A stretch of DNA of 46,168 nt, taken from the NCBI GenBank assembly GCA_012513575.1, contig JAAZBX010000010.1, forward strand, positions 1 to 46,168. Direction: 5' to 3'. The notes under the pieces were generated by a model that had not been told where the DNA came from, did not search any database, and saw nothing but the letters and a program-made list of their open reading frames with translations. The stretch is from Candidatus Dojkabacteria bacterium (GTDB lineage: Bacteria > Patescibacteriota > Dojkabacteria > SC72). This document shows, piece by piece, positions 1-46,168 of this stretch (position 1 is its first letter; each line of letters opens with the position of its first letter). The translations under genes and the position numbers were made by a program.

Positions 1-1
1 A

Positions 2-733
2 GATTTTTATAGATCCTTTCTAGATGCAGAGATTAATGAGGTTTCCACAGTTAAGGTAGCAGAGTCAACTAAGATAGTAGAGAATGCTTTTAGAGATATT
101 AATATTGCATATGTTAATGAATTGGCAAAATCTTTTGATGCTATGGGTATTGATCTAATTGAGACATTGCAAGGTGCTTCTAACAAACCTTTCTCTTTTA
201 TGGCACATTGGCCAAGTAGGGGTGTTGGAGGGCATTGTATTGCAGTTGATCCATACTACTTAATTAAAAGAGCACAGGAGTCTGGTTTTGACCATAGATT
301 CTTGAAGATGGCCAGAGAGGTTAATAACAGTATGCCTGAATATACAGTATCTAGATTACAGGAAGGACTTAATGAGATAGAGAAGTCTGTAAAAGGAAGT
401 AAGATTGCTTTGTTAGGTCTTAGTTATAAATCTAATGTTGCAGATCTTAGAGAGAGTCCTAGTTTAGAGATTTTAGATATATTAAAGGAGATGGGAGCAA
501 AGGTGATATCCTATGACCCATATATTCCAGATATGTCAGATGTTAAATCATTAGAGGAGGTATTAGATAATGTAGATGGTATAATCCTAGGCACATATCA
601 TGATAAGTTTGGAGATTTAACAGAAGAGATACTTAAGAGAAAGAATATTAAGGTTGTTGTAGATGGGGTTAATAAGTTAGGTAAGGATGAGATAGGAAAT
701 AAGAAAGTGATATATAGAGGGATTGGGAGATAA
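2..733 (+). CDS. Nucleotide-sugar dehydrogenase (UDP-glucose/GDP-mannose dehydrogenase family, WecC/WbpA-like), 5' end outside the window
   Basis: The frame is open from position 2 (DFYRSFLDAEINEVSTVKVAESTKIVENAFRDINIAYVNELA). It contains the family motifs AESTKIVENAFRDINIA, GVGGHCIAVDP (catalytic Cys) and GLSYKSNVADLRESP. Confidence 0.93.
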   Translation, partial: DFYRSFLDAEINEVSTVKVAESTKIVENAFRDINIAYVNELAKSFDAMGIDLIETLQGASNKPFSFMAHWPSRGVGGHCIAVDPYYLIKRAQESGFDHRFLKMAREVNNSMPEYTVSRLQEGLNEIEKSVKGSKIALLGLSYKSNVADLRESPSLEILDILKEMGAKVISYDPYIPDMSDVKSLEEVLDNVDGIILGTYHDKFGDLTEEILKRKNIKVVVDGVNKLGKDEIGNKKVIYRGIGR

Positions 734-754
734 ATTAACTTGTTAAATATTTCT

Positions 755-1705
755 ATGAAACTACTAATATACATGCCTGCCCTTAATGAAGAAGAAGGTT
801 TGGGTGGGGTAATTAAAGACCTACCTAAAAAGATAGAGGGTATAGATGAGGTTAAGGTTTTAGTTGTTGATGACGGTAGTACGGATAGAACAGTTGAGAT
901 TGCTAAGGAAAATGGAGCAGATGTAATAAGTCATGGTACAAATAGAGGTGTAGGGAGTGCATTTCATAGTGCTGTAGAGTATGCATTGGATAACAGGGTA
1001 GACATATTAGTAAGTATAGATTCAGATAGGCAATTTAATAGCAAACAGATTCCAGATATCATTCAACCGATATTAAAAAATGAAGCAGATATGGTTACAG
1101 GTGACAGATTCCATAGTGGGATACCAGAGAACATGTCAAAAACAAAATATTGGGGTAATCAACAGATGTCAAGGTTAATATCTTTAATTAGTGGAAAGAA
1201 GTTTAGGGATGTATCGTGTGGTTTTAGGGCATACAATAGGGAAGCTCTGTTAAAGTTAAACCTTTTAGGTTCTTTTACATATACTCAAGAAACCATTATG
1301 GATATGGTATTTAAAGAGATGAGGGTTATTGAATATCCAGTAGATATTAAATATTTTAAGGAGAGGAAATCTAGGGTAGCAAACAGTATTCTGAACTATA
1401 TGTTTAGAACTCTTAAGATTATTATTAGAACTCTTAGAGACTACAAACCTATGTTGTTCTTCGGAGGTATGGGGGGAATTATGTTGTTAATGGGATTGGG
1501 ATTTGAAGTATTTCTCTTTGTACACTACTTTACTAAAGGTATGTTTTCTCCGTATAAGTCTGTTGGGTTTATAGGGTTAGGTTTTTTGGTTTTTGGCTTA
1601 CTTGTTTTTATAGTTGGTTTATTGGCGGATATGTTTAATAGGGTTAGGGTTAATCAAGAGAAAATACTTTATGAATTAAAAAAGGAAAAGTATGAAAACA
1701 AGTAA
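755..1705 (+). CDS. GT2 glycosyltransferase, DPM1-like polyprenol-phosphate sugar synthase with two C-terminal TM helices
   Basis: Motifs MPALNEEE, VVDDGSTD, DSDRQF (DxD-like) and DVSCGFRAY, plus a hydrophobic C-terminal pair. ATG at 755 is preferred over TTG at 740. Confidence 0.9.
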   Translation: MKLLIYMPALNEEEGLGGVIKDLPKKIEGIDEVKVLVVDDGSTDRTVEIAKENGADVISHGTNRGVGSAFHSAVEYALDNRVDILVSIDSDRQFNSKQIPDIIQPILKNEADMVTGDRFHSGIPENMSKTKYWGNQQMSRLISLISGKKFRDVSCGFRAYNREALLKLNLLGSFTYTQETIMDMVFKEMRVIEYPVDIKYFKERKSRVANSILNYMFRTLKIIIRTLRDYKPMLFFGGMGGIMLLMGLGFEVFLFVHYFTKGMFSPYKSVGFIGLGFLVFGLLVFIVGLLADMFNRVRVNQEKILYELKKEKYENK

Positions 1706-1958
1706 GAAACCTATCTATATAATTCTTGGGACAAGAGCTCAGTTTATCAAAATGGCTCCAATTATGGCTGAGATGGGCAAGAGGAATCTCTCGTACACCT
1801 TAATATATACAGCTCAACACAGAGAGAATGTTGTTTTATCTGTGTTTGATAAGAAATTGATGTATGACTTTGTAGATAACTATAAAGATTGCAAGAGAGG
1901 AGCTCTGTTTAGTAAGATACATCCTAGTGGGAGGGTTGTTGTTTTAAATTTAGTATAA
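1692..1958 (+). pseudogene. wecB: UDP-N-acetylglucosamine 2-epimerase remnant (N- and C-termini joined by an in-frame internal deletion)
   Basis: The N-terminus IILGTRAQFIKMAPIM...YTAQHRE matches the WecB start (GTRPEAIKMAP...TAQHRE). It runs directly into NVVLSVFDKK...HPSGRVV, which resembles the C-terminus of such epimerases. The ORF is 88 aa against roughly 350-380 aa for the family. Confidence 0.75.
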
Positions 1959-1965
1959 AAGATGT

Positions 1966-2571
1966 ATGAGAGAGTTTACTGAAAAATATACACAAAGTGG
2001 AAAGATAGGGAACATGCTCTTGGATAATTATTTTAAAGCTATAGATAAATTACTTAAGAAAATAGATAAGGAAGAAATACAAAACTTTAGAGTTCTTGAA
2101 GTTGGTTGTGGTGCTGGTTATTCAACAAAGAGAATTAGAGATATGCTCCCTAAAGGCGTGGATTTTTCCGCTTCTGATTTTGAGAAAGAGAACGTGGCAG
2201 AGGCCAAGAAGAATCTAGGTGAAGCTTTTGTTGTAACAGAGGAAGATATATATAATTTGGAAAGAAAAGATAAGTCAATAGATCTAATCTTTTTATTAGA
2301 AGTTATGGAACATCTTCAATCTCCTAATGATGCATTAGCAGAGCTAAAGAGGGTTGGGAAAAAGTATGTGATAATAGGTGTACCAAGGGAGCCAATTTGG
2401 AGGATATTAAATATGTTACGTTTGAAGTATTGGAGTAGTCTAGGTAATACCCCTGGCCATATACAGCATTGGAGTAAAACATCTCTTTTGAAGTTTCTTA
2501 AGAGTAGAGGGTTCGAAGTAGTTGCTGTTGAAAATCCTCTTCCTTGGAGCATAGTTTTAGTAAGGATATAA
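1966..2571 (+). CDS. Class I SAM-dependent methyltransferase
   Basis: VLEVGCGAGY motif I and DLIFLLEVMEHL motif. Confidence 0.9.
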   Translation: MREFTEKYTQSGKIGNMLLDNYFKAIDKLLKKIDKEEIQNFRVLEVGCGAGYSTKRIRDMLPKGVDFSASDFEKENVAEAKKNLGEAFVVTEEDIYNLERKDKSIDLIFLLEVMEHLQSPNDALAELKRVGKKYVIIGVPREPIWRILNMLRLKYWSSLGNTPGHIQHWSKTSLLKFLKSRGFEVVAVENPLPWSIVLVRI

Positions 2572-2626
2572 TTAGGGAGGTTATGTTTTTTATATAAGAT
2601 ATTTTTCTAGAATAATAAAAGGTTTA

Positions 2627-3577
2627 CTGAAGCATATAAAAATTGTAGTTACGATAGGTATTCTGGGTTTCTTTATTTACTATTTTATTAACAATAAAGA
2701 AGACCTTCTGAAAGTATTGTCTGTACAGCCTCTTCTTCTATTAGGGATTCTTATTTTTTATAGCATTATATTTTATCTTAATGGTATTTTTATAAAGGTT
2801 ATTTTAAAATCATTTAATAAGAAGATATCCATACTAGAATCATTCTATGTGTCAATAATATCTTCTTTAGGTAATTACTTTTTACCTATGCGGGGCGGTG
2901 CTGTGATTAGGTCTGTATATTTAAAAAAGAAATTTGAATTTTCATATGAGCATTTTGTATCTACCTTATATGGCTATTATATTATAGTTTTCTTGGTTAA
3001 CGCTTTTGTTGGTTTAGTATCATTGATTGTTATCACAATTAAATATGATGTTGTATCTATACCGTTATATCTTTTCTTTGGTGGACTTTTTGTAAGTATG
3101 TTAGTACTAAGTTTTATTAAATTCCCTGTAAAAAAAATCAAAGGTAGTAAGAATAAGATAGTGGATAAGGTTTTGAGTATTATTAGAAATATATTAGATG
3201 GTTGGAATATGATTGTAGAGAATAAGAGGTTGTTAGTTTCTTTGATATTAATAACCTTGATAGCGTTTGTTGTAGGGGTTGGTTTGTTTTATATTGAATT
3301 TAAAGCTCTAGGTATAGATGTTACTGTTATTAAGGTTCTTCTTTATAATTGTTTGTCAGGCGTTTCTTTATTAGTAAGTATTACTCCTGGATCTTTAGGT
3401 ATTAGAGAGGGGATATTTTCTATAACATCTGATATACTTGGCATTAGTAATGAACAGATTATGCAATTAGCATTATTGGATAGGGGGGTAATGTTATCAT
3501 GTTTGGTGGGGTTGTTTGTGGGGTTATGGGCTTTGATGGGTATAATTAAGAGAAAACTCTCCGTATCAAGTAAATAG
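2627..3577 (+). CDS. UPF0104 / lysylphosphatidylglycerol-synthase-TM family flippase-like membrane protein; start uncertain
   Basis: Multi-TM protein with GNYFLPMRGGAVIRSVYLK and SITPGSLGIREG motifs. The frame is open from 2576. The first TM helix (KHIKIVVTIGILGFFIYYF) lies upstream of the TTG at 2717, so a CTG start at 2627 is proposed. Confidence 0.75.
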   Translation: MKHIKIVVTIGILGFFIYYFINNKEDLLKVLSVQPLLLLGILIFYSIIFYLNGIFIKVILKSFNKKISILESFYVSIISSLGNYFLPMRGGAVIRSVYLKKKFEFSYEHFVSTLYGYYIIVFLVNAFVGLVSLIVITIKYDVVSIPLYLFFGGLFVSMLVLSFIKFPVKKIKGSKNKIVDKVLSIIRNILDGWNMIVENKRLLVSLILITLIAFVVGVGLFYIEFKALGIDVTVIKVLLYNCLSGVSLLVSITPGSLGIREGIFSITSDILGISNEQIMQLALLDRGVMLSCLVGLFVGLWALMGIIKRKLSVSSK

Positions 3578-3591
3578 AAAGATTTGAAGAT

Positions 3592-6426
3592 ATGTATGAT
3601 AAAAAGATTTTTTGGAAGAAAATAAAAGGATTCTTTCTAAAGAATAAAAAAATAGTATTGAGAATTATCTTGGTTTTATTGGTCGTATTGGTCTTCATAT
3701 TGTTTTTCAACGAATTTTTTCTAAAGGGGAAGTACATAAGTGCAGGGGCATTTCTTTATATCTGGTATCCATGGGCGACTGTAAAACCATCTTTTATTGA
3801 AGGTGTAAGGAATGCAATTGTTTCAGATTGGGTGGATTATTGGGTCGCTGGTTTCTCATATGTGAAAAATGCTAGTCTTAATTCGCTTATAGATGGTTAT
3901 AACGTAAGATCTAGCTGGGGAATGCCAGCTTCAAGTATAATGGGAATTGTAAGTATTCATGAGCCACTTATGTTGATTTTAGTAAAGTCCTTTGGTGAGT
4001 TCTTGGGCTCTACATTACTGTTTATTATAAAACCTTTCATAGGTTTTATTGGAATGCTTCTGTTATCGAAAAAATTGAATATTCATAAATTTGTCGCCCT
4101 TGTTGGTTCTGCAGCTTTTGCATTTAGTATACCAGTAATATCCTATACTTATGGAAGTGCTATTATAGGGACTATTGCACTACCGTTTATTTTTTATGCA
4201 TGTCTTCGTCTAGAAGAAGAATTTAGTCCTATGAATGTATTGCTCTATATCCTTCCCGTTATTTGGCTTCTAACCTGTGCTTTTCCTTCTTCGATTATGT
4301 ATGGAGTTATATTCTCTTTCTTCTTTTTCATAACCCTAATTATTTTTAAACAGGGGATGGAGAAGAAGAAGAAGATAGGAATTATTATGTTATTTGCTAT
4401 TATAAATATTCTTATTTTAGGACTTTGGGCATGGAGTTTACTTCCTAATTTTGTTAATCTAAGGGCGTTTGATTTGGATTATAGAGGAGCTCACGGTCTT
4501 AAGAAATTAGCAAAGCAACATTTTTTACAATGGATATATCCCAACTATTGTGGTAATGGAACATCAATTACTTGGATTTGTGGCTCTAACTGGATAGAAA
4601 CTTCTATGTCATCAGGCTTCGTTTCATTGTTGATGCTCTTTTTTGGTTCACCTTGGATATTTTTGAAAAGTAGAAGAAAAGATAAATACAAATTATTCAG
4701 CTTTCTTTTTGTCATTATTATAATTTTTTGCCTTATTTTCAATCTCTTTAATATCAATAATTTGCTTTCTAAACTTCCGATTTTCTCAATTACTCCTAAT
4801 ACTAGACTGGTTTTTCTTCTTCCATTTTTTGTTTCTCTTGCAGGTATATTCTCCTTCTCGCATATAGTAAACGCATTTACAAAGAAAGAGAATCAAAAGA
4901 AAATAATTAAAATCTGGATAATCTCAGGGATAGGTATCTTAGGAACGTTCATGTTTTATAGTAATGGTATCATTAAGCATCTAAGACTTATGGATAGAGG
5001 TATCCTTAAACAGGACTTTATTCATTTTCTTCTTGTTGCAATAGTAGCTATGATACTAATACTTGCAACATTATATATTAAGAAGAAGCATTGGAAGGCA
5101 GTTTTTTTAGTTGCATTGTGTTTTCTTAGTGCATTTGATTTGTACTATTACAATTCCAAATTCCTACCTTATCAGAAAAAAGAAGAAATCTTTCCAATAA
5201 CAGAAGGGATAGAGTATTTACAGGATAACATGGAGAAGCAAGATAGAATGTTTGCAATAGAAAGAGTTTTTTTGCCAAATACGAACTATTATTACGGTAT
5301 TAATTCTTTAACAGGACATGATTGGAGGACAAAAGCTTTTAATGAAGCAATGCAACCAATAGAAAATGGTATATTTGCAAAAGCAGGTACGATGCAATTT
5401 TTTAGTAGGGAAAAAGTTTTACTTTCTTCTCCAGGGTTAAAGAATTATTTACGATTTAATAGGGTCAAATACATTGTACAAGCACCTTCATCCCTAGGCC
5501 CTGATACTGATCCGCTATTTCTTCAACCATATGTGAGTGACTATATATCTATTGAGAAACCAATTAAATATACGATTACATTGGATCGAGAAGAAGTTCT
5601 TCAATTTATCGAGTTAAATGGTCAATGTGATGTCAATTATAAAGAAATTTTCAAAGCAGAGGATATCAAAATAACCGTTATTGATGAGGAGTCAAAATCT
5701 ACAGTTCTTCCTATACTAGATTTAAAGTCTTCTTGTTCTGTTAATAATAATATACTTCAAATTCAAACACCAAGGATACCTTTAATAGAAGGTTCTAAAA
5801 TAGAGTTAGAAATAGCAAATTCAAGGAATTGGAAACTAGCTGTATACTCTCTTAGAGATTTAAGGAAAGAGACAACGTTGGAAGGTCGTAATGACATTTT
5901 TGAATTAGTAGGTAGGATATATTCTGAGAGTGAGAACGTAGATGTATACAAAGAAGTATATAATAAAGGAGATTTATTAATTCATGAGATTTCGGATCAA
6001 ACATCTACAGCCTATTTTTATTCTTGCAGTGGATTTGACAAGAACGAATGTATTAAGAAGTTAAAGGATTTCAAGATAGAAAACCCAAAAGATTTAACTC
6101 AGTTTAATGACATTTTTGAAGAGTTTGAAGAAGTACCATTTATTGATTATTCAGAGGGTAAGATGTCTCTAGATACTTCTAAGCTTAATAGTAGTGGGGT
6201 TATCATTTTAACGGATAATTATTTTAAGGGTTGGGGCAGCAAGGAGGGGGAAGTTTTCCAAGGGTTTATAGGTAGCTTAAATGTGTTTGTTGAAAACCCT
6301 ATAGATGTAGTTAAATTAACTTATACTAACGAGTATCTTTTGCCAGGTATAGTAATTTCATTTCTATCCACAGGTATTCTTGCAGGTGTTTTATTGATAG
6401 TAAGAAAGAAAAAGCTATTTTTGTAA
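3592..6426 (+). CDS. YfhO-family polytopic membrane protein (GT-C-type glycosyltransferase candidate)
   Basis: 944 aa with many N-terminal TM helices, a large soluble domain, the DNYFKGW motif (YfhO-like D.Y.PGW) and a terminal TM helix. Confidence 0.75.
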   Translation: MYDKKIFWKKIKGFFLKNKKIVLRIILVLLVVLVFILFFNEFFLKGKYISAGAFLYIWYPWATVKPSFIEGVRNAIVSDWVDYWVAGFSYVKNASLNSLIDGYNVRSSWGMPASSIMGIVSIHEPLMLILVKSFGEFLGSTLLFIIKPFIGFIGMLLLSKKLNIHKFVALVGSAAFAFSIPVISYTYGSAIIGTIALPFIFYACLRLEEEFSPMNVLLYILPVIWLLTCAFPSSIMYGVIFSFFFFITLIIFKQGMEKKKKIGIIMLFAIINILILGLWAWSLLPNFVNLRAFDLDYRGAHGLKKLAKQHFLQWIYPNYCGNGTSITWICGSNWIETSMSSGFVSLLMLFFGSPWIFLKSRRKDKYKLFSFLFVIIIIFCLIFNLFNINNLLSKLPIFSITPNTRLVFLLPFFVSLAGIFSFSHIVNAFTKKENQKKIIKIWIISGIGILGTFMFYSNGIIKHLRLMDRGILKQDFIHFLLVAIVAMILILATLYIKKKHWKAVFLVALCFLSAFDLYYYNSKFLPYQKKEEIFPITEGIEYLQDNMEKQDRMFAIERVFLPNTNYYYGINSLTGHDWRTKAFNEAMQPIENGIFAKAGTMQFFSREKVLLSSPGLKNYLRFNRVKYIVQAPSSLGPDTDPLFLQPYVSDYISIEKPIKYTITLDREEVLQFIELNGQCDVNYKEIFKAEDIKITVIDEESKSTVLPILDLKSSCSVNNNILQIQTPRIPLIEGSKIELEIANSRNWKLAVYSLRDLRKETTLEGRNDIFELVGRIYSESENVDVYKEVYNKGDLLIHEISDQTSTAYFYSCSGFDKNECIKKLKDFKIENPKDLTQFNDIFEEFEEVPFIDYSEGKMSLDTSKLNSSGVIILTDNYFKGWGSKEGEVFQGFIGSLNVFVENPIDVVKLTYTNEYLLPGIVISFLSTGILAGVLLIVRKKKLFL

Positions 6427-7365
6427 TAATTCTCTAATCTTTCTTACGAATTTAACAACAGTATTTTTTAATATTTTATTATTAATAGCTCTATTCCATA
6501 TTTTATACCCAGGGTTTTCAGTAATTTTTTCAAGTTGTTTTTTCTTTTCATTTTCAAATAACTCTTCATAAAAACTTTTAATGGGTGCCAAATCTACACT
6601 TTTGACAGTTATCTCTTTCTCTTTGAAATAATCATCAGTTATTTCCCTTGACTCAAGCCATTTTCCGTAATTCTCTTCATTATATGTATCAGTATGATCA
6701 TTTCTCCTTTTATACTCAGAAACAAGTGTTTCTAATTGAACAAAAGAAAATTCTTTTTTGAACATTAGTTGCTTCAAAAAATGCCAATCCTCTAAATAAT
6801 CCATTTCCTCATTAAATTGTATTCCTTCTAAGAGTGATCTCTTGACAACAAAAGTGTTAAAGGGGATGAAGTTTTCTAAGATTAATAATGATTTTGAAAA
6901 TTCCTGATATGCTCTTTTAGATTTTGAAACTTTATACAAGTATTCTTCTCCTGAGATGTTTTTTTCTAATCTCTCTATAACATCAATACTCCTTCCGAAT
7001 GCGAATGTCTTATTCTTTTCCTCCATAGCATTTATTAATGTTGTTCCCATGTTAGGGTAGTATATATCATCATCATCTAGGAACGATATATATTCACAAT
7101 CTAAATTTTCTAGTGCTACATTTAATGGGTATGACCTATTTCCTTGCTTCTCTCTTACAACAATTGGTTTGATATTAAGCATCTCCCGATAAGGTTTCAA
7201 GAAAGCAATTGTATTTTCTATTGATTTCTCGTTATCGCTATGTATTGTTAACAAGACTGACAGATTCTCATATGTTTGTGCAATCAAAGAGTTAAGAGTA
7301 TTCTTTAACTCTAAATCTACCTCTTTACCTTGTGTTCTGACTATTACAGTCCATTTTTTTACCAT
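6415..7365 (-). CDS. GT2 glycosyltransferase
   Basis: VIVRTQG, RSYPLNVAL, SFLDDDD (DxD), NFIPFN and LEDWHF motifs, with a basic amphipathic C-terminus. Confidence 0.88.
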   Translation of the reverse strand: MVKKWTVIVRTQGKEVDLELKNTLNSLIAQTYENLSVLLTIHSDNEKSIENTIAFLKPYREMLNIKPIVVREKQGNRSYPLNVALENLDCEYISFLDDDDIYYPNMGTTLINAMEEKNKTFAFGRSIDVIERLEKNISGEEYLYKVSKSKRAYQEFSKSLLILENFIPFNTFVVKRSLLEGIQFNEEMDYLEDWHFLKQLMFKKEFSFVQLETLVSEYKRRNDHTDTYNEENYGKWLESREITDDYFKEKEITVKSVDLAPIKSFYEELFENEKKKQLEKITENPGYKIWNRAINNKILKNTVVKFVRKIRELLQK

Positions 7366-8265
7366 TTATAAAACCCATCTAAAGTTAGTATAGTCTTGAT
7401 TTTTATCAACAAAATCTTTGTAGAAAGTTCTCTTCTTAAGCTTTCTTCTCATTGATTTATACTTCTTTACAATTTCTTCAAAATGAGGGTCTTCCTCCCC
7501 AAACAATTTCATATATGCTTTAACATCAGAATCTTTAGCAAACTTATATCGCAAATATAACTCTGCTGCCTGCTTATTTACTCTTGTAAAATCACTTTCT
7601 TTTGATATGTCGGTATCTTTTGTTAAGTGTGTAAATTTAGCATTAGGGAGCGTTAATACCAGATAATGTGCTATACGCATACGTATTGACAGGTCTACAT
7701 CTTCTCCGTACATGAATATATTCTCATCAAACATCCCAACCTTTTTAAAAGCATTACAATTTATTATCGTGCCAGCTCCTGAAGCCCAGTTGGTTTCTAA
7801 GGTTACCGGATTATAACTCTTAGGATTCTCGCTCGGAAATTGCTTGAGTTCCAGTAGCCCCCATCTAATATCCTTAAGACTGTCTAAGTATCGTGAGATA
7901 TTTATTATAAGGTCGGAATGTAGAATACTGTCTGGGTTTAGGATTATAAAAAAATCTTTATAAACTTTCTTGTTTTTCCTATATATTTCATTATGGCCTT
8001 TACCAAAACCGTAATTCCTTTGTTTGGATAATTTCAAACTAATACCATTTATCTCTTTAAAGTTCTTCCATTCTTTTAAGACTTTATTATATTCATTCTC
8101 ATTCTCTGATTGATCGACTAGAAAAAAACAAACCTTCTGATCTTTCACATCTAAGTTTTTGATGCTACTTAAAAGTTTAGGCAAATGGCCAGAGGAGAAA
8201 TATAGAATGATTTGTATGTTAATTATATTCTCTTTCATCACATCTTGATGTTTCCATTTTATCAT
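7366..8265 (-). CDS. GT2 glycosyltransferase (rhamnosyltransferase-like)
   Basis: NYGFGKGHN, ILNPDS, WASGAG and FDENIFMYGEDVDLSIR motifs. Confidence 0.88.
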   Translation of the reverse strand: MIKWKHQDVMKENIINIQIILYFSSGHLPKLLSSIKNLDVKDQKVCFFLVDQSENENEYNKVLKEWKNFKEINGISLKLSKQRNYGFGKGHNEIYRKNKKVYKDFFIILNPDSILHSDLIINISRYLDSLKDIRWGLLELKQFPSENPKSYNPVTLETNWASGAGTIINCNAFKKVGMFDENIFMYGEDVDLSIRMRIAHYLVLTLPNAKFTHLTKDTDISKESDFTRVNKQAAELYLRYKFAKDSDVKAYMKLFGEEDPHFEEIVKKYKSMRRKLKKRTFYKDFVDKNQDYTNFRWVL

Positions 8266-8319
8266 ATATTGTATATTATATATCTAATGAATCTTAATTC
8301 AGATTAACAGACCATTTTT

Positions 8320-10167
8320 ATGAAGGTAGTTTTTCAAGATTTTATAGGGTGGAAAGATAAACCTCATGCAGAGAGGGAACTAGGCTATAGGATGGAGAAT
8401 GCAGCCAAGAAAATAGGGGTAGAAGGTCTTTATACAGATGATTACGATAAGATTGAGAAATTTAAACCAGATATTGTATTCCCTCTTCATCATTTTACAC
8501 CAAAGTTATTTGATGCATATACAATAGGGTGTATGTGGAATCCAGCAGACTTTATACTGGAAGCAGACAGGGCAGATGGGGTTTACCCTCTTGAAAATAT
8601 AAAGTCCTATGATGCTTTTGCAGTTGCATCTGCCCAAATAAAAAATTTTCTATCAAGCTTATGCTTCAAATCGCCCTTTAAGAGAGAGATTTATGAAATA
8701 TATCCTACCTCTACATATTCTAAATATTCTCCTGTATCTGATTTTAAAAAGGTCACCTATATTGGTTCGAACTGGCAATTAAAGAGACATAGTGAATTGT
8801 TTCTAAAGAGTGATAAGATTGCAGTTTATGGCCCCAGAAAAAACTGGGAATATATTATCAATGAGGGCAGAAATTATTGTGGTGAAGTACCGTTTGGTTT
8901 TAGTTATGTACGTAATGTTTATAGGAGTAACGGTATAGGATTATGTTTTCACGGAGAAAATCATCTTAAGGAGAACATCCCTAATATGAGAGTTTTCGAA
9001 ATGGCGGCATCAGGTGTATTAATCTTTGCTGACAAACTACCGTTTATTGAAGAACACTTTGGTGATTCTGTCAGATATATTGATACAAGCCAAGACACTG
9101 AATCGATAATAGAACAGATAGATTATCAATATAACTGGGTCCTAAAAAACAAATCAAAAGCAAAGGAGATGGCTGTACATGCTAACGAGATTTTTAATAA
9201 AAACTTTACTTTAGAGAAACTACTAAAGGATATTTTTGCATCTTACGAAGGGAGATCACAGTTGTCTTCTTTAAAAGAGCAAAAGTCTTCTGTCGAAATT
9301 ATTGTTCGTACTGATGGAAATAGACCTAGATTACAACATTCAATTGAGTCTTTTGCTAGTCAGATTTATAAAAACCTTATAATAACTTTTGTATATTGGG
9401 GTAACAATAAAAAAGAGTTTGAAAAGAAAATAGCAGAGATAGTACCTACTATTTTAAGATATAGAATTCTAGAAATGAAGGGAAGAAAAGATAGGAGCTT
9501 TAATTTGTATCACGGTATTAGTTCTTCAACTGCAGATTTTATTGGTATATGTGATGATGATGATATCTTATTTAAAGATCACATTAGTTCTTTGGTTAAG
9601 ATGTTAGAGCAAGATAAAGAACTAGCTGTAGCATATTCAGGTGTAATTATGAATGAAATCTCTAAGAGAGGGAATAACAGAGAATTGTTTTTCTTCCATG
9701 ACTTTAGCCATTTCAATGAAAAGAGTTATATAACTAGCAACAGCTACCTTGTAAGAAGGACTAAACTTCCTCATCAGATATTTGGGAATGAAATTCCCAA
9801 TGTATCTACAGGTGAAGACAGAATGTTTTTAGATTTAATATACTTTGATAAAGGTAAGTTCGCTTTCTCGGAGAGGTCAACATCATTGTTTTTTAGGGAT
9901 TTAGTTCACCAGGACAATATTAGTAGTAATATTAAGGAATGGAAAAAGAATCAATCCTTCTATAAAGCTTTTTTAAAAGAGTCCTCTCTTGAGAAGGACT
10001 ACCTTCATTATTGGAGTAAAGCGAAGAAAGTGCAGGAAGAGCCTGAAAAAGAATCTAAGAGAGTTACTATCTTGAAGAAGATTTTTGAGAAATTAATACC
10101 TTTTAGAATTAGGAGATTTATTCTTCTTCTAGTAAAACAGTTAGTTCAAAGCTCCGAAAAGATTTAA
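8320..10167 (+). CDS. Two-domain glycosyltransferase (N-terminal GT-B CgeB/Glyco_trans_1_2-like domain plus C-terminal GT2 domain)
   Basis: N-terminal NMRVFEMAASG motif; C-terminal IIVRTDG, GICDDDD and GED motifs; amphipathic basic tail. Confidence 0.82.
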   Translation: MKVVFQDFIGWKDKPHAERELGYRMENAAKKIGVEGLYTDDYDKIEKFKPDIVFPLHHFTPKLFDAYTIGCMWNPADFILEADRADGVYPLENIKSYDAFAVASAQIKNFLSSLCFKSPFKREIYEIYPTSTYSKYSPVSDFKKVTYIGSNWQLKRHSELFLKSDKIAVYGPRKNWEYIINEGRNYCGEVPFGFSYVRNVYRSNGIGLCFHGENHLKENIPNMRVFEMAASGVLIFADKLPFIEEHFGDSVRYIDTSQDTESIIEQIDYQYNWVLKNKSKAKEMAVHANEIFNKNFTLEKLLKDIFASYEGRSQLSSLKEQKSSVEIIVRTDGNRPRLQHSIESFASQIYKNLIITFVYWGNNKKEFEKKIAEIVPTILRYRILEMKGRKDRSFNLYHGISSSTADFIGICDDDDILFKDHISSLVKMLEQDKELAVAYSGVIMNEISKRGNNRELFFFHDFSHFNEKSYITSNSYLVRRTKLPHQIFGNEIPNVSTGEDRMFLDLIYFDKGKFAFSERSTSLFFRDLVHQDNISSNIKEWKKNQSFYKAFLKESSLEKDYLHYWSKAKKVQEEPEKESKRVTILKKIFEKLIPFRIRRFILLLVKQLVQSSEKI

Positions 10168-11111
10168 TCTAACTTTTTGCCTTGTAGTCTATATCTAATT
10201 TTACGATATTTTTCTAAAATCTTCCAAATCATTCCCTTCTTGAAGGATCTGAATTCTTCAATTTCTGAAGTAATCTTTTTTTCAAATGTCTCTTTTTCTT
10301 CTTTCGCTTTGAGAATATCCTCTTTTAGTAATTGAATCTCTTCTTTTTTAATTTCAATTTCTTTTTTCATATCTAAAACATCGACATCAATACTTGAAAG
10401 TGGGTATACAGGATGATTTTGTCTTTTGACAACCACTTTGTTCTGGAAATGCCCTTCCCAAGCATAGTACTGTTTGATATCTTCTGTCTTTTCTATATAC
10501 TCCTTTAAAAAATCCTCTATTGACTGAAAATTTCTAGAAGTGCTGTTTGTATAAAAAACCAAGAGAGCCCTAAATAATACAAAATCTTTAGGTATTGGAA
10601 AGTCATAACACCACTCATAATCAAAGAAATGAGTTTTTCCACCGTAGTCTATTACCAAGTTGCTCAGATTAAAATCTAAAATGCCTTCCTTTAAACAAAT
10701 ATATTCTTTACCTTTTTCAATTTTACCGAAAATATTCTCAAAATCTTTCCCTAAAGAACATTTTACTGTTGGGATTGAATCTAATAATCCCATATAATAT
10801 GTTATCAGAGCATCAAATTCTTTGTTAGAATTTGCCGAAGAAACCTGTTCGTGCAGCGAGACGCCTTTAATAAAAGGAAATTCAACAGTATACTCACCTG
10901 TTTGTTTGATAGGTACAACCTCGAACTTCTTACTAATATTCTTTATTCTTTGATAAGTATTTATAAGATTTTGTATAGCCTCCTTGGAGTGAATGTTTCC
11001 CTTCTTTTCTACTTTTAAGTTACCTTTACTATCTTGGGATATAGTAGTTCTAAGACTAACTTCCTTTTTCCTTGTTTTGCTAAATTTCGTATATATTATT
11101 GTTTTATCCAT
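10164..11111 (-). CDS. Kinase-like (APH/choline-kinase fold) protein with a C-terminal coiled coil and amphipathic tail
   Basis: KVEKK (Lys-motif candidate), EFPFIKGVSL, ILDFNLSNL (catalytic-loop D..N) and FFDYEW (DFG-equivalent). The tail MKKEIEIKKEEIQLLKEDILKAKEEKETFEKKITSEIEEF is heptad-like. The ATG at 11111 overlaps the upstream stop codon. Confidence 0.65.
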   Translation of the reverse strand: MDKTIIYTKFSKTRKKEVSLRTTISQDSKGNLKVEKKGNIHSKEAIQNLINTYQRIKNISKKFEVVPIKQTGEYTVEFPFIKGVSLHEQVSSANSNKEFDALITYYMGLLDSIPTVKCSLGKDFENIFGKIEKGKEYICLKEGILDFNLSNLVIDYGGKTHFFDYEWCYDFPIPKDFVLFRALLVFYTNSTSRNFQSIEDFLKEYIEKTEDIKQYYAWEGHFQNKVVVKRQNHPVYPLSSIDVDVLDMKKEIEIKKEEIQLLKEDILKAKEEKETFEKKITSEIEEFRSFKKGMIWKILEKYRKIRYRLQGKKLD

Positions 11112-11991
11112 TCCTTGCAAATACTAAAAATGAATTAACAAAATTTTCAAAGATACCTGCATCTTGAAGTGATTCCGCAACATATCGTTCATTAAATAAA
11201 TTGTAACTTTCAGAAGGGTGGGGGCTCGGAAATAACGAAGGAGTAATCCTGTTCTTTTCTGTTGGGAGATAGTTGTCAGAAAAAATCTCATAACAAAATT
11301 TGTAATCAGGAATGGGGTAGTAGAATCTAATATCTTGGAATCCAAGACTTTCTAGGAGGTCTTTTAGTTCTTTCCTACTAAAAGTTCTAATACCATCATA
11401 GTTAGGATATCCTTCTATGCTTTCAAAAATTCTGTTAACATGATCTTCTGGAGCACCTTTCCAATACTTCAATCCAAGTTTATTTTCTATTGCAATTACT
11501 ATTTCTCCACCTTTCTTTAAAAACTTTTTATTCTCCTCTAACATTGTTTGGAATGGTTGCTCTCCTTTTGTAAATCTACCAGCATACTCTAGTACTCCAA
11601 TTAATGTAACATAATCAAATTTTTGTGTTAATTTCTGTTCGTGTATATTACCGTCGTAAACCTTTAGGTTCTTATTGTCTTTATATCTTTCTCTAATAAT
11701 ATCAGCCCTTCTTTTTGTTAACTCTACTGCTGTTACATCCATTCCCTTTTCTAGAAAAACCCCAGTTACTGCTCCACAACCAGCTCCCACTTCTAATATA
11801 GATGCTTTCTCTTTGAAGTTGTACCAAGAGAGTAGGTTTTTTCTGTCAGGCGAAAGATGATATTGAACAGCCCAAGTGTTGTTAGAAACAAGAATCTCTT
11901 CAATTTCCTGTTCGCTTGGATTATTTTTATATACAGAGAGGATGTAATCTTCTATATCATCCCCATCGTTGTATTGGTATTTTTTGTTCAT
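11104..11991 (-). CDS. Class I SAM-dependent methyltransferase (glycan-locus type)
   Basis: ILEVGAGCGAVT motif I, FDYVTLIGVLEYA and IAIENKLGLKYW. Confidence 0.9.
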   Translation of the reverse strand: MNKKYQYNDGDDIEDYILSVYKNNPSEQEIEEILVSNNTWAVQYHLSPDRKNLLSWYNFKEKASILEVGAGCGAVTGVFLEKGMDVTAVELTKRRADIIRERYKDNKNLKVYDGNIHEQKLTQKFDYVTLIGVLEYAGRFTKGEQPFQTMLEENKKFLKKGGEIVIAIENKLGLKYWKGAPEDHVNRIFESIEGYPNYDGIRTFSRKELKDLLESLGFQDIRFYYPIPDYKFCYEIFSDNYLPTEKNRITPSLFPSPHPSESYNLFNERYVAESLQDAGIFENFVNSFLVFARNG

Positions 11992-12107
11992 ATTAATGGT
12001 TATTTTATAAGACTTTTAACTGTTTTACCAGCCCTCTTCTTTTCCCCCTCCCAACATAGTATCCTATATAAGTTAGGATATCTAAATTTATTTACCTATT
12101 AAATAAT

Positions 12108-13127
12108 ATGAAAATCCTAGTAACAGGTGGTGCCGGCTTCATTGGTTCTTACTTCATAAAATACTGGATGGATAAATATCCAGAGGACAATATTACTAAT
12201 TTAGATAAATTAACATATGCAGGAAATCTGGAAAACCTTTTAGAAGTAGAAAACAACCCCAACTACAAATTTGTAAAAGGTGATATATGTGACAAAGACT
12301 TAGTAATGGATATTACAAAAGGAATAGATCTAATTGTACACTTCGCAGCAGAATCCCATGTAGACAACAGTATAGAAGGACCAGAAATATTTGTTAAAAC
12401 AAATGTAATGGGAACACAAAATCTCTTAGAAGCAGCAGTACAAAACGGTAATATAAGATTCCACCATGTATCAACAGACGAAGTCTTTGGAGAACTACCC
12501 ATAGACAAACCTGAACTCAAATTCACAGAAGAAACACCGTATGCACCCAAAAGCCCATACTCTGCATCTAAAGCAGCATCAGATCACCTTGTAAGGGCAT
12601 ACCATCATACCTTCAAACTACCAATCACAATCTCAAATACATCAAACAACTACGGTCCAAATCAGCACCCAGAAAAACTCATGCCTTTAGCCATAACCAG
12701 AGCTATGTTAGATCAAGAAATACCAGTATATGGAGATGGCAAACAGATTCGAGACTGGGTTCATGTACAAGACCATGCACATGGAATAGAGTTAGCAATT
12801 ACAAAAGGTGAAATAGGACATACATATCTCTTCGGTGGAGATGGTGAAAGAGAAAATATATGGATAGTAAAAAAGATATTAGAATATTTAGATAAGCCAG
12901 AATCATTAATAGTACATGTAGGCGACAGAAAAGGTCATGATGTAAGATATGCAATAGATAACTCCAAATCAGAAAAAGAATTAGGATATAAACCAGAGAA
13001 GAGTGTAGAGGATTGGTTAAAAGAAACAGTACAGTGGTATATGGATAATAAGAAATGGTGGGAGCCACTAAAACCAGTAGCAGATAAACAAGCAGATAGA
13101 TACTTATCTACAAGATTAGATAAATAA
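12108..13127 (+). CDS. rfbB: dTDP-glucose 4,6-dehydratase
   Basis: VTGGAGFIGS, LDKLTYAG, FAAESHVD, HVSTDEVFG, YSASK and NNYGP motifs. Confidence 0.97.
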   Translation: MKILVTGGAGFIGSYFIKYWMDKYPEDNITNLDKLTYAGNLENLLEVENNPNYKFVKGDICDKDLVMDITKGIDLIVHFAAESHVDNSIEGPEIFVKTNVMGTQNLLEAAVQNGNIRFHHVSTDEVFGELPIDKPELKFTEETPYAPKSPYSASKAASDHLVRAYHHTFKLPITISNTSNNYGPNQHPEKLMPLAITRAMLDQEIPVYGDGKQIRDWVHVQDHAHGIELAITKGEIGHTYLFGGDGERENIWIVKKILEYLDKPESLIVHVGDRKGHDVRYAIDNSKSEKELGYKPEKSVEDWLKETVQWYMDNKKWWEPLKPVADKQADRYLSTRLDK

Positions 13128-13143
13128 TTTAAACAAATTAACT

Positions 13144-14232
13144 ATGAAAGCACTCATACTAGCAGGAGGTAGAGGTACAAGATTAAGACCTCTTACACAT
13201 ACCAAAAACAAACACATGTTACCTATTGGTAATAGACCAATGATAGAGAGGATAATAAAGGATGCTGTAGATTTAGGTATTAAAGATATCATCATAAATA
13301 TAAACAAAGGTGATAAGGAAATGCCTGAACTTCTAGGAGACGGTAAAAGGTTTGGTAGGGGAGTAAAACTACACTACATAGAACAACCAGAACCTAATGG
13401 AATGATGTATCCAATTAAATTAGCAGAAAAATTAATTGGAAATGATGAATTTCTCTTCTCCGCAGGGGACAACATCTTAACAGGAGGTCTTAAACAACAC
13501 TATGAAGATTTCAAAAAGAAAAAATCAGATGCACACGTATTAGTAGTTAGAAGACCCGATTACCAAAATTTTGGTGTAGCCGTAATGAAAGGAGACAAAA
13601 TAGTAAAGACGGTTGAAAAACCAAAAGAGTTTGTTAGTGACCTAGTCCTCTCTGCAATATACTTCTTTACACCTGCTGTATTCAAAGCTTTTGACTATGC
13701 AAAACCCATAGATCCAAAAGGAACAGGCAAACCAGAATACTACCCACCAGTAATCAATAACTGGTTAATAGAAAATGGATACACATTCACTGCATCTGAA
13801 GTAACAGGGTGGTGGAAAGATACAGGAGCTCCTGAAGATATCATCCTAGCCAACAGACTGATACTCGAAAGAGAGTGTTTAGATAAGTGTGACGGTAAGG
13901 TAAAGGATAGTAAGATGGAAGGAAATATTGAAATAGGGAAGGGCTCTGTTGTAAAGAATTCCATTTTAAGAGGACCAATATCAATTGCAAAAGATGTAAC
14001 AATTGAAAATGCATACATAGGTCCCTTCACATCTATAGGGGATGGTAGCATTGTAAAAAATGCAGAAATTGAAAACAGTATACTAATGGGTAACTGTAAT
14101 ATACATGAATTAAATCAAAGGCTAGACAGTTGCTTAATCGGTTGGAATGCAGAGGTAACAACAAAGGAATCTCATCCTAAAGCAGACACTCTCTTCATTG
14201 GTGATGATTCAAAGGTGGAGTTAGCTAAATAG
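13144..14232 (+). CDS. rfbA: Glucose-1-phosphate thymidylyltransferase, long form with C-terminal left-handed beta-helix
   Basis: ILAGGRGTRLRPLT..K, GDN, VEKP and WWKDTG motifs, C-terminal hexapeptide repeats, and position within the rfb cluster. Confidence 0.9.
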   Translation: MKALILAGGRGTRLRPLTHTKNKHMLPIGNRPMIERIIKDAVDLGIKDIIININKGDKEMPELLGDGKRFGRGVKLHYIEQPEPNGMMYPIKLAEKLIGNDEFLFSAGDNILTGGLKQHYEDFKKKKSDAHVLVVRRPDYQNFGVAVMKGDKIVKTVEKPKEFVSDLVLSAIYFFTPAVFKAFDYAKPIDPKGTGKPEYYPPVINNWLIENGYTFTASEVTGWWKDTGAPEDIILANRLILERECLDKCDGKVKDSKMEGNIEIGKGSVVKNSILRGPISIAKDVTIENAYIGPFTSIGDGSIVKNAEIENSILMGNCNIHELNQRLDSCLIGWNAEVTTKESHPKADTLFIGDDSKVELAK

Positions 14233-14284
14233 AACAAACTATCCTCTTCTGATATAATATGGGATAATTTGTAAAAATATTCTT

Positions 14285-14854
14285 ATGGAATTCAACAAAG
14301 TAGAACATATTCCTGACCTTGTAGTTGTTACATTCAAAGCTTTCTACGATGAAAGAGGCTACTTTGAAGAGACATATGATGAGGGTAAGTTTGAAGAAGC
14401 AGGTTTGCCCACCGATTGGATAAAAGATAATCACTCTCATTCAAAGGAATTTGTGCTAAGAGGAATGCATTGGCAGATAGAACCACATCCTCAAGATAAG
14501 TTTGTTAGAGTTGTCAGGGGTGAAGCTATAGATGTTGCAGTCGATATGAGAGTAGGTTCTCCAACATTTGGACAGTTCCATTTAGTTAAACTCTCGGAAG
14601 ATAATCATAAAGGGTTTTTCATTCCCAAAGGATTTGCTCACGGTTTCTTGGCATTAACAGACAATGTAGAATTCGAGTATAAAGTTAGTGGGAAATATAA
14701 TAAAGAAAGTGAGAGATCTTTTGTATGGAACGATCCTGATGTAAATATTCCTTGGGGAACAGACACACCAATTCTTTCTGACAAAGATGCTCAAGCACCC
14801 TTACTAGGGGAACTTTCCGATGAAGACCTATTTAAGTTTACAAATCAAGAGTAA
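14285..14854 (+). CDS. rfbC: dTDP-4-dehydrorhamnose 3,5-epimerase
   Basis: DERGYFEE, LRGMHWQ, QDKFVRV, DVAVDMR and IPKGFAHGF motifs. Confidence 0.96.
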   Translation: MEFNKVEHIPDLVVVTFKAFYDERGYFEETYDEGKFEEAGLPTDWIKDNHSHSKEFVLRGMHWQIEPHPQDKFVRVVRGEAIDVAVDMRVGSPTFGQFHLVKLSEDNHKGFFIPKGFAHGFLALTDNVEFEYKVSGKYNKESERSFVWNDPDVNIPWGTDTPILSDKDAQAPLLGELSDEDLFKFTNQE

Positions 14855-15750
14855 TGGAAACAAAGAAAAAAATACTTGTATTTGGAGCTAGTGGAATGTT
14901 AGGTTCATTTTTATCCAGCTACTTTGGGAAAAAAGGCTACAAGGTTATCAAGAGTGATATTTTTGACAACCAACAACAGGGTGTAGTTGGGAAAGACATC
15001 ACGAATGAGAAAGAATTAAAAGTTTTTGTCTATGAACAAAATCCTGATTTTGTAATAAACTGTGCAGCATATACAAATGTAAATAAAGCAGAATCTGAAC
15101 CAGAAATTGCATATTCTGTAAACGCAGAAGCACCAAAGTACATGGCTGAAATCTCTAAAGAACTTAGAATCCCCTTCATCCACGTATCAACCAACGAAGT
15201 ATTTGGAGATGGAGTATTTGATGAAAACAGTAGAGAGTTTAATCCTCTTAATCAGTATGCAAAAAGTAAAAGAAGAGGAGAAGAATATATTGAAAACTGT
15301 GGAGGAGCAAACTACATATTCAGAACATCTTGGCTTTATGGTCCAGGTGCAAAAAATTTCATTAGATTTGTAACAGAAACAGAAGCTACAGAAGAAAAGC
15401 CTTTAAGAATTGTCGTAGATGAGAAAGGTTGCCCAACATATGTAGGATATCTTACAGAAAGAATTGAAGAGGCAGTAGAATCAAAGATAGAACCTGGAAT
15501 ATATCATGCTTGTAGTTCTGACATGCTTTCTAGATATGAATTTGGATTAGAGATTCTAAAGGCTCAAGGTCTTGAGAAGCCAGTAGTTCCTGTTGAGAAA
15601 AAAGATCTTCCTCCAAGACCAGTGGTCTCACCTTCAAACCAATTGATAAATACAAAGTTTGAGAAGGTTCCAACATCTTACGAAATGTTAGAGGAATACG
15701 TTTCAGATATAAGGATTGAAAAAGATGACTATTCTGAAAAAAATAGGTAA
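14854..15750 (+). CDS. rfbD: dTDP-4-dehydrorhamnose reductase
   Basis: GASGMLG, NCAAYTNVNKAE, YAKSK (YxxxK), RTSWLYG and VVDEKGCPTY motifs. Confidence 0.93.
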   Translation: METKKKILVFGASGMLGSFLSSYFGKKGYKVIKSDIFDNQQQGVVGKDITNEKELKVFVYEQNPDFVINCAAYTNVNKAESEPEIAYSVNAEAPKYMAEISKELRIPFIHVSTNEVFGDGVFDENSREFNPLNQYAKSKRRGEEYIENCGGANYIFRTSWLYGPGAKNFIRFVTETEATEEKPLRIVVDEKGCPTYVGYLTERIEEAVESKIEPGIYHACSSDMLSRYEFGLEILKAQGLEKPVVPVEKKDLPPRPVVSPSNQLINTKFEKVPTSYEMLEEYVSDIRIEKDDYSEKNR

Positions 15751-15759
15751 TATATCCCT

Positions 15760-16956
15760 ATGCACATCATAATTGATACTACTACAACCCAAGATCAATT
15801 TGCTTTCGCTGGGGTAGGTCAATATACAAAAAATATTACACTCTCCTTACTAGGAAACTATCCTAATACTCAATTCTCAATACTAAGGTTCAAAAACAAA
15901 ATATCTACATTAGATAAAGACATATGCAAATACAAAAATGTTCAACAGGTAGACATAGGGGAATATCAAGTCAATGGGTATAAGAATGATATAACATACT
16001 ACTCTCAGGTATTACCAGTAATAAAGAAGATAAAAAGAAAAGACAGTATATACCTCTGTCCGTACTTCTGGAGAAACTTTCCATCTAACATATTACCTAC
16101 AGTACTCTTTGTCCATGACATGAACCTACCTCTCTTTAACATGTACTCACAACAATCTCCCATACACAACCTAATTAGAAAATTTCAATACTGGAAAACT
16201 CTAAACAAATCCAAACAGTGTAAATTCATTATCTGTAACTCCCAAACCACAAAAAATGACTTCCTCAAATACTATCCCAAATATCCAGAAAACAATGTAC
16301 ATGTAACATACTTAGGGATTGATATTAACGAAAAACAAATATCCACGGACAGACTACTTCCCCACGACTACAAACAAAGAGGCTACTTCATATACTTAGG
16401 TGGGGGTATTAACAGAAGTAAAAATTCAATAGGGGTGATAAAGGGATACAGACAATTTGTCTTCAAATTAAAACAGGAAGGAGTAGATAAAAAGAATGCT
16501 CCCTACCTTGTAATAGCAGGGGGTAAATTCCAAGACACATCAAAACCGGAAGTAGCGGAGTTAATCAAATATATAAAGGAGAATGAATTGCAGAGGAATG
16601 TTGCATTCACTGGTTTTTACGAAGACAAATATGCATACTCATTGCTAAACAATTCTCTCGGTTTCCTCCACCTTGCTCTCTATGAAGGTTTTGGAATATC
16701 TGCTGCAGAAGCTCTAAGATCAAAAACCCCAACAATATTACATAAGAATCCTGTATATGAAGAAATATTTAAAAATGTGTCTGTCTTAGTAGATGGTCTA
16801 AATGAACTGGAAGTGGGGAATGCAATATATGATATATATAAAAATAGACAGAAGTATCAAGCTCTAGTACAGAAAGGATATGATCTCTCCCTCTCATTCT
16901 CTTGGGATAAATGTGCTCAGCAAACCTTTAATATATTTGAGAAAGTAGAAATATAG
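15760..16956 (+). CDS. GT4 glycosyltransferase (GT-B)
   Basis: YEGFGISAAEA motif, VHDM, and GT4-typical length. Confidence 0.88.
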   Translation: MHIIIDTTTTQDQFAFAGVGQYTKNITLSLLGNYPNTQFSILRFKNKISTLDKDICKYKNVQQVDIGEYQVNGYKNDITYYSQVLPVIKKIKRKDSIYLCPYFWRNFPSNILPTVLFVHDMNLPLFNMYSQQSPIHNLIRKFQYWKTLNKSKQCKFIICNSQTTKNDFLKYYPKYPENNVHVTYLGIDINEKQISTDRLLPHDYKQRGYFIYLGGGINRSKNSIGVIKGYRQFVFKLKQEGVDKKNAPYLVIAGGKFQDTSKPEVAELIKYIKENELQRNVAFTGFYEDKYAYSLLNNSLGFLHLALYEGFGISAAEALRSKTPTILHKNPVYEEIFKNVSVLVDGLNELEVGNAIYDIYKNRQKYQALVQKGYDLSLSFSWDKCAQQTFNIFEKVEI

Positions 16957-16982
16957 GAAGTACTGTATTAACAACAATCTTC

Positions 16983-17447
16983 TTGATATTAGCAGGCCTA
17001 CTTGCACTTGGTGGTCTAATACTAACAATTCTCTCTCTACCAGGAGTCTGGCTAATATTCCTCTCCGCACTCATTGTTGCAATATTAGGAGACTTTCAAA
17101 CGATAACGGTACTCACTCTGCTAATCCTTTTTTCCCTCTGTATTCTCTCAACTGTTGTTGACAACTTACTTCTAGCTCTTGTATCCAAAAAATCAGGAGC
17201 AAGTAACTACGGAGCCTTAGGTGCACTCCTAGGAGGAATGTTGGGTTTGTTGATTGCAAATATCCCAGGGATGTTAATTGGACCCTTTGTAGGTGCAGTA
17301 CTAGCAGAATATCTCCTTGCGAAAAAGAGCTTCAATCAAAGTCTCAAATCAGGTTGGGCATCATTTGTTGGGTTTCTTCTTGGAACAGGATTAAAGATTC
17401 TCATCAATATTGGTTTGATAATATTCATTGCATCCAAAGCTTTGTAA
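16983..17447 (+). CDS. DUF456 (YqgC-like) membrane protein
   Basis: LSLPGVWL, KKSGASNYGALGALLGGMLG, PGMLIGPFVGAVLAE and GFLLGTGLK match the DUF456 pattern. The frame is open from about 16941, so the start may lie slightly upstream. Confidence 0.8.
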   Translation: MILAGLLALGGLILTILSLPGVWLIFLSALIVAILGDFQTITVLTLLILFSLCILSTVVDNLLLALVSKKSGASNYGALGALLGGMLGLLIANIPGMLIGPFVGAVLAEYLLAKKSFNQSLKSGWASFVGFLLGTGLKILINIGLIIFIASKAL

Positions 17448-18019
17448 ATATATACATTGCCAAATAGGTCCTCAATGACATATACCTTTCTCTCATACTC
17501 ATAAATATTTCTAATTAAAATATCCTTTGGGATATTAGGTCTAAATATCTGTTTTCTAGGGACAAATATCTCTTTCTTATTCCCATTTTCCCTCTCAATC
17601 CTGTAGGTATGCTGTTCTAAAAAATCAACAGCTGTAACAGCAATCACATACTCTTCATTCATATACACAGGTCTGATTGTTTCAAAGAATTTAAACTCCT
17701 TTTCAATATCTCCTTTTGAATTCTTTATTTTAAATATGCTTGAGAATTCATCCTCAGAGTAAATTGTAAAATGCTCAAACTCACAAAGCAGTAATTCTCC
17801 ATTTTCCCCAATACCAGCAAGCTCATTCTGTTTTCTCTTCCCAATCTTCTCATACTTTCTTCTATCTAAGTCATATTGAACAATCTGATCATCTTGGACA
17901 AACAGAATACTTTCTTGATTTGGTATTAATACTTGCTGAGGAGATGTTATCCCCTCAACAAGAAAGAATTGGGTAGAGAGAATAATTGATGAAAGAATTT
18001 TTACTAAAGTATTTAGCAT
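17336..18019 (-). CDS. Hypothetical exported protein
   Basis: Long ORF with a signal-peptide-like N-terminus from the ATG at 18019 (MLNTLVKILSSIILSTQFFLV). It lies directly downstream of the M23 gene. Confidence 0.6.
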   Translation of the reverse strand: MLNTLVKILSSIILSTQFFLVEGITSPQQVLIPNQESILFVQDDQIVQYDLDRRKYEKIGKRKQNELAGIGENGELLLCEFEHFTIYSEDEFSSIFKIKNSKGDIEKEFKFFETIRPVYMNEEYVIAVTAVDFLEQHTYRIERENGNKKEIFVPRKQIFRPNIPKDILIRNIYEYERKVYVIEDLFGNVYIYKALDAMNIIKPILMRIFNPVPRRNPTNDAQPDLRL

Positions 18020-18035
18020 ATTTTTTTCTACCAAA

Positions 18036-19697
18036 TTAACTACCTGGGTGTGGATTATCTCCACTTAATCTTCCGGGGTTCTGTTTGTATCCTACTGTTA
18101 GGACTTTACTCCAATCTTGGTCAATATATTCAACTGGATTAACATGTGTACTTTGAAGTCGCTTTGTCCTAAGCTCAAAATGTAGATGATATGCAAGAGG
18201 CTGACAATTCCAAAAACCAGAATTACCAGTCCTAGCAATAACTTGATTCTTTTTGACGTTTTCACCTACATTAACAAAACTTTCGTCAAGATGAAAATAT
18301 ACTGTATGCATCCCATTATCTTGCTTAACTGTAAGATAGTTGCCACCAGACAGACATTTCCCATAGTAGCTGTCCCATCCTTTGCCAACAACAAGGCCAC
18401 TGCCAATGGCTAAGGTTTCTTTCTTTGCAACAGAAAAATCAATACCCGTATGTGGTTTCTGATATTGAGTATATCCATGCCATTGGGATACTCCCACAGC
18501 TGATTGAAAGGGAAAAGAAAAGGGTTTAGATAACTCGTTTTTGTCTTGCTCAAGTATTGGAACATCATATGTTTTTTTGAAATTCTCAAATATATTGTAT
18601 TCTTGGATTCTAAAGAAGGAAGAGTAATCAAGTTGAACCTTCTTTACTTCATTTACTTTTGTAATTTGAGAGAGGAGTGTGAAATCATTTACATTAAGAT
18701 AGTAAGCAAGGGGGTAGTATGTTTTGTCATCAAGAAGGATATTCATATGAATATATGGATGAATGTTGAGATATTTTGTTTCTAGATATTCCTCCTCGCA
18801 TCCAAACCATGTTTTGGGTTTGAATATACTACTTTCACAAACATACACATCAACAACGATCTCCATATCTCTGAAGATATTACCTTTAACAAGAATATCT
18901 CGAACTGTCTCCTTCTGGACAATTTCTGAAGAGAGGTTCTCTAGGTCGGGGATTGTACATTCAATCTTTGTCGCTTGATTGTATTTTTGTATATACTTGT
19001 ATCTACACTTTGTACTCTTCCTGCCAGCACCTTTAACATCTTGTTGCTGTGGGAAATTCCAATCATACGTATCTGGCTCATTTACAACTTTTACAGAAGG
19101 GATATTTACCTTTTTTGCTTCTGCGTCTTTTGGTTTTACAACTATTTGCTTCTCCTCTTCAATTTCCTCGACTATCTCCTTCGGAATCTCAGCTGGGGCA
19201 GGTTCCTCTATTTCTTTCTCTTTGTAAAACCTTTTGTACCAATATTCGGGGATATCCATCCCTATACCTAAAACAAGAATTTCAGAAACATATGTATGTT
19301 CTGACCGTTGCTCTGTCCAGAAAAACTCCTTGTCAAAAAGATATACCTGCAATGCAACGACACCCTTTTCAATCGGACGGATAGTTGCTCCATCATCTTG
19401 AGTTAAGGTAAACGTAGAACCCATGTGGAACTGTCCTTCTAGGAAGTATATATAAACGTAATATACATATTCTTTTTGTGTATCTTTGTTTTTCCATTGA
19501 ATATCTATATCCTCCTCAAAAGAGAAAACATCTCCATACTTTGGAGAGAGAATTTCAAAATCAGAAAATTTCCCTGCATCTTCTTCGTTTATCCCAGGAT
19601 ATACTTCTTCCTCGCCTTTGGTTTGAAATATCGGAAAAGAGAGCAGTGCTAAACTCACGAAAGAGAGAAGGAGTGTAAATATGAAAAACCTTTTCAT
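18036..19697 (-). CDS. Secreted M23-family metallopeptidase with a large N-terminal region
   Basis: Signal peptide from the ATG at 19697 (MKRFFIFTLLLSFVSLALLS), an E/K/P-rich linker, and C-terminal HTGIDF (HxxxD) and HLHFE (HxH) motifs. Confidence 0.88.
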   Translation of the reverse strand: MKRFFIFTLLLSFVSLALLSFPIFQTKGEEEVYPGINEEDAGKFSDFEILSPKYGDVFSFEEDIDIQWKNKDTQKEYVYYVYIYFLEGQFHMGSTFTLTQDDGATIRPIEKGVVALQVYLFDKEFFWTEQRSEHTYVSEILVLGIGMDIPEYWYKRFYKEKEIEEPAPAEIPKEIVEEIEEEKQIVVKPKDAEAKKVNIPSVKVVNEPDTYDWNFPQQQDVKGAGRKSTKCRYKYIQKYNQATKIECTIPDLENLSSEIVQKETVRDILVKGNIFRDMEIVVDVYVCESSIFKPKTWFGCEEEYLETKYLNIHPYIHMNILLDDKTYYPLAYYLNVNDFTLLSQITKVNEVKKVQLDYSSFFRIQEYNIFENFKKTYDVPILEQDKNELSKPFSFPFQSAVGVSQWHGYTQYQKPHTGIDFSVAKKETLAIGSGLVVGKGWDSYYGKCLSGGNYLTVKQDNGMHTVYFHLDESFVNVGENVKKNQVIARTGNSGFWNCQPLAYHLHFELRTKRLQSTHVNPVEYIDQDWSKVLTVGYKQNPGRLSGDNPHPGS

Positions 19698-19774
19698 TTG
19701 TAGAATATATTTCAGGTATATTAATTCAAAATTAATTCGGAAAAGACTCATATGGGTGGTATAATATGAATCGT

Positions 19775-22693
19775 ATGTTCAACTTTTTAACAAAAATATT
19801 TGACTCAAATGAGAAGCAGTTGGCTAAATTACAGCCAATCATTGAGGAGATTAATAGTAGGGAGAAGGCAATGTCAAAACTCTCAGACGAGCAGTTGAAG
19901 GCAAGAACAGAGCATTTGAGAAAAGAAATTGGCGTAAATTTGGAAACCTCAAGAACTGATTTTACAACACTTAAGGATGAGGAATTAAGTAAGGACCTCG
20001 ATTTAGAGAAAGAGAAGCTTTACAGTATTCTTCCCGAAGCTTTTGCAACTGTTAGGGAGGCTTCGAAAAGGGTTGCTAATCACAGGCATTTTGATGTTCA
20101 GCTTATGGCTGGATATGTTTTGTTTGACAACAAAGTCGCAGAACTATTTACTGGTGAAGGAAAAACCTTGGCTGCAAATCTTCCATTGTATCTGTATGCG
20201 TTAACTGGTAGAGGTGCTCACCTTGTAACAGTTAACGACTATCTTGCAAGAAGGGATGCCGAATGGACGGGCCATATTCTCAATGCTTTGGGCATGAGTG
20301 TTGGAGCTATTAACTCTGGGAAGCAGTACAGATTTGTAGATGATAAGGAAGCGATAAAGATAAAGGGGGATGAGGTTAAGAAATTGATTAAGGAAAGAGA
20401 TTTGAAATTTAAAGAAGCAGGAAGGTTGAAGTATGACCATATGAGTGGGGTAAATCTTGTCGAGTGTAGTAAACAGGAAGCATATGCATGTGATGTTGTG
20501 TATGGAACAAACAGTGAATTTGGTTTTGATTATCTTCGTGACAACATGGCTAGAAGTCTGGAAGAAAGAGTTCAGGGCCCAAGGTATTTTGTAATCGTTG
20601 ATGAGGCTGACTCAATTTTAATCGATGAGGCTAGAACACCACTGATTATTTCAACAAGTGCAGATACGGCAAACGATTTGTACAAGCAGTTTGCATCCTT
20701 AGTTAAATCACTCCAAAAGGAGAAACATTACACTGTAGATGAGAAAGCTCATGCTGTTTCTTTAAATCAAGAGGGAATGGATGCTGTAGAAAAAATGCTT
20801 AAGGTTGAGAATGTATACGAGAATGCACAGTTAGCATACCATTTAGACAATGCTCTTAAAGCTAAGGAGCTTTACCATCTTGATGATGAATATATGATTA
20901 GAAATGGGGAGATTCTTATAGTTGACGAGTTTACTGGAAGGGCAATGGAGGGTAGAAGGTACAGTGAAGGACTTCATCAAGCAATCGAGGCAAAGGAGGG
21001 TGTAGAAGTCAAAAAGGAATCCAAGACTATGGCTACAATTACATTGCAGAACTTCTTTAGGCTTTACAAATTTCTCTCTGGAATGACAGGGACGGCTGTT
21101 ACAGAAGCTGAGGAATTCTCTTCAATATACAAATTAGACACAATCGTTGTCCCTACAAACAAACCTGTTGTAAGAAAGGATTACAACGATGTTGTCTATC
21201 GAACTCAGGAAGGGAAATTCAAAGCAATTGTAAGGGAAATAGTTGAGAGGCATTCCAAGGGACAACCGGTACTAGTAGGAACTACATCTGTGGAGAAATC
21301 GGAAGTTCTTTCTGAGATGTTAAGAAAAGAAGGAGTTAAGCACAATGTTTTAAATGCAAAACAGCATGAATTAGAAGCAAAAGTAGTTGCGGAGGCAGGT
21401 CAGTTGGGTGCAGTAACGATAGCAACAAATATGGCGGGTAGAGGAACTGACATTGCTCTTGGTGATGGAGTAAAAGAGGTCGGAGGGTTGTATGTCATTG
21501 GTTCTGAGAGGCACGAATCAAGGAGAATTGATAACCAGTTAAGAGGGCGTTCTGGAAGGCAGGGAGACCCAGGGGAATCAAAATTCTTTGTATCCTTTGA
21601 GGATGATTTAATGAGGATATTTGGAGGAGACAAAATGAAGTTAATCATGGGGCAGGTTGGATTGGATGATGACATGGAGATATCCGTAGGAGTAATTGGG
21701 AAGTCAATTGAGAATGCACAAAAGAAAGTAGAGTCAACAAATTATGATATCCGAAAAAGACTTGTTGAGTATGATGATGTGCTAAATCAGCAGAGGGAAA
21801 TCATATATACATTGAGAAGGAAAATACTTGAAATTGATTTGAAAAATGAAAAAAAACTAACAGAGAAAGATTTGCAAAGCGATTTCAAATCTCTTAAAGA
21901 GGTAGATATTGAGATGGTACAGGACTCTTTAGATGGGTTTGCTCTTAACAGGCAAGGGAGTTGGGGAATCGAGGGTTTGGATCAGCTAAAATACCCTCTC
22001 TCGCCCTTAGATAAGTGGATATTAAAAAAGACATGGGAATTTTTAGATTACCTTGTTGCATCTTCATTGGAAGATGATATGAAGATTGATAATATCGAAG
22101 AGAGAAGCATATATACCAACGTTATCAACTTAGTGACTGAGAACCTAATAGACATTGCTGCAGTGCAATTAGGTTACAAGAGTAGGGAGGATTTCTTTAA
22201 AAAGCTTTATTCTCTTCCAAGAATTGAGAGCATTACCGAGCTTAAGAGAGCAATTCTTTATGCATTTATTATCCATGTATATTCTATTGGCATAGAGGCC
22301 ATGAGTGCACTGTCCAGATATTTAATACTTCAATCGTTTGATAAATTCTGGATGGAACATCTTGATACTATGACAGATTTGCGAGAAGGAATTTCTTTAA
22401 GAAATCTTGCACAGAAAGACCCTCTAGTAGAATACAAAAATGAAGGTTTTGAGATGTTTGATGAGATGCTAAGAAAGATTGATGAGTTCGTAGTAACAAG
22501 GTTTTTCAAAGTTAGGTTAGTTTCAAATGAACCCACCAAAACTCCTCAAGTTGCCTCACATGAAGACAATAGACCTGGGAAAGTCGGAAAGCAAAAAACT
22601 ATAAAGAAGGGTAAAAAAGTTGGAAGGAATGATCCTTGTCCTTGTGGTAGTGGGAAAAAATACAAAAAATGTTGCTATCCCAAATACGGGTAA
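19775..22693 (+). CDS. secA: Preprotein translocase ATPase SecA
   Basis: TGEGKT, VTVNDYLARRD, FGFDYLRDN, VDEADSILIDEARTPLIIS, TNMAGRGTDI and RRIDNQLRGRSGRQGDPG motifs, plus a C-terminal SEC-C Zn motif (GRNDPCPCGSGKKYKKCC). The ORF can begin at 19766; 19775 (MFNFLTKIF) fits the promoter spacing better. Confidence 0.98.
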   Translation: MFNFLTKIFDSNEKQLAKLQPIIEEINSREKAMSKLSDEQLKARTEHLRKEIGVNLETSRTDFTTLKDEELSKDLDLEKEKLYSILPEAFATVREASKRVANHRHFDVQLMAGYVLFDNKVAELFTGEGKTLAANLPLYLYALTGRGAHLVTVNDYLARRDAEWTGHILNALGMSVGAINSGKQYRFVDDKEAIKIKGDEVKKLIKERDLKFKEAGRLKYDHMSGVNLVECSKQEAYACDVVYGTNSEFGFDYLRDNMARSLEERVQGPRYFVIVDEADSILIDEARTPLIISTSADTANDLYKQFASLVKSLQKEKHYTVDEKAHAVSLNQEGMDAVEKMLKVENVYENAQLAYHLDNALKAKELYHLDDEYMIRNGEILIVDEFTGRAMEGRRYSEGLHQAIEAKEGVEVKKESKTMATITLQNFFRLYKFLSGMTGTAVTEAEEFSSIYKLDTIVVPTNKPVVRKDYNDVVYRTQEGKFKAIVREIVERHSKGQPVLVGTTSVEKSEVLSEMLRKEGVKHNVLNAKQHELEAKVVAEAGQLGAVTIATNMAGRGTDIALGDGVKEVGGLYVIGSERHESRRIDNQLRGRSGRQGDPGESKFFVSFEDDLMRIFGGDKMKLIMGQVGLDDDMEISVGVIGKSIENAQKKVESTNYDIRKRLVEYDDVLNQQREIIYTLRRKILEIDLKNEKKLTEKDLQSDFKSLKEVDIEMVQDSLDGFALNRQGSWGIEGLDQLKYPLSPLDKWILKKTWEFLDYLVASSLEDDMKIDNIEERSIYTNVINLVTENLIDIAAVQLGYKSREDFFKKLYSLPRIESITELKRAILYAFIIHVYSIGIEAMSALSRYLILQSFDKFWMEHLDTMTDLREGISLRNLAQKDPLVEYKNEGFEMFDEMLRKIDEFVVTRFFKVRLVSNEPTKTPQVASHEDNRPGKVGKQKTIKKGKKVGRNDPCPCGSGKKYKKCCYPKYG

Positions 22694-22714
22694 AAACCGT
22701 ATGCTATGGGTTCC

Positions 22715-22743
22715 TTGACACACTATAACCCCTATACTATGCT
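22715..22743 (+). promoter_or_regulatory. Sigma70-type promoter for the Zn-ribbon/acidic gene
   Basis: TTGACA (22715-22720), a 17-nt spacer, then TATGCT (22738-22743); the ATG is at 22755. Confidence 0.6.
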
Positions 22744-22754
22744 AGATATACAGT

Positions 22755-23282
22755 ATGGGAACTACAAAAAAAGCAAAAAATGAGGAGTTGATTCCAACAA
22801 GGCGAAGTGTTCATGTAATATATCTTTCTTGCCCTCACTGTAGTTTTGAGACGGATGATATAAAGTTGTGTCCACAGTGTAACGAACCAATGAAGGTGAT
22901 CGATGTCGTTGAGAAATTTGGTGATGATGCGGAGAGGTTTTTAGAGAGAATTAACAAAAGGAGAGAAAATGGAACAGAAATAGAAAGTGTTTCAGGATTA
23001 GAGACTGAAGAAGGTGTAGTAGAAATAGATAAAGAGGAGCCAAATATCATTCTTATGGGTGCAGACGAGTCTTTGGATGATGGTATTGACCCTGTAACTG
23101 ATGCAGATGATGCATCACTTGATGTAATATTCCCAGACGATGATGAGGAAGCTGTTGAGCATCAGCCTGTTTCTGCGGATGACGATTTAGCTAAGGCATT
23201 AGACCAATTAGATTCTGAAGAAGAAGAGAATGTCAGTGCAGAAGATTTCGGATTTGGCGATGGAGAGATTCCTGAGCTATAA
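22755..23282 (+). CDS. Hypothetical protein with an N-terminal Zn ribbon and a highly acidic low-complexity C-terminus
   Basis: CPHC...CPQC followed by a D/E-rich tail (DADDASLDVIFPDDDEE...DSEEEENVSAEDF). Confidence 0.8.
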   Translation: MGTTKKAKNEELIPTRRSVHVIYLSCPHCSFETDDIKLCPQCNEPMKVIDVVEKFGDDAERFLERINKRRENGTEIESVSGLETEEGVVEIDKEEPNIILMGADESLDDGIDPVTDADDASLDVIFPDDDEEAVEHQPVSADDDLAKALDQLDSEEEENVSAEDFGFGDGEIPEL

Positions 23283-23326
23283 TGTCATTATAATTCTTAA
23301 GCTTATTTTGTAAATCCGGGAAAGTA

Positions 23327-23982
23327 ATGGGGGATGCGTATAAAACACCCTCCGGTTTTTCTCAGGATCCTTCAGGATTGATTACTCCCGAAAGACTAAG
23401 ACGGCCCTCTGCAGAGATTCAGATTACTGGAAGTGTCGATGGGGATATGTTTAAAACGCTTATTGAGGATTTATCCAAAATGGATGACTTTATGAGTGAA
23501 CAGAGAGTAATGGGGGAAGTATTGAAAAAGGAAATGGAAGTAAAGATTCTCTTGACATATCTTTAGCATCGTTTGGTGGACAAGTATATTATGGTTTTGC
23601 CGTTTTTGATAGGATACGTCAGTTTTCTAAAAGAAATGAGGCTTCTGTTTCCATTACCGGTTATGGTCCTATTATGTCGATGGGGGCTTTCATAATCCAG
23701 GCAGGAGATGTCCGCAGAATGCCAGAAAACTCAACAATGTTGATTCATCCGACCACGGGTGGCATGCAAGGGAGAATTGAAGATGCAGAATTTGAGCTCG
23801 CTCAAAGAAAAATTAATGAGAGACAATATATAAGAGTTGTTGCAAATCGAATCAAAGAGTCTGGCAAAAGTGATATTACAGAGGAGGATGTAGAAAGAAT
23901 TATGCATGCAAATGGGAATAATGGTACATATTTCACAGCTCAAGAAGCTTTGGAATATGGTTTGATAGATGAGATAGTTTGA
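23327..23982 (+). pseudogene. ClpP-like (S14) serine protease split by a -1 frameshift at about 23500-23560
   Basis: Frame 2 gives IQITGSVDGDMFKTLIEDL. Frame 1 (open from 23500) gives DISLASFGGQVYYGFAVFDRI, GPIMSMGAFI (Ser), STMLIHP (His) and YFTAQEALEYGLIDEI. Joined, the product is about 218 aa. Confidence 0.8.
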
Positions 23983-24029
23983 TGAATTAATAAATCTTTT
24001 TGTTTTTTGAAGATAGGGTATAATATCCC

Positions 24030-25196
24030 ATGTCAAATCTTCACAATATATTTCCAAAAGTAGCCATAGTAGCTGATCAGATGACATCTTTTGGTGGTGC
24101 AGATAGAGAAATGCTCTCCATACTCAAAGTATTTCCCCAAGCAGACATTTTCACAGTTCTATTCTACTCAGAAAAATACCCAATGCTTAAAAATAATGTA
24201 TACACTAGCTTTGTTCAGAAATATACAAAAATATTTGGTAAAAAATTTAGTAGACATTTAAAAATATTTAATCCCCTAGCTTACGAGAGTTTTTCATTTG
24301 AGGGATATGATTTGGTAATCTCAATTTCTGCTGGTCCAGCTAAGGCAGTAATAACAGGCATTAATCAACCTCATCTAGCTATGGTAATGACACCTCCAAG
24401 GAGTCTTTGGGATAATGAACTAAATGCCAGAGCATCAAAATTTCACAAGATTTACAGGTGGCTTTCAAATATCTTAAATACCTATCTTCGGGTTTGGGAC
24501 ATTTCAATCTCTAAAAGAGTAGACTACTGGAGTTCAAATTCAGAATTTGTAGCAAGAAAGATAAGAAAAACATATGGAGTAATCCCAAAAGTTCTCTATC
24601 CGGGCATAGAGGAGAGATATTTTGAGCCTGTAACTTCAAACGATATAGAAAAGGTAAAAGAAAAATACTCTGTTCCAGAGGATTTTGTTTTAGTTGTTTC
24701 AAGGCTTTACGACTACAAAAGAGTTGATTGGGCAATTAGGGCTGCACAGAGAAGTGGTAAAAACTTGGTAATTGTTGGAGAGGGTCCTGATTTAAAATTT
24801 CTTAAGAAAATTGCAAAGGGAGATTCCAGAATACAGTTTCTTGGCTTTATCTCAGATGATGAGGTTAAAGCCCTATATACAGCAGCGAAAGTTCTTCTTT
24901 TTTGTGGGATTGAAGATTTTGGATTAGTTCCCCTTGAAGCAATGGCTGCAGGGACTTTAGTATTTGCCTATAAATATGGTGGGGTTCTTGAAACAGTCAG
25001 TCAGGGTAAAAGTGGAGAGTTTTTTGAGAATGAAGAGCAATTAGTAGAATTACTTAAGAAATTAGATGAAAGAAGGTATAATAAAAAGGAAATTGTAAAT
25101 CAGGCAAGAAAATTTTCAGAAGAGAAATTCCTAAATAATTTTACAGAATACATTAAACAAATTCATGAAGAAGAATCATCCCAATTGGCTCAATGA
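24030..25196 (+). CDS. GT4 glycosyltransferase
   Basis: GGADRE, VLYPGIE, SRLYDYKRVD and EDFGLVPLEAMAAG motifs. Confidence 0.9.
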   Translation: MSNLHNIFPKVAIVADQMTSFGGADREMLSILKVFPQADIFTVLFYSEKYPMLKNNVYTSFVQKYTKIFGKKFSRHLKIFNPLAYESFSFEGYDLVISISAGPAKAVITGINQPHLAMVMTPPRSLWDNELNARASKFHKIYRWLSNILNTYLRVWDISISKRVDYWSSNSEFVARKIRKTYGVIPKVLYPGIEERYFEPVTSNDIEKVKEKYSVPEDFVLVVSRLYDYKRVDWAIRAAQRSGKNLVIVGEGPDLKFLKKIAKGDSRIQFLGFISDDEVKALYTAAKVLLFCGIEDFGLVPLEAMAAGTLVFAYKYGGVLETVSQGKSGEFFENEEQLVELLKKLDERRYNKKEIVNQARKFSEEKFLNNFTEYIKQIHEEESSQLAQ

Positions 25197-26346
25197 GATA
25201 AAAGTTGCAGTAGTATATGAGCCTCTTTACAAAATGGGGGGAGGAGAATTACATATGAGATATATTTTAGAAGCCTTCCCTAACTCAGAACTCTTTACGG
25301 CCTACTATGATGAAGATTTAGTAAAGAAGAATTTCAAAAATACAAAGATTAATGCTTCCTTTCTTCAAAAGCTTCCTTGGAGAGACAAATTTAGATATAT
25401 ATATCTTCTTTTTCTCCCAATGGCATACAAATCATTTCGATTTAAGGATTTTGATGTAATTATTTCTCTCTCCTCGCACTTTGCAAAATTTGCTAATCAA
25501 AAAGGAGTTAAACATATTGATATCTGTATGACTCCACCTAAATTTCTTTGGCAAAAAGACGATAGAACTTTAAAAAAGAAATCTCAGCTAAGTGGTGTAA
25601 ACAAATTCTTTTTTGGTATATATTCTTTTTTTATGAATACTGCACTTGAGGATATTTGGAGAAAATGGGATAGAGAGGCTGCTCAAAAGTGTGAGAGAAT
25701 TGCAGCGATATCAAATGTAGTTAAAAAAAGAGTTCAAGAGTATTACGGTGTTGATGCAGATGTAATATATCCTCCAGTTGAGGTAAGTAAAATTGCGAAA
25801 TATCCAAAAGTTAATAGGAAAGAAAACTGGTTTCTTTACTTAGGTAGAGTGGAGAGGTACAAAGGGGTTCATCTAGCTATTAAAGCCTGTGACAAGTTAG
25901 ATCTTCCTCTTAAGATTGCAGGAACAGGGGATGATTTAGAAGCAATGAAGCAGTTAGTTGATACATTAGCTGCAAAGGGTATAGTCAAATTCTTGGGATA
26001 TGTTTCTGAGGATGAGAAATATGAGCTCCTAAGTAGAGCTAGAGCATTGATATTCCCTGTAAGGGGAGAGGATTTTGGTATTGTACCAGTAGAAGCGAAT
26101 GCTTTTGGCACTCCTGTCATTGCATACAAAGATGGGGGCCCAATGGAAACAGTCTCATTGGAAAATCCATCAACAGGTGTATTCTTTGAGAAATATTCAG
26201 TTGATTCTCTTGTAAGTGTCTTAAAGAAATTTAAGCCAGAAAAATATACACAAGACAACTGTGTTAAACAGTCTCAGAATTTTGCATCTGAGATATTCAT
26301 CTACAAGCTTCAAAACTATGTCAAAGACACACTACAAATTCATTAA
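25165..26346 (+). CDS. GT4 glycosyltransferase (paralogue of the upstream gene)
   Basis: GGGELHM, VIYPPVE, GRVERYKG and EDFGIVPVEANAFG motifs. Confidence 0.9.
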   Translation: MKKNHPNWLNEIKVAVVYEPLYKMGGGELHMRYILEAFPNSELFTAYYDEDLVKKNFKNTKINASFLQKLPWRDKFRYIYLLFLPMAYKSFRFKDFDVIISLSSHFAKFANQKGVKHIDICMTPPKFLWQKDDRTLKKKSQLSGVNKFFFGIYSFFMNTALEDIWRKWDREAAQKCERIAAISNVVKKRVQEYYGVDADVIYPPVEVSKIAKYPKVNRKENWFLYLGRVERYKGVHLAIKACDKLDLPLKIAGTGDDLEAMKQLVDTLAAKGIVKFLGYVSEDEKYELLSRARALIFPVRGEDFGIVPVEANAFGTPVIAYKDGGPMETVSLENPSTGVFFEKYSVDSLVSVLKKFKPEKYTQDNCVKQSQNFASEIFIYKLQNYVKDTLQIH

Positions 26347-26974
26347 GAGATTTTTTGATATATTTTTTTCAATACTTCTCTTAATTCTTCTTTCACCTTT
26401 ACTTTTGTTTACCTCATTTTTGATTTGGGTTAATGATGGAGGGAGTATATTTGTAAAAGAACCTTTAAGAAAAGGTAAGGAGGGTTGTAATTTTAAGATG
26501 TATAAGTTTAGGACAATGATTCCAGATGCACATTCACAGTTGCTTAATAATCCTAAATACAAAGAATTGAAAACAAAATGGGTGAAGAATGGGAACAAAA
26601 TGAACAGTCAAGAAGACAGTAGAATCACGGGGATAGGTAGAATCTTGAGGAAATGTGATATAGATGAATTGCCCCAATTGATAAATGTTTTTTTAGGAGA
26701 TATGTCTTTAGTTGGTCCACGACCAACATATGACTACGAGATTGTCCAGCATTTGAAGAAATATCCCAAAGACAAAAGATTCTTAAAACAGATATATACT
26801 ATTAGACCAGGTATAACTGGGATATGGCAAGTCTCTGGAAGAAACAATATTGTACTCCATGATAGATTTAAAATGGATGCTAAGTATGTGAGAGAAATGA
26901 ATTTTTTAATTGATCTAAAGATACTTCTCAAAACACCATTTGTCGTAATCACAAGGAAAGGCGCATATGAGTAG
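26318..26974 (+). CDS. Polyprenyl-phosphate sugar-1-phosphate transferase (Bac_transf; WbaP/WcaJ/CpsE C-terminal-domain type)
   Basis: KRFFDI followed by one TM helix, MYKFRTM, DELPQLINVFLGDMSLVGPRP and PGITGIWQVSGRN. ATG at 26318. Confidence 0.92.
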   Translation: MSKTHYKFIKRFFDIFFSILLLILLSPLLLFTSFLIWVNDGGSIFVKEPLRKGKEGCNFKMYKFRTMIPDAHSQLLNNPKYKELKTKWVKNGNKMNSQEDSRITGIGRILRKCDIDELPQLINVFLGDMSLVGPRPTYDYEIVQHLKKYPKDKRFLKQIYTIRPGITGIWQVSGRNNIVLHDRFKMDAKYVREMNFLIDLKILLKTPFVVITRKGAYE

Positions 26975-27575
26975 AGATATTGTTACTGTAATAAAGTCTG
27001 TTAATTACTCAGAGGCTGATAAGATCCTTACAGTTTTTGGAAGAGAGAGAGGAAAATTTACACTGTTTGCTAAGGGTATTAGAAAAATAAATAGTAAAAA
27101 CAGGGGGAATATGCAAACTTTGTGTACTAGCAGTATCTCTTTTTTTGAAGGAAAAGGAATGCCGTTGCTTACTGAATCACAGCTTGAGAGTACTCTTGAT
27201 ATTGAGCATCTTCATGTTCAAAATGTGCGCAGGATTCTTTTTTTGTTAAACAAATTTCTTCAAGAAGGAGAGCAGTATCCACCGCTTTTTGACAGTCTGC
27301 AAAGAGCCTTAAAAAAGGGTCTTGATTTGGCTTCAACTAATAAACTTAGAATAATTTTTTTGAAAGAGATGGGGTTTTTAGAGGATTTCACAAAATGTAA
27401 ATATTGTCGAAGTAAAGACGATATTGTATATTTAGATACAAGAAATTTTGCTCTAGTCTGTGAAAATTGTTACAGTATAGGTAGAGACAAGAAACTGGGA
27501 GAGAATCCCTACGAGTCAAAAGTATTAACTAATGCTTTGGATGAATATATTAAGAGAATAGTAGAAGAAATTTAA
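26967..27575 (+). CDS. recO: DNA repair protein RecO
   Basis: NYSEADKILTVFGRERGKFTLFAKGIRKINSK OB-fold and a CKYC...CENC Zn finger. Confidence 0.93.
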   Translation: MSRDIVTVIKSVNYSEADKILTVFGRERGKFTLFAKGIRKINSKNRGNMQTLCTSSISFFEGKGMPLLTESQLESTLDIEHLHVQNVRRILFLLNKFLQEGEQYPPLFDSLQRALKKGLDLASTNKLRIIFLKEMGFLEDFTKCKYCRSKDDIVYLDTRNFALVCENCYSIGRDKKLGENPYESKVLTNALDEYIKRIVEEI

Positions 27576-30034
27576 TGAATAAAAGAACTGCCATTAAAGT
27601 ACTGTTTTTTGTGATTGTTTCTTTTTTTGTCTTGAATAAAGTTTCTTTGGCCCAAAATATTGAAACCTCTGTTACTGTTGGTACTGATACATTCTCACAA
27701 TTAGGTTTAAGTCCTCAGAATGTAGAGATTGCAGAGAAGTCAGAGGTGTTAATAACCGCTTACAATGGAGACGGTACTCCTAAGGTTAATAGAACAATTC
27801 AAATATATGTTGATGGTGATTCTTCAAGTGTTTTCATAGTGCAACCTCCTCCGACCGATACAAATGGAAAAACAAGTGGGGAGATTAGTGCCTCGGTAGC
27901 TGGTACTTATCGTGTTTGTGGTAGAGATATAACTGGTGGTATTTCTGTTGATATTCAACAATGTGAGATGTTGTATGTAACTCCTGTCGCAGTTCCGACA
28001 ATGGTTTCTGAGCCTCAGTATACCGTTGGGACTTCAAATACTGTGTCATGGGGAATATCTGGAACAAACTCGTATGAATACTATGTTGAAGTAAGCACTG
28101 GTCCAGATTTTTCTAGTATCGTTGGGAGTAGTGGGTGGATTTCTACTTTGAGTACAACTTTTAGTAACCTTTCAAGTGGTCAGATTTACTACTACCGAGT
28201 AAAAGCAAGGAACCAATCAGGGGGAGAGAGTGGTTGGTCAAACTACGTATACTCTGTGCAAGAAGCAAGTGCACCTGAGATTACCCTTTTGAGTGTTGTT
28301 AAGCCTTCTAATGTTACAACTGAAAACTTTAACCCCACCCTTCCAGTTACAATTACTTACAGAATTGAGGATAACATGAGTGTCGCCTCAAGAGAGATTT
28401 GGGTGATTTTACCTTCTGGAGAGAAAGTATCAGTTCCTTTCACAACAGTATTGAATGGCAATGTTTGGACTGTAAATATTTTGTTAGGTGATTTGCCTAA
28501 GGATTCACAAGGGAATCTTTTTACGGCTTACAGTTTCTATATTGAAGCGACTGATAATATGGGTAATATGAGTTGGGATAATAGCGCAAGTGTAAATTTC
28601 CCAATTCCATATGTTCCTCCTGTAATTCCTCCGGAGCAACCCCCTGTTGCAGAGAAACCATCAAATCCCGGTGTGCCTGTAAAATTATCAGAAGATGATG
28701 ATAATACCCCAACTTGGACATGGGTTCCTTCATATGGGAAAGATGGGACATTGATAACGAAGTATATTGTAGAATGGTGCTTGGATTTAAATTTTAAGGG
28801 TTGTGAATCGCAATCTATTGAGATTGATTCTAATTCCTTTACTCATTCGACTCCCCTTGGGTTAGGAGAGTGGTTCTTAAGAGTAAGGGCTGTTGGAGAT
28901 GGTGATTTAGTAAGTGATTGGGTTGTGGTAAATTTCTCTGTTTTAGAAAAAAAGGAGGGAGGTGAAGATAGTGAGGAACCCACTAATCCTCCAACTGAAG
29001 AGCCTGAGAAACCAACAAATTGGTTTGTTACAAAAGTTACAGAGCCGGTGAAGCAGTCTGTAGAAAAAGTACTGGAAAATACTGTCGGTAAATTAGATCA
29101 GAAGACTGCACAGGTATTTACAGTAAGTACTGTTGTTACAAATGTGGCTGTTGGTATGGGTTTAATTATCAATATGCTTGGAACTATTCCTTATCTTCTA
29201 GTACAAACATCCTTGGCGTTCTTGAGTTTAATAGGATTTAGGGTAAAAGGTAATCTGTCTGGATATGTATATGATTCAGTTACAAAAGATCCAATTAAGC
29301 AGGCAATTATAAGGATCTTTAATGAGAAAAACGTGTTGGTTTGGACCGATGTATCTGACTACAAAGGAAGATTTAGAAGTCCTGATTTGGAAAGTGGGAA
29401 ATACTACATTAAAGTAACTGGGAGGGATTACAAATACCCGTCATCTATCGTAGTAGGAGAGACAGACTTTCCTTTGGAGAATATATATAGGGGAGGAATC
29501 TTTGAAGTCAAGGATGGTAATATACCTAAATTTTCAATCCCTCTTGACCAATCAGAGTTAAGTACCGTAAAAATCCTAAGTGAGAGATTCTTTTCTAGAA
29601 GTAAATGGTTTTGGAAACCACTACATTTTGGAGTTTTTGTATTAGGACTGGCATTTAGTGCTTATGCTGTTAAGGTGAATCCTATATGGTGGAACTACCT
29701 AATTTTGTTTATGTATATTCCCTCTTTAGTTTTGTTGCTTTTTTCATTGTTTGGAAAGAAAGAGAAGTATGGATATGTTAAGGGAGAAGAGAAGAACTTG
29801 CTTGCGGGCGTTACTGTGCATCTTCTTGATAGTGAATTTGAGAAGGTAGTTTCAACAAGAGTTACTGATGATAGAGGGAGATACAGGTTCTTGGTAGATA
29901 GGGGGATTTATACCATTGAGGTTGCAGATAAGAGATATGTTTTGCAGAAGCCAGACGAATACAGGAGTATAAAGATAAAGAAAGAGACTTCATTTGTACT
30001 TTGTCCAAATCTTATTGTGAAGAGAAGAGTATAG
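27575..30034 (+). CDS. Large membrane-anchored surface protein (Ig-like, FN3 and carboxypeptidase-regulatory-like domains)
   Basis: Signal peptide; TDTNGKT Ig-like segment; FN3 signature YYYRVKARN...SGWS; Pro-rich linkers; TM segments; two prealbumin-like repeats (SDYKGRFR, TDDRGRYRF). Confidence 0.75.
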   Translation: MNKRTAIKVLFFVIVSFFVLNKVSLAQNIETSVTVGTDTFSQLGLSPQNVEIAEKSEVLITAYNGDGTPKVNRTIQIYVDGDSSSVFIVQPPPTDTNGKTSGEISASVAGTYRVCGRDITGGISVDIQQCEMLYVTPVAVPTMVSEPQYTVGTSNTVSWGISGTNSYEYYVEVSTGPDFSSIVGSSGWISTLSTTFSNLSSGQIYYYRVKARNQSGGESGWSNYVYSVQEASAPEITLLSVVKPSNVTTENFNPTLPVTITYRIEDNMSVASREIWVILPSGEKVSVPFTTVLNGNVWTVNILLGDLPKDSQGNLFTAYSFYIEATDNMGNMSWDNSASVNFPIPYVPPVIPPEQPPVAEKPSNPGVPVKLSEDDDNTPTWTWVPSYGKDGTLITKYIVEWCLDLNFKGCESQSIEIDSNSFTHSTPLGLGEWFLRVRAVGDGDLVSDWVVVNFSVLEKKEGGEDSEEPTNPPTEEPEKPTNWFVTKVTEPVKQSVEKVLENTVGKLDQKTAQVFTVSTVVTNVAVGMGLIINMLGTIPYLLVQTSLAFLSLIGFRVKGNLSGYVYDSVTKDPIKQAIIRIFNEKNVLVWTDVSDYKGRFRSPDLESGKYYIKVTGRDYKYPSSIVVGETDFPLENIYRGGIFEVKDGNIPKFSIPLDQSELSTVKILSERFFSRSKWFWKPLHFGVFVLGLAFSAYAVKVNPIWWNYLILFMYIPSLVLLLFSLFGKKEKYGYVKGEEKNLLAGVTVHLLDSEFEKVVSTRVTDDRGRYRFLVDRGIYTIEVADKRYVLQKPDEYRSIKIKKETSFVLCPNLIVKRRV

Positions 30035-30042
30035 ATTAAGTA

Positions 30043-30071
30043 TTGAAAAATCTGCGTTATATTACTATAAT
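30043..30071 (+). promoter_or_regulatory. Sigma70 promoter for tRNA-Lys
   Basis: TTGAAA (30043-30048), a 17-nt spacer, then TATAAT (30066-30071). Confidence 0.75.
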
Positions 30072-30085
30072 CTTGATTGTTTTAT

Positions 30086-30161
30086 GGGTGTATAGCTCAA
30101 TTGGTAGAGCAAACGACTCTTAATCGTTTGGTTCGGGGTTCGAGTCCCCGTACACCCACCA
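30086..30161 (+). tRNA. tRNA-Lys (anticodon CTT), CCA encoded
   Basis: Acceptor GGGTGTA/TACACCC, D-arm AGCTCAATTGGTAGAGC, anticodon arm AACGA-CTCTTAA-TCGTT, T-arm CGGGG-TTCGAGT-CCCCG, then ACCA; 76 nt. Confidence 0.97.
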
Positions 30162-30173
30162 TTCCCAAGTTAT

Positions 30174-30182
30174 TGGTATAAT
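30174..30182 (+). promoter_or_regulatory. Extended -10 element (TGGTATAAT) upstream of the tRNA-like RNA
   Basis: TG-G-TATAAT ends at 30182; the first paired base of the structured RNA (30188) lies 6 nt downstream. Confidence 0.65.
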
Positions 30183-30187
30183 TAATA

Positions 30188-30297
30188 GTAGGTTGGTTGA
30201 GAGTTGGAGAAGCTCTCCCAGTTATTGAAAAATAACTTGCGATGTTGAGTCATCTAAAGGTTTATTCCTGATAGCGGTGCAAGTCCGACAACCTACA
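30188..30297 (+). ncRNA. tRNA-like structured RNA (atypical; about 110 nt)
   Basis: 8-bp closing stem GTAGGTTG/CAACCTAC plus discriminator-like A; hairpins GAGAG/CTCTC, AGTTATT-GAAA-AATAACT, GATG/CATC and AGG/CCT; T-like arm CGG-TGCAAGT-CCG. Confidence 0.6.
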
Positions 30298-30309
30298 AAT
30301 TAGAAATAT

Positions 30310-30777
30310 ATGTTAGATAAAAACACACTGAAAAAATTGTTAAGAGATTTTAATATCAAAGGATATGCTGATCCTAATTCGAAGTATGTAGAAAATGAAA
30401 AGAATGGGAAAGTACTGAAACTTACTATTGATGATTTTACATATGAAGATGAATATTATGGAGGAGAACCATATTCCGGTAATGAAACAATATGGGAAAA
30501 TGGTAAGGATATTTTTAGATGTGTATATTGGGGTAAGGTTGCTAAGGGTATTAATTTTTCTGACATTTATGATTTTTTAAGAAAAGCATTATCAAAAGGT
30601 CCTGATGGAGAATTGGTACATAGAGGACCAGAGGAATATGTTGAAGGAAATTTAAGATATACAAACAGTATAGAAGGAAATATTGAAGATTTTAGACAAG
30701 TAGAAAAAATATTTATGGACGAGAAAGAAGTATATGTTGCATATTTTGTAGGTGGTAGGGTTAATGTTCAGAAATAA
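30310..30777 (+). CDS. DUF5680-like protein
   Basis: YEDEYYGGEPYSGNETIWENGKDIFRCVYWG, FLRKAL, HRGPEEY and EGNIEDF..VEKIF pattern recalled for DUF5680. Confidence 0.65.
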   Translation: MLDKNTLKKLLRDFNIKGYADPNSKYVENEKNGKVLKLTIDDFTYEDEYYGGEPYSGNETIWENGKDIFRCVYWGKVAKGINFSDIYDFLRKALSKGPDGELVHRGPEEYVEGNLRYTNSIEGNIEDFRQVEKIFMDEKEVYVAYFVGGRVNVQK

Positions 30778-30902
30778 ATAGTAGGAAAAATATTATCAAA
30801 TTTCTAACCTTGATGACCTATAGAATTTTCCAATATTTTTATATATAATTACATGTTCTTTAAAATCGTACTAGCAGATTAGAAAATATCTCAGGAGGTG
30901 AG

Positions 30903-31343
30903 ATGAAAACGATAGATTTAGTATGGATACTAGCCGTATGTTGCTTTGTATTACTTATTTGGGCAATAAGTACCACAAGAATTGCAAAGCGTCCACTTAA
31001 GTATTTTACAGTTGTGAACAACAGTCTCTTGGATAAGGAATTCCTTGTCAAGAAAAAACACTTGAGATTTCTTTTGTTATTTGATCCCCATGCAGCCCCT
31101 TTGATTAAAATTTACATTAAAGATGAGAATCTATTAATCAAATGGAGATATTGGAAAGATGAAGAATGGAATCCTATATATAATCGAATGGGTTATTCAA
31201 TTCTTTTCGAGAAGGGTGGTTTACCAATTGATTTTAAGAAAGATCAAATCTTTTTAATTGATATTGTTAGGGAAAAATCCACAAGAAAGAAACTAACAAT
31301 CCGTTCAAGAGCAAAATCTATCAGCATGATAGATCCATCTTAA
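30903..31343 (+). CDS. Hypothetical protein with an N-terminal TM anchor
   Basis: 146-aa ORF preceded by a strong SD (AGGAGGTG, 30893-30900) and starting with a hydrophobic helix. Confidence 0.65.
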   Translation: MKTIDLVWILAVCCFVLLIWAISTTRIAKRPLKYFTVVNNSLLDKEFLVKKKHLRFLLLFDPHAAPLIKIYIKDENLLIKWRYWKDEEWNPIYNRMGYSILFEKGGLPIDFKKDQIFLIDIVREKSTRKKLTIRSRAKSISMIDPS

Positions 31344-31356
31344 ATAGTACGAAACC

Positions 31357-31415
31357 CATGAGGTTATACAATTGGCCATAAGCCAAAATACTTTTTAAGT
31401 ATGTATAACCTCATG
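31357..31415. terminator. 14-bp perfect inverted repeat between convergent genes (probable bidirectional terminator or small structured element)
   Basis: CATGAGGTTATACA (31357-31370) and TGTATAACCTCATG (31402-31415), ending right at the Elp3 stop codon. Confidence 0.6.
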
Positions 31416-33056
31416 TCAAATCCCTTTAAACATATACAAATCATCTCTCTTGTATCCCAACTTCTTGTAATACTCCCTTGTACCTATTGCTGATATAACA
31501 GATATCTTTTTGAACCCTTTCTTTTTTGAAATATTCTCAGCTAACAAAACTAATTCCTTACCCAAACCCAAATGTTGAGACTCTCCTTCCTTACTCTCCT
31601 TGTCTATACCCACAACCTTCCCATACACATGTACCTCTCTAATAATGGAACTGTTACTCAATTCCTCCAGAGGATGATTCTTTGAAATGTTCTTTTTTGG
31701 TAAAGACAATCTCAAAAAACCACAAATCTTGTCTTCTGATTTAATATTGTAAGAAAGAAAAACCTCTCTACCTGTAGAAGTATTGTATTCAATCTTTTCT
31801 AAAACAATATCCTCTCTTCTCACATCCTCCCCCTTAATTTCTCTACTTCGAATATCTTCAGGCTCAATACCTTTCTTTCTCAAATACTCTTCTACAATTT
31901 GCCTAAGATTTGTTCTCTTGTTACCAGCAACAATCTCTTGAGAAGGGATATCCCTAATCACTCGTGACAACCTACAATATCTTGGAGTGGAGGCAATACA
32001 CTCACTTACTACCTCAACTAAAGTTTCTTCTGTATATGGTTTGTATTTACCTTTCTTGTACAAATCAAAAAGCTCAGTATTCGGAATAACGGAGGTAGGG
32101 TAAATCTTCATCTCATCAGGATGATATGGAGTTGTAAACAATTCCTTGTATCCTCGAATATCTTCCTTTTCAGTAGAAAGATACAAATTAGGCATCCAAT
32201 GACCATGTATTTTGAATCCAAACAGTCTCAACAACTCAAAAGCTCTCTTTGTATCCTCAACACTTCTCCCCGTCTCATTCTCTCTTAATACTTTTTCAGA
32301 AAGTGATTGAATTCCGATTTGTATCTTTGTAGCTCCAAGTCTTCTTAAATATATTAATTCACCATTTGAAAGAAAATCTGGTCTAGTTTCCAAAACCAAT
32401 CCAACATTTCTACAATATGCCTTCTCGTTTTTGATTTGTTCCTTTTCTAATTCCTCAAAGGATGAAATCTCAAAACCAGAATCCCTTGGCTCAATATATT
32501 CCTTAGAACTTTTTTTCATATCATTCAATGCTCTAAACATCTCTTTTACAAACCATATTTTGTATTCTCCAGAGTATGCGGAGAATGTCCCTCCAAGAAC
32601 AATCAATTCAATTTTCTCAATATTGTGTCCTACATTTTTGAGTGCGATTAATCTGTTAAACACCTGAGCATATGGATCGAATTTCATCTTCAATGCTCTT
32701 TGACCACCTGGTTCCGAAGCTATGTAGCTCTTAGGCATACTTCTGTCATTCGGACAAAAGATACAATTTCCTGGACAGTAGTAAGGCATCATCATTACTG
32801 TTACAACGGATACGCCAGAATTTGTTCTAGTAGGTTTCAATCGAATCCTTTTCTCAATTAAGGATATATTCTTTTTTGAAAAATCTTTTTTGACAATCAC
32901 AAACATCTTTACAAGTTCATCATTTCTGTAAAGTTGTCCATCATTTTTTTTGAATTTCCTAAGTATTTTGTTCAAGGAATTCTGATTCCACTTTTCTTCA
33001 GAAGCAATATTCTCAAAAAGTTCTTTAAATTTTTCTTTTTCTGTAATTTCTTTCAT
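31416..33056 (-). CDS. elp3: Elp3-family radical SAM/GNAT tRNA U34 carboxymethyltransferase
   Basis: TNSGVSVVTVM, CPGNCIFCP, PKSYIASEPG, KIELIVLGGTF, LETRPD, IREVHVYG, QHLGLGK and ISAIGTREYYKKLGY motifs. Confidence 0.95.
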   Translation of the reverse strand: MKEITEKEKFKELFENIASEEKWNQNSLNKILRKFKKNDGQLYRNDELVKMFVIVKKDFSKKNISLIEKRIRLKPTRTNSGVSVVTVMMMPYYCPGNCIFCPNDRSMPKSYIASEPGGQRALKMKFDPYAQVFNRLIALKNVGHNIEKIELIVLGGTFSAYSGEYKIWFVKEMFRALNDMKKSSKEYIEPRDSGFEISSFEELEKEQIKNEKAYCRNVGLVLETRPDFLSNGELIYLRRLGATKIQIGIQSLSEKVLRENETGRSVEDTKRAFELLRLFGFKIHGHWMPNLYLSTEKEDIRGYKELFTTPYHPDEMKIYPTSVIPNTELFDLYKKGKYKPYTEETLVEVVSECIASTPRYCRLSRVIRDIPSQEIVAGNKRTNLRQIVEEYLRKKGIEPEDIRSREIKGEDVRREDIVLEKIEYNTSTGREVFLSYNIKSEDKICGFLRLSLPKKNISKNHPLEELSNSSIIREVHVYGKVVGIDKESKEGESQHLGLGKELVLLAENISKKKGFKKISVISAIGTREYYKKLGYKRDDLYMFKGI

Positions 33057-33103
33057 ATATTTGATATCCTTGTATTATCTAACATTTAAGCAATACTTAC
33101 CAC

Positions 33104-33718
33104 ATGAGTAAACCAAAATTAACACAAGAGAGAACATTGGTTTTGATTAAACCAGATGTACTTCAAAGACAGATAGTAGGAGAAATTATTTCAAGATTTG
33201 AAAGAAAGGGTGTAAAGATTACTGCGATAAAGATGGTTAATGCTACAAAAGAGCAGGTGGGAGAACATTACGAAGGAAAGGAAGCATATTTAATTGAAAC
33301 TGGAGAGAAAGCAAAAAAGGGTGCAATAGCAAGAGGTGAGGATGTGTCTGATTGGAATTCACTTGAGAAAGGGAAACAGATTAGGCAGAGAAATATTAAC
33401 TACCTTACATGTGGTCCCATTATTGCAATTGTGTTTGAGGGTTTCGGAGTTATTTCTCAAGTTCGAAAGATTCTTGGAAGCACCAGTCCTGCAGAGGGTG
33501 ATATTGGCACTATTAGAAATGATTACTCCTTAGATACATATGCACTGGCTGATTTTATAGATAGGTCTACTATGACAATGTTACATGCGTCAGATTCAGT
33601 AGAGAATGCAGAGAGGGAGATAAAGATATGGTTTAAGGAGAGTGAAATTTGTAATGATTACGAAACGGGTGTAGAGAAAATTTTCTATGACAGTGAATGG
33701 AGTCACAAAAAGAATTAG
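33104..33718 (+). CDS. ndk: Nucleoside-diphosphate kinase
   Basis: ERTLVLIKPD, GEIISRFERKG, GTIRNDY and LHASDS (phospho-His). Confidence 0.95.
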   Translation: MSKPKLTQERTLVLIKPDVLQRQIVGEIISRFERKGVKITAIKMVNATKEQVGEHYEGKEAYLIETGEKAKKGAIARGEDVSDWNSLEKGKQIRQRNINYLTCGPIIAIVFEGFGVISQVRKILGSTSPAEGDIGTIRNDYSLDTYALADFIDRSTMTMLHASDSVENAEREIKIWFKESEICNDYETGVEKIFYDSEWSHKKN

Positions 33719-34329
33719 AGTTGTAAAATTGCATCAATCTCTTCCTGCTTAGCTTTACTGACTTTAGGTCTGTTATCTAAGAAATTCTTTAATTGTTTAA
33801 AATCTTTTTTTAGTACATCTCTCAAGTTAGGATTGTAGAGTGCAGCAGCTGGGTGATACATTGCAAAGACAGGTATGCCAGTAGGATGTTCAAATGATTG
33901 ACCGTGTGAGGCAGTAATTCCTGCATCTGGTACAAATCTTCCTAATGCATGCCTACCTAAGGTTACAATTACTCTTGGTTTTACAAAAAGTAATTCAGCA
34001 TTCAACCAAACTCTACAAGCATCTTTCTCATCTTCCTGTGGTTCTCTATTGTTTGGTGGCCTGTACTTTACAACATTGCTTACATACACTTCCTCACGAG
34101 AGAATCCAATACTCTTGAGAAGCTCGTCTAGGAATTTACCAGCAGAACCAACAAAGGGTCTACCCTGTAAATCTTCATTTCTTCCTGGAGCTTCTCCTAT
34201 GAGAAGAATTCCTGAGGAGGGTGTGGTAATTTCATATACTGGTTGAGTAGCTAATTCCTTTAATCCACAAGCGTTGTGAACAGCGTAGTATTCGTGTAGC
34301 TCTTTTAGTGTTTTGAAATCTGTTTTCAT
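33715..34329 (-). CDS. Family-4 uracil-DNA glycosylase
   Basis: IGEAPGRNEDLQGRPFVG, SNVVKYRPPNNREP, VTLGRHA and MYHPAA motifs. Confidence 0.93.
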   Translation of the reverse strand: MKTDFKTLKELHEYYAVHNACGLKELATQPVYEITTPSSGILLIGEAPGRNEDLQGRPFVGSAGKFLDELLKSIGFSREEVYVSNVVKYRPPNNREPQEDEKDACRVWLNAELLFVKPRVIVTLGRHALGRFVPDAGITASHGQSFEHPTGIPVFAMYHPAAALYNPNLRDVLKKDFKQLKNFLDNRPKVSKAKQEEIDAILQL

Positions 34330-34335
34330 TCTTTC

Positions 34336-34344
34336 ATTATATCA
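34336..34344 (-). promoter_or_regulatory. Extended -10 element, leaderless promoter for the UDG gene
   Basis: The minus strand reads TGATATAAT, then 6 nt, then ATG (34329); no SD sequence. Confidence 0.6.
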
Positions 34345-34452
34345 TTTTTGTAATTTAAGAAGTTGAGGGACCTATAGTAGGTATGGTATAATATAAGTAG
34401 TATGAGGCAAATGCTTCTACAAAAATCCATAGCTCTTTAGAAAGGAAATAAG

Positions 34453-34731
34453 ATGAAAAGCAAGTTGTTCTTTATCGTAACTGTATTGTTACTCCTGATT
34501 GGGGTAGTCGGCTGTACTTCAGATTATGGTTCTGAAGCTTTTAGGTCTGAAAAAGACAAGGGAGGATATGTTTGCTTAGTTGGGCAGCAAGGAGATGTAT
34601 ACTTTAAATATATTCAATTTGTTGAATTGCCCATTTATAACGAGGCGACTCGTTATTTTGAAGCTACAAGTGTAGAAGGAACAGAATATAGTTTTTATAA
34701 TGTATCTTTATACTGTTATCCTGCAGATTAA
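34453..34731 (+). CDS. Small putative lipoprotein
   Basis: MKSKLFFIVTVLLLLIGVVGC signal with a lipobox-like VVGC; upstream TGGTATAAT at 34384-34392 and an AAAGGA SD. Confidence 0.65.
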   Translation: MKSKLFFIVTVLLLLIGVVGCTSDYGSEAFRSEKDKGGYVCLVGQQGDVYFKYIQFVELPIYNEATRYFEATSVEGTEYSFYNVSLYCYPAD

Positions 34732-34760
34732 GCTTTTCTTTCAACTATTTTCTCTCCAAC

Positions 34761-34804
34761 AAAGCCTAGTGACTAAACACTTTTAAAAACAGTTGCTAGG
34801 CTTT
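34761..34804. terminator. Inverted repeat between convergent genes (probable bidirectional terminator)
   Basis: AAAGCCTAG (34761-34769) and CTAGGCTTT (34796-34804), touching the stop codon of the downstream dcd paralogue. Confidence 0.5.
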
Positions 34805-35256
34805 TACTTCTCTATACCCTTAGCCACCCAGAATGTAACCTGTCCTATCTTTGTATTAGGATATATCTTAACAGGTAGTACAACATGTAGTGTTAAAGTT
34901 GGTTTTTGTATTGAACCTAAGTCTATTAAATCTGCAGTAATATTTACAAATATTCCAAGTCTCCCTGTAGAAGATCTTCCCTTAATTATTGGAACAAAAT
35001 ATTTACTACCTATTGTTTCAACAGTTTTACCAATATATATTTTCTTTGGACTTAAAGTTAATCCTTGAGAAGGAATAACTACTTCTACTAACTCGTTGTC
35101 TTTAGTAGGATCCAAGACATCCTCTTTGTAGGTATACAAAACATTATCAATATGGAAATCATATGAGTTAGTTTCAATATCTTCTTCACTAAATGGATCA
35201 ATGATGATCCTTCCTTTTTCTACTTCTTTTTTTATTTGACTTCCTGTAAGAATCAT
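34804..35256 (-). CDS. dcd: dCTP deaminase/dUTPase-fold protein, paralogue A (C-terminal arm absent)
   Basis: MILTGSQI, NSYDFHI, GRSSTGRLG, TADLIDLG and IGQVTF motifs; 150 aa. Confidence 0.85.
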   Translation of the reverse strand: MILTGSQIKKEVEKGRIIIDPFSEEDIETNSYDFHIDNVLYTYKEDVLDPTKDNELVEVVIPSQGLTLSPKKIYIGKTVETIGSKYFVPIIKGRSSTGRLGIFVNITADLIDLGSIQKPTLTLHVVLPVKIYPNTKIGQVTFWVAKGIEK

Positions 35257-35774
35257 TTTGCTTTTTGATTATATAGCTGACTTGGGAAGGGTTCATTCTT
35301 TGTTGCGTAAAACTCAACATCTTCAATATTCTTTTCCCCCTTAGTGTCCCAAAATGTCACTTGGCCTATCTCCATATTAGGATATATTCTTAAATTTTGC
35401 ACGACAGTAATTTCCAGTGTCCACCTATGCTCTTTCCCCAATTGACCTAGATCTGCTGTAATCTGAAGAAACATTCCTAATTTTGCAATTCTGTTTCTTC
35501 CAATTAAGGAGGTTACATATTCTTTGCTTCCAATTGTCTCAACCGTTGTTCCAAGGTAAAGCCTTCTAGGTTCTAAAACATATCCCTTCTGTGGTATTTT
35601 AATTTTCCTTGTTTTCGGTTTCCTCTTCTTGTCCCCTACATCCAAGACTTCAACTAATGTATCTCCTAAATGATATACATAGCTGTTTGGCTTAATACAT
35701 TCCTCATCAAATGGTTTAATCACAATATTTCCATTCTTTACCTGTTTCTTAATTTCCTTCCCAGTAAGTATCAT
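35253..35774 (-). CDS. dcd: dCTP deaminase/dUTPase-fold protein, paralogue B
   Basis: MILTGKEI, PNSYVYHL, GRNRIAKLG, TADLGQLG, WTLEIT, IGQVTF and a C-terminal Y...P.PS.LY arm. Its stop overlaps the next start (ATGA, 35253-35256). Confidence 0.8.
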   Translation of the reverse strand: MILTGKEIKKQVKNGNIVIKPFDEECIKPNSYVYHLGDTLVEVLDVGDKKRKPKTRKIKIPQKGYVLEPRRLYLGTTVETIGSKEYVTSLIGRNRIAKLGMFLQITADLGQLGKEHRWTLEITVVQNLRIYPNMEIGQVTFWDTKGEKNIEDVEFYATKNEPFPSQLYNQKAK

Positions 35775-35816
35775 ATTTCATTATATATATTCCTCCATAT
35801 CGTGTAAAATATGCAT

Positions 35817-36794
35817 ATGAACAAAGAGATTGTTTGGGGTACTTCTTTCTCCCCAGAATATTCGCAATATTTGGGAGACAGAAATCCACTAGAGACTTTG
35901 AAGATAGTCAGAGAAAAATTGAATATACAAGACTTTAGATTAGGTCTTCGATGGAATACAGTTGAAAAGAATGGGAAAGTAAGTTTGGAATTTTACGAGA
36001 AATATATTGAGTATCTTTTAAAAAACAATTGTAGTATCTGTCTCAATGTAGGTCCAATCAAGGTTATGAGATGGCCGGAAGAACATATTCCCGAATATAT
36101 TAATGTAAAAAAACGAAGTGTTGTGAAAAAAGATTCTGAATTAGCAAAGTATGCAATTGAATATTTTAATAAGCTTCTTGAATTAATTAAAAAAGAATAT
36201 GGTAAAGAAAAAGGCATTTCTTTTCAGATAGAAAATGAATGTTACAACAGATTTGGTCATAAGCGATTACTTATGTCAGATGAATACTTGTTAGAAATCG
36301 CAACTATCCTTCATGAATATTTTCCAAAGAACAAGTTAATGATGGATAGTTCTGCAAGAAAGGATTTAAGAAAGTTAATGCATCTTTTTGACCTTTTCGT
36401 AGAGAATAAATTGTATGAATGGGAACAGCTTACCCTTGGTATTAATTACTACTCAATGATTCCAGAAATAAGTCCGTTCTTAAAAAGAATTGAAGCTTTG
36501 TCTTTTTATCTCCCTTGGAGTATGCCTCTATCAAGGTTAAAGAAAATTCAGGAAAGAAACCATTTTGATTTAGAAATCTCAGAAGCTCAATTTGAACCAT
36601 GGGGGAAAATGACTCTGCCGGGGAACTCATTAGAGGAATTAAAATATGTTGTTAAACATGGTTTAAAGATATTTCCAGAAAGTTACACTTACAGAGTAAT
36701 TAGACTATGGGGAGTGGAAGAATTTGGACTCAAAATGAAAGAGAAGAAGTTAACTTCAGAGCATAAGGATATCATCAAAGAATTCTTTTGCTAA
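35817..36794 (+). CDS. Putative glycoside hydrolase, clan GH-A TIM barrel (GH42/GH5-like)
   Basis: GTSFSPEY, RLGLRWNTVE, FQIENE (acid/base candidate) and ISEAQFEPW (nucleophile candidate). ATG at 35811 or 35817. Confidence 0.65.
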   Translation: MNKEIVWGTSFSPEYSQYLGDRNPLETLKIVREKLNIQDFRLGLRWNTVEKNGKVSLEFYEKYIEYLLKNNCSICLNVGPIKVMRWPEEHIPEYINVKKRSVVKKDSELAKYAIEYFNKLLELIKKEYGKEKGISFQIENECYNRFGHKRLLMSDEYLLEIATILHEYFPKNKLMMDSSARKDLRKLMHLFDLFVENKLYEWEQLTLGINYYSMIPEISPFLKRIEALSFYLPWSMPLSRLKKIQERNHFDLEISEAQFEPWGKMTLPGNSLEELKYVVKHGLKIFPESYTYRVIRLWGVEEFGLKMKEKKLTSEHKDIIKEFFC

Positions 36795-36859
36795 AGTGTT
36801 GATTGATTTTGATGGTTTTTTCAATTAGAATTAGATTAATATATAAGCAAAATCTTAAC

Positions 36860-38305
36860 ATGGGAGAAAACAACAAGCATGATGAGAAGAAGATTACTCC
36901 AAGAAAGAGTGATTTCTCGCAGTGGTATTTAGATGTAATCAGAGTCGCTGATTTAGTTGAGCATGGACCAGTAAAGGGTACCATGATTATCAAACCTTAC
37001 GGGTATGCAATTTGGGAGAATATTCAAAAAGAGTTTGACAAAAGAATTAAAGAGACAGGAGTTGAAAATGCATACTTTCCTCTTTTCATCCCCTATGAAT
37101 TTCTTCAGAGAGAAAAATCACATGTTGAGGGATTTTCTCCAGAGGTCGCAGTTGTAACACATGCGGGAGGAGAAGAATTGACAGAACCATTCGTTGTTAG
37201 ACCAACATCTGAGACCATAATGTACGATGCTTACTCTAGATGGGTGACCTCTTACAAAGATCTACCAGTATTGATAAATCAGTGGGCAAACGTAGTAAGG
37301 TGGGAAGTAAGACCTAGACTGTTTTTAAGGAGTACAGAATTTCTTTGGCAGGAAGGTCATACTGCCCATGCAACAGCTAAGGAGGCAGATGAAAGAGCCC
37401 AGTTAATGTTAAGTATTTACAAGAAATTTGCCGAGGAATTTTTAGCAATGCCTCTTTATACTGGAAAGAAAACAGATTCTGAAAGATTTGCTGGTGCAGA
37501 TATTACATATACAACAGAAGCCATGATGCAAGATGGTAAGGCACTTCAGTTTGCAACATCTCATAACTTGGGAGATAAGTTTGCAAAGGTTTTTAATTTG
37601 AAATTTACTGATGAGAATGGAGATACAAAGTACTGTTATCAAACGAGTTGGGGAATGAGTACAAGAAGTATTGGTGGATTGATCATGGTACACAGTGATG
37701 ATAGAGGGTTGGTATTGCCTCCAAAGGTAGCTCCTGTTCAAGTAGTTGTTGTCCCTGTTTGGCCAAAAGAGGAGTTTAAAAATGAAGTGAATAGTGAAGT
37801 TGAAAAAATCATGAATGAATTGAAAGTAGACTTTAGAGTAAAAGCAGATCTTTCTGATGAGCGAGTAGGGGAGAAGTTGTACAAATGGGAGAAGAAGGGT
37901 GTCCCGGTAAGACTTGAAATTGGACCAAGAGATATAAAGGAAGGATGTGTAGTACTTTCAAGAAGAGATACCGGAGAGAAAATCACAGTAAAACGAGATG
38001 AACTTAAAAAGAAGATTTTTAACCTGTTAGAAGAGATACAGGAGAATCTTTACAGAAATGCTCTAAAGAGAATGGAAGAGAATACTGAGAGAGTAGAGAC
38101 TTATGACGATTTTAAGAAAGCAATTGATAACAAGAAATTTGTTCTTGGGTATTGGGCTGGAAGTAGTGAGGATGAAAAGCAATTAAAGACTGAGACAATG
38201 GCAACAGTAAGATGTTTCCCATTTGAGCATGAAGATGAAAGTGGAAAATGCTTCTATACAGGTAAAGATGGTGCAAAACTTGCCCTTTTCGCAAGATCCT
38301 ATTAA
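36860..38305 (+). CDS. proS: Prolyl-tRNA synthetase (archaeal/eukaryote-like family I)
   Basis: DFSQWYLDV, HVEGFSPE, VRPTSET, QWANVVRWE..PRLFLRSTEFLWQEGHT, QTSWGMSTR and terminal ARSY. ATG at 36860. Confidence 0.97.
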   Translation: MGENNKHDEKKITPRKSDFSQWYLDVIRVADLVEHGPVKGTMIIKPYGYAIWENIQKEFDKRIKETGVENAYFPLFIPYEFLQREKSHVEGFSPEVAVVTHAGGEELTEPFVVRPTSETIMYDAYSRWVTSYKDLPVLINQWANVVRWEVRPRLFLRSTEFLWQEGHTAHATAKEADERAQLMLSIYKKFAEEFLAMPLYTGKKTDSERFAGADITYTTEAMMQDGKALQFATSHNLGDKFAKVFNLKFTDENGDTKYCYQTSWGMSTRSIGGLIMVHSDDRGLVLPPKVAPVQVVVVPVWPKEEFKNEVNSEVEKIMNELKVDFRVKADLSDERVGEKLYKWEKKGVPVRLEIGPRDIKEGCVVLSRRDTGEKITVKRDELKKKIFNLLEEIQENLYRNALKRMEENTERVETYDDFKKAIDNKKFVLGYWAGSSEDEKQLKTETMATVRCFPFEHEDESGKCFYTGKDGAKLALFARSY

Positions 38306-38317
38306 CAATAAATATAC

Positions 38318-39346
38318 ATGGAAAATGAACTAGCTGTTTTTTCTGCCCAACAGAAACAACATTATGATTTTATGCTTTCTGACAATGTTCTTCCAACAGT
38401 TTACAAAGAAGAACAAGGGAATTTGCCTGAGGATATTATTGATAGAAGTTTCTCAGATATCCATATGCACATAGACAATATGGAAGGGAGGAAATGGAAG
38501 GTTCCAGATGGTGAAAAGATTGTCAGCTATTTGTCAGATAAGAATATTGTAGAAGCAGGTGTAATATTTGAGAATGAAGAAACGATAACAAATTTGATTA
38601 ATAATTTAGAGAAGAAGGAAGTCAATTGCTCTTTAATACCTTTCTATTTTATACATAATCCAAAAGAAATTAACAGAAAGAAATTCGAAGATCTTTATAA
38701 GAAGGGTCTCATTAAGGGGATTAAATTGCACCCAGTATATGATGATTATCAAATATCCTTTGAGAATTTGAATGAAGCAATTTCTCTTTCGCAAGAGTAT
38801 GGATCATTACCCTTATTGATTCATTTCGATGACAGGGTAGAATCCATGCATTTAACATCTCCAGATACGATTGATAGTTTAATAGAAGAGATGATGGAGA
38901 GAGATAGTGTGGTCCCAATAATAATTGGGCATTGTGGTGCATATGCACATCCAAGAATTGTAAGCTATGGTGATGGTAAAAATATTCAGGCAGAAAGTTA
39001 CTGGAAGAAATTTGAAGAAAATGAATCTCCATTATTCTCGCGACTATACCTAATCCGCCATTCCCTTCAGTTAGCTTTGCAATATCCTTTCATCTATTTA
39101 GACAGCAGTATATGCATAAACAAAAACAAGGCAAGAATTATTTCAGATGCTGTAAACAGATATCCGAACTTAGCTAAAAAGATATTACTAGGTACGGATT
39201 TCCCGGTGAAAGCACAACATAAGGACAGTTCATTCATTGTTGGGTCAACAATACAAAGCCAACTAAAAGCCCTTTGGAATCAAGGATTAGAAAAGGAGCT
39301 TCTTTTGCAAATAGCTTTAAATAGAATTATATCTACTCTCCAATAG
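38318..39346 (+). CDS. Amidohydrolase-superfamily metalloenzyme (Amidohydro_2-like TIM barrel)
   Basis: DIHMH (HxH), GIKLHP, LLIHF, IIGHCG and ILLGTDFP (terminal Asp). Confidence 0.82.
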
Positions 39347-39758
39347 CATCAACCACTTTATCTATGATTTCATTCTCCGGGCTCTTCTCCTTAGGTAAAT
39401 CTTCACAAGCCACTGTATCCTTGTCTCCATCTAATCGATTTGGATCTTCTCCTGTATCAGCTTTCACTTTATCAAAAAATCTTTGAGCTTGATCCTGAGA
39501 ATCAAAATCATCACAGTTGTAGTCATTAGTATACTTTCCGCTACCATCTGTCACTACATTCCCATCCTTGTCCCTCATAACTTTCGCATCTTTCCATGAA
39601 GAACCCTCAAGAATTTTTCCAAGGTCATAATCATTGTTTGATACTTCCAACCCCAGTGCTGTTAAAAGAACAATTAACCCACCACTTAAAATATATTTAA
39701 AAACATTTTTTGATTTCTCACTTCCTTCTGCTAAAGGTTTAAATTTTGGTATTTTCAT
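39333..39758 (-). CDS. Membrane-anchored Excalibur calcium-binding domain protein
   Basis: One TM helix followed by [17 protein letters not shown]...[18 protein letters not shown]. Confidence 0.88.
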
Positions 39759-39775
39759 ATTTATAAATTAAAAAA

Positions 39776-39955
39776 TTATTGTATCTTAGTAAATTTTAAT
39801 GGGAACAAATCAATTTCGTATGATAAGACTGAGTAGAGTAACCAAAGTACCAAAAGGATTAAAAATACTATTAATACAATCCTTACCCACTTCTTGTTTA
39901 GGGTTGTACTCTCCTTTTTGAGAAAAGGTTTTTTCTCATTTTGAATATCTTCCAT
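39776..39955 (-). CDS. Small single-pass membrane protein (59 aa; below the ORF-track cut-off)
   Basis: ATG at 39955 to TAA at 39776: MEDIQNEKKPFLKKESTTLNKKWVRIVLIVFLILLVLWLLYSVLSYEIDLFPLKFTKIQ. It fills the intergenic gap and is co-oriented with the Excalibur gene. Confidence 0.65.
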   Translation of the reverse strand: MEDIQNEKKPFLKKESTTLNKKWVRIVLIVFLILLVLWLLYSVLSYEIDLFPLKFTKIQ

Positions 39956-40037
39956 ATGTAAATATGTAAGTTCAAATTAAATATATATTAATATTGTCAG
40001 TATTTAATACGATTGTCAATTGAGGTATCATTTAGTT

Positions 40038-41075
40038 ATGCAATTTACAAAATTACCGAAATTAAACAAAGGCGACAAGGTTGCAATTGTCTCTCCTTCT
40101 ACGGTAGCACCGGCTATTTGGCCAGCTGTATATGAATTAGGTTTAAAGAGAGTAAAAGAAGTTTTTGAACTTGAACCAGTAGAGATGAATTTTACAAAAA
40201 AGAAAGGAGCAACGAAAGAAGAAAGAGCACAGGATTTAATTGATGCTTTTAGTAATCCTGAGATAAAGGCTGTAATTTCAACCTTGGGTGGGGATGATCA
40301 AGTTACATATATAAAGAATTTACCTAAGGATGTCTTTAAGAACAATCCTAAGCCATACTTTGGGTTTAGTGACAATACACATTTCATTAATCATCTTTGG
40401 TCATGTGGTGTCCCTGCATTTTACGGTGGAGCTCTTTTTACAGAGTTTGCGATGCAAGTTCAGATGGATGAGTTTACGATCAAATATTTAAAGCATGCAC
40501 TCTTTGAGATAGGTGAATTTGAGTTAGAATCTAGTAAAGAATTCAATGACATTGGTCTGAACTGGTTTGATGATTCTTTGTTAAATACAAGAAGGATATA
40601 TCAGGGGAATGAGGGTTGGTATTGGGATGGAGAAGGTGATGCGCAGGGTGTTTTGTGGGGAGGGTGTATTGAGTCAATTGATGAAATTTTAAGGCACAAT
40701 ATTCAAATCCCATCTCTTGAGGATTTTGAGAACATTGTACTGTTTTTTGAAAGTAGTGAAGAAATTCCGGAAGCTTCCTATGTTAGGAGAGTGGTAAGAG
40801 CATTTGGAGAGAGGGGAATTCTCTCAAGAGTAAGGGCAATATTTGTTGGAAGACCAAAAGCTTGGGATTTTAGTAAACAGAATACAGACGAACAGAAAGT
40901 TGAATACAAAAAAGAACAAAGAGAAACAATTCTAAATACTATTAGAGAATACAACAAAGAAATTCCAGTTATTCAAAATATGGATTTTGGTCATACAGCA
41001 CCTCAAATCTGCTTGCCCTCTGGGAATATGGTGAGGGTTGATGGAAGGTTAAAGAAGATATTTGCAGAATTCTAA
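40038..41075 (+). CDS. S66-family peptidase (LD-carboxypeptidase/MccF-like)
   Basis: GDKVAIVSPS, GGDDQ, GFSDNT (Ser), FFESSEE (Glu) and DFGHTAPQ (His). ATG at 40038. Confidence 0.92.
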   Translation: MQFTKLPKLNKGDKVAIVSPSTVAPAIWPAVYELGLKRVKEVFELEPVEMNFTKKKGATKEERAQDLIDAFSNPEIKAVISTLGGDDQVTYIKNLPKDVFKNNPKPYFGFSDNTHFINHLWSCGVPAFYGGALFTEFAMQVQMDEFTIKYLKHALFEIGEFELESSKEFNDIGLNWFDDSLLNTRRIYQGNEGWYWDGEGDAQGVLWGGCIESIDEILRHNIQIPSLEDFENIVLFFESSEEIPEASYVRRVVRAFGERGILSRVRAIFVGRPKAWDFSKQNTDEQKVEYKKEQRETILNTIREYNKEIPVIQNMDFGHTAPQICLPSGNMVRVDGRLKKIFAEF

Positions 41076-41554
41076 CCCTTTCTTCTTGCTTCGTATGCTT
41101 TTTTCATAGCATCTGTGGGTTTGTCTTTTTCTGGAACATTTCTCTCTGGCTTTGCTTGGAATATATCTCCTTTTACAAGTTTTGGTTTTGAACCTAGAGA
41201 ATCAAATACTTCCTGAACATCCTTGTGTCTGCTTTTTAATGTATCGCCAACAATATTGGCTAATGGTTTCTCAATTAGCCATGCTTGTGTATCCCAACTT
41301 CCGCTTGGTCTGTGCCCAGCAATTCTTTGTATCCCTCCTCGTTCTCCAACATCTTGAGTCCTAAATGAAGAAAACTGACTTTTCTCTCTTATCTCAATTC
41401 TGTAATAGTTTCCTTCTCCTGTACTACCAGGTTTTGCTCTCTTTCTCCCATTTGGTTGTGCTAAAGCTCTCTGTCTGTGAGTCATTAATTTCCACGTTTT
41501 TAGTGCTTTTTTAATATTTTTTTTTGAAGCAGTCCTTTGTCTTTGAGTTGCCAT
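41072..41554 (-). CDS. Conserved basic hypothetical protein
   Basis: K/R-rich N-terminus and FRTQDVGERGGIQRIAG...SGSWDTQAWLI, recalled as a conserved uncharacterised family. Confidence 0.75.
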   Translation of the reverse strand: MATQRQRTASKKNIKKALKTWKLMTHRQRALAQPNGRKRAKPGSTGEGNYYRIEIREKSQFSSFRTQDVGERGGIQRIAGHRPSGSWDTQAWLIEKPLANIVGDTLKSRHKDVQEVFDSLGSKPKLVKGDIFQAKPERNVPEKDKPTDAMKKAYEARRKG

Positions 41555-41620
41555 ATTTATACTTATACAGAATTTAAATATGTATATTAAATCTTAGGAA
41601 TATACTGAGTGTATGTCAAA

Positions 41621-41845
41621 TTATTCCTCTTTAATCAGTATTGTTTTTCTCGAGGATGTTTTACCAGTCTTAATTTGTATCTCATCTCTATTCACAGAGA
41701 AATGCTTTGCAAGGAGGGAAACAATTTCTTTATTTGCTTTATTTTTATCAGGAAGTGCTTTTACCCAAACAGTATATTCAAAGTCTCCTGTTTGAAGAAC
41801 TTTCGATTCCTGTTGTTTTGTTTTAACTTTGATTTGAATTGTCAT
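41621..41845 (-). CDS. DUF167 (YggU/UPF0235) family protein
   Basis: IKVKT...VWVKALPDKNKANKEIVSLLAKHF.V...IQIKTGKTSSRKTI. Confidence 0.88.
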   Translation of the reverse strand: MTIQIKVKTKQQESKVLQTGDFEYTVWVKALPDKNKANKEIVSLLAKHFSVNRDEIQIKTGKTSSRKTILIKEE

Positions 41846-41864
41846 TTGGGGTTTTTGAATTTTT

Positions 41865-42932
41865 TTAATTCACCTCAGATATTATCCCACCACCAAGAAT
41901 ATAATCTTTGTCGTAAAATACAATTGATTGACCTTTTGTAATTGCTCTTTGGGGTTTAGTAAATACAACCTTTATTTTACCCTCAGCAAGAGGGAAGATA
42001 GTTGCCTCTTGTTCTTGAGCTTTGTATCGTATTTTAGCTTTAACAGTATATTCCTTCTTTGGATACTCTCCAGAAATCCAATTGCAATTTGAAGCAATTA
42101 ATTCTTTAGAAAACAAATCATCATTGCTCCCAAGTATGATTTGATTATTTTCCTCCACAATATCAACAACGAACAGAGGTCTGTTTGAAGAAACACCCAA
42201 TCCTTTTCTTTGGCCAATGGTATATTTTGCTGTTCCTTCATGATATCCCAAAATATTTCCATGGGTATCAAGAATTTCTCCTCTCTTAATTGTGTTTGGA
42301 GCATTCTCTGTGACAAATCTGAAATGATTGTTATCTGGAATGAAGCAGATCTCTTGGCTCTCTGGTTTTTTTTCAACATTTAATCTGTGTTTCTTTGCAA
42401 TTTCTTTAATCTCTTCTTTGCAGTAATTGCCCAAAGGAAAGAGTGTTTGAGAGAGAAGCTCTTGAGTTAAATTGTAAAGTACATATGATTGGTCTTTCTT
42501 CTCATCTTTTGCTTTTTTAAGAAAAAATTTCTCATTCTCATTAACAATAATTGCGTAATGGCCAGTAGCAATATAGGAAATGTTCATTTCTTTCGCTTTG
42601 TCTACCATTGCTCCAAACTTCAAATATTTGTTACAAGCAATACATGGGTTAGGTGTTCTTCCTTGCTGATATTCTTTTACAAAGTAATCAATGACATACC
42701 CTCTGAATTGTTCTTTCATGTTGAAAACGTGATGCTCAATTCCTAGTTTCTTTGCTACTTCTCTGGCATCTTTTATTAAATCTTCGTTATTGCAGTAAGC
42801 ATGAAGTTGCATTGTTGCTCCAATCACTTCATAACCAGCGTTTTTAAGTAGTAGGGCAGCTACAGAGCTATCAACACCCCCACTCATTCCAAGTAGGACT
42901 TTTTTGTTAATCAAATTTGAGCTATTTGCCAT
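41865..42932 (-). CDS. mnmA: tRNA U34 2-thiouridylase MnmA
   Basis: GMSGGVDS PP-loop, GRTPNPCIACNKYLKF, IATGHYA, KDQSYVL, ESQEICF, YTIGQRKGLG and AITKGQ motifs. Confidence 0.97.
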   Translation of the reverse strand: MANSSNLINKKVLLGMSGGVDSSVAALLLKNAGYEVIGATMQLHAYCNNEDLIKDAREVAKKLGIEHHVFNMKEQFRGYVIDYFVKEYQQGRTPNPCIACNKYLKFGAMVDKAKEMNISYIATGHYAIIVNENEKFFLKKAKDEKKDQSYVLYNLTQELLSQTLFPLGNYCKEEIKEIAKKHRLNVEKKPESQEICFIPDNNHFRFVTENAPNTIKRGEILDTHGNILGYHEGTAKYTIGQRKGLGVSSNRPLFVVDIVEENNQIILGSNDDLFSKELIASNCNWISGEYPKKEYTVKAKIRYKAQEQEATIFPLAEGKIKVVFTKPQRAITKGQSIVFYDKDYILGGGIISEVN

Positions 42933-43136
42933 ATTAAAATTTATATTATTAAAGGAATTAATTTCTAAGAAGGGTCTTTTTGCTAGCTAAGTTATATCCC
43001 TATATTTGTTTTTATTTCTTAATGACCAATTCTCACACAATTAAGAGTAATTTACAATGAAATTTTAATCTTTCTTGCTCAAATACACTCTTTGTTGTAT
43101 TGTAATATGGTTACCCAATTTTGAAAACCCTATTCT

Positions 43137-43799
43137 ATGTCCTTTATCGAAATATCAGACCTAAAAAGAGTATATAAAATGAGTAAAGAAGTCTCCGTTG
43201 AAGCTTTAAGAGGAGTATCTTTTGAGGTACAGAAGGGAGAATTTATTTCTGTTGTAGGAAGTTCCGGTTCAGGCAAATCTACCTTGCTAAATATTCTGGG
43301 AGGTTTAGATTTTGAATATACAGGGGAAATATCTATTGATGGTAAAAATATTAAAGAATACAACCCAAATTTCTACCGAAGAAATATAGTTGGTACAATA
43401 TTTCAACAATTTTACCTTATTCCATCCCTATCTGTTGAAGAAAATATTTTACTCCCTTTGAAATTTGTAAAAAACAGGAATATTGATGTAAATGAAAGGT
43501 TAGAATCCCTTTTAGAAATGGTTGACTTGAAAAACAGAAGAAAGCATTTTCCCAAAGAACTCTCTGGAGGACAAGCCCAAAGGGTTGCAATAGCAAGAGC
43601 GTTAATTGATAATCCAAAAGTAGTTTTAGCTGATGAACCTACGGGGAATCTAGATAGTAAGACAGGAGAATCAATAATTAGGTTGTTAAAGGAATTGAAC
43701 AAAACTGAAAGTGTTATAGTAATACTTGTAACTCATGACAAAAATATTTCTGCAAAAACTGACAGAGTAATTACTTTAGTAGATGGTAAGAATGTTTAA
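43137..43799 (+). CDS. ABC transporter ATP-binding protein (LolD/MacB type)
   Basis: GSSGSGKST (Walker A), LSGGQAQRVAIARAL, LADEPTGNLD and VTHD. Confidence 0.95.
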   Translation: MSFIEISDLKRVYKMSKEVSVEALRGVSFEVQKGEFISVVGSSGSGKSTLLNILGGLDFEYTGEISIDGKNIKEYNPNFYRRNIVGTIFQQFYLIPSLSVEENILLPLKFVKNRNIDVNERLESLLEMVDLKNRRKHFPKELSGGQAQRVAIARALIDNPKVVLADEPTGNLDSKTGESIIRLLKELNKTESVIVILVTHDKNISAKTDRVITLVDGKNV

Positions 43800-45072
43800 A
43801 TATGCTTTGAGTTTAATCACAAGGAGAAAACTAAGAACATTCCTAACAAGCTTGGGAATAATGATAGCTGTTATGTTGATGACATTTATTCTCTTTGGGA
43901 TGACGGATTTACAAAGAGCTATTCTTACCCAATTTAGCTCAGTTTTTAAGCCTACAGATTTGTATGTTTCTTCAACTGATTTTATGGCTTTTGGAAATAT
44001 GAATTCAGCTCCTTCGAAAAAAGTTCAGCAGAAAGAGAAGGTTATTATTAATGAAGATATTAAAAATCAAATTGAGGGATTAGAAGGTGTCAAAGGTATA
44101 AATTCAATATTTGTGCTTAATGGTTTCGAAATGTATCTGGAGGGAGATGAAACCCCATATCCGTCTGGGATGATTCAGGCCTTCGATATCCCAGGGACTG
44201 ATGAAGCCTTTGGATCATTTATTGGGACAAATCCAAATCTTGAATTAAATGGAATTTTTGTAAGTGATTTTGTTACATCGTTTTTTGAGATATCTCCAAA
44301 TGAGATAATTGGTAAAAAAATTATTGCGAAACGCTCAACTAGACAATCTTTTGTTTCAGTAGCGAACAGAAACTCCATCGATGCACAGTTTGAATTTGTG
44401 GTTCAAGGAGTGGTTGAGACAAAAGCTGATGCATTTTGGATTAATCCGCAGAGAGCCTTGGGTATATTGGTAGATATTGGAGGTTTTGAAAGTGAGGAAG
44501 AATATTTGAGTAAGGTTGGGTATAGTCAATTGTTGGTAAAGACTGAGGAAGCAAAAACGACACAGATTGAAGAATATATAACGAAAGATACTGGATTAAA
44601 TGTTATTTCAACAAAAACTATTGTCGACTTTATTAAAACCTTAACAAGTGGTTTAACTATTGCATTAATTGTTTTTGGTAGTATTTCGGCTTTCGTTGCA
44701 TCGATAGGAATAATAAATACAATGATTATGAGTATATATGAACAGACAAGGGAGATTGGAATCATTAAAGCTATCGGTGCTTCCAATACACAGGTGCTTT
44801 TTATTTTTCTAACTCAATCAGCAATGATTGGTTTGATTGGTGGACTTATGGGGCTAGGTTTAACATATGGATTAATGAGAATTTCAGACCCTTTCATTGT
44901 CGAGATCCTAAAACAGCAGGGATTTACTTCTGTTAATCAGTTCTTTCATTTCCAAATACTTAACTCTCTTTATATCACTTTGGGAAGTATTGTTGTTGGG
45001 ATTTTAGCTGGCATCTATCCTGCAATGGTGGCTGCGAAATTGGATCCCGTAAAAGCACTGAGGTATGATTAG
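43783..45072 (+). CDS. ABC transporter permease (MacB/FtsX-like)
   Basis: RRKLRTFLTSLGI, a large extracytoplasmic domain, IGIINTMIMSIYEQTREIGIIKAIGA and YPAMVAAKLDPVKALR. Confidence 0.93.
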   Translation: MVRMFKYALSLITRRKLRTFLTSLGIMIAVMLMTFILFGMTDLQRAILTQFSSVFKPTDLYVSSTDFMAFGNMNSAPSKKVQQKEKVIINEDIKNQIEGLEGVKGINSIFVLNGFEMYLEGDETPYPSGMIQAFDIPGTDEAFGSFIGTNPNLELNGIFVSDFVTSFFEISPNEIIGKKIIAKRSTRQSFVSVANRNSIDAQFEFVVQGVVETKADAFWINPQRALGILVDIGGFESEEEYLSKVGYSQLLVKTEEAKTTQIEEYITKDTGLNVISTKTIVDFIKTLTSGLTIALIVFGSISAFVASIGIINTMIMSIYEQTREIGIIKAIGASNTQVLFIFLTQSAMIGLIGGLMGLGLTYGLMRISDPFIVEILKQQGFTSVNQFFHFQILNSLYITLGSIVVGILAGIYPAMVAAKLDPVKALRYD

Positions 45073-45584
45073 ATAACAGTGAACATTCTCTCAACTTCGA
45101 TTGTTTCTAAGTTTTCATTGACTGAGTCAAATACAACCATGGTTAACTTTACCCTTAATGAACCTGGAGCATCGATAAAGCCTGATGTAAAAGCACAAAC
45201 CTCTTTGGTTTCTCCCGCAAGTATTCCCATGTTGTCCATAATTTTGTAATATCCATCTTCTCGTCCCTCATTTACAAAAAATTCCCATCTACACCTTATT
45301 CTATCTGCATATTTCCCATTCCCCTGTGCTAGAGCACTGAACATTCTAGGTTCGGTTGCCTTGAATGTGTCTTCGGGTTTGATGATTGTTAATCTTAAAT
45401 TATGTGGGATGATTCTTTCTGGGAGGACACTTTTTGATTGGGATGTTTCGCTTAGTACATCTGTTTTACCTTTTTGAGTGGAGATTAGATAGAAATATCC
45501 AGAGATAGAGATAAGGAAAAGGAATGAGAGGATCACAATTGCTCTATTTCTTTTATCCATTTGTTTAAGGGTAGTTAGTAACAT
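45069..45584 (-). CDS. Hypothetical membrane-anchored protein
   Basis: An N-terminal TM helix (AIVILSFLFLISISGYFYLI) followed by a beta-rich domain; preceded by TGTTATACT and 5 nt. Confidence 0.65.
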   Translation of the reverse strand: MLLTTLKQMDKRNRAIVILSFLFLISISGYFYLISTQKGKTDVLSETSQSKSVLPERIIPHNLRLTIIKPEDTFKATEPRMFSALAQGNGKYADRIRCRWEFFVNEGREDGYYKIMDNMGILAGETKEVCAFTSGFIDAPGSLRVKLTMVVFDSVNENLETIEVERMFTVI

Positions 45585-45589
45585 GGTAA

Positions 45590-45598
45590 AGTATAACA
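45590..45598 (-). promoter_or_regulatory. Extended -10 element, leaderless promoter
   Basis: The minus strand reads TGT-TATACT-TTACC-ATG (ATG at 45584). Confidence 0.6.
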
Positions 45599-45735
45599 GA
45601 GAAATTGGTCATGTTCTAGATGTCTTTGTATCCGAATTGAGAGTTAAAAGGAATTGAATGTGTTGGTTACTTCCTCGAGAGATAAAATAAAATGATTCTT
45701 AATCAAGTTAATTCCCAAAACAAATTCCGCTATAC

Positions 45736-45948
45736 TTATTTCTGATTCTTTAGCATCTCTTGGGCTTTAGGTGAATCCACAGGAATCATTGATTGGCTCT
45801 TACATTTGGGGCATTCATGTACCTGATTCCCTAATCTCCAAATTGAATATATTAATCCAGGGACAATAAATGTTAACCAAAGAATTATCTCAATCCAAAA
45901 ACTCCCTTTAAGTATCTTTTTTGCTGGGCCGGAGTATCCGCAAGTAAT
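45736..45948 (-). CDS. Small Zn-binding membrane protein, LITAF-like architecture; no canonical start (possibly 5'-damaged)
   Basis: The minus frame reads (I)TCGYSGPAKKILKGSFWIEIILWLTFIVPGLIYSIWRLGNQVHECPKCKSQSMIPVDSPKAQEMLKNQK*. Only ATT codons (45960, 45948) lie between it and an upstream in-frame TAA. Confidence 0.6.
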   Translation of the reverse strand: MTCGYSGPAKKILKGSFWIEIILWLTFIVPGLIYSIWRLGNQVHECPKCKSQSMIPVDSPKAQEMLKNQK

Positions 45949-45955
45949 CCTTGTT

Positions 45956-46168
45956 CTAATCTTTTATTGGAGCTAACCCTTTTAAATATCCATAAAGAGC
46001 ACTGATTTCAGATGATCTCTCTGTTAATCCAGGTCTTCTATTTACTTCCAAAACATAGTTCTTGTTTGTACGATTATCTGTAACAACATCAACACCTGCC
46101 CAGTTAAGTTTTAATGCGTGTGAAGCTCCTACTGCTATATCTAAGACATCTAGAGGTGTATTCTCTAT
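45956..46168 (-). CDS. RimK/LysX-type ATP-grasp ligase, C-terminal fragment (gene continues beyond the window)
   Basis: IENTPLDVLDIAVGASHALKLNWAGVDVV...NYVLEVNRRPGL...APIKD* carries the ATP-grasp AGVD and LEVN..PG motifs. Confidence 0.8.
   Translation of the reverse strand: MENTPLDVLDIAVGASHALKLNWAGVDVVTDNRTNKNYVLEVNRRPGLTERSSEISALYGYLKGLAPIKD

Follow-up and report, generated by a model that had tools for sequence, protein, structure and literature searches.

A tRNA-like small RNA downstream of tRNA-Lys in Dojkabacteria: a candidate family of non-decoding tRNA mimics

Introduction

tRNA mimicry is a recurring route by which cells and mobile elements enter the tRNA-handling machinery. To our knowledge, each of the known mimics (tmRNA, the Y RNA-like YrlA, viral tRNA-like structures and non-proteinogenic tRNAs) has revealed a new pathway, and we know of little RNA biology in the ultra-small CPR bacteria, which appear almost unexplored in this respect. 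What, then, is the structured segment of about 110 nt that separates a tRNA-Lys gene from a DUF5680 gene in a Candidatus Dojkabacteria bacterium? The window analysed here is the whole stretch of 46,168 nt (GenBank assembly GCA_012513575.1, contig JAAZBX010000010.1, forward strand). Its initial annotation proposed a tRNA-like RNA with a non-canonical acceptor/T branch and its own promoter, which might be a decoding tRNA of unusual shape, a non-decoding mimic or a cis-regulatory leader of the DUF5680 gene.

Position and predicted structure of the RNA

The locus comprises the following features, in window coordinates:

30043..30071, plus strand: sigma-70-like promoter of tRNA-Lys, TTGAAA-17-TATAAT, 11/12 matches; read-through from it also covers the RNA
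30086..30161, plus strand: tRNA-Lys(CUU) with encoded CCA (RF00005, 75.3 bits); the RNA unit begins after its 3' end
30162..30187, plus strand: spacer with the extended -10 box TGGTATAAT (30174-30182), read from the sequence
30188..30297, plus strand: tRNA-like RNA, type A, from G1 to the A at the discriminator position (R2 covariance model, 45.4 bits, E = 3e-11)
30188..30195, plus strand: acceptor-like stem, 5' strand GTAGGTTG, pairing with 30289-30296; pair 7 covaries (U-A / C-G)
30199..30217, plus strand: D-like arm GAGAGTT-GGAGA-AGCTCTC, stem of 5-7 bp, loop with a conserved GG; two stem pairs covary
30220..30237, plus strand: hairpin 2, AGTTATT-GAAA-AATAACT, 7 bp, in the anticodon-arm position; covaries with the L003 copy (loop UCUA)
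30241..30254, plus strand: hairpin 3, GATG-TTGAGT-CATC, stem invariant and loop variable
30258..30269, plus strand: hairpin 4, AGG-TTTATT-CCT, GG/CC pairs kept; GGA-GAAA-TCC in L003
30275..30288, plus strand: T-like arm CGG-UGCAAGU-CCG (30275-30287) followed by A30288, unpaired or bulged
30289..30296, plus strand: acceptor-like stem, 3' strand CAACCTAC, completing the 8-bp closing stem
30310..30777, plus strand: DUF5680 gene, co-transcribed behind the RNA in this genome; not a conserved partner
30903..31343, plus strand: orphan ORF of 146 aa, within the strain-variable segment that separates the RNA from the Elp3 gene
31416..33056, minus strand: Elp3-family tRNA U34 modification enzyme, radical SAM plus GNAT (TIGR01211, 502 bits)

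Every coordinate in the initial annotation was checked against the sequence and all were correct, including the 26 nt between the end of tRNA-Lys (30161) and the RNA. The secondary structure drawn there is the exact minimum-free-energy fold of 30188-30297, at -34.5 kcal/mol; shuffled sequences averaged -22.9 (z = -4.01), and 0/200 of them were as stable. The block conserved across all flanking contexts spans exactly 30188..30297, from G1 to the discriminator A, and a model search located this one copy only in the window. The sequence past A30297 continues with AATTAG, bearing out the proposed absence of an encoded CCA, which is found in none of the family copies.

The acceptor/T branch was first described as 8 bp, a G-A mismatch and 3 bp. 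It is indeed non-canonical, but this geometry is only one of two equal readings, the other being 7 bp with a 4-bp T stem and a bulged A. Covariation cannot choose between them because the deciding residues, G8, the G preceding CGG and the C following the A, are invariant in the 24 sequences compared. The T-like arm is a true T arm, since the divergent copy in L003 carries GGTTCAAGTCC with the canonical UUCAAGU loop; position 55 is a G in the window RNA and a U in L003. The elbow features are also present, with a T loop of UGCAAGU (most copies) or UUCAAGU and a D loop of UUGG(U)AGAAG or UUGGGGAAG, in which GG is invariant. A pseudoknot between ACUUGC (30235-30240) and the T-loop GCAAGU was considered and left unsupported because L003 shows no compensation.

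Searches against known RNA families

Neither type A nor type B of the RNA family matched any Rfam family at the gathering threshold or at E <= 10. With cmscan of 30000-30450 at E <= 10 only tRNA-Lys was reported, and the window RNA did not reach the RF00005 threshold of 29 bits. ARAGORN gave no usable call on the family RNA in its standard, intron and tmRNA modes; under relaxed settings it returned inconsistent anticodons (Pyl, Phe, Ile, Ala, Leu, Ser and Tyr), and at -ps80 it delimited exactly G1 to the discriminator. The RNA corresponds to no standard tRNA or Rfam family, in keeping with its description as unannotated.

The RNA family and its covariation

One metagenome scan and a covariance model together yielded 25 different sequences, all Dojkabacteria-like, whose flanks represent at least 12 unrelated contexts; of the 44 metagenome loci retrieved with an 18-mer, 32 carried the family. 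The search pattern itself accounts in part for the conservation of the T arm, and the divergent type A copy in L003, found with a structure model of the RNA ends alone, is the sole copy obtained independently of that pattern. In at least 12 unrelated flanks conservation begins sharply at G1 and stops after the discriminator A. Between these limits the acceptor, D and T arms are constant and show compensatory changes, while the middle is replaced wholesale: type A carries three hairpins, and types B and C a single long covarying arm, a rod of about 60 nt.

The type A fold was kept in nine sequences (99.7% of cells pair; three pairs with changes on both sides) and the tRNA-like core with 24 sequences (99.1% of cells; again three such pairs), the covariation score of the core being reached by 0/500 shuffles; all copies come from one narrow clade, so that the independent substitution events behind these values are few. 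Compensatory changes fall in acceptor pair 7, two D-stem pairs and hairpin 2, and seven pairs of the type B/C structure show them, six in the long arm. The RNA first noticed in the window has relatives with the same tRNA-like core, which shows more covariation than any of its shuffles. The first six acceptor pairs and A73 are nearly invariant, with three single-sequence changes, two to G.U wobbles and one to a mismatch (L146, pair 5). A3-U70 occurs in 23/24 sequences, with G.U only in L144/L160. Owing to its conserved G.U pairs, the fold belongs to the transcribed strand specifically. Among type B sequences identity is about 95%, while nothing is shared between their flanks.

Outside this set, a model match in L104 was rejected as a homologue, consisting of a coding region followed by a minihelix resembling half a tRNA. 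The longer T-arm pattern AGCGGTGCAAGTCCGACA had one match in viral contigs, within a coding region, and blastn against isolate phages and plasmids returned chance 21-mers or nothing.

Promoter and transcription

The last base of TGGTATAAT lies 6 nt before G30188. A simple sigma-70 scanner did not list this box because it has no -35 hexamer. Boxes of the TGnTATAAT type nevertheless precede G1 by 5-6 nt in the window, L140, L144, L146, L157, L165, L170 and L003. The recurrence of this spacing in seven other contexts upholds the proposal that the RNA has its own promoter, with +1 at or next to its first base. The spacer at 30162..30187 also resembles that between the pseudo-tRNA 3' end and the RNA in L179/L170 and in L003. 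Several type B copies are without a well-placed -10 box and are reached by read-through from the upstream gene.

Many sequencing runs contain the corresponding DNA, and these bacteria occur in anaerobic-digester samples. The RNA was also found in metatranscriptomes, seen as assembled contigs only, at low depth and with DNA carry-over possible. Contig X25 (30109-30405) joins the 3' half of tRNA-Lys, the spacer, the window RNA and the start of DUF5680. The type A contigs from the first four RNA runs included none of the upstream ORF, and two of the next four also cover that ORF. For type B, contigs 8707-8857, 8720-8874 and 8722-8854 lie over an RNA at 8699-8814, and contig X56 (8539-8817) shows it read through from the upstream gene. 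No terminator follows the RNA in the window, where it is at the same time the 5' portion of the DUF5680 transcript; DUF5680 lacks a separate promoter there, so it is transcribed together with the RNA. On the 3' side of type B the scanner detected no terminator; weak AU hairpins followed by U5 only are present.

Genomic context

In the window, L003 and L179/L170 the RNA directly follows a tRNA or pseudo-tRNA 3' end, with the promoter in the spacer. That end is a real tRNA-Lys in the window and a pseudo tRNA-Lys in L003, and in L179/L170 the type B copy is flanked by direct repeats ending in a pseudo-tRNA 3' end. In L179 the cassette repeat reads TTCCATGCCTGAAAG...; it is unlike the RNA and missing from the window. 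Type A gene content switches right after CCTACA: to DUF5680 in the window, to NADAR plus DUF5680 in L153, to another ORF in L142 and to nothing in L168. In the window, this strain-to-strain gene turnover after the RNA is bounded on its far side by the Elp3-family gene, a conserved chromosomal flank, which in L168 ends 25 nt after the RNA.

Type B forms an RNA-only unit in L140, L170 and L179, consisting of its own promoter, the RNA and then a weak hairpin and U run, with no co-directional gene behind it. The copies in L168 and L139 run towards the end of a gene oriented against them. Elsewhere the neighbours vary by context (YGGT, a small GNAT, ASCH, an S41 peptidase, orphans), and no constant partner protein emerged. 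The RNA was absent from sister lineages at the same locus. The motif GATGACCTATAGAAT after DUF5680 was considered as a pseudo-3'-end of the RNA and dropped because it recurs upstream of TGGTATAAT promoters (window 34369, L142).

Proposed function and alternative explanations

We propose that 30188-30297 is a stand-alone small RNA gene and represents a family of Dojkabacteria (candidate phyla radiation) RNAs, not described before, that mimic tRNA without decoding and act via their acceptor/T/D half, a reading to which we give about an even chance of being right. The ends of the RNA would build the top half of a tRNA, namely an acceptor with discriminator A, a D arm with GG, and a T arm and T loop, and a lineage-variable domain would take the place of the anticodon arm, as three hairpins in type A and a long rod in types B and C. 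The extended -10 promoter would start the RNA at or next to G1; copies behind a gene or tRNA would be made by read-through as well, and would then require an RNase P cut at G1. The gene lies in strain-variable, cassette-like accessory regions; in one lineage or more it forms a cassette of the RNA alone, with direct repeats on either side. Having neither an anticodon nor a full-strength T stem, the RNA would be expected to stay out of translation. It may act in trans through the acceptor/T/D half and, after 3' trimming and CCA addition, could be the substrate, carrier or decoy of some protein that recognises the acceptor end and elbow of tRNA.

No anticodon loop is kept across the family, which speaks against a decoding tRNA. 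A short T stem joined to an 8-bp acceptor would give a 12-layer minihelix, and the ARAGORN -ps80 boundaries agree with G1 and the discriminator, as might be expected of an allo-tRNA-like, Sec-like 8/4, intron-containing or quadruplet decoder. Hairpin 2 of the window RNA, however, lacks an anticodon loop and permits even-sized loops only, so that a 7-nt loop is impossible; the putative quadruplet GAAA is UCUA in L003, the rod stands in for the arm in types B and C, and the relaxed ARAGORN calls name seven different anticodons with no RF00005 match at E <= 10. We find an unusual decoder scarcely credible. A role as leader or riboswitch of DUF5680 was suggested by the window lineage, in which the start codon lies 13 nt after the RNA and the gene is co-transcribed with it. 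As a general role this is already contradicted. The RNA lies downstream of DUF5680 in L003, is present without DUF5680 in L168 and L139, precedes other genes in L142 and L153, and stands alone in type B. Conversely, L002, L005, L006 and L008 have a tRNA-Lys or pseudo end, a promoter and a short UTR before DUF5680 and no RNA, and 27 further DUF5680 loci are without a copy. DUF5680 was likewise rejected as a partner, the RNA being mostly missing from 13 genome loci and the 27 further contigs. The protein had no match in the PDB by sequence, nor by predicted structure (pLDDT 93) at E <= 0.001, the best query-normalised TM-score being 0.32. Overall, we rate the leader as highly improbable, if a shade above the unusual decoder. 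A decaying tRNA pseudogene, or a neutral and functionless cluster of lineage-specific hairpins, would fit the narrow phylogenetic range, the absence from sister lineages and the lack of a known partner. Sharp conservation limits in at least 12 unrelated flanks, compensatory changes, a promoter kept at a fixed distance and the near identity of type B amid unrelated surroundings argue against it and make it very improbable, slightly less so than the leader.

Two further readings place the function in the surroundings of the RNA. It might be a tRNA-shaped processing signal, whose excision by RNase P and RNase Z splits cassette transcripts and sets the 5' end of the downstream mRNA, the excised RNA itself having no further role. 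The promoterless DUF5680, which starts 13 nt after the RNA and has no Shine-Dalgarno sequence, the RNA contigs spanning tRNA-Lys, the window RNA and DUF5680, and the type B copies transcribed by read-through would all be consistent with this. But behind the RNA-only units no gene in the same direction awaits maturation, the L168 and L139 copies meet a convergent gene, and cleavage needs neither a near-invariant acceptor sequence nor a covarying 60-nt arm, which leaves the signal unlikely. Alternatively, the element may work at the DNA level, as an attachment or landing site, or as a single-stranded DNA structure, for a recombinase that shuffles cassettes at tRNA 3' ends, its likeness to tRNA being target mimicry. 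The change of type A gene content immediately past CCTACA between strains, and the observation that the RNA always abuts a tRNA or pseudo-tRNA 3' end, point in this direction. Against it stand the strand-specific fold, a promoter set on G1 in many contexts and the coverage of the RNA by contigs from RNA runs. Moreover, the cassette repeat of L179 bears no resemblance to the RNA and does not occur in the window, and no pseudo-copies of the RNA 3' end were found at cassette borders; the motif GACCTATAG proved to be promoter-associated. We consider a DNA-level element decidedly unlikely.

Significance

Rfam has no entry for the family, and tRNA finders do not see it. The family follows a modular logic, a constant tRNA top half joined to an exchangeable bottom, and it travels in accessory-gene regions of ultra-small uncultured CPR bacteria. 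Its ends delimit a concrete RNA of about 110 nt, which provides a handle on which tRNA-binding enzyme is addressed.

Comparison with known systems

In common with canonical tRNA (RF00005), the family RNA has an acceptor closed by its own ends with a discriminator A, a GG-containing D loop, a 7-nt T loop and a tRNA gene as neighbour. It differs in having no anticodon arm or loop, a length of 109-116 nt, 3-4 nt rather than 2 between acceptor and D stem, a T stem of 3 bp plus G.A (or 4 bp with a bulged A) and G55 in most copies. Mukai and co-workers are said to have described, in 2017, allo-tRNAs and tRNA-Sec with 8/4, 9/3 and 8/5 acceptor/T geometries. The possible 8-bp acceptor with a short T stem (about 12 stacked layers) and the long D stem recall these molecules, which, unlike the family RNA, retain a normal anticodon arm and decode.

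The tRNA-like domain of tmRNA is another parallel, in that the ends form an acceptor/T/D-analogue module and other RNA replaces the anticodon arm; the T arm GGCGGUGCAAGUCCG is common to the family RNA and to phage permuted tmRNA calls (L048, L041). The family RNA is, however, about one third the size, has no tag reading frame or pseudoknots, and carries A3-U70 in place of the G3.U70 alanine determinant of tmRNA. Non-decoding tRNA mimics include the bacterial YrlA Y RNAs, tRNA-Other of Bacillus cereus, the staphylococcal non-proteinogenic tRNA-Gly and mammalian mascRNA. All are small RNAs in which the tRNA architecture, often together with the tRNA processing enzymes, is reused outside decoding, as we propose here. 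The family RNA has no sequence or model match to them, and its variable middle and cassette setting are different.

A further parallel lies in phages. Many Mom homologues, one of them in the cultured Psychrobacter phage vB_PmaS_Y8A, are trailed by their own unannotated tRNA-Gly-like gene, and this RNA has the same odd T arm as the Dojkabacteria RNA. Work from 2026 showed that Mom takes glycine from Gly-tRNA to modify DNA, using a charged tRNA outside translation (PMC13219725). The T-arm signature GCGG-UGCAAGU-CCG-A-C, with G55 and a bulged or mismatched A, is identical in both RNAs; 16 nt (GCGGTGCAAGTCCGAC) are the same in the window RNA and the Mom-linked RNAs, whose T arm reads GGCGG-UGCRANU-CCG(A)CC, and the signature also occurs in a phage found via the Mom protein alone. 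The Mom-linked RNAs are similarly cloverleaf-like, unannotated, without an ARAGORN or Rfam call (one was searched against Rfam, with no match) and non-standard in the anticodon region. They are shorter (about 70-77 nt), usually encode CCA and lie directly behind the Mom gene. They also carry the glycine identity set (G1-C72, C2-G71, mostly G3-C70, U73 and NCC in the loop), whereas the Dojkabacteria RNA has G1-C72, U2-A71, A3-U70 and A73, with no NCC loop and no CCA. No Mom homologue was detected by tblastn with two Mom proteins in 536 kb comprising the window and the CPR loci.

The shared T arm, taken with the non-translational use of tRNA by Mom, lends support to the proposed mode of action. 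Perhaps both groups belong to one unrecognised class of dedicated non-ribosomal carrier tRNAs, which would keep the acceptor end and elbow, avoid EF-Tu and the ribosome through a weakened T arm marked by G55 and a bulged A, hand an aminoacyl or acyl group over to a transferase and, in CPR, move as a mobile RNA-only cassette; we offer this tentatively, as a doubtful extension of the comparison. The Mom-linked tRNA-Gly-like genes may matter sooner than the Dojkabacteria family.

Fold of the RNA and database searches

Re-reading of the sequence bore out the initial annotation of 30174-30297 as a tRNA-like RNA with its own promoter box. The features of this region are as follows.

3' end at 30161: tRNA-Lys(CUU), called by ARAGORN
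30174-30182: TGGTATAAT box upstream of G30188 (G1), read from the sequence
30188-30195 / 30289-30296, +: closing stem of 8 bp, in the fold from G30188
inside the closing stem, +: D-like arm; 7-bp hairpin with a GAAA loop; two short hairpins; T-like arm CGG-UGCAAGU-CCG
30288, +: unpaired A
30297, +: A at the discriminator position
30310-30777, +: DUF5680 gene
30903-31343, +: 146-aa orphan ORF
31416-33056, -: Elp3-family gene

CCA is not encoded after A30297. ViennaRNA returned exactly the described fold (-34.5 kcal/mol, z = -4.0), and none of 200 shuffled sequences was equally stable. In the 46-kb window ARAGORN called tRNA-Lys alone, leaving the element uncalled, and Rfam 15 gave no match to the element at gathering thresholds, nor at E <= 10 on a 451-nt slice; by both checks the element matched no standard tRNA or known family.

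Members of the family and conservation of the structure

A metagenome scan with TAGCGGTGCAAGTCCGAC gave 44 loci, 32 of which held a clear relative. Together with the window and loci L001 and L013, these yielded 24 distinct sequences of three kinds, all copies coming from a single clade: type A, the window's kind (108-109 nt), type B (114-116 nt), and type C, represented by one sequence only (L135). Common to all are a 5' part, GUAGGU[CU]GGUUG[UA]GAGUUGG(U)AGAAGCUC[AU]C, and a 3' part, UAGCGGUGCAAGUCCGAC[GA]ACCUAC-A, the T arm being fixed by the search pattern except in a single copy. The middle differs wholly between types: three small hairpins in type A, and in types B and C one long bulged arm, AUUGC...GCAAU, with an apical loop GUAAAA or GUAAUA, which produces a four-way cloverleaf. 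R2, a covariance model built on the shared ends only, regained every copy and additionally found a more divergent type A copy at L003 2565-2669.

In the tRNA-like core of the 24 sequences 99.1% of cells pair, with both-side changes in three pairs. Acceptor pair 7 is C-G or U-A, and L166 shows that U-A also occurs within type B. In the D stem one pair alternates between G-C and A-U, with G.U intermediates, and a second between U-A and A-U. The core covariation score was reached by none of 500 shuffles, and slid controls dropped to 31-45% pairing. Both sides changed in seven pairs of the type B/C cloverleaf, against 0.7 expected from shuffles. Within type A, two pairs of hairpin 2 are compensatory between the L003 copy (AAACUAU-UCUA-AUAGUUU) and the window (AGUUAUU-GAAA-AAUAACU); compared with the other type A sequences, this copy retains the hairpin 3 stem, forms hairpin 4 as GGA-GAAA-UCC, and has the canonical T loop UUCAAGU. 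Compensatory changes in relatives, which the initial annotation had proposed to look for, are present in the core, in types B/C and in type A. Since several G.U pairs are conserved, the fold belongs specifically to the promoter-proximal strand. Despite the replaced middle, just three single sequences carry a change in acceptor pairs 1-6 or the discriminator A, which suggests that the acceptor end may be recognised by sequence as well as by shape.

At its 3' base, hairpin 2 holds ACUUGC (30235-30240), the complement of GCAAGU in the T loop (30279-30284). All types keep a UUGC following hairpin 2 or the D arm, and in type B it pairs with GCAAU at the foot of the long arm. The L003 copy shows no compensatory change in the ACUUGC/T-loop pairing, and a pseudoknot or switch at this site is an unproven possibility.

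Boundaries, promoter and transcription

In at least 12 settings with unrelated flanks, similarity begins at G1 and stops just past CCUAC-A. The window, L140, L144, L146, L157, L165, L170/L179 and L003 each have an extended -10 box (TGnTATAAT or a near match) 5-6 nt upstream of G1, with a predicted transcription start at or next to G1. The remaining type B copies have just TTAT immediately 5' of G1 and must be transcribed by read-through from upstream, which implies 5' processing, presumably by RNase P. Downstream of type B copies lie a weak AU hairpin and a U5 run, which the terminator scanner did not accept.

The RNA evidence consists of assembled contigs only, in which DNA carry-over is possible and from which ends and abundance are not readable; in public metatranscriptome assemblies these span the type A region from the 3' half of tRNA-Lys through the element into DUF5680. 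The upstream ORF has no coverage in the first four RNA runs; two of the following four do cover it. Three runs gave contigs 8707-8857, 8720-8874 and 8722-8854 over a type B RNA located at 8699-8814, and a fourth gave read-through from upstream.

Genomic setting

tRNA-Lys on one side and a convergent Elp3-family gene (TIGR01211, 502 bits) on the other border the RNA in type A genomes, and the content 3' of the RNA up to Elp3 (window 30297-31415) differs from strain to strain. The RNA is followed by DUF5680 and the orphan ORF in the window, by a NADAR-family gene and DUF5680 in L153 and L156, by another ORF in L142, and by no gene in L168 and L139, where Elp3 ends 25 nt past the RNA; in L165 DUF5680 flanks it on both sides. 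In L003 the RNA comes after DUF5680, immediately 3' of a pseudo tRNA-Lys 3' end and a TGATATTAT box.

The type B copy of L179/L170 is an RNA-only unit, with promoter, RNA and hairpin enclosed by direct repeats of ~33 nt, ATCCTACTYTTAAKTTCCATGCCTGAAAGKGTA (L179 150-420), and its upstream repeat copy continues into a pseudo-tRNA 3' end, GCCCACCA. The repeat core TTCCATGCCTGAAAG recurs in 10 Dojkabacteria loci (L179, L170, L140, L143, L158, L164, L169, L172, L173 and L178), at times followed by the same pseudo-tRNA 3' end. The spacer from the tRNA or pseudo-tRNA 3' end to G1 is similar in the window and L179. Type B neighbour proteins are mixed (YGGT, small GNAT, ASCH, S41 peptidase, orphans), and no recurrent partner protein emerges from these neighbourhoods.

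One metatranscriptome contig (X36) carries an insert of ~480 nt between the RNA and DUF5680, bordered by duplicated 30297-30310 (AAATTAGAAATATA). The sequence TAAATAGTA[GC]GAAA follows the stop codons of DUF5680 (30775-30788) and the 146-aa ORF (31341-31354), and may be a cassette-end motif or chance; AATAGTAGG is also found 5' of the RNA (30180-30192). GACCTATAG precedes TATAAT-type boxes by ~20-30 nt at three sites (window 30815-30823 and 34369-34377, and L142 5982), and is possibly a promoter-associated motif.

DUF5680

The ORF 13 nt 3' of the element encodes a DUF5680 protein (PF18931, E = 2e-24), for which the initial annotation had considered a cis-regulatory leader. Among 13 loci with DUF5680 relatives, the element precedes the gene only in L001 and L013, which are near-identical genomes. 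L002, L003, L005, L006 and L008 have no element before DUF5680, the order there being tRNA-Lys or pseudo-tRNA 3' end, promoter, ~25-nt UTR and DUF5680, and 27 further DUF5680 contigs from three other lineages contained zero copies. Because it is absent before most of these DUF5680 genes, the element is not a conserved leader or riboswitch of this family.

The AlphaFold model of DUF5680 is confident (pLDDT 93.4) and forms a tandem pair of helix-plus-four-strand units. It has no significant fold match in the PDB, the best matches being weak and chorismate-lyase/UTRA-like (TM-scores about 0.25-0.3). With 127 clusters, DUF5680 proteins are widespread among Patescibacteria. In L013 (2001-2063) the match to the DUF5680 copy behind the RNA extends over just ~21 residues, and in L165 (922 onward) tblastn misses this copy; the gene may be decaying in these strains.

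Nature of the RNA

The element is a conserved, transcribed RNA in which the tRNA acceptor/D/T half is constant and a variable part replaces the anticodon arm. We regard it as very probably a genuine, functional RNA gene that represents a new family. That it is instead a plain DNA site is unlikely, since its G.U pairs are strand-specific, the promoter is placed at G1, and RNA contigs cover it. A decoding tRNA was rejected: a 7-nt anticodon loop is impossible, the loop is unconserved, and the arm is wholly absent in types B and C. The quadruplet anticodon once suggested falls with it, as the anticodons assigned by ARAGORN are also inconsistent; in intron mode at default settings the program made no call on family RNAs, and when relaxed it returned seven different anticodons, yet its limits ran exactly from G1 to the discriminator. 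A tmRNA was likewise dismissed, there being no tag frame, no G3.U70 and no ARAGORN call in tmRNA mode. The other option of the initial annotation, a non-decoding tRNA mimic, agrees with the unconserved anticodon loop and the constant acceptor/D/T half.

We propose that the Dojkabacteria RNA would mature in a tRNA-like manner and act in trans as a tRNA mimic toward a protein that recognises the tRNA elbow and acceptor end. Translation would be avoided through the missing anticodon and a T stem of only 3-4 pairs that also has a bulged A or a G.A mismatch. Taken as a whole, we give this trans-acting reading an even chance. The mimic may be an amino-acid carrier, a titrant of an enzyme or toxin, or a processing signal; the specific carrier idea we consider rather improbable for this RNA.

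Phage Mom-linked tRNA-Gly-like RNAs

A scan of viral contigs with a T-arm 14-mer mostly hit sequences outside the element family. Many matches are unannotated cloverleaf RNAs of 72-77 nt with G1-C72, C2-G71, U73 and mostly G3-C70; CCA is often encoded. NCC is always present in the 4-7-nt loop of their anticodon-like hairpin, and their T arm is GGCGG-UGCAAGU-CCG(A)CC (wider pattern GGCGG-UGCRANU-CCG(A)CC). Compensatory changes occur in 11 of 18 predicted pairs. Separately, the same GGCGGUGCAAGUCCG T arm is borne by phage loci called as permuted tmRNA by ARAGORN (L041 2642-3098, L106 and L048 5180-5505); in L041 and L106 the tmRNA call has a further tRNA-like unit, whose loop is UCCAA, beside it.

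A Mom-family gene adjoins in 16 of the 120 viral loci (PF25680, E = 2e-58 in L051). In 15 of these 16 the Mom gene stops 29-57 nt short of the T-arm motif, which places the start of the RNA at or over the Mom stop codon; the order is reversed in L034. Many phages have the RNA placed between a Mom-family gene and terS. Loci with the Mom-linked RNA (~70-77 nt) include L051, L015, L020, L027, L030, L034, L055, L062, L075, L100, L107, L122, L124 and L128, and in L051 the RNA (3748-3817) is followed by the small terminase gene (terS). A protein-only search led to the cultured Psychrobacter phage vB_PmaS_Y8A (OQ059336.1; L213 ~1362-1503), where two tandem unannotated units, with T loops UGCGACU and UGCAAUC, lie between a Mom homologue annotated as hypothetical and terS.

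Mom of phage Mu modifies adenine in DNA at N6 with glycine taken from Gly-tRNA-Gly (2026; PMC13219725); a term search of that paper gave no mention of a linked tRNA-like gene. Given the adjacency to Mom and its use of Gly-tRNA-Gly, the Mom-linked RNAs are probably dedicated glycine carriers for Mom. The unusual T arm is common to these RNAs and the Dojkabacteria RNA, and is the sole functional hint found for the latter.

Follow-up and report, generated by a model that had tools for sequence, protein, structure and literature searches.

Overlapping DCD-family genes with reciprocal active-site losses in a Candidatus Dojkabacteria genome: a candidate hetero-oligomeric dCTP deaminase

Gene pair and genomic neighbourhood

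The window analysed was a stretch of 46,168 nucleotides of contig JAAZBX010000010.1 from the Candidatus Dojkabacteria bacterium assembly GCA_012513575.1. Two DCD-family subunits are encoded on its minus strand. The upstream gene, B (35253..35774), is an ORF of 173 amino acids and the downstream gene, A (34804..35256), is an ORF of 150 amino acids. The start codon of A and the stop codon of B have four bases, ATGA, in common (35253..35256, minus strand). The ORFs and their overlap were exactly as described in the first-pass annotation, and the overlap would allow translational coupling of B and A. The two proteins are 48% identical across 147 residues (E 2e-45). Both matched the DCD family PF22769 over residues 2-143 (E 9.5e-33 for A and 2.7e-30 for B) and scored far higher than its cut-off of 27 bits. 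The NCBIfam dCTP deaminase equivalog TIGR02274 (cut-off 92.8 bits) was not reached by A (82.4 bits) or B (59.2 bits). PF06559 was a weak match in A (E 0.005). The AF2 monomer models were confident, with a pLDDT of 87 for B and 89 for A, and were jelly-roll beta-barrels resembling those of DCD-DUT enzymes. The best Foldseek matches of the two models were 4xjc, 4a6a, 2qlp, and 1ogh (TM 0.81-0.87), with TM values of 0.84-0.87 for the first three. The closest fold to B was 4xjc (TM 0.87). The A model, in which the final strand comprises residues 136-144, matched 2qlp and 4xjc.

A promoter-like site, TTTACA-17-TATAAT, was located on the minus strand at 35780..35808 and stops 5 nt ahead of the ATG of B. 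It agrees with the consensus at 11 of 12 positions, more closely than any other site in the region. As predicted from this match it is likely to be the promoter of a B-A operon, and the B-A mRNA may be leaderless. Downstream of A on the same strand is a uracil-DNA glycosylase (UDG) superfamily gene with a GEAPG motif of the family-4 type (33715..34329; PF03167, E 8.4e-34). This synteny was found in 19 loci, and in relatives (L099 and L100) the UDG gene and the end of A overlap, which makes a B-A-UDG operon. The nucleoside diphosphate kinase gene ndk is on the plus strand (33104..33718; PF00334, E 1.1e-40) and is a conserved neighbour in the clade of the window pair, being present in 18 related loci. 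The Pfam matches thus bore out the earlier observation of ndk and a uracil-DNA glycosylase within 1.7 kb of the pair. The neighbours in this clade are ogt, the family-4 UDG gene, and ndk.

Active-site motifs, their conservation, and the wider module

Motif states were read by aligning A and B with the Dcd of M. tuberculosis and E. coli, and each of those claimed for A and B in the first-pass annotation was correct. In A motif I (NSYD) and motif II (GRSSTGR) are intact, and the equivalents of Ser111, Ser112, and Arg115 are present. The equivalent of Asp128 is also present as Asp111 of motif III (LIDLG). Thr122 (TLTL) stands in place of the catalytic Glu138, and the C-terminal lid is deleted, the protein stopping directly after the final core strand. 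In B motif I is degenerate (NSYV), as is motif II (GRNRIAK), where the two Ser are replaced by Asn and Arg and the Arg by Lys. Gln is found at the Asp128-equivalent position (GQLG). The catalytic Glu121 is present (WTLEI) along with the family-specific His116 and Trp118, and the lid is present as a 27-residue tail (residues about 147-173). The full Ser111/Arg115/Glu138 set is found in neither chain alone, only across A and B. Bifunctional DCD-DUT enzymes combine Asp and Glu in one motif III; this motif has Gln and Glu in B and Asp and Thr in A.

The window pair belongs to a branch of about 16 Dojkabacteria species in which the phosphate-binding face of B has decayed and the lid of A has been deleted. 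Both genes are under purifying selection in this degenerate clade, with a median dN/dS of 0.15 for B and 0.12 for A, and the 4-bp overlap is present in nearly all of its loci. The positions which are invariant in other B proteins and changed or relaxed in the clade are N28 and N33 of motif I and S94, S95, G97, and R98 of motif II. G5 and one Tyr of the tail are also relaxed. As the reciprocal losses are kept in about 16 related species and the altered invariant positions of B lie almost only in motifs I and II, the pattern is not due to chance. Motif II of B drifts freely in the clade (RNRIAK, RNSIAK, RARTGK, and MDKTSK), while the B lid is more conserved than among other B proteins. In the A proteins of the clade the catalytic motifs are all unrelaxed and the lid is the sole loss. 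Motif II of B has decayed independently in Holosporaceae (GKTSLGR, GKTELGK, and GKASLGS). Two contigs of roughly the length expected for a complete genome of the group (645 and 749 kb) yielded this pair alone. It had been considered that A might be a local pseudogene with homologues that normally carry the Glu and the tail. This was ruled out, as A homologues never have Glu at this position, where Gln, Met, or Thr is found, and the tail-less form is maintained in about 16 species at the dN/dS given above.

The window pair is part of a widespread two-gene module. The module was defined by a B-type gene (LG[QHN]xG..H.WTLE) followed directly, on the same strand, by an A-type gene ([IV]D[ILV]G..TL[QMT]), with the two genes overlapping or almost overlapping. 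In the window, B carries GQLGKEHRWTLEI and A carries IDLGSIQKPTLTL, with the ATGA overlap between them. A total of 153 distinct pairs were found in at least 17 phyla, invariably in the order B then A. Every A had a B upstream and every B had an A downstream wherever the contig allowed, and the pairing is obligate. The 4-bp overlap was present in 54 of the 81 pairs surveyed. From pair to pair, distances between A proteins were correlated with those between B proteins (r = 0.79, Mantel p = 0.001), and A and B are co-inherited. Four Dojkabacteria loci (L099, L100, L147, and L101) appeared to hold a solo A. This was rejected, as tblastn gave an intact B frame in each, with either a non-canonical start codon or a contig cut. 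In a FastTree phylogeny rooted on E. coli Dcd the B proteins formed a single clade (support 0.67). Monophyly of A was not recovered, A being paraphyletic around B with weak support (0.57).

Motif III is divided across the whole family, with Gln, His, or Asn plus Glu in B and Asp plus Gln, Met, or Thr in A. The residue at the Glu position is Gln in most A proteins. The module norm is that motif II and the lid are kept in both genes, with B lacking only the Asp and A lacking only the Glu. The complementary losses reported in the first-pass annotation therefore hold in full for the window pair, but family-wide only as Asp versus Glu, the motif II and lid losses being confined to the Dojkabacteria branch. 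No description of the B-A pair was found in the searched literature on dCTP deaminase and dUTPase, covering heterotrimeric, paralogous, dCTP deaminase-like, and CPR forms and the residues of the Dcd site. PMC5593958 and PMC3950489 offered no usable information on which subunit contributes what. The two-gene split form is a variant of a known enzyme, and no published name for the module was found.

Natural A-B and A-A-B fusion proteins have the same reciprocal losses as the gene pair. P0352 (466 aa) consists of two A-like domains followed by a B-like domain which has lost motif II and kept WTLEI and the lid. In P0257 (347 aa) the A-like domain has GRSSTGR and lacks the Glu and the lid, and motif II is lost from the B-like domain, which has HWVLEI and the lid. 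P0241 and P0243 are three-domain proteins, each with a single complete composite site. P0257 and P0241 come from DCD branches further away, and their A/B HMM scores are ambiguous. P0352, P0257, and P0243 (in its cluster) were each found on more than one contig or source, and P0241 was found on a single NCBI contig.

Proposed mixed enzyme and alternative explanations

The active site of E. coli Dcd is reportedly formed by two subunits. We consider it probable that A and B are two subunits of one hetero-oligomeric DCD-fold enzyme, most likely a mixed trimer, which would deaminate dCTP. In the dUTPase superfamily motif III and motifs I, II, and IV of a site are donated by adjacent subunits, and a non-swapped C-terminus works with motif III of the same chain (PMC12524310). 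The Ser and Arg of motif II and the Glu of motif III would then come from different adjacent subunits and not from the same chain, which makes complementation between A and B geometrically possible and places a complete site only at a B/A interface. This geometry, along with the reciprocal motif states, supports the initial proposal that neither homotrimer should give a complete dCTP deaminase and that a mixed A/B trimer could rebuild one site. By likeness to non-swapped dUTPases the Dcd lid would also pair with motif III of its own chain.

Each site of the mixed enzyme would be located between neighbouring subunits. One subunit would provide motif III, with the base and sugar pocket and catalytic residues, and the non-swapped lid. 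Its neighbour would provide motifs I, II, and IV, which form the triphosphate/Mg face and include the Ser and Arg on which deamination depends. In the window pair the base face (Glu121, His116, Trp118, and the lid) would come from B and the phosphate face (Asp33, Arg93, Ser94, Ser95, and Arg98) from A. Motif III of B with motifs I and II of A would be the sole complete deaminase site, converting dCTP to dUTP. The phosphate face of B and the lid of A would be out of use and would have decayed for this reason.

The stoichiometry may be A2B, AB2, or a mixed hexamer. A trimer is never 1:1, whereas translational coupling suggests near-equal synthesis of A and B. P0352, the fusion from the closest family, supports A2B, yet its own A-like domains are partly degenerate (NKSGTAR and NKAATAA). 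An A2B trimer would add a site made of motif III and motif II of A. As this site has Asp but no Glu it could hydrolyse dUTP to dUMP, and the mixed trimer would perform both steps of a bifunctional DCD-DUT enzyme at two kinds of site. In human dUTPase, replacement of the motif III Asp by Asn stops dUTP hydrolysis while binding is unaffected (PMC4827122). The Gln, His, or Asn found at this position in B proteins was counted in favour of split chemistry, as was the M. jannaschii E145Q variant, crystallised with pyrophosphate according to its entry title (3gf0), whose Gln is matched in most A proteins. A fuller scheme is offered tentatively, as a possibility that we think rather doubtful in its entirety. 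In this scheme an A2B trimer would deaminate at the B(III)/A(II) site, hydrolyse the triphosphate at the A(III)/A(II) site, and pass dUTP between them outside the pool. The Dojkabacteria branch would have deleted every element of the unused third interface, and elsewhere the heteromer would have been recruited into nucleotide-tailoring or aminoacyl-nucleotide cassettes. A division of deaminase and dUTPase functions, first put forward as an alternative to the heteromer, does not compete with it and was probably the way in which the ancestral heteromer worked.

The family-wide pattern could also be read as two homotrimers encoded by one operon, a B3 that only deaminates dCTP and an A3 that is a DCD-fold dUTPase like those of archaea, linked only by metabolism (dCTP to dUTP to dUMP). 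With Glu but no Asp in B, Asp but no Glu in A, and motif II and the lid normally in both, each chain could in principle form homomeric sites for one reaction, and separate B3 and A3 homotrimers are possible for most module members. Archaeal DCD-fold dUTPases of about 143-158 residues have been solved (2zdc, 8y1w, and 9ln0), so dUTPase activity is possible for a 150 aa protein with this fold, and consecutive enzymes commonly share operons. However, B of the window's clade lacks the equivalents of Ser111, Ser112, and Arg115 and is nevertheless under the purifying selection described, and its motif III and lid are highly conserved. The R115A, R115Q, and S111C variants of E. coli Dcd were reportedly inactive in the work of Johansson et al. 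2005 and Thymark et al. 2008, so a B3 homotrimer should be dead. The joining of A-like and B-like domains with the same losses in one chain also argues against separate homotrimers, and the strict gene order and 4-bp overlap across phyla exceed the usual linkage of pathway neighbours. We regard this explanation as unlikely.

Another improbable explanation is that the heteromer acts on a different cytosine nucleotide, such as CTP or a modified or sugar-altered form, as a tailoring or pool-manipulating enzyme, the Dojkabacteria copy being a domesticated leftover of this type of cassette. In Dcd and dUTPase pockets an Asp binds the 3'-OH and an aromatic residue excludes the 2'-OH. The sugar pocket of B is unlike that of all characterised Dcd, as it lacks the Asp and the aromatic residue following Gly, so dCTP is perhaps not its substrate. 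In other phyla the module is found in conserved cassettes which do not look like housekeeping loci. One comprises an NrtR-like regulator, a dNMP-kinase-like protein, a radical SAM protein, B, A, and a histidine phosphatase. Another comprises an AlaRS-core-like protein, a SAM methyltransferase, B, A, and Peptidase_S66, a family which includes the microcin C immunity protein MccF; the non-degenerate Dojkabacteria pairs are inside this cassette. A Streptomyces cassette consists of TauD, B, A, PIG-L, WbqC, a glycosyltransferase, and a ProRS-like protein. Against this explanation, ogt, the family-4 UDG gene, and ndk beside the pairs of the window's clade fit dUTP and uracil hygiene, and the presence of a sole pair on the 645 and 749 kb contigs argues for a core role. 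The Glu/Ser/Arg set of dCTP deaminase could also be exactly reassembled from A and B. PADLOC defence-system models gave no matches for A or B at E <= 0.01, which also counts against it, and membership of an anti-phage defence system was dropped.

It is very improbable that one partner is a pseudo-enzyme with a purely regulatory or scaffolding role (e.g., A as a dTTP sensor) or that the pair is decaying without an enzymatic role: each protein lacks residues essential in E. coli Dcd and dTTP regulates DCD enzymes via the trimer channel (PMC4827122), but the dN/dS values and conservation in the clade exclude decay, and the catalytic and phosphate-binding residues retained by A are not merely structural and fit a catalytic role better than pure regulation.

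The mixed A/B enzyme, if real, would be a natural two-gene heterotrimer and a new quaternary form in a well-studied enzyme family. The dUTPase superfamily (dUTPase, Dcd, and DCD-DUT) is usually described as homotrimeric, and its recognised exceptions, in herpesviruses and in a single Drosophila species, are fused forms. The pair would also illustrate cleanly how subfunctionalisation can divide an active site into halves. Annotation practice would change, as hundreds of genomes, including the small ones of CPR bacteria and Holosporaceae, list two "dCTP deaminases" of which neither is perhaps active alone. In minimal CPR genomes the pair may be the sole route from cytosine to thymine deoxynucleotides. 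The recruitment of the module into radical SAM, kinase, and AlaRS-like cassettes hints at nucleotide chemistry not yet described. As the Dojkabacteria homomers are predicted to be dead, complementation would be all-or-none, making this the most useful version of the module for experiments.

Comparison with known systems

Known Dcd and DCD-DUT enzymes share PF22769 and the fold with A and B and gave the best PDB matches in both sequence and fold, and the two chains together could supply the same Ser, Arg, Glu, Asp, and lid. The known enzymes form homotrimers or homohexamers whose three identical sites each hold all of the residues, whereas A and B split these over paralogous chains. Monomeric herpesvirus dUTPases of the EBV type likewise went through duplication followed by reciprocal motif loss, resembling the division between B (motif III and lid) and A (motifs I and II). 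They differ in belonging to the dUTPase branch and to eukaryotic viruses, with fused domains in one chain and a single active site. A and B are separate, coupled genes of the bacterial DCD branch, and their unit is probably still trimer-like.

The pseudo-heterotrimeric dUTPase of Drosophila virilis and covalent human dUTPase hybrids are trimer-like assemblies of non-identical modules (PMC12524310; PMC4827122). Asymmetric dUTPase trimers with one or two sites inactivated still function (PMC12524310; PMC4827122). Unlike A and B, the D. virilis enzyme has three near-identical domains and every site is complete, and the human hybrids are artificial. The two-domain "2'-deoxycytidine 5'-triphosphate deaminase" of Alphaproteobacteria (PF06559 and PF22769; 2r9q, A. 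tumefaciens) also has two diverged copies of the fold, which in this case are fused, and 2r9q was a fold match of the A and B models. It was rejected as a direct B-A fusion, being only distant kin (profile E 0.58). The archaeal DCD-fold dUTPases (S. tokodaii 2zdc, T. pacificus 8y1w, and "P45" 9ln0) are as short as noted above and are a possible model for A-type sites, but are homotrimers and rank below DCD-DUT as sequence and fold matches.

The paired genes and their relatives in other phyla

Genes A and B, the two dCTP-deaminase (DCD) paralogues, were found as ORFs on the minus strand exactly where the first-pass annotation had placed them. Gene B (35774..35253) encodes 173 aa and gene A (35256..34804) encodes 150 aa. 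The four bases ATGA are common to both ORFs and hold the stop codon of B and the start codon of A. No Shine-Dalgarno sequence was evident for A (35253-35275) and, as its start lies within ATGA, translation of A probably depends on coupling to B. A near-consensus promoter-like site, TTTACA-17-TATAAT (11/12), was present at 35780-35808 on the minus strand. It ends 5 nt before the ATG of B, and the mRNA of B may be leaderless if this predicted promoter is used. The two proteins share 48% identity (E 2e-45). The whole core of both matched Pfam PF22769 'dCTP deaminase-like'. Against the NCBIfam dCTP-deaminase equivalog A scored 82 bits and B 59 bits, both below the cut-off of 92.8. The predicted monomer folds were confident (pLDDT 87 and 89), and their nearest folds were bifunctional DCD-DUT enzymes (4xjc, 4a6a/2qlp, 1ogh; TM up to 0.87).

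Motifs were called by alignment to the Dcd of M. tuberculosis and of E. coli (sequence from MG1655), and both alignments bore out each motif state first read from the DNA. A has NSYD as motif I and GRSSTGR as motif II, with equivalents of Ser111, Ser112 and Arg115. Its motif III contains LIDLG, with the Asp128 equivalent, but TLTL with Thr for Glu138, and the protein ends just past the last core strand. B has NSYV as motif I and GRNRIAK as motif II, in which all three residues are substituted. Its motif III contains GQLG, with Gln for Asp, while WTLEI retains the Glu, and its C-terminal tail (lid) is 27 residues long.

One genome per GTDB species was scanned in three rounds and contigs were looked up in addition, giving 153 distinct B-A pairs. 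Among the phylum labels of these pairs are Pseudomonadota (mostly Holosporaceae and other Alphaproteobacteria), Bacillota, Actinomycetota, Saccharimonadota and other CPR lineages, Verrucomicrobiota, Chlamydiota, Bacteroidota and Acidobacteriota. B was directly upstream of A on the same strand in every locus not interrupted by a contig end, and among 81 pairs 54 had a 4-bp overlap. From pair to pair, the pairwise distances for A track those for B (correlation r = 0.79, Mantel p = 0.001), therefore the two genes travel together. The homologues split into two sharply distinct types. In the A type, RSSxxR and the Asp of motif III ([IV]D[ILV]G) are retained and the Glu position is Gln, Met or Thr. 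In the B type, the Glu is retained within an invariant H.WTLE and the Asp position is Gln, His or Asn. The reciprocal losses proposed for such pairs held family-wide for Asp and Glu but not for motif II and the lid. As motif II and the C-terminal tail are present in both proteins in nearly all of the 153 pairs, the complementarity of the family as a whole is only 'Asp in A, Glu in B'.

A third DCD paralogue of 187-196 aa, with GRSTLARL and Val or Ile at the Glu position, adjoins the pair in some of the surveyed loci (L037:4062-4643, L046:4060-4641, L085:4027-4590, L086:4087-4677, L144:2907-3452). Three diverged DCD copies were present in L074:2475-3962. Loci with the third paralogue may be three-gene versions of the same idea.

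A probable mixed trimer and its proposed chemistry

In E. coli Dcd two subunits reportedly make up the site, as the C-terminus folds back and is not swapped, a result ascribed to Johansson and colleagues in 2005. According to a 2025 review of the superfamily, motif II and motif III of one site are contributed by adjacent subunits, and a C-terminal region that is not swapped to a third subunit acts with motif III of its own chain (PMC12524310). B in the window retains precisely the base face (motif III with Glu, and the lid), and what it has lost is precisely the phosphate face (motifs I and II). In A the phosphate face is retained and the Glu and lid are gone. With these faces retained, one kind of interface, motif III of B with motifs I/II of A, would carry the complete dCTP-deaminase residue set, and a B homotrimer would have no complete site. 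Complementation would be barred if Ser/Arg and Glu belonged to the same chain; they come from different chains. The motif losses point to a mixed A/B trimer, which cannot be 1:1.

Having the Ser/Arg/Glu set of dCTP deaminase, the B/A site would most likely deaminate dCTP to dUTP. Replacement of the motif III Asp by Asn in human dUTPase abolished dUTP hydrolysis and left binding unaffected (PMC4827122). B lacks this Asp, so by analogy the B/A site should not hydrolyse the triphosphate. In an A2B trimer the A/A interface would form a site with Asp and without Glu, which could be a dUTPase; in the window it would have no lid. A-type proteins keep the Asp and usually have Gln for the Glu, and the E145Q variant of the M. 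jannaschii enzyme was crystallised with pyrophosphate (title of 3gf0), which is consistent with retained hydrolysis. The third interface, motif III of A with motif II of B, would miss everything that has been lost, which fits the decay pattern. We infer a two-site model, with deamination at B/A and hydrolysis at A/A.

The substrate might be other than dCTP. In Dcd the aromatic residue after Gly (IDPGW/F) excludes ribonucleotides and B-type pockets lack it; outside this clade's phylum the module is part of conserved cassettes which resemble nucleotide tailoring rather than housekeeping.

The window belongs to a degenerate branch of Dojkabacteria, about 16 species including the window itself (L087-L101, L147 and L150 being the others), in which A is 146-150 aa and has no tail. 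Motif II of B is unconstrained in this branch (RNRIAK, RNSIAK, RNKIGK, RSRIGK, RARTGK, MDKTSK). Column by column, the B positions invariant elsewhere and changed or relaxed here were N28 and N33 in motif I and S94, S95, G97 and R98 in motif II, together with G5 and one tail Tyr. Conservation of the B tail is higher in this branch than among the remaining B proteins. None of the catalytic-motif positions of A was relaxed and the tail was its only loss. Within the clade the median pairwise dN/dS was 0.15 (B) and 0.12 (A), so that purifying selection acts on both genes and neither is a pseudogene. A single pair was found on each of two long contigs (645 and 749 kb), which are about the whole-genome size expected for the group. 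Motif II of B has decayed independently in Holosporaceae (GKTSLGR, GKTELGK, GKASLGS).

For the normal majority of the module, separate homotrimers, a B deaminase and an A dUTPase, are possible, and short archaeal dUTPases of the DCD fold exist (2zdc, 8y1w, 9ln0). This reading fails on B in the window's branch, where motif II is lost yet B is conserved. A is not a local pseudogene, the tail-less form with its low dN/dS being kept in about 16 species. The Dojkabacteria version is the most informative member of the module because its homomers are predicted to be inactive.

B at first seemed absent from three Dojkabacteria loci. This was rejected, as its frame is intact and well conserved with a non-canonical start (L099:2703-3224, L100:3477-3992, L147:3483-4004). 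The codon aligned with Met1 of B is AGC or AGT and no in-frame upstream ATG, GTG or TTG was found in these three loci; by sequence, the start must be at a non-canonical codon, ATA or ATT nearby. The Dojkabacteria MAG STF2_92 has a normal pair, with motif II and lid in both proteins (L050/L154), and a degenerate pair (L150/L162) on contigs of similar coverage (4.7x and 4.2x). Either the genome truly has two copies or the bin is mixed.

Gene neighbourhoods

Both ndk and a UDG-superfamily gene were present within 1.7 kb of the pair, as the first-pass annotation had stated. In the clade the UDG gene, of family-4 type, directly follows A and overlaps it in L099 and L100; ndk is in the neighbourhood, and ogt is upstream in relatives. 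The ogt/UDG/ndk neighbourhood fits dUTP/uracil handling. Unlike in relatives, where the UDG gene overlaps the end of A directly, a 92-aa ORF (34453-34731, plus strand) with a lipoprotein-like signal (MKSKLFFIVTVLLLLIGVVGC) lies between A and the UDG gene on the opposite strand, with its own promoter-like site at 34363-34392. A 327-aa ORF (35811-36794, plus strand) is divergent from B and had no Pfam match; most relatives have ogt (MGMT) at this position on the strand of B. The window also has proS (36803..38305) one gene away from the pair; with a genome this small, that carries little weight as evidence. Another conserved neighbour in the clade encodes an Elp3-like radical SAM protein of 546 aa (Radical_SAM and Radical_SAM_C; 31416-33056, minus strand). 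Elp3 homologues are uncommon in bacteria.

Other hosts carry different cassettes. In Bacillota and Muribaculaceae the order is NrtR-like NUDIX regulator, dNMP-kinase-like P-loop protein, radical SAM enzyme (398 aa, overlapping B), B, A and histidine phosphatase (L020, L024, L028-L036, L057, L172, L175, L180; e.g. L180:2808-5599). No published system of this composition turned up, and we know of none. In Saccharibacteria, normal Dojkabacteria, Nomurabacteria and some Proteobacteria an AlaRS-catalytic-core-like protein (361 aa) and a SAM methyltransferase (273 aa, ending 2 nt before B) precede B, A and a Peptidase_S66 protein (L004/L005:2587-6550 and about 30 others). MccF, which gives immunity to microcin C, belongs to Peptidase_S66. 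The Streptomyces/Kitasatospora cassette (L003:5192-11296 and other loci) comprises TauD, B, A, PIG-L, WbqC, GT4 and a ProRS-like gene and adjoins an Erm-like rRNA methyltransferase. Its composition resembles that of a biosynthetic gene cluster that includes self-resistance genes. In soil Actinomycetota, Verrucomicrobiota and Acidobacteriota the pair is repeatedly accompanied by the gene of a 674-aa protein (L133, L137, L139-L149, L184-L200; e.g. L200:5045-7069). This protein had no Pfam match; on visual inspection its N-terminal part is HD-like and a stretch close to its C-terminus, 'FVSFSHQD', is TIR-like.

Fusion proteins and known enzymes

A profile search of 1.84 billion representative proteins was carried out and the multi-domain DCD matches were aligned. 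The same reciprocal losses were found inside single chains. P0352 (466 aa) begins with two A-like domains, both short and lacking Glu and lid, and continues with a B-like domain with motif II lost (GLESMAA) and DLGHTGVRHRWTLEI and the lid present. Its A-vs-B HMM scores per domain (53 vs 36, 38 vs 22, 77 vs 111) support A-A-B, a layout which by analogy suggests A2B stoichiometry for the pair. In P0257 (347 aa) the first domain is A-like, with GRSSTGR and neither Glu nor lid, and the second is B-like, with motif II lost and LGHTGFNGHWVLEI and the lid present. P0241 and P0243 have three domains each, of which one pair only could form a complete site. Three of these four fusions recur on more than one contig or source (P0352, P0257 and, in its cluster, P0243); P0241 is known from one NCBI contig. 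As the fusions other than P0352 are from more distant DCD branches, they show that the principle operates in the DCD fold rather than prove it for the A/B pair.

By sequence and fold A and B belong to the DCD branch of the dUTPase superfamily. No account of a dCTP deaminase that is heteromeric or encoded by two genes was found in literature searches. A and B differ from the Dcd equivalog in falling below its score cut-off and in that neither chain holds the catalytic set, and from bifunctional DCD-DUT in that their Asp and Glu never share one site. Monomeric herpesvirus dUTPases originated by duplication and fusion (PMC12524310). They differ from A/B in being fused, viral and of the dUTPase branch, but with reciprocal motif loss after duplication, as in A/B, they are the closest functional analogue.
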